Shown here in pieces: positions 1 through 64,000 of a DNA stretch of 64,000 nt (its first letter is position 1; each line of letters opens with the position of its first letter). Origin of the DNA: Chiloscyllium plagiosum (taxonomy: Eukaryota); assembly GCF_004010195.1 (NCBI RefSeq), contig NC_057719.1, positions 45,240,423-45,304,422 of the forward strand, given 5' to 3'. A program made the position numbers and the translations under genes. The notes beneath the pieces are model-generated. The model saw only the letters and a list, made by a program, of their open reading frames with translations, ran no database searches and was not told the DNA's origin.

Positions 1-183
1 CAAAAAGTGTGGGGCTGGAAAAGCACAGCCAGTCAGGCAGCATCTGAGGAGCAGGTGAGTCGACGCCTCCGGCATCAGGTTTTCATCAGGAATCCTGATG
101 AAGAGCTTATGCTCAAAACATCAACTCTCCTGCTCCTCGGATGCTGCCTGATTGGCTGTGCTTTTCCAGCCCCACACTTTTTG
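1..183. mobile_element. Fold-back (inverted) pair of PLE 3' ends
   Basis: Arms are reverse complements about ttcatcagga-a-tcctgatgaa (axis about 91). Confidence 0.75.
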
Positions 184-447
184 ATCATATGCACACAGGA
201 GGTGGCACATGGTACCTTAGCTGGTTCCATGAAATCCAATGTTTGTAAATTACACCACACTGTGAATCTTCAAATTTTGGTTAGAACTCTCCTGCTCCTC
301 GGATGCTGCCTGATTGGCTGTGCTTTTCCAGCCCCACACTTTTTGATCATATGCACACAGGAGGTGGCACATGGTACCTTAGCTGGTTCCATGAAATCCA
401 ATGTTTGTAAATTACACCACACTGTGAATCTTCAAATTTTGGTTAGA
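124..447. repeat. Exact 162-bp tandem duplication (124-285 and 286-447)
   Basis: Identical DNA; the repeated peptide is visible in ORF 7..465. Confidence 0.9.
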
Positions 448-529
448 TACACAAACCTACTGTAATGTCTTTAAACTCCATGGTTTCACTACAATACTGG
501 TCATTTTGCGTTATGAAGTATTGACTGAC

Positions 530-769
530 CTGGCTGTCCACACTGTGGTTGACTAGTTCCAGGTGGTGTCCTTGTCCCAGGAATTTCCTGTCCCCTTTCA
601 TCCACACACCAGCAGTGGCCTGTACTGCCATGGCACTGCAGAGGCTTGAATTTCCCCTCCTCATCACACTCAGGGATATGGATCCCCACCTGTAATCCAC
701 GCAGGTTCAGCTCTGCTTGCAGTCTCTCTCGGTACTGTTCACAGGCAGTCCTTGGGCGATCAATGCGTT
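530..769 (-). CDS. TY exon 16 (240 nt)
   Basis: [46 protein letters not shown]...; AG/GTCAGT boundaries. Confidence 0.93.
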
Positions 770-3700
770 CTGATCAAGCAAAAAGATTCATATTTTGCAG
801 TAATTTTTTAGTCAAAGTAAAATTCATGCAAATTGGGTCACGGAATGTCTTTCGTTGTCACTGTCAGTCTGTTTATTGCAGAATTATTTTTCCTGAACTG
901 GAATCGGAAGAGTGTGTTTGTGTAGAGGTATTTTACTGAAATGTTATAGATAATTGATGTCGTATGATTTTTAGTTCTTAAACATGTAACTAAAGAAAAT
1001 AAGTCAGATCCTCAACAAGGAGACAGGGAGAATGAGAGCAAGAGAGAAGAACACTAACAAACATCCAAATGTAGAAAAACAAAGACAGACAAAAATGTAT
1101 TGCAGTACTAAATACTGATTTTCCTCTTTGTTTTTCTGTAATTTCTTGGTGGATCTGATTCAATTTAAGTTGTTTCTTCATAAATATATTGTGCATTTCA
1201 TATATTCCAGAATCTTGGAGGGAAACTGTATTACTGTTTCAGTATGACTGCAAAATCTGAGAAAATTGTTAATGAATTTTGGGAGAACAAACTACAAGTG
1301 GATCACCAACAGAAACAAGAGATCGTTAGAAATTAAGAATATAAGGCATACTGAGAAGTAGCTGAGTACAGAAGAGAGATGGGGGCTGTAATCAGAAAAG
1401 ACAAATAGACCTTTAAGATGGAAACTAAAACAGTCAATCTTTTTGTACTATCATTGTTAGAGTTCAACGTCGAACAACAATGACAAACACTGCATGTACA
1501 CAGGAAATAACAGATGTCTATGTTAGATGTTTCCATGATAACCAGCTTCACTGAGATACACCCAGGGTGCTTATCAAAACTTAAAATTTGAGTCATTTAC
1601 AGCGTTAGAGTCGTCTATAGCACAGAAATGATTTATTTAGCTCATCACATTCATGACAGCTTTCCATTGCTCAATCTAGTCAGTTCCTGCTTGATCCCCC
1701 TAGCCCTGGAGGTTTCCTTCTGTAATGTGTCCTTTCATTCTCTTTTTGAAATCAGTAATTGTTTCTTCACGGGCAATCGGTGTTGACACTATGAAAGAAC
1801 TTCATTGGCTGTTATATACTTTCAGCGGGTTCAGTGGTCATGAAAATTATTATTAAATGTACAAGTCTTACCATATTCAGGAAATTACATTAAAGATGCA
1901 TTGAACTCCTCATTTTATTTTGATGAAATATTGGTAACTTCGCTGAATTACAAACACTGACTGACCTGGCTGTCCACACTGTGGCTGTTCAGGTCCAGGT
2001 GGTGTTCTTGTCCCAGGAATTTCCTGTCCCCTTTCATCCACACACCAGCAGTACCCTGTACTGCCATGGCACTGCAGAGGCTTGAAGTTCCCTTCTTCAT
2101 CGCACTCAGGGATATGGACCCCCACCTGTGATCCACGCAGGTTCAGCTCTGCTTGCAGTCTTTCTCGGTACTGTTCACAAGCAGTCCTTGGGCGATCAAT
2201 GTGTTCTAATCAAAGAAAAGGATTCATATTTTGTAGTTGTTATTTTAAAATCATAGAAAAATTAATACAAATTGGGTCATGGATGTCTGTCCTTGTCAAT
2301 CTCAGTCTGTTTCTTGCAGAATTATTTTTTCTGGGCTGAAAATGTAAGAACGTGGTTGTGTAGGGAGACAGAGAGACAGAGAGACAGAGAGAGAGAGAGA
2401 TTTTGTTCTGCCATATTCAGAGCTCAACATTAAACAATAAGGACATACACCACATGTACACAGGAAATGACAAATGACTTCATTAGTTTTTTCATGATAA
2501 CAGTTCACTGAGATACACCCAGGCGCTTATCAAAGCTCAAAATTAGTGTCATTTACAGCGTTAGCGTCATTCACAGCACAGAAATGATCTATCCAGCTCA
2601 TCACATTCATGACAGCTTTCCATTGCTCAACCTCATCAGTTCCTGCTTGACCCCCCTAGCCCTGGAGGTTTCTTTCTGTAATGTGTCCTCTCATTCGCCT
2701 TGTGAAATCAGTAATTGTTTCTTCATGGACAATTGGTGATTACACTTTAAAAGAACTTCATTGGCTGCTAAGCACTTTTAAGCAGGTTCAGTGGTCATGA
2801 AAAGCATTATTAAAAGAACAAGTCTTGCTATATTCAGGAAATTATATTTAAGATCTCTTGAATTTTTTTTTTGGATGCAATATTGGACATTTTGCTTTAT
2901 TACAAACACTGACTGACCTGGCTGTCCACACTGTGGTTGACCAGTTCCAGGTGGTGTCCTCGTCCCAGGAATTTCCTGTCCCCTTTCATCCACACACCAG
3001 CAGTGGCCTGTACTGCCATGGCACTGCAGAGGCGTGAAGTTCCCCTGCTTATCGCACTCAGGGATATGGACCCCCACCTGTGATCCACGCAGGTTCAGTT
3101 CTGCTTGCAGTCTCTCTCGGTACTGTTCACAGGCAGTTCTTGGGCGATCAATGCGTTCTGATCAAAACAAACAGCAACTGATTTGAAACTGTTTCAAAAC
3201 AATGTAAAAATGTCTCAAAGTGAATATTGTAATATCTTTTCTTCTTCACACCGGATGTCACAAGTCTCTTTATAGGAAGAAATTACATCTCAGCCAATAC
3301 ATATGAACATAACGTCTATGTGATAATCTTCATTATCTTCTCAAATGGTTTCACATCTATCACTACCAGGGAGCCACCCGTATACAGCAGAATTCAGATT
3401 TACAACGAGTGCTATGAAGTTTATTACAGCAACAACTCTAGATTTTTATGTAATTGGATCAATGCAGTTTTACAATATTGTTGTGAGGTGCTCTTATTGC
3501 ATCCAATTTTCATTTTTTTTATTGGTTCATGGGCTATGGGAGTCGTTCGCTAGGCCAGCATTTACTGTCCCATCCCTAACGCCCAGAGGGCAGTTCACAT
3601 TGTTACGGGTTTGGAGTCATGCCAGACCAGATATGGACAGTAGTTTCCTTCCCTAAGGAACATTAGTGAACCAGTTGGATTTTTTCTGAGAATCAAAAAT

Positions 3701-6700
3701 GGGTTTTCTGATCATCATTAGACTGTTAATTCCAGATTTTGTATTGAGTTCAGAGTCTACTGTCTGGGAAGTCGAATCTCCAGAACATTCTCTGGATCCC
3801 TGGGATGAAAAATGTAGCAATAATACCATAGGCAATCACTTCCCCTGTAGGAATATACATTTCCAATTCCATTCCAGGAAGAAATCTTTTGTGGAAGAAT
3901 ACAGTTGTAGAGGATGATTTGACTGGAGTATAATAAGAGAAAACTGATGTTTGATTACTTTATGCAGAGATTCAAAAGTTATTGAAACACAGGATTAACA
4001 TGCAGGGGCAGCACATGTTTCGGAAGGTCAATACTGTATTGCACTTTATTAGAATGTCGCACGAAAGAAATCATGCTTATATAAAGCAAACAAAAAGCAG
4101 TATTCACTGGTTTGGTAGCATCTGTGGAGAGAAAGCAGAGTTAATGTTTTGAATCCTGCCACCCTTTGGTGATATTTATGCTGATAACAGGGGGTGATGT
4201 GAAGAAGGGGTGAGCAGATAGACGGGAATGGAGTCTATAGAGAGACAAAGGAAAGAGACAGAGAGAGAAGAGAGAGTGAGAGAGAGAGAGAGAGAGAAAA
4301 GAGAGATTTTCGAGGCCAATTTCTTAAAATTCTGTAGATAATGCAGTAGCCTTGATGTTGGACGTGATTTGTGGATAGTCGGCCAGAGAAGAGAAGCCAG
4401 ACAGGTGATAGGTGGCATTTATGCTGATGGCAGGGAGTGGTGGTGGAGGGGAAAAGGAGTGAGCGGAAGGGTGATAGAAGTTGAAACATTAACTCGTTCT
4501 CTGTCCCAAGATACTGCCACACCTGCTGAGTTTCTCCAGCAATTCCTGTTAATGTTTGTTTCGAACCTCCAGCATTATTCATTTTAGTTTTATATAACAT
4601 TTTGATGGGGCCACTATTGAAATTATGTTTAGAGTTTTACTCTCCTTTACCACGAAGGATATATTTGCTTTGAAGGTGGTGCAATGAAGGTTCTCTGTAT
4701 GAATTTCTGCAATTAGGGAGCTGTCCTTTGAGAGAAATTAAAATTGTTTAGGAGTTTAGAATAATGAGGTGATCTTGTTGAGCCATACAAAGTTTTAAAA
4801 AAAAATCTTCACAGGTAAATGTTAAAGACTATATCCTGAGACTTGGTAAGTCAGTATTTAGAATCATAGCTGAAAATGTGTTGCTGGAAAAGCGCAGCAG
4901 GTCAGGCAGCATCCAAGAAGCAGGAGAATCGACGTTTAGGCATTAGCCCCTTCTTCAGGAATGAGGAAAGTGTGCCAAGCAGGCTAAGATAAAAGGTAGG
5001 GAGGAGGGACTTGGGGGAGGGGCGTTGGAAATGCGATAGGTGGAAGGAGGTTAAGGTGAGAGGGAGGAAGAGATGTTTCGTCACCCTATTAGGTAACATC
5101 TTCAGTGGGCCTCAGGCGAAGCATTGCTGAAAATGACATCACCAACCCAAAGAAGCCCAAGAATATAAATAGAAAGCAGAAAATGAACCTTCCAGCTCAG
5201 TGAGCAAACCTACGTCCACTTACACGGTACCCAGGAAAGACCTAAAGACAGAGCTAAGATGAGCAAGGAGGGGACATAAGAAGTTGTTGATGGATAGGAT
5301 CAGGGAAAACCCTAAAGCTTTCTATTGGTATATAAGGGATAAAACAATGACTAGAATAAGATTAGGGCCAGTCAAGGACAGTAGTAAGAAGTTGTACGTG
5401 GATTCAGAGGAGAAAGGGGAAGCACTAATTGAATATTTTTCGTCAGTACTCACACTGGAAAAAGACAATGTTGTCGAGGAGAATACTGAGAAACAGGCTA
5501 CTAGACAAGATAGGATTGACGTTCACAAGGAGGAGGTATCAGAAATTCTGGAAAGTGTGAAAATAGATAAATCCCCTTGGCTGGATGGGATTTATCCTAG
5601 GATTCTCTGGGAAGCCAGGGAGGAGATTGCCGAGCCTTTGACTTTGATCATGATGTAAAAACAATGAATGCAGATGCTGGAAACCAGATTCTGGATTAGT
5701 GGTGCTGGAAGAGCACAGCAGTTCAGGCAGCATCCAAGGAGCTTCGAAATCGACGTTTTGGGCAAAAGCCCTTCATGAAAAGCCCTTTCTGATGAATGGC
5801 TTTTGCCCGAAACGTCGATTTCGAAGCTCCTTGGATGCTGCCTGAACTGCTGTGCTCTTCCAGCACCACTAATCCAGAATCTGGTTTCCAGCATCTGCAT
5901 TCATTGTTTTTACATCATGATCAAAGTCAAAGGCTCGGCAATCTCCTCCCTGGCTTCCCAGAGAATCCTAGGATAAATCCCATCCAGCCAAGGGGATTTA
6001 TCTATTTTCACACTTTCCAGAATTTCTGATACCTCCTCCTTGTGAACGTCAATCCTATCTTGTCTAGTAGCCTGTTTCTCAGTATTCTCCTCGACAACAT
6101 TGTCTTTTTCCAGTGTGAGTACTGACGAAAAATATTCAATTAGTGCTTCCCCTTTCTCCTCTGAATCCACGTACAACTTCTTACTACTGTCCTTGACTGG
6201 CCCTAATCTTATTCTAAGCGAAAATCATGGAGGAGGTGGAGGGTGTGGGTGGTGTCCTGAACGTATGTGGAGAGTTATTGGACTAAGGGGGCCAGGACTG
6301 TGTCGAGGTATGCAGAGATGAGTTCGGTGGGGCAGGAGCAGGCTGAGACAATGGGTCGGCCGGGGCAGTCAGGTTTGTGGATTTTGGGCAGGAGGTAGAA
6401 ACAGGCAGTGCGGGGTTGTGGGACTATGAGGTTGGAGGCGGTGGATGGGAGATCCCCTGAGGTGATGAGGTTATGGATGGTCTGAGAGATGATGGTTTGG
6501 CGGTGGGAGGTGGGGTCATGGTCAAGGGGGAAGTAGAAGGAGGTGTTTAGCCTCAGTGGTGTAAAGATCGGTGCGCCAAACTTAGAATCATAGCAGCAGG
6601 TTAAGGAATTGGATACTAACAAGTGAGATGAGAAGAAAGTTCTTCACTCACAGAGATACTTATCTTCAGAATTCCCTTCTCCACAGGGCTGTGAATGCCC

Positions 6701-9700
6701 ACTCATGGATATGTTCAAGGTTGAAATCAATAGAATTTTGTGTGTTGTGAAACAAGAAATTAGGGTAAAGGGCACGAAAATGGAGTTAATGTAGCAATAC
6801 CATATAACCTTCTTCTGCTACAATTCCTTATGTTCATATGTTCTTACAATTGTTATAGTAAGCAGTTAAAAAGTTATTTTAAATAGGTAATTTCTCTCTC
6901 TAAGCATTCAGCATTTAATTATCTGATTATTGCCGAAAAGAGAGATGTGTTGCCAAAGCTTCTCATCAAGACAAATACAAGAATGCCAAAAGTTCAAATG
7001 ATCGTTACAAGAGAGAAAAAGTTGTGAATTGGTTGGCAGGTTTATTCTGTTTTCCCCATCACAATACCTTGTAATCAACAGACTAATAAAAGCTCACCAA
7101 CATCCTGGGTAATTGATAAAAGTGGAACATTTCAACATATTCCTTCTTGTTTACAAAGAATGCGTTACTATGAACGTAACATGGGTAACTGCATGTTTAC
7201 GTATCTTATTTGTTACCGTCACTACATTTAGACTCAGGATTGTTCAGCAAGCACTGCCCAATCATGGAATCTCATCTAATGGTACACATTTCATCTTAAG
7301 TTTTGCAGTTGTGTGGTGGATCAATATGATCTATCCTTTGCCAATTATGAACAACTGAAGGAACACGTTTGATTCAATCAGACCAATCAGTAGGACATAC
7401 GGCCCACATAGCTGACATCATATGGGCAATAATATTATAAGATACAAAAACAAAAATTGCTGGAAAAGCTCAGCAAGTCTGGCAGCATCTGTGAAGAGAA
7501 ATCAAAGTTAATGTTTCACGTCTGGTGACCCTTTTTCAGAACAAGATGTTTTTCAACTGTGAGCTAGACAAAACCTTTTTTCTACTGATAGTAGCACACT
7601 GAAATACCATTGATATAACCAGTGCATAGCAGCAGCATGAAACAACTTCCGTAAACTATTGTTCAAATTTTTAAGTTACTTTGAAATCAAGGAAAATTGA
7701 AGCAGACTGGGCACTTTTTGGGTCCAGAGACTTTCACCATTTTGTAAGATTTTGCCTCAAGCCATACACACTTTGGAAGTAAACAAGAGATTACTATCTT
7801 TGAGGACATACTTCTTAAACTACATCCCTAAATCCTGAAAAATCTGACCAGACATCTCTAATATTTGCAATCTTGTATGTCACTGCTACTAAAATGCATT
7901 ATAAGCCAGGGCTCAATTTCTACCCGGAAAAACATTCTGCACCCTAGCATCAGGAAATACCACACCATGGGGGACACATGGTGACAGTTATTGAAATATC
8001 TGCCCTGACTATCGAATTTCCTATATAACGCCATTTAAGATCAAAGATGGACTCTCTTTCAGTTATATAATTTTTTTCTTATTTTTAAACTATTCATAAT
8101 GATGCCGGAGCATGGTGACAGTCGAAGCTTTTCACTGTTTTTTTTCCCTTCATTACAAGTGACAATAATTAGTTCAATTCAATTCAATTTAATGCCCGTC
8201 AAGCTCAGGAATCCTAACCTTCAGCTAAAGCACCTGAAGACACTTCCTACTTTCAGTAACAAATTAAAGACTCCTTGAACATATCATATTTTTGGTGCCA
8301 TATTGGTCATTTTGCTTCATTAAAAAAAACACTGACTGACCTGGCTGTCCACACTGTGGTTGACCAGTTCCAGGGGGTGTCCTCGTCCCAGGAATTTCCT
8401 GTCCCCTTTCATCCACACACCAGCAATGGCCTGTACTGCCATGGCATTGCAGGGGCTTGAAGTTCCCCTCCTCATCACACTCAGGGATATAGGCACCAAC
8501 CAGAGCTGGAGATCCACGCAAGTTCAGCTCTGCTTGCAGTCTCTCTCGCTGCTGTTCACAAACAGTCTTTGTGCGTTCAATGGGTTCTAATCAAACAAAA
8601 CTGATTTGGAATAATTGCAAAGTATTTGAAAATTGACATTATAACAAATTTCCTCTGCACACCGTATGTCATCAGCTTCTTTATAGGAATGAAATTATAC
8701 CTGATCCAATTTATATTAATATAATTCACGTGCCTTAACCATAATTATCAACCCAAATCATTTCCACCAGGGATTCACCTCTCCATAGAAGAAATCAGAA
8801 TTACAATAAGTGTTAATGTTTAATGAGGTTTATAGTAGAGAAAGCCCTCCATTTTGTGTCTGTTCTTTTATGGCCACTGTTATGAGTAACTGTTCTGGCA
8901 CTACTTATCTTGTACAGGCATTCTTCCTGATTTGGAATTATAAAGAATGTTCTTTCAAAGAATGCGATTGTGAGAGTTTTTTTGGAACATAATAGGAGAG
9001 AACATTGATGCCAGATTATTTAATACAAAAAGATTTAGAAGTCCTTGTAGATGATTCATCAGGAGTTAATGTGCAGGGACAGCACATTTTTTGGAAGTTC
9101 AGTGGTCAGTTACTTATTATTAGATCATTGGAGAAGAGAACAGAAAATCACACTTTCATAAGGCTTTGGTGAAATCACAGTTGAAATATTGTCTAAAGTT
9201 TTACTCTCATATGAAATTGGAGCAAAAATAGACCATTTAAAGAGATCATGCCTGATCTCCTTCTTCTTTTTCCTGCACAAACCCTAATAATCCTTGATAT
9301 GTGTAGGCAAAAATGAGGACTGCAGTTTGTGGAGATTAGAGTCAAGAGTGTGGTGCTGGAAAAGCACAGCACATCAGGCAGCATCTAAGGAGCAGGAGAA
9401 TCAAAAATATGGAACACTTCACAAATTTGCGTGTCATCTTTGTTCAGGAGCCATGCTAATCTTCTCTGTTTCGTTCCAATTTTAATGTGTAGTTCAATCA
9501 ATCAGTTTTGAACAAATTTAATGACTGAGCCTCCACTGCTCTCTGGAATACAGAATTCCAAAATTTCTTTTAATTGAAGAAATTACTCATCTCAATCTTA
9601 AACTGTCTACCCCTTATTTTGGCAAATTGTCCCTCGGTTCTAGTTCCCCTTTCAAGGTAAATATGGTTCCTGCATCTATGATGTCAAACGCATCAAGAAT

Positions 9701-12700
9701 GTTGTTAAAATGAGATCATCTCTCGTTCTTCTAAACTTCAGAGAAGATAGGCCAGTCTATTTAATCTTCCCTCATAAGGTGGTCCCTCTATCCCAGCAAG
9801 TAGCTTGATGAATCCTTGTTCCACTTTCCCAATGGCAGTAGATCTTTTCTCTTGTAAGATGAAAACTGCACACAATCCATTAGTAGAGGTTTCACCAAGG
9901 CTTTAGAATATTTCAGTAAGATGCCTTTAATCCTATACTCGACACAAGTGGGTTCAAGTCAACATTGCATTTGCTTCTTAAATTGCTTACTATATCTGCA
10001 TGGGTATCCTTGTTCAATGACTCATGAGCAAGTCTCCTTGGAAGTGAACACTCAGCCTCTCACCATTTAAGAAATACTATGTTCTTGTCTTTGACCTAGC
10101 AAAGTGGAGTATCTCACATTTCTCTCCATTGTATTCCGTCTGCCTAATTTTTGCATACTCTTCTAACCCCTTCAAATCTCCGTGCAGTGTTTTTGCATCC
10201 TCCTCACAACTTACTTTTCCACCTGATTTTGTGTCATTTGTAAACTCCGAAATATTACATTAAATCCTCACATCCAAACCATGGTTATATACTGGGAACA
10301 GTTGGGAGATTGCAGTACTCACCCCATCAATCAACCTGAAAACGGCCCATTCTGACTCTTTTGTTTCTGTCTTTTAACAAATTCTGAATCCATGCCAGTA
10401 CGTTCCCACAAATGCATGTTTGTTTACTAACTTTTCATGTCAGACCTTACCAAGATCTGCTGAAAATTTAAATATACCATATTCACTGGTTCCTTCTTAT
10501 CTACTATGTTGGTTACATTCTCAAGAAACTTCAACAAGTTTGTTCAACTTGATTTCCCTTTCATGAATCCATAAAAATATAGAAACATAGAAACTAGGAG
10601 CAGGAATAGGCCATTAGGCCATTCATGCATACTTTGCCATTCAATATGATCCTGGCTGATCCTTAATCTCAATGCCATATTCCCACTTTTTTCCAATTAT
10701 GCTTAATGCTTAAGTATCGTGTTATTACATCTTACATTATAGATTCTAACATTTTCTCTATGGCTGATGTTAGCCTAACAAGTATGTTGTTCCCCATTTT
10801 CACTCTGCCTTCTTTCTTAAATAATGGGGTATAATTTTGCAGTTTCCATTCAGCACGACCCATTTCAGAGTCTACAGGATTTTGAAAAGTGGCCAATGCA
10901 TCTGTATTTACATCTGAGATGTAGATCACCAGATCCAAAATATTATTATTAATAATAATCCTGTTAATTTTTTTGTAACAAATATTTATATTTTGCTATT
11001 CGCTGTTTACCTTTTCCCTAGGCTGTCTTTTAGTTCTGGAAGATTTTTAAGTATTTAGTTAGTTTTTCTGCCATTTCTTTATTCCTTGTTGCAATTTTAA
11101 AAATTCTACTTGCAATTGTGCACATTTCCAGCACCACACTCTTCAACTCTGATCTCCAGCATCTGCAGTCCTCACTTTCTCCTATATTTTCTTTTGCTGA
11201 ATGCTTTCCTTTTTTACATAACTTTAGAAGCTTGTATAATTTGTTTCAATATTTCTCGCTAGTTTCTTCTCCTGTTTTATTTTGTTTTACAACTTACTTT
11301 TCTACCTATCTTTCTGTCATCAGCAAATTTGGGGCAACCATACTCACAGTTTGTACAGCCAACTCATTTAGGAACATAGGAACAAGAGCCCAGTTAGCCT
11401 GCTCTGCCATTAAATATGGTCATGGCTGATTGAACACTTCCATGTCATCAACCCTTGCCATCCCCATACCTCTTTACACCTCTGGTAGTCAGAAGTCTAT
11501 CCATGCACTATTTTAAAAATACTCAAAAACTGAGCTTCCACAGCAGAGAATTCCAAAGATACAATACCTTGTGAGTGAAAAACAACTCATCAAATCAGTC
11601 CTAAATGGCATCCCCCTGACTTTTAATTATGCCCCTTGATTCTGGATTCCCCAACCAGGGGATACATCTTCCCTGCATTTATATAAATTGTTAAAAGTTG
11701 AGGCTCCAAAACTGATCCCTGAGCATGCCACTTGTTATATCGTGCCAACAAGAAAATGACATATTTATGATTATTCTCCATTTCCTTTAATTTTGCAAAT
11801 CTATCTATGTTACTCCCTACACAATGAACCTTTATTTTCCACAATAACCTTTAATGTGGCATTTCATCAGATAACTTTTCGATATCCAAATACAGTGCAC
11901 CCACAAGTTTCCCTTTATCTAGATGGCGCTTCCTCAAATAACTCAAATAAATTAGTTAAACATGACTTCCTTTTCACAAAACCATGATGGCTCTGCTCAA
12001 TGAGCTTGACCTTATATTATCATGGGTTTCCTTGTAGTCATGTCTATGTAATGGCTATCAGAACATACATATGATTTTCTTCCTGAACTGATAATTCATC
12101 TGTTTTATTATGAATGCTGTGGGCATTTGTTTTTGTAAACGTTGATCCTATTAGCAGGCACAAACATACATTTGCATTCACTGTACCATTCTGACAAAAA
12201 CTGTTTGCATTTGGAGTAACCTAACAATTTATATCTTTGTTTACCTATTGTTTACTTCATCTCTAACACTTGAAATTCTGACCATATGTCTTCAATAACT
12301 GCCCTCTCTGTATTACTGCTAGCAATGTGTGACACAAGTCTGGCCCACTCCATATCCTTCAGAACATTCTGCACTTGATCCATTCTGACATTTACTCTAA
12401 CATCAGGGAAATAACATACCATATGGTGTCATGACGATGGTTACAGAAATGCCCGAGTGTGCCCCTGACCAAGGAGTTTCCTATAGTAAATCAATTTCTG
12501 CTCTTTACTGTTTCCTTCCACGTGTCACTTGCCATGGCCTGGACTGCACTCTGCCTGGGGAGTGTCCTTCCCAATAGTCTCCAATGCTGAGAACTTTGAG
12601 AGTGGCACACACCCAGAAGACTCCTGCACTTTCTGTCTCTTCCTTCTCATCTGCATGACCACCATCTACAATTCTGAACTATCACTGCCGAAGGGGAAGC

Positions 12701-15700
12701 CACAATGTGGAACTGCAATTGATCTAGAAAACTCTCACTCTCCCTGATGTTATGTAGCAACTTCACTATCCCTCAAACTCAGAATTTCTGACTTTCAGCT
12801 GAAGCAGCTAAAATCACTTCCTGGTCTTAAAAACAAAATAAAGACTCCTTGAACTTAGGTCTTGTGACACCACACTGGTTATTTTGCTTAATTACAGCAC
12901 TGACTGACCTGGCTGTCCACATTGTGGTTGGTCAGATCCAAGAGGAGTCCGAGTGTCAGGAATTTCCTGTCCTCTTCCATCCACGCACCAGCAGTATCCT
13001 GTACCACTGTGGCATTGTAGAGGCTTGAAGTTCCCCTCCTGATCACACTCAGGGATATGGACTCCAACAACAGTTTGCAATCCACGAAGATTCAACTCTG
13101 CTTGCAGTCTTTCTCGGTACTGTTCACAAGCAGTCTTTGGGCGTTCAATGGGTTCTGTTCAAACAAACAACAACTGATTGGAAAAAAGTTTCAAAAGAAT
13201 GCACAAATGTCTCAAAATGGACAACATAACATCTTTTCTTATAAAATCTGAGTGTCATTAGTCAATGAGACAAATCTATAACTAGGTCAATATATTTTAA
13301 CATAATTAACATGTGGTAATCTTGATCATCATCTCAAATGGGTTTCCACCTCTATTACCACTAGAGATTTATCTGCACATAAACTAATTCAGATTTGCAA
13401 TGAATTTTAAGATTTTTCACATAGAAAATCATAGACATTTTTGTATGTCCTTGGATGAATATTGTTTAATGACAGTGTTTTGAAGAGCAGTCATCTTGCC
13501 AAAATATTATTCTTGGAATTGAATCGGAAAGAAATTCCCATGGAAGAATGTGGATGTTTCGGAATATTTGATTGGAATATAATAGGAGACAAATCAATGT
13601 CAGATTATTAAAAAAATTTGGAGGCCTTTATTGACGAAATACAGAGCATTATTGTGCTGGGACAGTATGCAATTGGGAAGGTCAATATTGTGTTAGTCTT
13701 TAATATAAGGTGGTTGGAGTAGAAGACTAAAAAAGATCATGCTTATATAGAGTTTTGGTGGGACCACTGTTGAAAACATGTTTACAGTTTTACTCTTCTT
13801 AACCATTTCTTTGGTTTGGAGGTGGTGTAATGAATAATCATTCAGTTGATTTCTGGAATAAGTGTGCTTGCTGGCTTTTGAGAAGAGATTGAGTAGAATT
13901 GACACAATTGTTTTGGAGTTTAAAATAACAAGAGGAAATCTCACTGTACCATATAAAATCCTTAAAGGGTCCTCAGGTTGATTTCAGAGGCTGTTTTCTG
14001 TGACAGGTGAGTTCAGAACTTGAAGTCATAGCAACAGAATTATGAATTGGCATTTGGGACTGAGATGAGGAGATAGCTCTTTACTTGGATAGGATGTTAA
14101 TCTTTGGAAATTTTCTCTCCTTTGGTTATGGAGGTCCACTTGCTTGTTATATTTAAAACTGACAACTATCAATTTTTACATACTAAGGAAATGTAGGGAT
14201 ATGAAAATGGAGTTAATATAAGGTTCACCATAATCTTACTGAATGGCTTGGCAGGTTCAAGGAGCCATATGGCTTCATCTTCCTTCAATTTTTCATATTA
14301 TTTTGATCCTGCAACTGCTATAGTAAGCAGTTAAAGTTTTGTTTTTCAAACATTTTCTGTTTCTTTGCATTCATCTGTTCATTTTCAGACTTGCTGAACA
14401 GTCGCCAAAAGTTTTGTTCTTGCTCACATCAGGGCAAGTGCAAGAATGCCAACTTCAAAAGATTAAAATAATTTATATTACTGGGTAAATGGTGCTGGTT
14501 GGTTGGTAAATTAATTCTGATTGACTAAGGAATGCTGTGGAAAGTTCCTGGGTTATTCAATAACTTGGATGGCTTGAATATATCATTTTGTTTACAAGAC
14601 CTGTGTTTGTATAGAACCAGTTGGTGTTGGGGCAGCACAGTGGCTCAGTGGTTAGCACTGCTGCCTCACAGCACCAGGATCCCAGGTTCGATTCCAGCCT
14701 TGGGCAACTGTCTGTATCGAGTTTGCACATTCTCCCTGTGTCTGCATGGGTTTCCTCCCACAGTGCAAAGATGTGCAGGTCAGGTGAATTGGCCATGCTA
14801 AATTGCCCGTAGTGTTAGGTGCGTTAGTCAGAGGGAAATAGGTCTGGGAGGGGTTACTCTTCAGAGGGTCGATGTGGACTTGTTGGGCTGAAGGGCCTGT
14901 TCCACACTGTAAGGAATCTAATCAGTCTGACTCAAGATTGGGAGACAGACAGACTTTAGCATGACACCTTTCATACATTGTCTGAGCTGAGATGTCACTT
15001 ATTTTTAATAAAACATTAAGTTATCTCAAGAATGTGACTTAAAAGGATTTCACATGTTCTGTGATTTACGTATTAGTGAACCAAAACCTGCAACCCATTC
15101 TAAAAAATGAAAGACTTAACAGCAATCTAGGCTTGATCAATATAGCATTTCAATTGCATGACACTGTAACCTTTTGCTATAAATTCTGCATCTTATGATC
15201 CTGTTCCACAGCTACCTGATGAAGGAGCAGCGCTCCGAAAGCTAGTACTTCCAAATAAACCTGCTGGAATATAATCTGGTGTTATATGATTTTTAACTTT
15301 GTCCACCCCAGTCCAGAACTGGCACCTCCACATTATGTTATTTATAGCAAACATAAATGATTCACGTCTTAGGCTTCACTGGCTATTTTCGTTTGGTGGT
15401 CAGTATACAGTACACTGAGGACTGTTCTGCAAGTGTTACACAATCATAAAATCATATCCAACAGTGGACACTTTCTTTGGTTTTTGAAACTTTGTGCTGA
15501 TTGAGATCCACCTCTGCTGTGCCTATAACAAATAGAGGAAGGGAGCTCGTGTATGACAATTTTTGAGACCACAATTGTTTACAATATATAAATGACTTGG
15601 TGTAAGGAAGTGAATGTAATGTAGCCAAATTTACAGACAACACAAATATAGATGGAAAGGCAGGTTGTGAGAGGCTACAAACAATTTACAGACAAATATA

Positions 15701-18700
15701 GATAGGTTAATTAAATGGGCAAAAAGTTGGCAAATGGAATATAATGTGGGAAAATGTGGAGTTGTTCATTTTGGAAAGCAGAACAAAAGAATAGGAGTAT
15801 TATTTAAATAGAGAAAAACTATAGAAAGCTGCAACATTAAGGGACTTGGGGTACTTATGGGTAGGTGCAGTAGATACTCAGGAAAGCTAATGGAATGTTG
15901 GCCCTTATTTCGAAGGAGTTGGAGTATAAAGAGTAGGAAAGTCTTTCTGCAACTGCACAAGCTGGTGGTGAGACTACATCTGGAGGACTGTGAGCAGTTT
16001 TGATGCTCTTATTTAAGGAAAGGTATGATTTCATTGGAGGCAGGTCAGAGAACGCTCACTCAAATGATTCCCGGTATGAAAGGATTGTCTTAGGAGCAAA
16101 GGCTAAATAGGGTGCAACTTTACTCACTAGCATTTAGAAGAATGAGCAGCAGTCTCATTGAAACAAAGATGATTCTCAAGGGGCTTGACAGAGTAAATGC
16201 TGCAAGGATGATTCACTTGAGAGACTAGGATTAAGAGAGCATAATAATACGGTTCCAATTTAAGACTTAAATGAGGAGGAAATGTTTTCTCAGAGTTGAG
16301 AGCTCCTTGCCACTGAAGGCTGTGGAGGCAGAGTCCTTGTGTATATTTAAGGCTGAGATAGATAGATAAATAGAGGGCGGCGCAGTGGCACAGCAGTTAG
16401 CACTGCTGCCTCACAGCGCCAGAGACCCTGGTTCAATTCCCGCCTTAGGTGACTCTCTGTGTGGAATTTGCACATTCTCCCCATGTCTGCGTGGGTTTCC
16501 TCCCACAATCCAAAAATGCGTAGGTTAGGTGAATTGGCCGTGCTAAGTTGCCTGTAAACGTAGGGGAATGGGGCTGGGTGGGTTGCGCTTCGGCGGGTCA
16601 GTGTTGACTTGTTGAGCTAAAGGGCCTGTTTCCACACTGTAAGTAATCTGATAGATACTTGATCAGTGAGGGAATAAAGGGCTATAGGAAAAGACAGGAA
16701 AGTGGACTTGAAGAATGTTGGATCAGCCATGATCCTATTATATGGCAGAACAGGCTCGAGGGGATGAATGGCCTACTCCTGTTCCGACTTCTTCTGCTCC
16801 TATGGAATAACTGAAGGTACAATCTGTTTGATTTGATCAGCCAATCATTGCAGTTATTGACTTAAAAATCTGGCATCATTTTGGCAATGGAATTACACAA
16901 TGTTCTTTAATTGTATGGCAGGCTGAAGACCATTTTGGATTGATGGTAACATCCTGAAAATATTACTCATATTGCCACTGCATTGAAATGTGACTTGGCT
17001 CACTTAAACTGTTGTTCAAATCTTTGAGATACTTTGACATTCTAGGATAATTTGAGGTAGACTGCAAACTTTTCAGGTCTGGAAGCAGGAGCCATTACCA
17101 ATGTGTTAGTTTGCAGATGCACCATCCCTTAAGTCATACACTGATTCTCCTCATCTTGCTGTTTCTCCTCTGCCTTCTGTGTACACTGAGAATAATCTAG
17201 AGATAGCTACCCCTGAAAATTTACTTTTTAAATTAAATCTTGAAAAATCTGACCACATATCCTCAATTCTTGCCCTCTCTTACATTGGTGCTAACAATAT
17301 GTTTCACGATTTCTAGTTCACTTCCTACCCTGCAGCGATGTTGTGCATGATCCGTGATGTCCATTAATCCTGGCACCGTGTAAGCAAGATGTCTTTAGGA
17401 ACTTATGATGATGGTTGCGGAAATGCTCACTGAAACTCCGACCAGGCTCCTTTTCTAATATTTGCTTTTCCCTTTCATGCTGTCAGTAGTGCTACGGTCT
17501 GGTCTGTATTCTGCCAGAATAGTGTCATTCCCAGCAGTCTCCAATATGGAGGATGCATTTGAGAGTGGCATAAACTCTGCAGATTCCTGCGTTTGCTGCT
17601 TCTTCCGTCTCATTTAGATGACCATCCAGTTATGAACCTGAACTCTCACAGCTGAAGATGGGAGCCATAAACTGGAACCTATGATTGATTGAGGAAATTC
17701 TCTGAGGCTTTAGTGCCTGTAAATCTTAGAAATCCAAACCGCGAGTTGAGGCAGCTGGAGCCATTTCCTACTAAGAAAACAAATTAAAAATCTTTGACCT
17801 CCTCTGTTTCACTGAATACTGCCCTCATTATAACACTGACTGACCTGGCTGTCCACACTGTGGTTGACCAGTTCCAGGTGGTGTCCTTGTCCCAGGAATT
17901 TCCTGTCCCCTTTCATCCACACACCAGCAGTGGCCTGTACTGCCATGGCACTGCAATGGCTTGAAGTTTCCCTCCTCATCACACTCAGGGATATAGGCTC
18001 CAATTAGAGGTTGTGATCCACGCAGACTCAGCTCTGCTTGCAGTCTCTCTCGGTGCTGTTCACAAATAGTCTTTGGACGTTCAACGGGTCCTGATCAAAC
18101 AAACAGCAACTGATTTGAAACAGTCATAAATTAGTGGACATTGTAACATCTTTTCTTCATCTCTCTCGGTGTCAAGAACCTCTTGATTGGTCAGAAAAAT
18201 ATTGTATCTAAGCCAGGATATTTGAACTTAATTAATGTGATAATCTCAATAATCATCTCAAATATTTTCACCTTTTCTCATGACCAGAGATCTATTCATA
18301 CACACCAGAATTCAGAATAACAAGTAGTTTACTGTATTCACAACCCTAGAGTTTTGTATCTGTCATTTGATCAATGTTCTTTTAGAGTACTGCTACGAAG
18401 AAATATTGTCGTAGTAATTATCTCCCAGAATCATTGTTCCTGGAATGGAATTGGATGAATTTTCTTTGGAAGAATGTGATTGTGTAGGATTATTTTACTG
18501 GAACGTAATAGAAGAAAAAAAGATCTCACATGATTTCTAGATTACATACACGTAACTAAAGAACAAAGTAACTCACATCCTCGAAGGGTAGAAAGAGACC
18601 AAAACAATGTCGAAAGCCACACAGATATTTGAAATTTTATTTTATTTATGTTTTTTTTAAAGGTGCATTTATTTAGCTTTAATCTTTTGTTCATACATGT

Positions 18701-21700
18701 ATTGTATTTTTCATCTATTTCTGAATCTTAGAATGAGGATAAACTGCTATTTGAGTTCAGCTGTAAAACCTGAGGAAATGATTACTGTAATTAATTTCTG
18801 TGAAGATGGTATCGGGGAGCAGCAATGGAAGAGAGAGATCTCTAGGAATTAAGGCACATTGAGAGCTGGATGACAACAGAAAAGAACAGCGATAGAGGTG
18901 GGGCAATAATCAGAGAGGATAACCAGACCTTTGTGATGGAAGTTAATGTGGTCAGAGTTCTTGTTCAGTGATCAAATAATGTTACAATGTCAAACAGTAA
19001 TGACAGGCTTGACGTATACACAGGAAATGACAGATGACTATATTAGCTGGTTCCATGATAACCAGCTTTTGTAAATTACACCATGCTGTTGATTGCCAAA
19101 TTCCAAGTTAGACTCACAAAATTATTTTTGTTTCTTTGAACTCCCCAAGTTTTACTGCAACACCGGTCATTTTGCTTAATTACAAATACTGACTGACCTG
19201 GCTGCCCACACTGTGGTTGACCAGTTCCAGGGGGTATCCTTGTCCCAGGAATTTCCTGTCCCATTTCATCCACACACCAGCAGTGGCCTGTACTGCCGTG
19301 GCACTGCAGAGGCCTGAAGTTCCCCTCCTCATCACACTGAGGGATATAGGCTCCAACTAAAGGTTGTGATCCACGCAGGTTCAGCTCTGCTTGCAGTCTC
19401 TCCCGATAGTGTTCACAAGATGTCTTTGGGCGTTCAATGGGTACTAAATCAAACAGAATGATTCTGATTTTAAAATAATTACAAAATACAAGAATAAACC
19501 ATGCAATTCAAAGAACGCCCCTTCTTATCACTATCAGTCTGTTTATAGGGAAGAAAACAAAATGGAATTTTGTGCCCTGTCCCATGGCAAGTTCGGTGGT
19601 GGAAGAGGATTTAATCTGGCAGGAGCTTGGTGAGTGGGGACCCTGCCCCTTCTTCTTTCTGCCCTGATGGCTTTCATCCCATTTATTAATGCTACAGGCC
19701 TCAAATTGACCACCAGCTCTCAGCAGGTGGAACATCTGTTTCCAGGGTCCTCTATCCTAGGGAAAGCCTGCCATTCCCTTTCAAGTTTGGGCTTCAAATA
19801 CACACAGCAGGCCTTCCCTAAAAGTGGGACCTTGGGCTCCCTGTGGGACTTCAGCCAAAACTTCCCTCACCTCCACAGGATTCCACCAAGAGATACTACA
19901 TGATATTCCTAATGCAGCATCTCAAATTGCTACTGGTTATAGAGTTATAGAGCTGTACAGAATGGAAACAGACCCTTCTGTCCAACTTATAAATGCCAGC
20001 CAGGAAACCTTAAGTAATCTATTCCCATTTGCCAACATTTGTCCCACATCCCTCTGAACCCTTCCTATTCATATATCCATCCTTTTAAATGTTGTAATTG
20101 TGCCAGCCTCCGCTACTTTCTCTGGAAGCTCATTCCATACATGCACCGCCCTCTGCATGAAAAAGCTGCCCCTTACATCTCTTTTATATCTTTCCCCTCT
20201 CACCCTAAGCTTATGCTTTCCAATTCTGCACTCCTCCACTCCAGGGAAAAGACGTCATCTATTTATCCTATTTATTATACCTCCTATGTTCACATAAATG
20301 TCATGTTTATATAAATGTTGAAAAGTAGTGGACTCAGTACTGATCCTTGTGGCACACCAATGATCATAGGCCTCCAGTCTGAAAATCAACCCTCCACCAC
20401 CACCCTCTGTCTTCTACCTTTGAGCCAGTACTGTATCCAAATGGCTAGTTCTCCCTGTATTCTATATGATCAAACCTTGATAACCAGTCTACCATGAGGA
20501 ACCTTGTGGAATGCCTTATTGAAGTGCATGTACATCACATCCACTATTCTGCCTTTTTCAATCCTTTTTGTTACTTCTTCAAAAGACTCAATTAAGTTAG
20601 TGAGACACGGTTTCCCACACACAGAAAGCCATGTTGACTATCCCTTATCAGTCCTTGCCTTTCTAAATACATGTAAATCCTGTCTCTCAGGATTCCTTCC
20701 AACAGCTTGCCCACCATTGATGGCAGGTTCACCAGTCTATAGTTCCCTGGCTTTTCCCTACCACCTTTCTGAAACAGTGACACCACGTTAGCCAATCTCC
20801 AGGCTTCCAGCACTTTACCTGTGACTATTGATGATAGAAATGTCTCAGCAAAGGGCCCAGCTTCCAATAGAGTCCCAGGGGGCATCTGATCAGGTCCCAG
20901 AGACTTATCAACCTTTATGCATTTTAAGACATCCAGCACCTCTTCCTTGGCAATATGGATATTTTCCAAGATGTCGCTATTTATTTCCCCACATTCTCTA
21001 CCTTCCATGTCCTTCTCCACAGTAAGCACTGATGCAAAATACTCATTTAGGATCTCTCCAATCTCCTGCGGTTTCACACAAAGGCTGCCTTTTGATGTTT
21101 AAGGGGCCCAATTCTCTCCCGAGTTACCCTTTTGTTCTTAATGTATTTGTAGAATCCCTTTTGATTCTCCTTAACCCTATTTGCCAAAGCTAGCTCATGA
21201 ACCCTTTTTGACCTCCTGATTTCCCAGTTAAGTACACTCCTACTGCCTTTATACTCTAAGGATTCATTTGATCTCTGCTTTCTATACCTGGCTTATGCTT
21301 GCTTCCTATTCTTAAACAAAATCTCAATTTCTCTTGCCATCCAGCATTCCCTTTATCTTTACAGGAACATAATGTCTCTGGACTCTTATTATCTCATTTT
21401 TTAGCTATCCCTTTACCTGCAAACATCTGCCCCCAATCAGCTTTTGAAAGTTCTTGCCTAATACTATCAAAATTGGCCTTCCTCCAATTTAGAACTTTAA
21501 GTTTTAGATCAAGTCGGTCCTTTTCCATCACTACTTTAAAACTAATAGAATTATGGTCACTGGCCTCAGAGTGCTCATCCACTGACACTTCAGTCACCTG
21601 CCCTGCCTTATTTCCCAAGGGTAGGTCAGGATTTGCACCTTCTCTAGTAGGTACATCCACATACTGAATCAGAAAATGTTCTTGTACACACTTAATAAAT

Positions 21701-24700
21701 TCATCTCCATTCAAACCTTGAACACTATGGCAGTCCCAGTCTAAGACTGGAAAGCTAAAATCCCCTCCCATAGCCACCCTATTATTCTTACAGATAACTG
21801 TGATCTCCTAACAAATTTGGTTCTTAATTTCATGCTGACTTCTGGGGGGTCTATAGTACAATCCCAATGAGGTGATCATCCCTTTCTTATTTCTCGGTTT
21901 CATCCAAATAACTTCCCTGGATGTATTATCAGGAATATCCTCTGTAAGTACTATCATAATCTCTAATCAAAAATGTCACTCCCCTTCATCTCTTGCCCAC
22001 CTTTCTATTCTTCCTACAGCATCTATACTCTGGAACATGAAGCTGTCAGTCTTGTCCATCCCTGAGCCATACCTCTGTAATTGCTCTGATGTCCCTAGAT
22101 AATATGGTTATAGAGATAGGAATCCTGGCAGTGAGTAATTCACCTCCTGAAGTCTGAGTGTGATGGAATATGTTCCACTTGCCCAATGGGTGCAACTCCA
22201 GCAACACTCAAGATGCTTAAAAAGCATCCAGGAAAAATACAATCTGCTTGATTGTCACCATGTCACCCTCACTTCTTATATCACCGATGCCCAGTAGCAG
22301 CTATGGCGTACCATCTACAAGAATGACTCCAGAAAGTCATTAAAGCTCCTGAGACAGCACCTTCCAAACTGATGATCACTTTATTTTTAATCTAGAATGA
22401 CAAAGGCAGCAGATACATGGGAATACTACCACCTGCAAGTTTCCCTCCAAGCCACTCACCATCCTGACTTGTGATGTTGAAGAAAGTGAATGGACCAAAG
22501 CCAAGTTTGTGGACAATTCAAAAATAGATGGGTAGACAAGTGGTAAGAATAAATCAAAGAATCTATAGAAGGATGCAGACAGGTTAAGCAAGAGGGCAAA
22601 AACTTGGCAGAAGGAATATAAATGTGGGAAAATGTGATGTTATTCAGTTTCACAGGAAGAAAAGGAGAATATTACTGAAATGTAGAAAGAATGCAGAAAG
22701 CTGCAGCACAGAAGGATTTGGCAGTCCTTGTGCATAAATAAAAGTGCTAGCACATAGTTTAGTGTGTAAAGGGAAAGGCAAATGGACTGCTGGCCTTTAT
22801 TTCACAGGGAATAGAGTATTAAAATAGGAAAACCTTGCTAAAATTATAAAACGCATGAGATGGACCACACCTAGAATACTGTGAAACGTTTTGGTCCCTT
22901 ATCAAGGAAAAATATACTGGCAGTGGAGACAGTTCCAAGAAGGTTCACTCGGTTGAATCTGGGCATTGAGAATTTTTTTTTCTCAGACGTGGTTAAGTAG
23001 GTTGGGATTGTACTCACTGGAGTTTATAGGAATGAGAGGAAACTTTATTGAAAATTATAAGATTCTTAGTATTTACATTGTCAAGCCACCTGAAAGGCAA
23101 TTACTCATTGTGGGAGAATCTAGAGCCAAAGGGTATAATCTCAGACTAAGAGGTTATCCATTTCAGACAGAGTTTAGGAAGAATTTCTTCTGTCAAACGA
23201 TAGCAATCTGTGGAAATCTTAATCTAAGAATGCTGCCGATACAGTGACATTTAGTATTTTCAAGGCTGAGATAGACAGATTTTTAATCAGTAAAGGAATC
23301 AAGGATTATGGGGAAAAGGCAGGAAAATGGAATTAAGGATTATCAGATCAGCCAGAGTCAAAGGGCCAAATGGCTTGTTACTGCTTCCACGCCTTATGGT
23401 CTTAATAAGAAGTTTTTGAATCAAAATGGAGGGAAAAAACCTGGATTCAATTAGGAATTGCTTTGGTAGATGTATCTCACCAAAATTTTTTTCTTGAGTG
23501 CAAAGCAAAATAATTTTTTTTATTAGATTCCCTACAGTGGAAACAGGTCCTTTGGCCCAACCAGTCCACACTGACCCTCCGAAGAGTAAACTGCCCAGAC
23601 CCATTTCCCTCTGACTAATACACCTAACACTATGGGCAATTTAGCATGGCCAATTGACCTGACCTGCACATCTTTGGACTGTGGGAGGAAATTGGAGCAC
23701 CCGGAGGAAACCCACGAAAACACAGGGAGAATGTGCAAACTCCACACAGACAGTTGCCTAAGGCTGGAATTGAACCTGGGACCCTGGTGCTGTGAGGCAG
23801 CAGTGCTAATCACTGAGCCACCGTGCCGCCCAAATTTGTTTGGATGTATTCAATTTGCGAAAGATATTTTAATGTTGCAATATGAGAGGGGAGAAAACTA
23901 AAATCAGGAATAAGATTCAAGGTTAGATTTTTAAATTGAACTGGGAACACATTGTTCAAATAATTTCCAGGTCCCAACCCCAGTTGTGCTGCATACTGCA
24001 TACAGTTCTGGTTGCCACATTACCAAAAGGATGTGGATGCTTTGGAGAGGGTGCTGAGGAGGTTCACCAGGATGTTGCCTGATATGGAGGGTGTTAGCTA
24101 TGAAGAGAGATTGAGTAGATTAGGATTATTTTCATTAGAAAGATGGAGGTTGAGGAGGGACCTGATTGAGGTCTACAAAAGCATGAGAGGGAGAGACAGG
24201 GTGGATAGCAAGAAGCATTTTCCCAGAGTGGGGGACTCAGTTACTAGGGGTCATGAGTTCAAAGTGAAAGGGAAAAAGTTTAAGAGAGATATGCATGGAA
24301 AGTTCTTTATGCAGAGAGTGGTTGGTGCTTGGAACGCGTTGCCAGCGGAGGTTGTAGAGGCGGGTACAATAGTGTCATTTCAGATGTTTCTAGACACATA
24401 CATGAATACGTAAGGAGCAAACGGATATAGATCCTTAGGAAATAGGCGACAGATTTAGATAGAGGATCTGGATCAGCGCAGGTTTGGAGGGCCAAAGGGC
24501 TTGTTCCTGTGCTGTAATTTTCTTTGTTCTTTGTTCAACAGCAATCAGGAGGGTCACGGATCCCGAATGGACCTTTGTAAAAGGCAACTGACAGCTCTGA
24601 CTAGGCTTGATGTTTGCTGTTGTCCTTCACTGGAGGGCAAAGATCAAGCTGGTGCTCAAAGACAAGAATCTATGAACAAAGTCAAGCTTTTACAATGCCT

Positions 24701-27700
24701 GTAAAAGCATTCACAGAGATTGTTGCTGACAGCAACCCTTTCTGGTGACCAACAGATGAAATCTCTTAACAGACTAAAAGGACTTTGAGGTCTCCTCAGA
24801 GGTCAGCATTGAAGCTTGCACATGAACAATGTGGGACCAGGTTCAATGACCCTTTAGGATCTGGAAAGCTGAATGGCAAGCAACAGCCAGATGACAGTTC
24901 TCTCACCCAGAGTCATACAGCACAGAAAGAGACCCTTCAGTCCAACTTGTCCACGCTGACCAAATTTCCCAAACTAAACTAGTCCCACTTGCTTGCATTT
25001 GGCCGATACTCCTGTAAACCTTTCCTATTCATGTACCTGCTCAAATGTCTTTTAAATGTTGTAACTGTACCTGCATCTACCACTTCCTCTGGCAGATCAT
25101 TCCCACATAAACCACCCTCTATGTAAAATAATTGCCCTTCAGATCCCTTTTAAATCTTTCTCCTCTAACCTTAAAAACCTGCCCCCCTAGTTTTGAAGCC
25201 TCCACCCTAGGGAAAACACCCTTGCCATTTGCCTTATCGATGCTCCTCATGATTTATAAACCTCTATAAGGTCACCCTTCAACTGCCTGTGCGCCAGTAA
25301 AAAATGCCCCAGCCTATCCAGCCTCTCTTTATAACTCAAACCCTCCAGTCCTAGCAACAACCTGAGCAGACTGATTTCCCGAAGCTCTCCCAAACACCAC
25401 CTGGCCAGGTGTCCAGTTGCATTTTTGAGATAACAGCCAGCCTCATAAATGGAGCTCAATAGTGAATGAGGCATCCCTGAGGAATGTACCAAGTTTCATC
25501 AACATCATTGTGGAGTAGCTCAGCAAGGCCAGGCCATGCATACAGTGCTCCCCTTTATCTAATATGAGTGCCCAACAGTCAACAGAAGGCTTGAACGTAT
25601 GGTGGTGTTGCTGACATCCACAATCTCACTTCAATAGAGGAAGCAGCATGGAAAACTGGCAGGTGATCAATGCAATAGGCAAACAGTGAGACTGGAAGCC
25701 ATAATGGAAGCTCATGCCCGAAACGTTGATTCTCCTGTTCCTTGGATGCTGCCTGACGTGCTGCGCTTTTCCAGCAACACATTTTCAGCTCTGGAAGCCA
25801 TAATGAGCAGGGTGATTGAATAGTTTTATCTTCATGTGAAGAGTGACGAGGAATGTCCTGCTCAATATGTGTTTTGGCTCTTTGACAGCTGTCACCTGTG
25901 GAGTTGGTTGAGTTGAGGCACCTACTGGATTTCTTGAGTTTTCATCACCACCTTCTTGTATCTCCCTGCAGTGGAGGGGTAGATGAATGTTCCTGTGCAG
26001 ACATCCCCAGCCTCCTCCACAGAACCGGAACAATTAAATCATTTATTTGCATAACCACTGGCAAATGCACACTTACTTTATCTGGACCTCAGTCAAAATT
26101 AGACAAGTGAGCAGCACATCACCAGTGATCAAGAAGAGGAGAGTGAGGCAGAGTTAGCTGTAGGTAGTTGCCTTTGGAGGACAGATGCCAGTCATAGTTA
26201 TACTTCACTGGGTGAAGGTGCTGCACAAATGATATTCAAAACAGGAAGAATTGTCCAGGACATCGAAGACAAATGTATTCCTGAATGCCAAAGATCCTGG
26301 AAGCATTGTGGAGCCATAAGCACTAATGGACATCTGTGTGCCCACGTTCTCAATCAGGGCTCAGGGGCACACCCACGTTCTCAATCAGGACTCTGGGGCA
26401 CACCCACGTGCTCCGTCGGGGCTCAGGGGCACACCCACGTGCTCTGTCAGGACACGGGCACACCCCCGTGCGCCGTCAGGACTCATGGGCATACCCACGC
26501 TCTCCGTCAGGGCTCATGGGCACACTCATATGCTATCGTGAGTACACAGGGCAAACCCACGTGCTCCATCAGGGCTCATGGGCACACCCATGTGCTCTGT
26601 CAGAGCTGAGGAGCACACCCACGTGCTCCGTCAGGGCTCATGGGCACACCCACGTGCTCCGACAAGGCTCATGGGCACACCCAGGTGCTCCGTCAGGGCT
26701 CCAGGGCATAGCCACATACTCCGTCAGGGCTCACGGACACACCCACTTGCTCCATTAGGGCTCCAGGCACACCCCGTGCTCCGTCAGGGCTCATGGGCTC
26801 AACCACATGCTCTGTCAGGACACAGAGGCACACCCACATACTCTGTCAGGGCTCCGGGCACACCCAGGTGCTCCGTCAGGGCTCCAGGGCATAGCCACGT
26901 ACTCCGTCAGGGCTCACGGACACACCCACTTGCTCCGTTAGGGCTCCAGGCACACCCCGTGCTCCGTCAGGGCTCATGGGCTCAACCACATGCTCTGTCA
27001 GGACACAGGGGCACACCCACATACTTCGTCAGGGCTCCGGGCACACCCAGGTGCTCCGTCAGGGCTCCGGGGCATAGCCACGTACTCCGTCAGGGCTCAT
27101 GGGCACACCCACTTACTCCGTCAGGGCTCCGGGCACACCCACGTGATCTGTCAGGACACAGGGGCACACCCACGTGCTCCGTCATCTCTTGACGTCATCT
27201 CCCATTTGAGTGGGAGCAGCGGCCGAGTTGAGGTGAACCCGGGACATCGAGGGCCCAAGGGCCTGTACTGCGCTGTATTCTTCTATGTTCTATGTTCTAT
27301 GTTCTATTGTGTCCTCTGCCCCTTAGGTTCACAAACCTCTCCATGCCGCAAAGCCCTGTGACAGATGTTACCCTGCGATAAGTCAATGCAACAGCCTGGG
27401 GATGAGCCTCCCTGTGGAGATCATGGACATCCCATTCTTAATGTCGCTGGGAGTCAATGGGATTATTCAGATGCGCGTTTGCTCGATGGAGAACTTCTCT
27501 CTCAGATCGAAAGTCCGAGAATGATCTGTCATAGGTCTGAGTGCCACCAGGTGAACCACTGTCGAATAAGTGTGGCTCTTGCTATCATTTCAATCCCACA
27601 AGCCCTGAGACAAACTGGGTGGCCTTCCTCAAAAGCCTGATCAGCTAGCTCCTCTGCAATTCCACCAGTATTCTTTTCTTCCTTCTTCTCTGCTTCTCTG

Positions 27701-30700
27701 AGGAAGATTGACTTTGCAGGACCACCTCGTCATACAGCTGTAGTCGTCTTTGCACTGATACTGTCATTTACATGGTCATGTTGTACAGCATAGATAGTAG
27801 TACCTGTTTTGTTTTGTGGGATATGAACATTGCTAACAAGGTCAGCATTTATTGCCCATCCCTAACTGCCCTTGAATTGATTTGTTTGCTCGACCATTTC
27901 AGAGGTCAGCTAATAAACAGCCACATTGCTGCAGGCCTGTAATCACATGTAGCCTGGAAGGAAAAGCAGCAAAATTTGTAAATGGTACATACTGATCTAG
28001 CACATCTTGTATACTTCAAAACTGAGCTCCAGTATGACCTCTCCCCAATGTGGGAGGCCAGACTTTCATCCTGAAAGTATGTCACTGAACAAGGTTTCAT
28101 TTTTTCCAACAATCAATGATAAATATTGAGACTTGCTTTCAATTCCAGATTATATGGATGAATTAAGTTTCAAATCTACTAGTTGTTATATTGGGATTAG
28201 AACCCATATTCTCAAAGCATTAGCCTAGACTTTTGGGTTATTAGTCCAATGACATCACCATTATGTAACAATCTCCCAGCTGAAAGCACTTTCGAGGTGG
28301 GACGTAGTTTGGCGGTGGGCAGAAGTGGGGAAAAGTTTCAACAGGTACCAGAAAACACGAAGAATGATGAACCTACAGAATAAACTTCTTGAACAATGGA
28401 ATTAATAAAGGAAATTTTGATGCTAAAATGGGGAAGAAAGTGACTGCTTCTCTGGATGAATAAACTAAATTGGCTTATATTCCTCCTTGCCTGTAATTAC
28501 TTTGTGAAAATATCCCTAAAAGGCAATACATAGATGGAGGGGATAACAGACTGATTACATCTACTATTTCCATGACAATATGAAACATACAGCTGCTCAA
28601 ACTAGATCACTTTTAAAAACAATTAAAATCTTTATGAACAATTCCATTTTGTTACAACATGGGTCATTTTGCTTAATCACAACACTGACTGACCTGGCTG
28701 TCCACACTGTGGTTGACCAGTTCCAGGGGGTGTCCTTGTTCCAGGAATTTCCTGTCCCCTTTCATCGACACACCAGCAGTGGCCTGTACTGCCATGGCAC
28801 TGCAGAGGCTTGAATTTCCCCTCCTCATCACACTCAGGGATATAGGCCCCAACAAGAGGTTGTGATCCACGCAGGTTCAGCTCTGCTTGCAGTCTCTCCC
28901 GATACTGTTCACAAATAGTCTTTGGGCGTTCATCAGTGGCTAAACAAAATAGTTTTTGAAACTTACAAATTAAAAGTACAACTCTCTCAAATTAGGTCAC
29001 GTAATACCTCTCCATGCATTACTACATTTTTACCAGATTCTTTATATGAAAGAAAATATATTGGAACCAACATGCTTTAAATACACTTCACATGTATTCA
29101 TTGCCTCAAATTGGTCCAAATTCTAATCGTTACCAGAGATGTCTCAGAACTCACAAGGTTTTAGTGTTTTGAAGTGTTATGTAGCTCATATCAGACAATC
29201 CTAGGTGTTTGCAGGTATAATCTTATAAATGCTACTTTCTGAGAAATTATAGTGAAGAACTGCCTTGACAATAGTTTTCTCAGAGAATTTGTTTCTTGTC
29301 ATCTCATCAGAAATATACGTTTTGTTGTACATGGTGGATATTTTTACATAGTAACGTGAAGTGGAGAAAATGTAATTTGTGGACATAGAAATCATGTATG
29401 GAGCTGGTGAATAATAAAAGTGTATGAAATGCAGAAAAAGACCAAATGGAATGAAAGTTAAACCTAAAGACTGGAACACTTCAAAAAGGACAAGATAATA
29501 CTTTTTGGTTTATTTTTATTTTCTTATCATTTTCTAATGGTCTCTGATCAATTTTAATTCATTATGCTTACCTGTTTGCTCAGTGCATGTATTCCTGAAG
29601 AGATACACACACTTTTCCAAGCTTGAAACTCTGAATAAATGACAAATTAATTTGATATGAACCAGAAAGATGGGAACAAAACAGAGAGATCAATAGAAAT
29701 GAAGGATACCGCAGATATTCTGAGCTGGTTGACAATAGAAGAGAATGATGAGGAATGTGAGACAAATATTCAGGAATGATAATGAAATTTCTTCAGTGCA
29801 AATCGATATGCTTTACCCTGGTCATACTAATAGTTCAAACAATAAAGTAGGTGTTTTGTAAATACAAGAAACAAATGTCTAATTCAACTGCTTCAATGAT
29901 GATCAGCTTTTCATACGTTTTACTAAGTTAAAACAATCACTTCATGATAAGGTCACTTTCAATCTATTTTTTCTCTATATTTGGCATATTTAAGACACTG
30001 ACTGACCTGGCTGTCCACACTGTGGTCGATCAGTACCAGGAGGTGTCCTAGTGCCAGGAATTTCCTGTCCATTCTCATATACACACCAGCAGTGGCCTGT
30101 GCTGCTGTGGCATTGCAGAGGCCTGAAGTTCCCCTCCTCATCACACTCAGGGATATGGATTCCAATAAGAGGTTGTGATCCATGCAGTCTCAACTGTGTT
30201 TGTATCCTTTCTCGATGTTCTTCACAAGCAGACTTTGGATGATCACTGGCTGCTAATCAAATAAAACAACAATTGGACACATTTCCAAATTGTATGTTAA
30301 AGTATCTCAAACTGAGTCAATATTGTTTCTTCTTGTATAGTGCATTTTGTCACCAGTCTGTTTTTTGGGGACAGAGAACACAATTAAACCAATAAATTGG
30401 AGTAGATATCATTTCTCACATTATGGTTAATTCAACAGCTCAAATTGATCCAAATTTTATCACCAAGAGGACAGGGGTACACATTTACCTAGTGGCATTT
30501 AGTATCTTCAATGAGTCTTGTCTGACTTATTCGTCATACACAAAAGTAGATTTTTGTTAAGTGTTATCTGATGTGTTACTTTTAAGAGTTTAATTGTGAT
30601 AAACTGCCTGGCTGACTCATTGAATTCCATTGTTGTGTAATTGGAAATACATTTGGTTGACAATAAAGGATAGGTTGGTTTTATGTTGTAATGTGATTTG

Positions 30701-33700
30701 GAACAATTTTTTTTGCTGGGGTCAAGGATTTTGGGTGAATTTTCACCTGACCAGGTGGACAGGATATGAGTGGGTTTGCCACTGGGCAGTTTGTTAAAAG
30801 GACATCAGTTGTCATTGTGTTGGGAAGCCAGCAGCATTAGACCAGTTTCAACTTCCAGCTCCAATCTCCATGTCTATTGCAGAGGAGAATCCTCCATAGG
30901 ACAGGTAGGTTGCCAATTTCAATATGGAGGCAGGTGGCATTGAAGGTCAGTTCAGACAAATGTGAAGTGATTCATTTTGGTAGGAAGAACACAGAGGAAA
31001 AAAGTACAAAATAAAGACTGTAACTGTAAATGGAGTGCAGGATCAGAGCTTTATATATAGATAAATTATTGAAGGCAGCAGGGCAGACCAAGCGAGCAAT
31101 TACTAAAGCAGTATTAACTGTAAAAAAAACTGGAAAATTGTACTAATAAATAATAGTTCTCTTGGGCTTTGTTAATAGGGAGATAGGATTAAGAGCAAGG
31201 AAGTTACATTGAACTTGTGTAAGGCATTAGCTCCACTTCTGTTAAGAGTATTGTGCCCAGTTCTGGACTTTGAATTTTCAGAAAGGTGCTAAGAAATTAG
31301 AGAATGTGCAGAAAAGAGATGCAAAAATGAACAAGGAACTTCAGTTATGATGATAGATTGGAGAAGCTGGAAATGTGTTGCTGGAAAAGCGCAGCAGGTC
31401 AGGCAGCATCCAGGGAACAGGAGAATCGACGTTTCGGGCATAAGCCCTTCTTCAGGAAGATTGGAGAAGCTACAATTGTTTTCCTTCAAGAAAATAAGGT
31501 GGAGAAGAGATTTAGTGTGCTTTTCAAAATTAGGAGTGTTCTGGAAAAAGCAGATAGGAATAAACTGTTTTTCCACTTCTGAAAGCATTGAGCAAGAGAG
31601 GGCACAGATTTAAAGGTATTAGTAAAAGAAGCAAAAAAGCTATAGGAGGAGAGATTTTCTCATACAGCAAGTGTTAGGATTGAAGTCCATTGCTTAACAT
31701 CGTGGTTGAGGTAGCTTCAATCGAGGTTTTCAGAAAGGAGTTAGGCTGTTATCTGAAAAAGATGATGTGCAGGGTTACGGGAAGAAGGCAAGAGAATGGG
31801 ACAGATTAGTGGCTCATTCAAAAGGCTGGTGTAGACATGGACCAAATGGCCTTCTACTGTGTTGTAAAAATTTTATCAATTTGTGATAGCATACCATATG
31901 TGGAAAACATTTTATATTCAAAGGTAAGTGTGGAGAAAATTTTAAACTAGTGGCAATGATTTTATGTCATAGGATTAGTGAATGATAAAAATGATGAAAT
32001 AGAAAGAGAAGGATTAGAACACAAACAACAAAAATAATTTCTTTTCAATTCTTTTCATCACCATTAATTCTCTTTTTAATTTTAATCCTTTGCATTCGCC
32101 TGTTAGCTCACCATATGTGCTTGTGAATCTTTGAGACATTGACACAACTGTCTAAAGTTAACAATCTGAATAGACGGTGAATTAATTTGTTGAGAACGAG
32201 TGAAACAGGAATAGAAAAGAGAGATCAGGGGAAATGCAAGGTGTATGTTTATTATGAGCTGGTTGTCAAAAGGGGAGAATGATTGGATATGTGGTGGCAG
32301 AGGACAAACATCAGGAAAGGCAATCAAACCACATCAGCGTAACTAACAATGGTCAGGTATTTTATCCCAGTCATATTTAGAGCCCAAAGTCAAAGAACAG
32401 ATACAAGCATTTATAAACAGAGGAAATAATTACTCCTTAAATCACCTCTTTCAATGATGATCAGTTTTTCACATATACATTACAGAATAGAATCACTTTA
32501 AACTCTTTGAACTCATAATATCCTACAATATCAGATCTTTCATGCATTTTAAACCACTGACTGACCTGGCAGCCCACAGCGAGGTCGAGCACTTCCAGGT
32601 GGTGTCCGAGTTCCCGGAATTTCCTGTCCGTTTTCATATACACACCAGCAGTGGCCTGAACTGCTGTGGCACTGCACAGATCTGAACTTCCCCTCTTCAT
32701 CACACTCAGGGATATGGATTCCAACAAGAGCTTGATTTCCACGCAAGCTCATTTCCATTTGCAGTCTCTCTCGATGTTGCTCACAAGCAGTTTTTGAACG
32801 TTCATTAATTTCTAATCAAACATAAAGAAACTGGTTTTGAAAGAATTACAAATTAACAAGAGCAAGTCTCTCAAATTGAGTCTATTGGGTCTTTTGATAC
32901 CTTGTTGCTGTCAACAGTCAGTTCATAAGAAAGACAACATCCCCAAGTCAATGTGTTTTAAATACAATTCATTTCACATTTCATGGTTAATTTATATCAA
33001 ATTGATCCAGATTCTATCACAACTGTATCCATTAAAATTTAATATTTTCATAGAGTCATAAAACATAGAAACAGGCTCTTCAGCCAACCAAAAAAACACC
33101 AAACTACACTAATCTTGTTTACCTGCACGTGGTTCATAGCCTCCCCTGCCCTGTCATTTTAAATACTCATAGATGCTTCTTAAATGTTGCAAGAGTACTT
33201 GCTTCCAACACCCTCTCAGAATGTTCCATATATCTACCACCTTCTGGGTGAAAATGTTTTTTCTTAAATCTCTTCTAAACCACTTGCTTCTCATCTTCAA
33301 TTTGTGCCCTCTGGTCTTAGACACATCTGCCAAAGAGATTCTCACAATCTCCTCTGTCTACACCTTTCAACTTTGTCTACCTCAGTTAGAACCCCCTCAG
33401 CCTCCTCTGCTCCAAGGAAAACAAATCCAGTTGATCCAGGAAACCCAGTCTCTCCTCATAACTGAGGACTTCCATCCCAGGCAACATCCAGGTGAATCTT
33501 CTTTGCAGTCTCTCCAGTGCAGTCACATCCTTCCAATAGAACTGCACATGGAATCCATCTCTAGCCTAACCAAGTTTAATAAAGTTGTAAAAAGACGTTC
33601 TTGCTCCTATGTTCTATGCCCTAGCTAATAAAGGCAAGCAATCCCCTATACCTTCTTCACTACCCTGTCTATCTATGCTGATACTTCCTGGAATTAAGGG

Positions 33701-36700
33701 CTACGGGGAGAACGCTGGTAAGTGGAGCTGAAATGCGCATCAGCCATGATTGAATGGCGAAGTGGACTCGATGGGCCGAATGGCCTTACTTCCACTCCTA
33801 TGTCTTATGGTCTTATGGTCTTATGATTGATGGGCTTGTACACCAAAGTTCCTTTGTTCCTCAGTATTCCCTGGGGACTCACTGTTCAATGTATATATCC
33901 TTTCCTTGTTAGACCTCCCAAAATGCATTTATAGGATTAAATTCTACCTTCCATTGCTCTGCCCAATTTACCTGATGATCAATATCCGACCATAGCCTGA
34001 GCCTATCCTTCTCATTATCAACAATATCATTAATATTCATGTAATTTGCAAACTTATCAATTATACCTTCTACGTTCACATCCAAATTGTTAAACTACAA
34101 TTGGTTTTATATGTTAGTATTAGAAATGTTTTAGAACCCTTTAAGAGTAAAATGGAACAGGTCCACAATTTATGTAGAGCAGATGACACTCATTGAATTT
34201 TATATTTGAGAGATGTATTCTAGAAATTAAGCTGCTGTGGCAATGTTTCTATCTCTGTACCAGAAGGCCCAGGTTTCAAGTCCCACCTACTGTAGAGATG
34301 TATGATAGATAATTGGAATATTGCGTGCAATTGATGTTGCAAAACTTGAAAGGGTTCAGAAAAGATTTACAAGGATGTTGCTAGAGTTGGAGGGTTTAAG
34401 CTATACTGAGAGACTGAATAGGCTGGGGCTGTTTTCCCTGGAGCATCGGAGGTTGAGGGGTGACCTATAGAGGTTGATAAAATCATGAGAGGCATGGAAA
34501 GGATAAATCGAGAAAGCCTTTTCCCTGGAGTGGGGACGTCCAAAAGTAGAGGGCATAGGTTTAGGGTGAGAGGGGAAAGATATAAAAGGGACTTAAGGGG
34601 CAACTTTTTCATACAAAGGGTTATGGTGGAGGCTGGTACAATTAAAGCATTTAAAAGACATCTGGATGGTTATGTGAATAGGAAGGGTTTAGAGGGAAAT
34701 AGGCCAAGTGCTAGCAAATGGGACTAGATTGGGTTAGGACATCTGGTCGGCATGGACGAAGGGTCTGTTTCCATGCTGTACGTCTATAACACTATGACTC
34801 TAACTGGTCTGGGAATACAGGTTTCAATCCCACCATTGCAGCTGTTAGATTTTAAAGGGTAATTGGTTGAATTAGTTGTGAGTTTCCGACAATACAATGG
34901 CTTTAAGAGGTGTATTTTGTCCTGGCTTTTTTTTTGAAGAGCAGTTTTAAGCCAGAGGTGACGAGCTGTCTCTTCTAAGCCAATAAAGTAAACAGTTTGA
35001 GAAACCCTGGCCCTTTTTAATTGAATAGGTTAGAACAATAGAGACAATATGAATGGGTGGAGTCAGGCTTTCACAGAACCAGGGTTTTAGTTTAACTTTC
35101 ATTAGTTCTTGGGGTTATGAAGCTGGTTGTAGAATCTGTTTCATCTCTCTCTGCCACAGCAAAAATCTCTGCCAGAAATTTCCCTTGGTGTTCTTTTCTC
35201 CTGAACTGGAGAAACACAACATGAGATAATCTATTTTATCAAATTTGTCTTTACTGTTTGCAAAACCATTCTTCACACAGCAGAAAGTCACTTAGCAAAG
35301 GGATAGGCAAAAATGGGCAGGAAAGTAAATTCTAAGATGTAAGATCATGAAATGGAAATGTACCAGTGTAACATGGTGTAAAACACACACGTCAATCTCC
35401 TTGTGTAACTACAAATTCCCCTCTTCCTTTTTCTATTACTCCCAAATGGGGCTAGCCATATGACTTCAGCAGAACCAGAGGAAGGTTGCTCAATGCCTTG
35501 CTCTGTCTGCTCAAATGTTCTTCGCCCTAGGTCCTCTGGGGTTGGAGCCCATAAAGACACACCAAAGACTGCCCCATCAGCACCAATGCAGGAGCAGATT
35601 TGGCCATTTAGACAAGGGATAGAAAATATGATTCCAGTTGAGGGGCTGCCAATGGGGGAAACGGAGTAGTGCCACCAAGGAGGGGTAAAGATTCAGAGAT
35701 TGAAGCACCTTGAACAGCACATTCATTTCCATGTTCCCTTGACCCATCTTCTGTCACCCTCATATCCCTGCAACCAATAAGCTGGACAGCACTTTCCTGC
35801 ATTAAGAGAGATAGCGTATGACCAAGGCCACGTTTTCTAAAAATACAAACTGAAAGAATTGTGGATGCTGGAAATCAGAAACGAAAGCTGAAACTGCTGG
35901 AAAAGCTCAGCAAGTTTAGCATCATCTGTACAGAGAAATCAGAGTTAATGTTTCAGGTCCAGTGACTCTTTCTCAGAAAAATCCTGCTTCAGGCTGTATT
36001 CTGAGTGGACATGCCATTGGCAAGCACTTGGTCGAGGGCCACATCTGATGCTCAGTGTCAGTGGCCACACTTTCCACAAGAGTAGATATCAGCACAAAGA
36101 CCTGAAACACCTCAGCATGTATGTCCTGCAGTTCTCATCAGGGGGTGTATCTGAGTTAATGGAGGAGGCACATAAATCAAGTGATCATGCTTTCTGAGAG
36201 ATGAATAGCCACTCTTGAGGAGTCTTCTTTCTGGTTGTTGAGCGTAAGTGGCTTCATCTGGTTCGCATCATGCCACTTGATCTAGTTGTTTGGGAAATGG
36301 GAACTGAGATGCAAATGAGTAGGAAAGTCACCTACAAAAGCCCAGTTGAACTTCATGTTCTTCCTCATGCTTTCCCTCTGTCAGTGAGTTAGGAGGTTAA
36401 AATTCTATCCCTCCATTGACTAGTGCTCCCAGGGATGGGAGCCTCAGTGGAGGTGTGGTGAGTGAAATAGAATAAAGTAATGTGACATAATTTAATTTAA
36501 GTTAATTTGAATTCAGTTTAACTTAAACTAAACTAAAATCAAATTAAATAAAAGTTAAGTAGATACGTTTGTTCTGGTGGAATAGTAGGTAGTTCATTAT
36601 TAATAGAATTGTAATATGACATTGTTGTACTGCCTCTTTCTGTTTTTTTATATATAGATGTTTTATAAAAGATTTGAAAAAGTTTCTAATAAAAATATTT

Positions 36701-39700
36701 TTTAAAAAACATTTCCACCCATGTTACAGCATTATTGAATGACAAAAATATAAGAATAGTAGAAAATATTCAATAGAAAGATAACATAGACTGGAACATC
36801 TAAATAAAAAGGTATCACTATAACTGACACAGAAGCAGAACACTGAAGTAAAAACAAGTGCCAGGGAAACTCAGCTGTGCAATGCAAAACAGAGTTAACA
36901 TTTCCAGTCAGACATGACTCTTTTTCAGTTGATTTCACCAAGTTCCAAGCTAAAATCACTTTAAGTAAATTAAGGTTCCTTTGAATCTTCATTTTTCCTA
37001 CAATACTGGTCATTTCATATATTAAAACATTGACTAACCTGGTACGCCACAGCGGGGTGGGTCAGTTCCAGGAGGCGTCTGAGTCCCAGGAATTTCCTGT
37101 CCATTCTCATATACACACCAGCAGCGGCCTGTGCTGCTATGACATTGCAGAGGTCTGAAGTTCCCCTCCTCATCACACTCAGGGATATGAATTCCAACAA
37201 GAGTTCCACGCAGCCGCAGCTCTGCTTGAAGTCTCTCTTGATACTGTTCACAAGCAGTCTTTACCCGTTCATTGATTGCTAACCAATGAATAAAGAGAAT
37301 TGTTTGGACAGAATTACATATTTTCTCAAAGGACCTGTTTTAAAGTGCACTTTCACTATTTTGGATTTCCAATACTACAGAGGTAATTTCTACTGCTTTG
37401 GTTTCCAAATGGATTGATGTACACACCTCTGCAGCAGCAACAGGAACTTTACTGTTACAGATCCCATGATCATCTGATTTGAAGGTAGATATTTTCTAAC
37501 CAACCTGTTCAGAGATATTACTACACACCTCTGTACCAGGTGGGACTTGAACCCAGGCCTCCTGGCTAAGAGGTAGGGACAATATATTTCCATGAATTAC
37601 ACACAGATGCCCAAACAAGTTCCATTCAGACACACTTTTAAGAACATTCTTTTTAACCCTTTTATTTGCTGTTACACTGGTCATTCTCAATATGCAAACA
37701 GTGACTGACCTGGCTGTCCACATTGTGGCTGACTGGTTCCAGGGGATGTTCTCGTCCCTGGAATTTGCTGTCCATTCTCATATACGCACCAGCAGTACCC
37801 TGTACCGCTGTCGCACTGCAGAGGCTTGAAGTTTCCCTCTTCATCACACTCAGGGATATGGACTCCAATAATAGGATGTGATCCACGTGACTCTGATTGC
37901 AATCTGTCTCGATGCTGTTCACAGGCAGTCTTTGGACGTTCATTGTTTGCTAATCAAACAAAAAGAAACTGATTTTGGAACAATAACAAATTAAAAGTAG
38001 AAATCTCTTAACTCTGGTCATGTAACATCTCTTCCACCTTGTATCGTGAACGGCCTGGTTACAGCTAATACGTATTAATGTGTTAATTTACTGAAAAGTG
38101 ATGGAAGTAAAATAGACCTTGGGGCAAATGGTTTATGTCACATGGTTGTGGACTGGCAACAACCTAAGGAAGCATACAATTACAACAGAAAATGACACTC
38201 TAGAATAATTAAACATAAGGAACTAAAAGGCTAATGCACTGAATGGTTACAGAAAGAAGCGTATTGATTTCACTCTTTCTGCAATTTTGATATTTACAGA
38301 TTTAAACAAAATTAGTTTTTATTCACATTGCTCATTACATCTATTTCTGAATCCTAGAGTGAACTGTCATGTTTGTTCAGCTGAAAAATCTGAATAAATA
38401 GCAAATAAATTTGGGGAGATAAAGAAAGCAAAGGAACATCTGTAGAAAAGAGATCAGTAAAAAGGATATGGGACATACCGAGAGCTGGGCAACAACAGAC
38501 ACGAATGATGGGAGAGGTGGGGGCAGCAATTGTGAAGGATAATCAGACCTTTAGGATGCAAATAAATGTTTCTCAGTGTTTTGTTCCTGTCATGTGTCAC
38601 AATCACTAGCTGATCCAAAACCGGCTGTTCCATAATAAGCTGTTTTTATAAATTACATATTACTGTGTGGCCAAATTTAAGGCTAGACTCACTTAAGCAT
38701 ATTAGAGTCTCTTTGAACTCCTCTATTTTGCTACAACCTGGGTCATTTTGCTGAATTACAACACTGACTGACCTGGCTGCCCACACTGTGGTTGACCAGT
38801 TCCAGGTGGTGTCCTCGTCCCAGGAATTTCCTGTCCCCTTTCATCCACACACCAGCAGTGGCCTGTACTGCCATGGCATTGCAGAGGCTTGAAGTTCCCC
38901 TCCTCGTCACACTCAGGGATATAGGCCCCAACAAGAGATTGTGATCCACGCAGGTTCAGCTCTGCTCGCAGTCTCTCTCGGTGCTGTTCACAAATAGTCT
39001 TTGGGCGTTCAGTGGATACTAAATCAAACAAAACGATCCTGATTTTAAAATAACTGCAGAACAAAAGTACTATCTTGCAAGTTGAGTTAAGGAATGTTGC
39101 TTTTTGTTGCTGTCAATTTGTTTATTAGAATCAAACAGACAGAATGAGTAGGAATTTTACAAATACAAATTAGGTCATGTGATGTCTCTTTTTCTTTGCA
39201 CAAATGTTGTCAACAGCCTGATTATAGGAATTAAAACAGCCATAAGCTGATCTGCTTTCATGTCTTGTACATTTCATACAATGCTGTATGTTCTTCATCT
39301 TCTAGTTCAATTCATGTAATGAGCTGCTGTCCCCACCAGTGTTCAGACAGAACTAAAGTTCCATACTTTAGTGGAGACCTAACGCTAGGTTTTCTTCATT
39401 ATTTGATGAATGTTCTTTTGTGAGCATTATTGGAGGAACTGAGACAGCAGCTATTTCTTGCAGAAAATGTTCTTCTCAGGAAAGTGGAAGGAACTTTGGT
39501 CAAGTAGGCCTGTGTAGGATTTATTTGACTGAATTGTGATATGGGAAAAGATGATGTATGGCTTATCTACTGACAAAAATGCAACAGGTATAGCAAATAA
39601 AAAAGCTAAATGTCTGAGGGTTTTTTACTTTAATCCTTCATCATTATCTTTAATCCTATAATCATTGTTTGAGTCAAGATATAGCATCTTTTCCAAAGTG

Positions 39701-42700
39701 GTTGGCCTGAATAAATGGTGAATCCATTTGGTGAGATCCAGGATGTCATAGAAACACCAATGAAAAAGTGAGATCAGTTGATAGAAGAATATAAGGGGTT
39801 GGTTGACAACAGAAGATAAATATGGGAAAGGGATACGGAAATACCCAGGGAAGACCATGGGACTTTTTTGGATGTAAATGAGTATGGTCAGACATATTGC
39901 CCAGTCATATGTACTGAATAATACCAACATGGGTGAAAGGCCATTAATAGTCACAGGAAATGATTAGACCAGATCACCTATTCCATAATAATGTTTGTAT
40001 AATTTACACAAATGAATTGCTAAACTCCAAGTTAGACACATTTTTAAAAAAAATGCCTTGAACTTCTCAATTCGTTTTCTGCAATGTGAGTCACTGTTTA
40101 ATTATAATACTGACTGACCTGGCTGTCCACACTGTGGTTGACTAATTCCAGGTGGTGTCCTTGTCCCAGGAATTTCCTGTCCCCTTTCATCCACACACCA
40201 GCAGTGGCCTGTACTGCCATGGCACTGCAGAGGCTTGAAGTTCCCCTGCTTATCACACTGAGGGATATAGGCTCCAATTAGAGGTGTCAAGCCTAAGTGC
40301 ACTCTCTCTTGGTGCTGTTCACAAAGAGTCTTTGGACGTTCATTTGTTACTAATTAAAGAAAAAGAACCTGGTTTTCAAACAGACAAAAACAAAAGTACA
40401 AAACAGACAAACAATGTCATCTAATATAGCCTCCTGTATAGGGACTATTTCACCAGCCTCATTATGGGATATAAAATATACCTATACCCATATACTTTAA
40501 ATACAATGCCCCTCATACATTCTAGGTGCATCAGCTGAATTTGCTTTTAATTCTTTCAGATATGCCTGTTGTCAGTCAGAATTTGGATTTTGAGTGTGGT
40601 TTATTCTAGATATCTGTGTATATTTTACTTATTAGCAATCATTACAAAAGTTTACTGTAAAGGGCTATGCTGGCAGCAACATCTCAATGAACCATGTAAT
40701 TGGAAAGGGAAATGATTAGCAGAAGAGCGTCTGTGAGATTTATTTTGTTGGAATGTGTTGGGGAGAAAATCAACTTTGGAGTGAAAGATTTTGGACTGAA
40801 TTTTAATCTACATGGGCACTGAATTGAATTTTAATTTAAGGGCAATGTGAGTTGTAGGAGGGGATGGTGATGCCTAAAAGTGTGCGAGGAACAGAAACAG
40901 ATGTAATTTATCTGCCAGTATCTTTTTAACTTGAAATCTTGCTGTGCTTGGACATCAGAGATGGACTGTTGGATGCCTACTAGCTAACTCATGGTCATTT
41001 TTCAGGTTTCTTATCCTATATACTGCAGGAAGCATGATGCCAACCCACCTGATACAATATCAACTCCATTACTTAATGGGACACTCCACACATAGTTAAA
41101 TTTGAAGTTGCCATAAAGAAACTTCGAGAGGGGTAAAGATTTCACCCCACTTCAGCAACATATCCCTCATGCTGAGGGAGACTCTATTTCCCAATAATGA
41201 GAGGAAGCAGCCTGATGGCAATGCAAAGACAAAGAGAATGTGGTTGAAGGTTGTCCAGGAGGTCAACAGCAGGCGGGTCGCACCAAACTGAGGGAGTGCA
41301 AGTTGATGTAGTGGAGAGATCAATAGCAGATCAGGTTTAATGCTGAGAAGTACTACGTAAGCATTTTGGTAGGAAGGATATGGACAGACAATATAACATC
41401 AGGGCTACAATTCTAAAGGAGGTGCAGGAACAGAGGAGCCTTGATGTGTATCTACACAGATCCTTTGAGAGAATAAAACATAGTGTTTCCTCAGCTTTAT
41501 TAATTGTGGCATAGTGTACAACAGCAAGGAGGTGATGCTGAACTTTTATAAGACACATCGGACATTAACTAGAATATTGTATACAGTTTTGGGTACCTCA
41601 ATGTAGGAAGATCTGAATGCATTGGAAAAAATGCAGAAGAGGTTTGCAAGAAGGGTTCCAGGCATGATAAACCGCAATCATAAGAATAGATTGGAGAAGG
41701 TGGGATTGTTCTCAGAGAGAAAAGGCACAAGGAAACCTGATAGAAGTTTAAAAAAAAAATCATGAAGAGGCTTTATAAAGTATCTAGGGAGAAACATTTG
41801 TAAAATTCCTAAAACACGTTGGTATAAATTTAAAGTGATTTGCAAAAGGATCTGCAAGCTGTATCAAAACCTTTTCATACAATGCATGGTTCAAATTTGG
41901 AAGGTACTGCCTGAAAGTCTGGGGGAAGCAGGTTCAATTGAGACATTCAAGAGGTCATTAGATTATTATTTAAACATAACCAATGTGTAAGGATACAGGA
42001 AAAAGGCAGGAGAATGGCATGAGGGATGGTGTAGACATGCCAGGCTGAATGGCCTCTTTCTGCACCATAATACTCCCGTGATTCTGAGTCATTTTTCTGA
42101 GTTTTCTTTCTAACTCTGAAATGATTTCTGAATTTCAGCAGCAGCTTTTAAGCAGCAGGAGAGAGAAAGAATATAGATTGCTAACAGCAAGGACCGAAAC
42201 ATACTCTGTCTCCCTGATTCATTTTTATATCTTGAAATGCATTGCTCAGTGAAAAAAGCAAATTGGGGAGATACTCATTCATTGAGAATTCATAGAGATT
42301 TCCAAACTTCGCCTTAATGAACATATAAGCAAATAACAAAACAATTCAGGCCTTTGATTAACAATCTAATACACCAAGGTCACTGAGGACTTCTAAAATG
42401 TATAGCTCTTATTCTTCCCTCCTTTTCAAACTTATTACATTGATTCTGTGCATTTGATTTTGATTTTTATCATTTTTAAATTTTCAGTTTTAATAAATAG
42501 CTAGTTAAAAAACATAGTAAATATGTCCTTTTGAATCATATACTATTCTCCTCATGGTTCACAATGCTTCCAAGTTTCACATCATCTGCAAGTTTTGAAA
42601 TTCAGCCCTGTCCACCAACTCATTAATATGTCAAAATATTAGGAATGTAAAGCAACAAGGAATATAAAACAGACTGGAAAATTTTCTATAGATATGTAAC

Positions 42701-45700
42701 CAGAAAAAAACTTATGTAGCAGAGATAAATGTGTAGGAGAGGTAGAGGTAGGAGAATTTATAATAAGAAATAGAGAAACGGCAGAGAAATGAAAATGTAC
42801 TTTGTTTTCAGAGACGAAGACACGAGGTTTCATTAAAATAATTAAGATCCAAGGATCAAGTGAGAATGTAGAAATGAAAACAAATTAGTATTAGTAAAAA
42901 ATTAATATTGGATATAGTATTCAAATTTCTATCAACTCTGAAATGGTGTCTGAACATTAGTTGCAACCCACTGTTTAAGAAAGGATGGAGGGAATTGGTG
43001 GTCTAACTCAGCAGTAGGGAAAATAACAGGATCTGCTGTAAGGGATGTGGTAACTAGATAGTTAGAAAATAATTATCTGACTGGACAGAATCAACATAGA
43101 TTTATGAAAAAGAAATTATGCTTAACGATTCTCTTAAGAGGATATTATTAGCAGAGTCAATAAGGAGGAATCATTAAATTCAGTGTATTTGAATTTTCAG
43201 AAGGCTTTTGGTAAAGCCCCACACAGGAGATTAGTAAACAAAGCTAATGAGCATGAATTGTGGGTAATATAGATTGAGGATTGGTTAATAAGCAGAAAGT
43301 AGGGAAGGAATAAATGAGAACTTCTTAGGTTGGCTTACACAAGGATCAGTGCATGGCCACGTACATTCACAATCGACATCAATGATTTGGTTATGGGTAC
43401 CAGTTATAAAAGTTCCACGTTTGTACATGATATAAAACTTGGTGGGAATGTGAACTTTGAGGAAGGCAGAAGGAGGCTTCAAGGGAATTTAGACAAACTG
43501 AGTAAATGACCAAAATATGGCAAATAGAATAGAATGTAGGTTTAAATAGATCAGTAGAAATGAACGATATAAATGCCCATTCTAAATGGTTCACGGTAGA
43601 AAATACTGCCAAGACAGCAAGACAAAGAATGCTCCTCAGGTCTACTGGTTGCAAATATAAGATGATCAGAACTTTTATCCCACCCACGCCTTAACAATCA
43701 TGATAAGAATTGCATATCCACAGATACTTACAAATCATTAATTGACCATTTCCATATGATCAGAATCTATGAATTTGAATTTTATCCAAACTCAAAGTTA
43801 AATTCACTTTAAAGCAAATGCAAAACATTTTGAACTCCTTATTTTTGTATAACATTGGCTATTTTACTTAGTTAAAATACTGACTGACCTGGCTGTCCAC
43901 ACTGTGGTTGATCAGTTCCAGGTGGCGTCCTAGTCCCTGGAATTTCTTGTCCATTTTCATAGACACACCAGCAGTGGCCAGTACTGCTGTGGCATTGCAG
44001 AGGTCTGAAATTTCCTTCATCATCGCACTCAGGGATATGGATTCCAGTAAGAGCTGGAGATCCACGCACACTTAGCTCTGTTTTCAGTCTCTCTCGATGC
44101 TGTTCGCAAGCAGTCTTTGAGTGCTGAATGGGTTCTAATCAAATACACAGAAACTGGTTACAAAATAAGGGTGCAGACTATGTAAATTTGGTCATGCAAT
44201 GTCCGCTTATAAAAAAAACTCATGTACTAATAATTGAGAATGCACAGAAGGCCAAACCTAGAGGATCACAGCTATTTCAGAGAAATATGGTGACTACAAA
44301 GAAAAGGAGGGGCACAGCCATTGAGCATTTGAAAATAAAGACAAGAATTTGAAAATTAAAATGACGCTTGACAGGATGGATCAGCAAGAACAGCAGTGAT
44401 AGGGCAATCATACATACATTTACCCAGCAGAATTTAGTACAATTAACTTGTTCTCTAAAGCTCCACACTGACAGAAATCTGAATTTTTACGAGTCCCGTT
44501 TGATAAATGTTAATTTATGAGGGTTTATGTTTGGAATGGTTAGAGCAAAAACATCTGAGTTTTAAAAAAAGTCTTCAGTGTAATTGGATAAAATATGGTT
44601 GTAGAATATTTTTGGCTAGGCTTTTCTGTGGAATTTAGTCAGAGGCAAAATTGAAATTGCTGGGTAAGAAATCATATCCAAACCAGTGACTTGCACTCTG
44701 CAAGGCATCTAAACAATATATATGGCATTCTTTAGTTTTTCCTTTATGCATTGAGGTTTTTAAAATTTTTAAATATTGCACGCCAAGTTGTGAAAGATGA
44801 ACATTGCAGCAAGGGAACCCGAGACTTGAGTGCTCAAAGCAAACAAGTGTAGCTCTGGAGACAAATCATTTAAAAAATTATGAAATTAATAGCTGAGTGG
44901 CTGACAATGATGTGTGGATATTTTCAAAGTCAAATCTGATATGGAAAGTGGAATAAACTGAGAGAAAGCAATATTAAACTAAAGGAGAGAAAAAAAGGAA
45001 AAGAAAAGTTTTCATTGATAATCCTCCAACCATTAGTACTTCAAGCAATGAGATTCAATGCTCACAATAGTTAAATTTCAATATTACAGAGAACGATTGG
45101 CAGTAACTAACACTTACCATGTTTTTAAAAATGTAATGGTACACAAAATGATAAGGCTTAGCACCCTGTGGTGTGTTTAATTTATATCTACCACGCAAGT
45201 ACAGCTACTTATTGCATTTAATATATTTTCATGATGAAAAAGAGTGAGATAGCGCTGTCTGTATGCTATGAGTTAAGATGTAGCATAACTAATTACCATT
45301 CAAACCTATAGTCAACTGTACCCCCATCAAGTAAAATAAGTAAACAAATGGCAAGAGATAAACATGAGATAAACAGAAAGTTTCTAAAGCACAACTGACC
45401 AGTGATTTTGCTTCCTTCGAAATTTCAGTAAATCGGCAATTTAATGAGATAACAACTACAATTGAAATAAACAAGACCTACTGACCTGAGTGCCTACATG
45501 TTGGTAGATTATTTCCAGGCTGTGTTCTGGTTCCAGAAATTTCCCTGCCCCATGCATCTACACACCAGCACTGGCCTGTACTGCTGTGGCACTGTAGAGG
45601 TCTGAAGTTGCCCTGCTCATCACATTGAGGAACATGCATACCAAAGTGGGGTCTTGGGCCACGGGGGCTGAACTCAGCTTCCACTTCATCTCGCAGCTCC

Positions 45701-48700
45701 TCACAAGCAGTCTTTGTGCGTGATACAGGTTCTGAAAAAGAAAAACTTCTTTGTCAGCTGTGTTGCATGAATTACAGTGCTGCAAACTTCAACAAGATGC
45801 AAGGTATCAATGCAACCCCAGCATCCCAAAACAATTGCCTCCCACACTTCCCCAACACCCAGCCCACCAGTCCCAGTAAGAGCTTAGTTAGCCTGTCTTA
45901 GAATTAAGGTAACTGCAATATCTTCCAGTTAGAGAAAGGAATTGTCCAGGATTCACAGCCTGTTGCAGCACTGATTGTCCTGCCAACAGCATTGGAAATG
46001 AGCAGAACCTCCATTAGTAAGTGGGACGGCTGGTCAAGTTAAATCATCTGATGGCCTGTGTAATTATGAACAGCCGAGGGGTCTATTCATTGCACTGAGA
46101 TGGCTCGGAAGTCACCAACCCTGCCATTTGTCATCGTGGTCAAAGGTCTGGGCACAATACTGAAACAGTGTTTAGACAGGTATTGATTCCCTGCCTGCTA
46201 TTAGAATCATTTTGCCTGTCCAAGACAAGGAATTTGAACTTAACTACTGCTATCTTCTCCTCAGCTGTCTCGCTTCAATCTTTAGATCAGAAAACCATCA
46301 ACTTTGACCTTCCTTCCATCACTTAGCTACGCTTTCTGTGCCCCTTGAGCAAGCTGCCATTACGCTGTCAATCTAATCTCCATTAATATAGACCTGTCAC
46401 TCTGCCTTTGCTGAACTACAATCCATCATCTTGACCCTCTCTTTATCACCCATGACCTGTTTGTGGCAACCCTCAACTCTCACAGGGTCACTGTTGACCT
46501 GTCTGTAATCATCCTTCATTTCCCTTCTCTCATGTTTGACCTGCATCAGTAGAGATTGACCTTCCTTCAATCAGCCACATCTCTCTCTCTGAGCCCCATG
46601 ATCTTCCTTCGGCATCAACATGACCCAATCTCCCCTCCATGGACAGCCATGCCCCATTCTCCCAACACATTGTGGGGTGATGCGCTTTGGAAAAAGTAAC
46701 AAGACAAGGCGTACTCAATGAATGGCAGGACACGAGCAAGTTTAGAGGAACAGAGGGATGTTGGGTTGCTTGTCCACAGATCCTTGAAGGCAACAACATA
46801 AATTATAGGGTTGTCAAGGCCGCATATGTGACACTTACCTTTATTAGTCATAGCACAGATTATAAGAGCGGGGGGTTATGTTAGAGCTGTACAGGACTTT
46901 TGGTCACGCCACAGCTGGAGTACTGTGTGCAGTTCTGGTCATTTCGCTAGGAAGGATGTGACTGCACTGGAAGGGTAGCAGAGAACATTGAACAGGCAGA
47001 GAAGAGGGGACCTAATTGAGGTGTATGAACAAATTGAAGTGTCAATAACAATGAGGGCACATCTCTAAAAGTCGAAAAGTCTGGCACTGGAAAAGCACAG
47101 CAGGTCAAGCAGCATCCGAAGAGCAAGAGAATCGACGTTTCTGATGAAAGGACTTATGCCCAAAATGTTGACTCTCCTGCTCCTTGGATGCTGCCTGATC
47201 TGCTGTGCTTTTCCAGCATGTTTCAACTCACACTTTTAAGAAGAAGGCAGGCGGTTTAAAGGAGATTTCAGAAAATAAAATCACCCAGATAGTGGTGGGA
47301 AACTGGAATGCATTGCCTAGCAAGATAGATGTTTCAGGAAACTGTACAACTTTTAAAAGTACTCGAATGAGCACTTGAAATGTCATAACATTTAAATCTA
47401 TTGGCCAAGTGCTAGAAAGTGGGACTAGTGTATACTTTGAGTAGTATTTTTGTCCTGGCAGACCCGACGGGTTTGTGCTATATGTTTCAATTATTCTCAG
47501 ACAGTCAACATCTGCACTCAATGCAATAGCTCAGGTTCTTCTTCCTGGTCCAAAAAGGTTTCTCTATTTACAAATGCAGCTCCTACTTACTCTTAATCCT
47601 TCAGGAAGATCACTCTGCCTGCTGTCTACCAAGACTTGTTCACTGGTGACAAATCACTAAGGTTCAATTCAATTTGGCAACCAAAGTGTTTTAATGAGTA
47701 TGCATTACACTTGAATGCATTAAAGGTTGGTCTGCACTGGTTGCTTTCAGGCAACACAATCTGTATTTAATCCAATATTAATTTACTTCCTGCCACAGAT
47801 GAGCTGAGGTGGCAGCCATCTTGGATGGACTGTACACTGATGTGGATTTGGTTAGCGTCTGGTGGTGGAGTGGAGTGCAGTGTCCCTAACTCAGAGTCAG
47901 AGGCCTGGGTTCAAGCCCCACCTGTTCCAGATGTGTGTCATAACAGCACTGAAAAGGTTGATGTAAAAGAAAACCTGATATTGATTGTCCACGAAAGGCA
48001 AATAATATGTTCTGTATCACGACTGTGATACATCCTCGAAGCAGGAAGTTACAATAGTTTAATGAGACGTGGGGGCAGGAGTTAAAGTTTGAATGGTTAG
48101 TTTACTGAAAGCACTAAATTGTTAAAATAACTGAGCTATTAATATCATCAGCTGAGACTGTCTGTATGGAAAACTAAGAAATAGGGCTGGATTTTAACTC
48201 CTGGCCAAAAGCATGGCAGAGTGAATGGAGTGCTGAGATAGGAGTGATGGTAGGGAGACTTGACCAATTTTAACAGCCAAGCCTTGTTAGGATATTGTTT
48301 GTAAGCACCCAGGGTCACCTCTTTTTAAAACAAGACTGCACTTCAAATTAAATAGGAGAGAATGAGGACTGCAGATGCTGAAGACCAGTGTTGAAGAGTG
48401 TGGTGCTGGAAAAGCACAGCCATTCAGGCAACATCCGAGGAGCAGGAGAATCAATGTTTTGAGCATAAGGACTTCATCAGGAATGATGAAGGGCTTATGC
48501 TTGAAACATCAATTTTCCTGCCCCTGAGAAGCTGCCTGACTGGCTGGGCTTTTCCAGTACCACACACTTTAACTCTGCACTACAAATTAACCCTGGACTC
48601 CCACATAGTTAACAGAGCCAAAATAATATTAAATCTGTTAGTTAAACCTCCTACCTTCTTCTTAAAAGTATGATTGCAGAAGATAATTCTCCTGTTTTTC

Positions 48701-51700
48701 CCCGTCCTTCAAATCAAATCCTAAAATAGACACAAAGTAACTTGGAAATAAGATTTGATTTTGGATTCCTACCTGGCTCGATTGGTCTACACTGGGTACC
48801 ATCTCCTTCATAACCAGGGTTACATTGACAGACGTACGAGCCAGGGGTGTCATAACAAGTTGCATGTGAATGACATAAACCCTCAGTACATTGGTCAACA
48901 GCTGCAAGAAAATAACACAGGCTGACTTTAGTCAAGTTTGCATCGCTCAAATTTCCTCCCTGCTTTTATTACTCTCCTAAATAGGTAGTTTCTAAAAGAG
49001 TAGAGTTCCATCATTGGAAGCATAAGCACTGCAATCCCTTCACAAAAAATTGTTCTTTATGTTGGAGCTTGTTAACAAACAGATACACACACACACGCAC
49101 ATATTCACAGTGGTTAATGGATGGTGCAGTGTGAGCCCTGACTGACTCACACTTCACTAGGTGAAAGTAAGGACTGTAGATGCTGGAGATCAGAGTCGAA
49201 GAGTGTGGTGCTGGAAAAGCACAGCCCGTCAGGCAGCATCCAAAGAGCAGGAGAGTTGACGTTTCAAGCATAAGCCCTTCATCAGGAATGATTCCTGATA
49301 AAGAGCTTATGCTCAAAACATCGACTCTCCTGCTCCTGGGATGCTGCTGACCGGCTGTGCTTTTCCAGCACCACACTCTTCGACTCACACTTCACTGGTC
49401 AGAGACAATTGCAACACTGAGTGCTACCTAAATTGACATTCTTCTGGTTCCAGCAAAGACAGGGAAACAAGCTACAACTTTCCTCTAGGTAGGACTGAAG
49501 CCCATTTCATGTTGTGTACTTAACTACAGTGCTATGGAAAATAAATAGGCTTGTGTAATCAGGCACTAACGGATATTATACAAAATACTTTAATGTTGGA
49601 AGGTTCATGAGCCCTTCTCACTGGGCCTGCATTATCAGTTCTTTTATCTGTGGTGGAGTTTGCTTTGTTAAAGACTGTAATGTGTGGAAACATTGCAACA
49701 TATCATTAACATTTTAATCAATATAGTATTGCATGTAATGTAATATTCCTAGCTACTGATGCCATCCTCTTTTCAGCAACTATCTTGACGGTGAACCGGG
49801 CTGACTACAATTTTCATGTCTTTGGTGCCAAAGTTGAGTTTCTGACATACAATCACTAAAACTGTCTATTTCCACCTCTATAATATTGCATAACTCCACC
49901 CTTACCTCAGCTCATCTGCTGCTGTAGTCTTCATTCATGTACATTACTTTTAGAAGACTAACCTTCCATATTCATTCCTCCATAAACTTGAACCGATCTA
50001 AAACTCTGCAGCTGGTATCCTACACTGGATTCTGGTCCAGCGACATCTCAATTTGAAGATCATCATCCTTGTTTCTAAATCCTGTCATTGTCTCATTCTG
50101 CCTACCTCACACCCCTCCTCCAGCTCCAAAGCCCTATGTGAAATCTACATTCAACAAATGTTGGCCTTTGACCATCCCCAATTTTAATTTCTCCATTATT
50201 GATGGTCATGCCTTCAGTTGCTCAGGCTCTATACTCTGGAATTTCTATTTTTATACTGCTTTTTCCTCTTTTAAGATGCTCTTCTGAGGCTGCTTTTCTT
50301 GACCAAGTTTGTATCCACTTTCACTTGTACTAGCAGCAACATCTATCTCATGAGATGGTGGTTTGCATCATCATGGTCAACTCTGTGTTAAGTATTGCTC
50401 AGGCTGCCTCAGAAGCCAACTGGACCATGGGCATTTGACATTTGCTGCAAAGGAAGGTATCAGGCTGAGAAGGTGCACAATTCATTGACTTATGGTTTTC
50501 CCAGGGTCTCACCAACCAGTTGATCATTTCATTTCTGCTCATCACATTCAATGTTCTTACAGACAGAAGCCTTCAGGAGTCATAGCTATCAGTAACTGTC
50601 TCCCATTAATGTCCACTATCTTCATGTTTCACTTAGTTTTCTTGTCACAAAGGTATGGACATCGAAGTGTCATGACCCAATGGCCAGTCACCATACAGAA
50701 AGTCTTCATTACATAGCTATCATCCATGATAGGATTGTGACTAAGTCAAAGCCATTGGCTCAGCAAATGTGTGTGCTGATGAGATTAATGAGCTTCAGGA
50801 GCTGAATATATGACCTTGTTTATCTCCACTCGCCTCATTTTGTGCAGCTTGGTATCAAATTCTGCTTTACAGGTGAAGTGTCTTAAGACATCGCATTACA
50901 TTAAAGATGCTATATGAATGCAAATTGTTTTTGTTTTTTTAAAATTTCTGCCAGAGGTTTTCCTAATTCAGCCATTCAATTATTCAATACAACATAAAAC
51001 ATAGAACCATACAGCACAGCTAATATATAAATGAAATAATCACAAATCTATTTTTGCCACCAGGAAATTGTCTGATTTCATTTGTCACCTCAAAACTTTA
51101 TTTTGTCAAAAATCTTTGGGCTAATTCTGTGAACACAATGTGTTGGCCAATGAATCAAGGCCAAAGTGCTATATTTTTTAACTCTGAACCATGTTCCCTT
51201 AGAATGGAACCTCCTCTCTGAGGAATACAGAATTAATCCTACTGTTCTAGTTTATGACTTACCATTTGCTGATGTAGATGTGAGTTAATTGCATTAGAAC
51301 TCAGGGTTGATTCTCTTCAGCACTCCTTTAGCCAAATCTTTACTCATCCATTGTAAGTCTAGTATTGTTCTTGATTGTGTGAGCTTTTGGATGCAAGAGA
51401 CTCTGGATGCAAGAGACACTCCAGTACATGCTGTCCTTATTCAAAGCTGAGTTGGAGGAACTGGACCTGGTGTGGAAATGCTCCAGGAGAGACTACAAGA
51501 AAGGAGAGGGTGGCATGGTGGCTCAGTGGTTAGCACTGCTGCCTCACAGTGCCAGAGACCCAGGTTCAATTCCTGCCTCGGGCGACAGTCTGTGTGGAGA
51601 TGTGCAGGTCAGGGTGGATTGACCGTGCTAAATTGCCCATAGTGTTAGGTGAAGGGGTACACGTAGGGGAATGGGTCTCGGTGGGTTGTTCTTCAGAGGG

Positions 51701-54700
51701 TCGGTGTGGACTTGTTGGACTGAAGGGCCTGTTTCCACACTGTAAGTAATCTAATCAGCTGTTCATGCCAATTCAATTTTATTTTGTTTATATGCTTCAT
51801 TGGGAAATCTCAGAACTTTATGAAACCATGTGGTTTAAAGGCAATACTTCCACTGGGTCACAAATTTAGAAATGTTAAAATAGTAGCTGTTGATCATCTT
51901 GCAAAACTGTAATGACCACTGTGATAGAATTCTCTACATGAAAATGATATTTGAAATTGTGTTGTTTATTTCTGCTGTTACATGAGTCGCAAACATCAAA
52001 CTATCCTCAGACTCTTTTCATTGTTAAATCGAACAAGTATGTTTTGTGATTAAGACGTGTAACTATTTGCTTTATGACACAACACACTAGTTTTCTGGAA
52101 GCTGCATATCCAGAAGTGATAGGCTATAAAATAAAGGTATAATTCTCAGCAACTTACAATAATTAGCAATACTAGCAGTATTAATATAAGTAACCATTAT
52201 TATGTTTAGCTTTCACTGTAGTCTTCAAAGCTATCACACATAGGAATATACACAATAAAAAACTGATTATATAGAATTTGTACTGATACATTAAATGGCT
52301 GACCAACCTCCCATGGCATCACACATTGGATCTGGAACGCAGTGAGCTATAATGGGGTCCATTGTGAGCTAGTGATTAGAACACTACAGCAGTGGGGATC
52401 AAGAACTGAAGCACAGTGGGTGGGGTATCAGGTTACAAAATGTTAACATTGAAAGCACTCACTCTCAAGAGTTATGGTTTTATTTGTTCAATGGAAACAG
52501 AGACATAACAAATGTCTGTGGCAGTTGCTCTTTGAATCTGATTCCCTACCAGACAGAATCTGATTTCCTACCAGATATGTGTTAGGAAAACCATATTTTG
52601 AACTGTCATGTCAACTTTCTATTAAGTTGGATTCCAAATTTTAAAATGAATTTTAAAAATGGTCTTAGGCAGTAGCTCAAAGTGAATGCTAAAGAATCAG
52701 AAACTTGTTTTACATTCGACCAGGTTTTTAGGGGTGGCATGGTGGTTCAGACATTAGCACTGCTGCCTCACAGCACCAGGGCCCCAGGTTTGATTCCACT
52801 TCAGGCTACTGTCTGTTTGAAGTTTGCACATTCTCCATGTCTACATGGGTTTCCTTCAGGTGCTCCAGATTCCTCCCACAGCTTAAAGATGGGAAGGTTA
52901 GCTGGATTCGCCATGGTAAATTAGTGTCTAGGGCTGTTTATGCTATGTGGGATGGGATGCTCTTCAGAGGATCAGTGTGGAGTTGATGGGCCAAATCACC
53001 TTGTTCCACACTAGGGATTCTATGATTAAATTGAAAAGGATTTGTCTTGAAAAATATTCTTATCCTGTCTTACTTGAATTGAGATGGCATGTGGGTCTAT
53101 CTACAGCATGTGGATTGCAGCAGTTCAAGACTTTTGCTCATTACCATCTTCTCAAGGATAACTGGCGATGAGCAATAAACACTGGCCTAGTCAGCGACAC
53201 CCATGTCCTAAAGGTGAACTAGAAAAAAAAGGTCTAGGAAAGTAGGTTAAAGTGAATGCTAAAGCATCAGAAATTTGCTTTACATTCCAGCCGGTTTTCT
53301 TTTCTAATCAAATAGGGGTACAATTCACAATCGTCGCTTTGAGTATTTCCCCCAAACTTTGTACTGTCACTGCTAGTTCCCTATTTAAAATTAATGTTGA
53401 TTTGTTCAAAGCAGAACAAATGGCTGCTGTCAGCATAATGAGAGGCAATGCTGAAATCACATCTACAGTGCCATAAACAGCTGAAACTGCTTCTGCCAAA
53501 CTATACATGTCATCTATAATCCTTGGAGAACTAAATAATGTTTTAAATCCAGAGAGGAAAAGAAAACTTCTTCCATCACATTTGTTTTCTACAATTGCAT
53601 TAAGCACAAGCAGAATACTGATTACAGAGCACATTTTTCAGCAAAGCTCAAAATATATCCTCAGCAGGATATGTAAAAACAACTTGTGTGCAAACTTTTA
53701 CCCTGGAGTCACAAATAAGATCAAGGTTGGACACAATGCCAATAATCCTCTTCCTGCATCCCTTCCTGCAGCTCTGCAGTTATCAGACTCATCAAAAGGA
53801 AGGGAGCATGCTCTCTAGGGAACTCACCCATAAAATTTGGTGATAGCCTGAGAGAGCTAATTTCAGTTCATTTGTTTCCATCATGAAAGTACAGAAATGC
53901 AGATCAACAGATAATTAACTACACATAACAATCTTTCCGTTCTCTGAAGATTGAAAATGAAAATGATGCCCAGATAGCGATGAGTTATTTACTTTAGGAG
54001 ACTCTTCGGTCAAAACCCAGGGGGCTTTGAATTAAAGTAACTGGTAGAGAGAGGGTCGATGAGGATGAAATCCAAAGGGTGGTAGGGACCTGGAATTTAC
54101 TGTTTGAAATGGTGGCACAGACAGCAATTCATACAATATTTGAAAAAATTCTAGGATGTCAACTTGAAGGGCTGTGACTTAACAAATTCCAAACCTAGGA
54201 CAGGAAGGTTTGGTAACTTTTATGGGCCTCCCCATCCGTCAACCCAACAGTGACAATCATAATATTCTGATCTCTATAATTACAAGTTCTGAACTAAAAA
54301 GTATCAGCTAAGAATAGACCAGCAATAACTCTGTATTATACTCGAAAGTTGTGTGTCTTTTTTGTTGTTTCACTTAATGTCAACTGAAAGGAATGTGTTG
54401 GGTTTCTGCTCGTCCAACTTAACATTAGCAGAACAGTCATGGAATGCCTCCAAAAACAGTGTCATTGCTGTTCTCCTGTGGTCATACTGCTGATTATGTT
54501 TCAGTCAGTCAATCAGAAGCCCTGCAAAAATATACTCCCACCCAAATTCAATTGGCTATGACCCCTTGTTCAAATTTAAATTCAGCAAAGTTTCAAGACA
54601 TGCAATTATGCTGAATGCGAAGTTGCTTGCAGGCATAGCCTTTTTTGGTTTTGTACCATTAACACTTCGATAGAACAGAATAAGATATAAATAAAGAAAC

Positions 54701-57700
54701 ATATAAAAGAAAGATATAAATAAAGAAACAAAGAGTAGATCTTCAACACATTTGTCCAACATTCAATTAGATCATGACTACACTTTACATAAACTTGATC
54801 TAAATCATAATAATACTCTTTTAGTTATAGAATCATAGAGTCATACAGCAAAGAAACAGACACTTCGGTCCAACCTGTTCATGTTGACCAAGTTTCCCAA
54901 ACTAAATTAGTCCAATTTGCCTGAGTTTGACCCATATTCCTCTAAACCTTTCCTATTCATGTACCTACCCAAATGTCTTTTAAATGTTGTAACTATACCT
55001 GCATCAATCACTTCCTCTGGATGTTTATTCCACATACGAATCATCCTCTGTGTGAAAAGGTTGCCCCTCAGGTCCCTTTTAAATCTTTCTCCTCTCATTT
55101 TAACATTATGCCCCCTAGTTTTGAACTCACCCATTCTAGGGAAAAGACATGTGTTATTCATTTTATTTACTCCCTCATGATTTTATAAATCTCTATGTTC
55201 TAGTGAAAAAAATTCCAGACTCTCTAGATACTCCTTATAACTCAAACCATACAGTCCCAGCAATATCCTAAGAATTTTTTTCTGAACCCTCTTCAAGTTA
55301 ATAAATATCCTTCTAATACCAGGCTGACCAGAACTGTACACAATACTCCAGAAGTGGCCTCTCCAATGTCCTATACAGCCTCAACATGATGTCCCAATTC
55401 TAGTTAGCAAGGCTGTTGGATTGGTACCTGAAATACAGGATCAAACAAATTAGAGAATGAAATGAATGGCTCACATGGTGGTTTGGAGATCAGGATTTGC
55501 AATTTATGGGACACTGGCACCATTAGCCCAGAAAAAAAGGAGCTGTTCCATTAGGATGGGCTCCATGCATTCCACCAGGACACTAATCCCAGCTTGAATT
55601 GTAGAATGTAGGATGGGGGCTAGTTGGGTGACTTGATATTTAGAAAACTAAAGATGAAAATTGAGACAATAGATTGGTGAAGTGATTTGGCTGAAGTGAA
55701 ACAGAGTAGGAGAGGAACAGAGGGGTGAATTTTCATATGCTCTAATAGGCCAATCCACATACTTTGGTGGCTGGTCTGAAGATCTGACATAGTCTGAATT
55801 ACAACGGATGAAAGAGTCATGTTTGCTGTCAGGAAAGCAAATGCTCACATTGTGTTTGCCGTTGGATATTGAGAGAGTGGAACTCCTTTCTGTTGATGGA
55901 TCAAACTGGCCAATCACTGGATGCCATGGTAATCATGTGGATATAACGTAATGGCATTTAGTGCCAGCAGTGAGAACTACCCTAATGCCTACTGTGAAGA
56001 TATATTGGCATTAAATATGTGTACTGTCCAACTCTGGCAATGGCCAATGAGATGAAGTGTACAGCTATTTTTTGACATGCCACCAAGGTCCACAGCTGAT
56101 CCTTGGAAAACAACCACCTCTTACATTGGTTAATCAATACAAAGCAGAGGTGAGAGATAAACATGGCACTTCCAAGGTGACAAACTACAACTAGTAGTTT
56201 GCTGCAAGGAAGGATACTGAGTCCTCCACTATTTACAAACTATATTATTGGTTCAGATTGAGAGACTGAAAGTACAGCATCTATGTTTGATGATGATACA
56301 AAGCTAGATGGGATTATAAGCTGTGGGGAGACAAAGTGACTGCAAAGGAATAGAATGTGGGATTTTCAATTGCCCATAGGCGTTAGAAGAGGAGCAGGAG
56401 GGTCCCAAATCCTCCAATAACCCTTCAAATTTCGAATTTGAGGATAGAGGTAAATGATGAAGCCATTCACCTGTAAGTAGTATCCTGTTAGCCTCCTTGT
56501 TAATGAACCAGGCACGGCAAGATGATGACTTTCAATTTGTAATTTGCTAAACCTGAACAGTTAGCTGGATATTCAGCCAAGATGCCAGATTCAATGCAGG
56601 CAGGAATTAATTCATGGTTTTATAAAGCAAGATTTGAGCACATAGGGGACCATGCTCTGGATTCTGTTCATTATCTTTAACTTGAAAGTTTGGCCACTAT
56701 TGTGCACTGAAACAGGCAGCACGGTGGCTGTGGTTAGCACTGCTGCCTCACAGCACCAGGGACCTGGGTTCAATTCCAGCCTTGGGTGACTGTCTGTGTG
56801 GAGTTTGCATATTCTCCCAGCGTCTGTTTGGGTTTCCTCTGGGTGCTCCAGTTTCCTCCCACAGTCCAAAGATATGCAGGTTAGGTGAATTGGCCATGCT
56901 AAATTGCCCATAATGTTCAGGGATGTGTAGATGAGATGCATTAGTTGGGGGTAAATGTAGAGCAATAGGGTAGGAGAATGGATCTGAGTGGGTTACTCTT
57001 CGGAGAGTCAGTGTGGACTTGTTAGGCCAAATGGCCTGTTTCCACACTGTAGGCATTCTATGATTCTATGAAATATTGCTGGCCCTCCTTGATGTTGCCA
57101 TCTCTATTGTTCCCATCATTGCTCCGATCTATCTGCTTTTACTGCTCATGCATTACAGATAGCTCTCACGTCCTAGCAATGTGCCACATCCAATTACAGC
57201 ACTTATATTTGAAGGTTGATTTGCATAAAGGATGTAGATCCAGCATGGGTTTATGAACCAGAAATGTTGGCTTTTGGGTTCCTGACCAAAATTATAAAGT
57301 AAGCCAGATGGATAATAATATAATATGTAGAGTTTAACATGGGAAGTGTGAAGTTTAGTATTATGAGCAGCAAAGCAAAACATTTTTGTAAAAGGCATTG
57401 AATTTGCAAATGTTGATGTTCAGAGTGACTTTAGTTTATCCATACAAAGAAAACAGAAAGGTAACATAAAGGTATAGCAAACAATCAGAAAGGCAAACAT
57501 TCATGTTCACTTTTATTTCAAAGGACTTGAAGTTCAAAAATAAGAAAGTCTGGCAACATTGTATAAACCACTGCAGGAGTACTGGAACTGTTTTGGTCTC
57601 CATATTTAAAGGAATAATTTTATACAGTATTCGCTTTGGAGCCAGTATAGCGAAGATTTGCTTCTGGCGTGAGATGGTTTTCCTATGATGAGATGATTAA

Positions 57701-59814
57701 TAAATTGGGCCTATATTCTCTGAAGTTTAGGAGAATGAGAGGTAAAATTTAGAAAATTTTGAAAGGGCTTAGCTGGGTACACAGTGAAAAATTGTTTCCC
57801 CTGGCTGGGGAGTCTAGAAGTTGGAGGCATGACCTCAGGATACGGCACAGCAATGAAGAAAATCTTCTTCACTGAAAGGGTTGTGGATTTTTGGAACTTG
57901 TCAGAAGTCAGATAGAAGTGTATGCTCCATCGTTGATTATTGTAAGGCTGTGATAGACTGTGTTTTGCTTTCTCAGGGAATTAACGAGTATGAAGAGCAG
58001 GCAGAAGATCTCACATGGTTGTAACGAATGATGCAGCGGGTTCGAGAGGTAGCTTGGTTCACTCCTATCACTTGTTCTTACATTGCCCATACCTTGGCAA
58101 CAACCTCCCTTAAAAAGGCCATCACTGATTAGGAGATTCACTGATTAAATCCAGCTTTCTACAAACTTCAGCAGTAAGTTTGACAACAAAGACCTCTGCA
58201 AGTCAACAAAAGTCTGAATGTACCCAGTTATCATCACTGCATTTCTGTACTGCTGTGAGACCTGAGCTGTGGATCAATGATATGACAGCTCTCAAAAACT
58301 TTAACCAGAAACGCCTCCTTTAGATTCAATGGGAAGACCATCAAACACAAGGTACTTCCTTCTTGAAGACAGCTCCACAACCATTCAGTCAAAGCACTTG
58401 CAATATCAACAATGATGTACTACACACAAGGCCCAAATGGTCAATGAGCATTTCCTGTGCCAGGTCCCGTTTTCTTAAATCTGGTGAGGCCAGTGTACCC
58501 AGGGAAGAGGATGAAAATACTCATAAGCTCTCCTTGAAGCATTATAGCATTGACATTAATGATCAGGAGAAACTTATGATGAATTATTCAAAAAGATAAA
58601 TACTTGCTCACTAAGCTGCATCATGGCTTAAGTCTCATTGTCTTAATGATGGGACAGAATGGCAGCAGAGAAAGAAAGAAATGGAAGCAAATACTGCATG
58701 CCAGATCCCAAAGCCACATGGAGTACATACCTGAAAATATATGGATCAGCCTGTTCCCCACAGCTGAAATTCATGACCCTAGGTAGTTATCATGCTCTTT
58801 TCCCCCTCCAACTCCATTTTGATTTATTCCCTTCCTGCACTCCCTATACCCCTCCTCACCTTGAATGGTTTGCTTTGCCCAGAATGGACTTTGTGGCAAA
58901 TACTCCATTGGATACAATGAGTGTTTTTATTAGTTTGCAAAAAGGGGAAAATCTGTCAGTGATTTTGGTGGGGAGACGGCTCTAAGTTGTTTGTGATACC
59001 ACTTCTGGGTACAGAAAAGAAAAAGAAAAAATATCATCTTCTATTATGGGATGGCTAATGACAATGAGTGTCTATGTTTAAGGATGCTACAGGATTGTAA
59101 TTTAGTTATTGATTTGGTTTTTCTTGGTAACTTTGTTTGTCTCTACTATTATTGGTGTGTTTTATGGGGGTAATATGATGTAGTGATTAAAAAAATTCTA
59201 ATTGCCCTATGATTTTTGTTCCAGGTTGCTCATAGATTGCAATATCTGAGTGGTTAATTTGCAATCCTGGAGAATTAACAATAGCAAGTGAGAAAGGAAA
59301 CTCCTTCCATTCTAATCTCTGCAGTAGTGTTAATTTTAAACCTGAAACTCTAAATCAGATCATGAACTCCATGTCTGTTCAGGAGTTAAACACTCCTTTA
59401 GTTTTACATAACCACTATTTAACTGCAGTTTAACAGGATTTGTCTTGTCTTGTTTTGCATAAACCCACTTTTCAATCCAAGCAAACTTAAAATGAATTTG
59501 TCTATTAGTGTGTTTTATCAGAAACATTCAATTCTTTTGCAGTACCATAATGCTTAAGGGTTTTTGGATAAAGATGCACATTTAAAATACAAATATCACT
59601 TCATTAATTTATTGTTTACTACTTACCAAGCAAAATCACAAAAAATATACTTACTCACTTAAAGGTATTTAAAAATACTTACAAACACATGTGTTTCCAT
59701 TCTCTAGAATTTTATAGCCATGCTGGCAGTCACACCCATAGGATCCAGCCACATTGACGCAAACAGTATGTTCTCCACACTCGTGGGTGCTAATATCAGC
59801 ACACTCATCAATAT
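530..59814 (-). CDS. NID2: Nidogen-like (NID2-like) gene, partial and spliced: cbEGF, EGF, then 16 thyroglobulin type-1 exons; continues beyond both window edges
   Basis: 18 open exons with AG/GT boundaries, all phase 1-1, that splice in frame. The EGF-EGF-TY order and peptides such as [26 protein letters not shown] and [19 protein letters not shown] match the nidogen rod as I recall it. NID2 versus another nidogen paralogue is not certain. Confidence 0.7.
1966..2205 (-). CDS. TY exon 15 (240 nt)
   Basis: [46 protein letters not shown]...; AG/GTCAGT boundaries. Confidence 0.93.
2918..3157 (-). CDS. TY exon 14 (240 nt)
   Basis: [46 protein letters not shown]...; AG/GTCAGT boundaries. Confidence 0.93.
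4238..4305. repeat. (GA)n-rich microsatellite (a similar tract lies at about 2365-2400)
   Basis: Direct inspection. Confidence 0.8.
5073..5105 (-). ncRNA. Minimal hammerhead ribozyme-like core (second PLE family)
   Basis: CUGAAGA-U-GUUACC-UAAUAG-GGUGAC-GAAAC-AUC; stem II pairs. Confidence 0.55.
5352..6216. repeat. 865-bp near-perfect palindrome (arms 5352-5776 and 5792-6216, 15-nt spacer)
   Basis: Arms are reverse complements; I saw 2 mismatches, both near the centre. Mirror ORFs 5284..5658(+) and 5910..6176(-) give the same CR1 ORF2 peptide. Confidence 0.95.
6218..6550 (-). mobile_element. Penelope-like reverse transcriptase fragment
   Basis: [24 protein letters not shown] matches the PLE RT N-terminal motif (YxLPKIHK...RPIVS). 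Confidence 0.85.
7446..7541 (-). mobile_element. Older PLE-type 3' end remnant (related copies near 4090-4170, 4480-4590, 35845-35980 and 36830-36930)
   Basis: Shared ctggaaaagctcagcaagt...gcatctgt...agagaaatca.agttaatgtttc motif with a decayed hammerhead core. Confidence 0.5.
8341..8586 (-). CDS. TY exon 13 (246 nt)
   Basis: [37 protein letters not shown]...CWCVDERG...; AG/GTCAGT boundaries. Confidence 0.93.
9307..9402 (-). mobile_element. Penelope-like element 3' tail (part of the U6 chimera); whole insertion 9307-9484 flanked by the 8-bp TSD ATGTGTAG
   Basis: Same gattctcctgctcc...ttttccagcaccacac tail as the other PLE copies. TSD copies at 9299-9306 and 9485-9492. Confidence 0.8.
9403..9484 (-). 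pseudogene. RNU6: 5'-truncated U6 snRNA retropseudogene fused to a PLE 3' end
   Basis: 75/82 identical to the vertebrate U6 3' portion as recalled, including the ACAGAGA box and the terminal CCATATTTTT. Lacks about the first 25 nt. Confidence 0.93.
9530..12000 (-). mobile_element. Cluster of decayed CR1-like LINE fragments
   Basis: TPLFKKEGR...LTS.I.KMLESI and QGSVLEPQL peptides in the ORF track. Boundaries are approximate. Confidence 0.7.
12909..13154 (-). CDS. TY exon 12 (246 nt)
   Basis: [37 protein letters not shown]...CWCVDGRG...; AG/GTCAGT boundaries. Confidence 0.93.
14629..14923 (+). mobile_element. HE1-like tRNA-derived SINE
   Basis: Pol III A box GTGGCTCAGTGG, B box GGTTCGATTCC, LINE-like tail gggcctgttccacactgta. 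Confidence 0.85.
14940..15335 (+). mobile_element. PLE-derived 3' region fragment carrying the hammerhead motif
   Basis: Hammerhead core followed by AATAAA. Boundaries are approximate. Confidence 0.5.
15211..15248 (+). ncRNA. Minimal type I hammerhead ribozyme motif in a PLE-derived repeat
   Basis: UAC-CUGAUGA-A-GGAGC-AGC-GCUCC-GAAAGC-UA/GUA: intact core, 5-bp stem II, palindromic AGCU stem III, short stem I. Confidence 0.7.
15540..16800 (+). mobile_element. CR1-like LINE 3' part (interrupted by a SINE)
   Basis: YINDL...KFTDNT-like RT region through to the gatcagccatgat...gaatggcctactcct tail. Confidence 0.8.
16375..16652 (+). mobile_element. HE1-like SINE inserted in a CR1 3' end
   Basis: Same head, body and tail as the copy at 14629. 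Confidence 0.85.
17845..18090 (-). CDS. TY exon 11 (246 nt)
   Basis: [37 protein letters not shown]...CWCVDERG...; AG/GTCAGT boundaries. Confidence 0.93.
19198..19443 (-). CDS. TY exon 10 (246 nt)
   Basis: [37 protein letters not shown]...CWCVDEMG...; AG/GTCAGT boundaries. Confidence 0.93.
19940..22100 (-). mobile_element. CR1/HER1-like LINE, internally deleted (endonuclease, RT start and 3' end)
   Basis: MGGDFSFP...[14 protein letters not shown]...SDHN (APE endonuclease) and [24 protein letters not shown]...DSQHGF (CR1 RT), with frameshifts. Confidence 0.9.
22480..23410 (+). mobile_element. CR1-like LINE 3' part
   Basis: [14 protein letters not shown]...E.YKIL peptide plus a CR1-like tail. 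Confidence 0.8.
23522..23830 (-). mobile_element. HE1-like SINE
   Basis: Reverse complement of the same SINE. Confidence 0.85.
23990..24530 (+). mobile_element. CR1-like LINE 3' end, relatively young
   Basis: ORF 24012..24413 [21 protein letters not shown]...LGLFSLE is the CR1 ORF2 C-terminus. Confidence 0.9.
24910..25360 (-). mobile_element. CR1/HER1-like LINE 3' end
   Basis: [15 protein letters not shown]...GDLIEVYK peptide. Confidence 0.85.
25707..25790 (+). mobile_element. Short PLE 3' end insertion with a 15-bp TSD
   Basis: TSD CTGGAAGCCATAATG at 25692-25706 and 25791-25805. Confidence 0.8.
26340..27185. repeat. GC-rich minisatellite, 30-31-bp unit (gggctcatgggcacacccacgtgctccgtca), about 27 copies, with a 183-bp higher-order repeat
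   Basis: gcacaccc recurs at 26582, 26613, 26644 and 26675. The variant cacccaggtg recurs at 26678, 26861 and 27044. Confidence 0.95.
28694..28939 (-). CDS. TY exon 9 (246 nt)
   Basis: [37 protein letters not shown]...CWCVDERG...; AG/GTCAGT boundaries. Confidence 0.93.
30007..30252 (-). CDS. TY exon 8 (246 nt, CWCVYENG subtype)
   Basis: [37 protein letters not shown]...CWCVYENG...; tandem TAG-CAG acceptor, GTCAGT donor. Confidence 0.92.
31369..31457 (-). mobile_element. Short PLE 3' end insertion with a 14-bp TSD, inside a CR1 remnant
   Basis: TSD AGATTGGAGAAGCT at 31355-31368 and 31458-31471. Confidence 0.85.
31421..31457 (-). ncRNA. Intact minimal hammerhead motif, sense to the nidogen pre-mRNA
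   Basis: CUGAAGA-A-GGGC-UUAU-GCCC-GAAAC-GUC/GAUUCUC, with palindromic ACGU stem III. Confidence 0.65.
32566..32811 (-). CDS. TY exon 7 (246 nt, CWCVYENG subtype)
   Basis: [37 protein letters not shown]...CWCVYENG...RPRCGLP; AG/GTCAGT boundaries. Confidence 0.93.
33050..34100 (-). mobile_element. CR1-like LINE 3' part with a nested + strand CR1 tail (about 33690-33825)
   Basis: KTRGHKLK...RRDLRKN.FTQ.VV..WN peptide; the nested tail ends in (gtcttatg)n. Confidence 0.75.
34330..34800 (+). mobile_element. CR1/HER1-like LINE 3' end
   Basis: [41 protein letters not shown] peptide. Confidence 0.9.
37039..37278 (-). CDS. TY exon 6 (240 nt, CWCVYENG subtype)
   Basis: [35 protein letters not shown]...[17 protein letters not shown]...PPRCGVP; donor GTTAGT. 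Confidence 0.92.
37710..37949 (-). CDS. TY exon 5 (240 nt, CWCVYENG subtype)
   Basis: [35 protein letters not shown]...[17 protein letters not shown]...; AG/GTCAGT boundaries. Confidence 0.93.
38773..39018 (-). CDS. TY exon 4 (246 nt)
   Basis: [37 protein letters not shown]...CWCVDERG...; AG/GTCAGT boundaries. Confidence 0.93.
40119..40349 (-). CDS. TY exon 3 (231 nt, 5-codon in-frame deletion in the first loop)
   Basis: [57 protein letters not shown]...; AG/GTCAGT boundaries. Confidence 0.92.
41130..41300 (+). mobile_element. Possible Harbinger-type Myb/SANT-like remnant
   Basis: [14 protein letters not shown]...[13 protein letters not shown] resembles Myb/SANT-like domains; it contains a stop codon. 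Confidence 0.35.
41330..43560 (+). mobile_element. Decayed CR1-like LINE fragments (about 41330-42085 and 42950-43560)
   Basis: [14 protein letters not shown]-like RT DNA and a CR1 tail; heavily mutated. Confidence 0.65.
43889..44134 (-). CDS. TY exon 2 (246 nt, CWCVYENG subtype)
   Basis: [63 protein letters not shown]...; gattAG acceptor, GTCAGT donor. Confidence 0.93.
45486..45731 (-). CDS. TY exon 1 (246 nt, most divergent): [82 protein letters not shown]
   Basis: Acceptor tttttcAG, donor GTCAGT, six Cys with QC and CWCV motifs (TY type 1A). Confidence 0.93.
46680..47490 (+). mobile_element. Decayed CR1-like LINE 3' part (hosts the PLE fold-back)
   Basis: cagctggagtactgtgtgcagttctggtc ([10 protein letters not shown]) motif. 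Confidence 0.75.
47067..47228. mobile_element. Fold-back PLE 3' ends inserted in a CR1 remnant
   Basis: Inverted copies of the ctggaaaagcacagc...gagaatcgacgttt tail meet at ctgatgaa. Confidence 0.7.
48352..48574. mobile_element. Fold-back PLE 3' ends with a 16-bp TSD (1 mismatch)
   Basis: TSD CTGCACT(T/A)CAAATTAA at 48336-48351 and 48575-48590; axis cttcatca-ggaa-tgatgaag. Confidence 0.8.
48773..48901 (-). CDS. EGF-like exon (129 nt): [42 protein letters not shown]
   Basis: Acceptor ttcttgcAG, donor GTAGGA, six Cys in EGF spacing. Lies inside ORF 48714..48950. Resembles the last rod EGF of nidogens. Confidence 0.93.
49159..49381. mobile_element. Fold-back PLE 3' ends with a 15-bp TSD
   Basis: TSD GACTCACACTTCACT at 49144-49158 and 49382-49396; axis tcaggaat-g-attcctga. 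Confidence 0.8.
51508..51755 (+). mobile_element. HE1-like SINE (internal deletion)
   Basis: A and B boxes plus the shared tail. Confidence 0.8.
52730..53027 (+). mobile_element. HE1-like SINE (diverged)
   Basis: ttagcactgctgcctcacagcaccagg head and the shared tail. Confidence 0.75.
54830..55400 (-). mobile_element. CR1/HER1-like LINE 3' end
   Basis: [31 protein letters not shown] peptide. Confidence 0.9.
55990..58080 (+). mobile_element. Decayed CR1-like LINE fragments (interrupted by a SINE)
   Basis: DDDTKL-like RT motif near 56290 and C-terminal DNA at 57250-58080. Confidence 0.6.
56714..57070 (+). mobile_element. HE1-like SINE
   Basis: Full head, body and tail ending in attctatg repeats. 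Confidence 0.85.
58200..58620 (+). mobile_element. Ancient RTE-clade LINE C-terminal remnant
   Basis: Broken peptides [16 protein letters not shown] and [17 protein letters not shown] resemble the RTE C-terminus. Confidence 0.45.
59683..59814 (-). CDS. Calcium-binding EGF exon (132 nt): (D)[43 protein letters not shown]
   Basis: Acceptor tttcctcAG, donor GTAAGT, six Cys, cbEGF consensus DIDEC...CxNxxGSYxC. Not in the ORF track because it is too short. Confidence 0.92.
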
Positions 59815-62800
59815 CTGAGGAAAATGAAAATCTTGTCCTATTAATTACATAAATATATTAATGAATAAATCCTTCTAGAATGAGAATGTTTTTGAATTAG
59901 CATTGAACTAATTAAAATTTTGAAGCTGTTTTATTTCAGGCATCCCATGTAGAGTTTAAATAATGTTTAAACTCTACATGGTGGACATTTATACATTTCT
60001 CAAGGAATCAATGAATGGTTTAATCACCACTTCTGATGAATGGGCTATAAATACAGCTGTACAGTGAACAGCGTTTAGGATGCTCAGGCACGTCTGTCTA
60101 GGCAGTTTAGCTAGTACAGCAGCAGCTGTTTAAGTGGGGCTTTATCAAAGGTTTGCCTGATACAGCACATCATAATGACTTTCCAAATTCATTTGGGACA
60201 CTAATACCTCAAAAATGTTAAGACAGCTGTCAGACAGAACCTTCCCCTGCTGAGATCCTGTCAGCTATCATTTATTTTCTGTATTTATCCAGAATCATTT
60301 CGTTAACTTCTTTGAAAAAAGTCACTTGTCTTACTTGTAAACCAAATGAGATAACCATACAACAGAGTTACAATTGTGTTTGTACTGTGGAGGGGTAGAA
60401 GCTAATCTAAAATACATGTGAATCAGATAACGACCAGCTATAGAAATGGCAACATGTGTAAAGTTGATCATTTTGGAGAATTGGCCAGATAATAAAAAAC
60501 AAGTTGTTTTTGTTCCTGCTGTTGGAGCTCTGTGCTAAATTGTGCAATCTGGCAATCAGTTACATCAGGAATGCAGCAGCTAGCTACATGCTGACGGATT
60601 CCAATTAAGTCTTCAACTGGAAGGTGCTAATGGCAGACAGATTCAGTGAAATTTTCATTTGGAGAATCTTCAGTACCTTAAACATTTGTCTTCAGCTTCT
60701 TGTATTTTGTACAAAAGTACAGGATAACTTGGTGTTCTATCCAAGTATACATTAGAATCATAGCATTCGCAAAAGCCATGTAGCCGTTCAACATAATGTC
60801 TTACTATAGCTGAAGAGGAATAATAAGTTGCCTGGTTTTCCAAAAATAGCAATGCTACCCAAATGAAGGGAGATGATTGAAACTTATATAGATCAATCAA
60901 ACCACAGTTCCCTCTTAGTGCTTCTACAGTGGAAGTAGGGTGGAGCAAATCCTTTTCAAGTGATATATCAAGTTTTACTGATAACTTTTTGTTCTTTGCA
61001 GGTGGGCCTCAGCATTGTAGGGAGACTAAAGAATGAGGATGATTTTTGTTCTGCGTTTTGAGTGGGAATGAGACAGTAAGTATGAGTAAAATACCAGGCC
61101 AGTACTTACGCCCCCATTCTTCTGTTGATCTAAATTGAACCAGTCCTTGAAATGGGCCTGTTCCAGAAAGGCATCTCATAATTTAGGAATGGAATCTTGG
61201 AATGTTACAGAATAGATGGTTGCTAATGGGCCAATTATGTCTTGCTGTTTTCTGCACGGGCAACTTATCTGGTTCTACTCCCCAGTCTATCTCCTGTAGT
61301 CCTGTATAGACAGAACTCTGGTAACAGAGTTTGTATTTTGCTGATATTACTCAAATGAGTCATCCATTGTAGAAGCCTAACACAAGGAGTATGTTAATAG
61401 AATCGTGCATACTAGCTATCGTGGGATTAGAATACAGGCACTGTTTCTAAAGGCTTTTAGAATCGGATGGATACTGATCTGATAGTTACTATTACAGCTG
61501 TCACCACCAGTGGACACACAAATCCTCGACCAAGTAGGATGATAACACTGCTCACTTCCGGGAGAACAGCCCAGCCCAAGCACTTTACCTATCCCTCACA
61601 ATTCAATGCAAGTCACACTTAAAATAAGAATGGGGGTCCAGATACAAGCAGCAACGAATCAGCAAACAGTAGACTCTTTCCAGGGCCAGAATGCTGTGTG
61701 AGAAGGGCCATCTCTGCCACATTAGATTGTCAAGGAAAGGGAATTGTTTCTTTACTCCAAATATAGCTGCTGAGCATGTATGAAAGGAGCGAGATCATAC
61801 TAATGTGACATCTCATGGAACTTGAACCTGTGTCTGTGAGGTTCCAGATAAGATGAACTCTCTTACTGTCTTCTGTAAGTACTATGTTTAATAAAGTTTA
61901 CACACAAGAGCAGAGATCTCACTTTACTAGATGGCGAGGAGACCGAACTAGAGACTGTGGTAAAACACTGAAGTTAAGCCCATAAGTATTATCACGTCAA
62001 AGAAAAAGCATTTAGGACAGCCCTAAGGTCTGAACCTGATCAAGGAGGTGGAGCTGTGAGCATCACTGAAATGAAGGTCAGTGGTGGCGGGAGTTCAGTG
62101 AGTGATGCTTTTTAAGGCTTATCTAGGCACTGAACCATGGAATGGGAATGCGCACACAGGAGAAGACCCATGCAGAGTATGCAGTAAGCAACAAGGTGAA
62201 ATCTGTCATCCATAGTGAGGGAAATATTACAGAAATTTAAAGGGAAAAAGGATGCAATCCATGCCATAAAAGATTCCATCGCTCAGAACCTGTCTCACGG
62301 AGGGTTTTGAGTGCAAAGTGGGAGACTAGGACAGCTTTGGCAGCACAGAAAATTAAAATCACGCAGCAAGGACTGCAGACTGGAGAATGAATACTTCCTG
62401 GGAGATGTGACAAGATTACAGTAAGAATTTGACTCTCCTGACAATGCAGATCCACAAGATGAATGCTGCTATGTAAAAATGCAGGTAATTGGCAGAAAAC
62501 TAGTTATAAATTGGATATACCAGAGCGGATGTATCGATTATAGAGATTACAGAGATCTTACAAGTAATTTGTAAATATTGTGATTCTTTATAAAGCAGAG
62601 CTGCTTGTATAGCTTTAAAATTCTTAAGTTGGCCAGCAGTGAAGATGTGGAGTTCTACTCAGTGCCCTATGGATCTTTAGCCTGCTGTGGACAGCCTTTG
62701 CAGTGAGACTGTGATGTGTCTTTTTAACTTTGTTTCTTGTTTTCTGATCTATGGTTATGTTGTCTAGAGCTGAAATGTAACTTTTCTTCTTCATTTCTCT

Positions 62801-64000
62801 ATTCTGTAATTAACGATTGTACCTTGGTACCTTTGTACCTAAGATGGCGCTGTAAGTAGAGATTTATAAACTTTTCACCGTACTGATTTGAGTACATGTG
62901 ACAATAAAGCCAATATATTCAGTCATCCATTCTCTCCACTGCAAAAACATGCCTGCCCAAGCATTGCAAGACAGTGGAGCAGAATCTCCATTTTTCTCAA
63001 AACAGCAGGGGAAAATTGCAGGACAGGAGGCACCAAAGGCAGTAGAAACCAGTCACCAGAGGGAATTCTGGACAATTGGTTTGTTTTTTCATCATACAGT
63101 CACAGAGAAAGAAGCCACTATTCAAGTTATTCATTTACTGGAGTCTGAGACTTTCGATCTTCCTATACTATTGAATGCAAATGACATTGTTCCTAAAACC
63201 CAGCTGTCTCTTTTGAGGAGAATAAATTCTTTCTTGAAGAAGAGAAAGAAGAAGTAAGATGTCTACTGATTAAACAAACTTGGCGAGAAGATGCAGCAAC
63301 AGCAACTGAAGCCACAGTTAGAAGAAAAGGTTCCTTTCAGAGGAGTTAGCCAGACCACTGCTACAAGGAATTGACCTTGTACTAGTTCAACCACTAAATA
63401 ATTAAATGAAGTTTCAAAAGTTCCGATAGCCAGTAAAGTCACCATGGAATCTGTGACACCTAGGATTATGGAGTTAGAGACAAATCATACAAGAAAGAAG
63501 TCTCAGAGCTTCAAAACAAATTCAGAGCCATTCATGCTTCAGGCAGCTGGTGGCAGGGGGCGTTTTACCATACCCGCACAAGCAGTAGCCAATTATATGC
63601 AACACAATCCTTGCAAAATGTATAGAGAACATCAATGAATGAACCAAAAATGGCCCTTCAAGAAGAAGCACAACCCCAGTTGCTATTAAAACATGATCCA
63701 TAGGGAAAAAAAAATCTTTAAGTCCAAAGTGAATCAATGTGCAGAAATTGTTGGTGTGTATAGACTGCAGCAAAAGGCTGCAATAGAAACCATCAGCAAA
63801 CCACAGAAACGCTATAGAGTTTCTTACAGCCAAAACCTACAAGACCAAACTACCAAAGTCCCAAGGACACAGAATATTTTGATAAAGCTTAAAGTCGAGC
63901 ATCAGAATGAACTTGAACAGGCCAGAACTCAACAAGAATTGGCTGTCAAACTGCCTTAGTTAGACTAGCAGGCTAAAAGCCCAGCTGTTAGAAACTTGCA

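Follow-up and report, generated by a model that had tools for sequence, protein, structure and literature searches.

Penelope-like elements (PLEs) of metazoans carry minimal hammerhead ribozymes which, according to the available part of Cervera and De la Pena (2014, PMC4209133), cleave poorly in vitro and for which in vivo evidence was absent in 2014; those authors propose cleavage of the RNA and its ligation to circles. For Anolis, the accessible sections of PMC11167929 describe a PLE reverse transcriptase that initiates at internal RNA sites 3' of the hammerhead, with extension of both strands; no RNA-seq reads were seen there at the cut, and cleavage was dispensable in vitro. An inverted second arm is typical of PLE insertions (PMC8557442, in the portion available). 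Chimeras of U6 snRNA with retroelements form the other relevant system: mature U6 has five terminal U and a 2',3'-cyclic phosphate, U6atac also ends in a cyclic phosphate, and RtcB, which needs both ends, joins such U6 to RNA with a 5'-OH (PMC6789731, available text). Hammerhead-cut retrozyme RNA is likewise ligated by RtcB in vitro, as stated in the available part of PMC7229834.

The window, by which we mean the whole 64,000-nucleotide stretch analysed, lies on C10 of the 3.56-Gb assembly that was searched, and it holds at 9299..9492 an insertion in which U6 runs directly into the tail of a PLE (Table 1).

Table 1. The U6/PLE insertion of the window, an ordinary reference copy, and the loci with the same joint in the genome
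Feature	Position	Strand
Target-site duplication, U6-side copy, 8 bp	9485..9492	.
5'-truncated U6 snRNA retrocopy, gene positions 26 to end, five T	9403..9484	-
Junction: U6 3' end / base +1 (position 1.1) of the predicted hammerhead 3' product	9402..9403	-
PLE terminal-repeat tail, +1 to about +96 (96 bases)	9307..9402	-
Target-site duplication, tail-side copy; first three bases overlap the usual tail end	9299..9306	.
Reference, not in the insertion: intact minimal hammerhead core C3-H17 of an ordinary copy, same family	31428..31455	-
Reference: tail of the ordinary copy, first base same as 9402	31374..31427	-
U6/PLE joints, window's family, seven loci, five tail variants	window, C10:28.34M, C31:9.507M, C7:109.2M, C11:5.56M, C3:3.08M, C1:38.73M	
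U6/PLE joints, three other families, one locus each	C52879, C16:2.826M, C1:10.705M	

That a U6 with five T is joined to a PLE tail in a 178-bp unit with an 8-bp target-site duplication was claimed in the earlier note, and the coordinates as well as the identical flanking 8-mers agree with it, one duplication enclosing both parts as in a single insertion. The structure stands with two corrections: the U6 is 5'-truncated, and the 3' boundary of the insertion is uncertain by three bases, because the first three bases of the downstream duplication are those that follow the tail in the copies at 49257, 48452 and 11085 and thus match its usual continuation. Since an unrelated 8-mer match is present within 430 bases, the duplication counts only by its placement at both boundaries. 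The U6 part carries 7 mismatches in 77 aligned bases and scores 90.4 bits with Rfam RF00026, and an Rfam extension of it to 9513 was rejected as flank. The tail ends near the downstream reverse-transcription start of ordinary copies. The window has 16 other tail matches, most with a full or partial hammerhead directly upstream of the same first base; in the intact copy core C3 lies at 31455 and the predicted cut falls between 31428 and 31427, so that the earlier reading of this copy as a hammerhead was borne out, the junction base of the insertion being the one that adjoins its H17. The insertion itself is a dead retrocopy without a function of its own, and its value is that of a record of the cut. 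Two-armed palindromic PLE stubs were also seen in the window at 1-350, 5650-5915, 47070-47220, 48360-48570 and 49160-49390, and the copy at 285, a 162-bp duplicate, begins at +1.

Comparison with longer copies identified the window tail as a PLE terminal repeat. In L177 a GIY-YIG domain (E 8e-5, over the cut-off) precedes hammerhead and tail, L169 has an RT-like frame (RVT_1 E 3e-5, under the cut-off) ahead of the same 3' region, hammerhead and tail, and the tail also lies 3' of a GIY-YIG domain and hammerhead in L050 and L054, while in L082 and L151-L155 it continues into the start of a reading frame. The layout of an endonuclease-positive PLE, with RT, C-terminal GIY-YIG and terminal repeat, was found in this way for the window's family; L177 and L178 have N over the RT core, and one short endonuclease piece gave no Pfam match.

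Upstream of the tails we found the core of a minimal PLE hammerhead, namely C3-A9, one bulged base, G10.1-C11.1, G12-A14, a palindromic 15.1-16.1 and H17. Core tables were made from 86, 7 and 6 unselected copies for three families; the table of the fourth, represented by L063, was shifted by a sister subfamily, and its context was read from native genome copies. Stem I is short, with 2-3 pairs, its pair 2.1:1.1 being C:G in the window's family and A:U in two others, and of the monomer only stem II forms (z -0.23). Some intact hammerheads, mostly of one subfamily, carry a single additional base, G or A, at the scissile bond. Such bases make up 41 of the 100 one-base insertions listed out of 237 (by eye), against 3-9 of the 100 at other single positions, and about 35 of them fall in one tail subfamily, for which reason we set them aside as support; they probably derive from one founder copy. 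At C85561:824-896 a run of T stands at the cut site between the 5' half of a hammerhead and a tail, and perfect palindromic insertions at C2:89553928 and C2:99656496 are centred on the predicted cut with both arms ending at +1.

Across the genome, joints of U6 with PLE tails at the predicted cut are recurrent: ten loci in four PLE families with different hammerheads have U6 at +1. A scan of the U6 end against the tail core in 31 registers gave seven matches at six loci, all in the +1 register, and added the locus C1:38.73M; a similar scan for two other families placed both of its matches at the predicted cut, the family of L063 resting on one locus. Under a uniform null with the window copy left out, the chance of five further loci falling in one pre-set register of 31 is (1/31)^5 = 3.5e-8. 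Exactly on the predicted scissile bond lie 12 of the 14 junction copies, the other two being mutated or one base off, and in 12 of 14 five T are followed by +1 with no base added or lost, while the genes of U6 end in four T in all four examined. Native contexts, read from 8,516 and 508 copies (100 listed each) and a dozen for the third family, show in the three other families the hammerhead core, a stem III replaced by the palindrome, and H17 directly before the position of the U6 joint. The expectation that the junctions sit at the predicted cleavage site and are not scattered was thereby supported with hammerheads that differ in sequence.

Since the ribozyme register alone is common to the four families, we infer that the hammerhead very probably cleaves in vivo in the germ line. 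A protein endoribonuclease cutting at this bond, with RTCB then joining U6, is what has been proposed as the source of the 5'-OH in U6/L1 chimeras (PMC6789731, available part), and such cuts probably gave the two U6 joints in the interior of a PLE, L050 and L054. As the origin of the +1 joints it is very improbable, because what the families have in common is the hammerhead register and not the dinucleotide at the cut.

The census of U6 3' ends returned 109 matches. Among the 100 listed, a PLE tail joined at +1 accounts for 10 rows, from 9 loci (by eye), 2 are the joints inside PLE coding sequence, about 48 join tRNA-derived SINE or tRNA-like heads (by eye), and the remainder are U6 genes, LINE joints or unclassified. 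Position +1 takes 10 of the 12 U6-PLE joint loci, with the other two in the coding region. The genome also holds non-L1 classes of U6 chimera with SINE and LINE partners. Very often the partner of U6 and U6atac is one of two or three tRNA-derived SINE families, the joint being at the SINE 5' end or up to about 12 bases from it (e.g. L036, L043, L044, L053, L056-L061, L182-L215). In L039, C39:9526191, L073, L070 and L206 they are joined to what we take to be tRNA-like sequences with short leaders and a 28S rRNA-like piece, and in L052, L042, L047, L072 and CR1-like census rows U6 is joined at variable positions in presumably LINE-like sequence. A locally repeated unit, full-length U6 followed by the same CA-rich sequence, makes up L037, L040, L045 and L051 (C21:7.86M, C89242).

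The +1 chimeras have the marks of PLE integration. Their U6 starts range over positions 2 to 87, U6 being 5'-truncated at most of them, and the U6 mismatches run from 0 to 7, which marks the chimeras as independent events of differing age. U6 and tail are enclosed together by duplications of 13-14 bp at L003, L004, L062, L063 and L066; the duplication at L022 has 8 exact bases, or 14 with one mismatch, and that at L082 about 12 with an indel (both by eye), while around L002 and L064 no clear duplication of U6 and tail was found. Seven of the ten loci are two-armed, with an inverted second arm, and the arm ends differ by about 35-48 bases; the inverted 5'-truncated arm and the optional tail of 30-40 bp that belong to the definition of endonuclease-positive PLEs (PMC8557442) were both found. 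From the tail ends, inverted arms and duplications, the PLE enzyme appears to have made the insertions. The L003 insertion was observed to hold three U6 pieces, an inverted arm plus a tandem of U6 9-102 and 26-end.

These data bear on a coincidence at the DNA level, in which PLE stubs starting at +1 would have inserted 3' of U6 copies already present, or a single U6-headed master would have spread. About 5 of 90 unselected tails do begin at +1, and L200 shows a PLE stub inserted in a U6atac copy. The duplications, however, enclose U6 and tail together and the inverted arms contain U6; eight different tail variants or families with differing U6 starts are involved; and the stub of L200 keeps its hammerhead. 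Such a coincidence is already largely refuted, and we consider it scarcely credible. The L200 locus is of interest in itself, as an intact hammerhead-bearing PLE stub in the middle of a U6atac copy.

Ordinary copies served as a control. Of 90 tails in 664 kb of unselected DNA, 81 retain the 3' core of the hammerhead and about 5 truly start at +1; since most tails keep the hammerhead, ordinary copies would come from uncleaved or rejoined RNA, as in vitro. Between -21 and -36 start 62 of 95 ordinary-copy anchors and 7 extend beyond this range, an outer limit that depends in part on the reference sequences used; these -21 to -36 ends are presumed to be RNA 5' ends. In other families, copies starting at +1 number about 10 of 100 listed (by eye) and 2 of 100 listed, and ordinary +1 starts speak but weakly for cleavage, as many can arise by stem I microhomology.

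The same microhomology underlies an account without cleavage, in which the folded hammerhead would stall the reverse transcriptase, or stem I would make +1 a breakpoint, and synthesis would switch to U6. Many ordinary inverted arms join at +1 via two complementary bases of stem I (by eye), which shows that a breakpoint at +1 does not require cleavage, and uncleaved RNA is the main substrate in vitro (PMC11167929, accessible part). Yet U6 lacks such homology to +1, a stall would be expected at +3 to +4, where stem I has its downstream foot, and not at the scissile bond in four families, and 81 of the 90 unselected tails were copied straight through the hammerhead. We regard this account as improbable, and return to in vivo cleavage as the first step.

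How U6 came to be attached is less certain. On the evidence of the sequences, RTCB-type ligation before reverse transcription is the moderately probable route, and we lean to it because of the donor specificity, the seamless joints, the doubled joints and the absence of such joints at upstream ends. The course that we would favour, somewhat above even, for the process as a whole has three steps. A germ-line PLE transcript would self-cleave at its minimal hammerhead and leave a 5'-OH at +1; RTCB or a like ligase would join mature U6, with its five U and 2',3'-cyclic phosphate, to this end; and the PLE protein, whose binding and start sites would lie downstream of the cut, would nick the target and begin reverse transcription within the tail, some 60 or 100 bases from its start, cross the joint and end variably in U6. 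An RTCB gene is present in the genome.

Ligation has to be weighed against a template jump, the earlier note having named both without choosing. In a jump the hammerhead also cuts in vivo but the PLE reverse transcriptase runs off the cut 5' end and continues on the 3' end of U6 with no RNA chimera, a course that we hold to be possible though rather unlikely. End-to-end jumping has reportedly been described for R2 by Bibillo and Eickbush in 2004. A jump may possibly pair one added A with the last U, which would leave the same seamless joint, so that seamlessness fits a jump too. In keeping with jumping, U6 joints occur at SINE and pre-tRNA 5' ends, and PLE-body pieces are joined to a second tail at +1 (L082, L156, L098, C2:127544518; the joint near 1265 in L082, of which L149 is the reverse complement, and near 2015 on the minus strand in L156) with one or two extra A in three of the four, which looks like a template jump; one more such case was found. 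These joints with extra A count against ligation, as does the U6/SINE class, whose ends should be phosphorylated and therefore rejected by RtcB: either the SINE RNAs acquire a 5'-OH or this genome has seen frequent jumps onto U6. According to the available part of Doucet et al. (2015, PMC4476161), chimeras of this kind are read as template switches.

A jump, by contrast, would not account for the lack of a clear U6 joint at the far commoner upstream ends of ordinary copies. The search for U6 ends upstream of the PLE hammerhead gave five matches that share only 11-12 bases with U6, none of them convincing. Two of the five precede a PLE (p 0.048 and 0.12); L162 (p 0.048) was rejected for want of a convincing U6 body and L166 (p 0.004) because no PLE lies behind it. 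Both arms cross the same U6 joint in four of the seven two-armed insertions, which also stands against a jump; the second arm could, however, be fold-back synthesis from one cDNA, and the doubled joints would then be no proof of a covalent RNA.

The choice of donor likewise argues against a jump, since the heads found are the two cyclic-phosphate snRNAs and not U5, Y RNA or tRNA. With about 48 candidates scored each, the genome gave 36 matches for U6atac, 5 for U5 and 1 for Y RNA, whose model may miss diverged copies; a tRNA-CCA head at tail +1 gave one match, which is not a PLE tail; and 90 tails that follow four T yielded three recognisable U6 heads and no other recognisable small-RNA head (by eye). 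About 22 of 35 U6atac loci join at or near SINE or pre-tRNA-like 5' ends (by eye), and none of the 35 joins a PLE at +1, which again weighs against ligation. Among the indexed runs recorded as RNA, none contained the PLE stretch. In the RNA data, a single-cell poly(A) raw run placed 1867 reads on the PLE stretch, on both strands and with no pile of starts or ends, and a second run placed none; reads containing U6 were filtered out in the RNA search, and the two contig sets are of a kind that cannot show RNA ends.

Having leaned to ligation, we also considered whether cleavage and RTCB ligation are a regular step of PLE replication, with cut monomers rejoined or circularised and the U6 chimeras being mis-ligations. 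If true, this would explain the partial-tandem terminal repeats, and same-family joins would leave no trace; against it, cross-family joints of hammerhead and tail gave no match for the one family pair searched and most copies fit uncleaved templates. We think it doubtful.

The ten loci bear on the in vivo activity of the minimal hammerheads in animal PLEs. That ten germ-line insertions from four families carry a foreign RNA exactly where the ribozyme is predicted to cut is base-precise, if indirect, evidence of cleavage, and it also indicates that the enzyme of the element can copy the cut RNA. The loci equally lend themselves to testing the RtcB model of U6 chimeras, the source of the 5'-OH being predictable here, and we suggest that U6 junctions may serve as a general map of ribozyme cuts in any genome.

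Among known systems, the loci share with U6/retroelement chimeras the 3' part of U6 in sense orientation and 4-6 T, directly 5' of the 3' end of a retroelement. As far as the available text of Moldovan et al. (2019, PMC6789731) goes, U6/L1 chimeras are alike in the sense U6 at the 5' side, the short T run, the 3' part of a retroelement and the single insertion. Their partner, however, is a variably truncated L1 and their U6 mostly full length, whereas here the partner is a PLE with a fixed joint and U6 is usually 5'-truncated; their nuclease is not named in that text, and here it is most likely the ribozyme of the element itself. The strict features of U6/L1 chimeras are absent. Closer in partner and form are the U6/L2, U6/RTE and U6/SINE chimeras of platypus and Anolis (Doucet et al. 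2015, PMC4476161), which have non-L1 partners, 5'-truncated U6 and short duplications; the available text has neither 'Penelope' nor 'shark' and no ribozyme-defined joint, and the text of PMC11838501 has neither 'Penelope' nor 'ribozyme', while what was consulted of PMC7245038 and PMC4494074 had no bearing on the matter. In the literature searched we found no U6/PLE chimera and no ribozyme-defined U6 joint, the supplements of PMC4209133, PMC11167929 and PMC4476161, most subscription papers and Repbase reports lying outside that search. The view that ribozyme-defined U6/PLE chimeras had no earlier description holds to this extent, U6 chimeras themselves being known. An snRNA-headed SINE (Kojima 2015) would have a uniform structure spread from a master, but here tails and U6 starts differ.

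Non-LTR retrozymes (Cervera and de la Pena 2020, PMC7229834, available part) are alike in that a 5'-OH made by a hammerhead is joined by RtcB to a cyclic phosphate, but they have canonical hammerheads, tandem repeats and intramolecular circles, whereas here a host snRNA is the donor and the loci are dispersed single insertions in which the 5' half of the hammerhead is absent. The metazoan PLE hammerheads described in the accessible part of Cervera and De la Pena (2014, PMC4209133) agree with ours in the core, the bulged base, G10.1-C11.1, the stem III palindrome, the short stem I and the placement in terminal repeats; its authors note the lack of in vivo evidence, while here the predicted cut is recorded in the genome. 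With the Poseidon PLE of Anolis in vitro (Frangieh et al. 2024, PMC11167929, available part), our copies share two internal reverse-transcription starts downstream of the hammerhead, extension of both strands and derivation of most copies from uncleaved RNA; in contrast to that system, the chimeras described here imply that cleaved RNA is sometimes a template in vivo.
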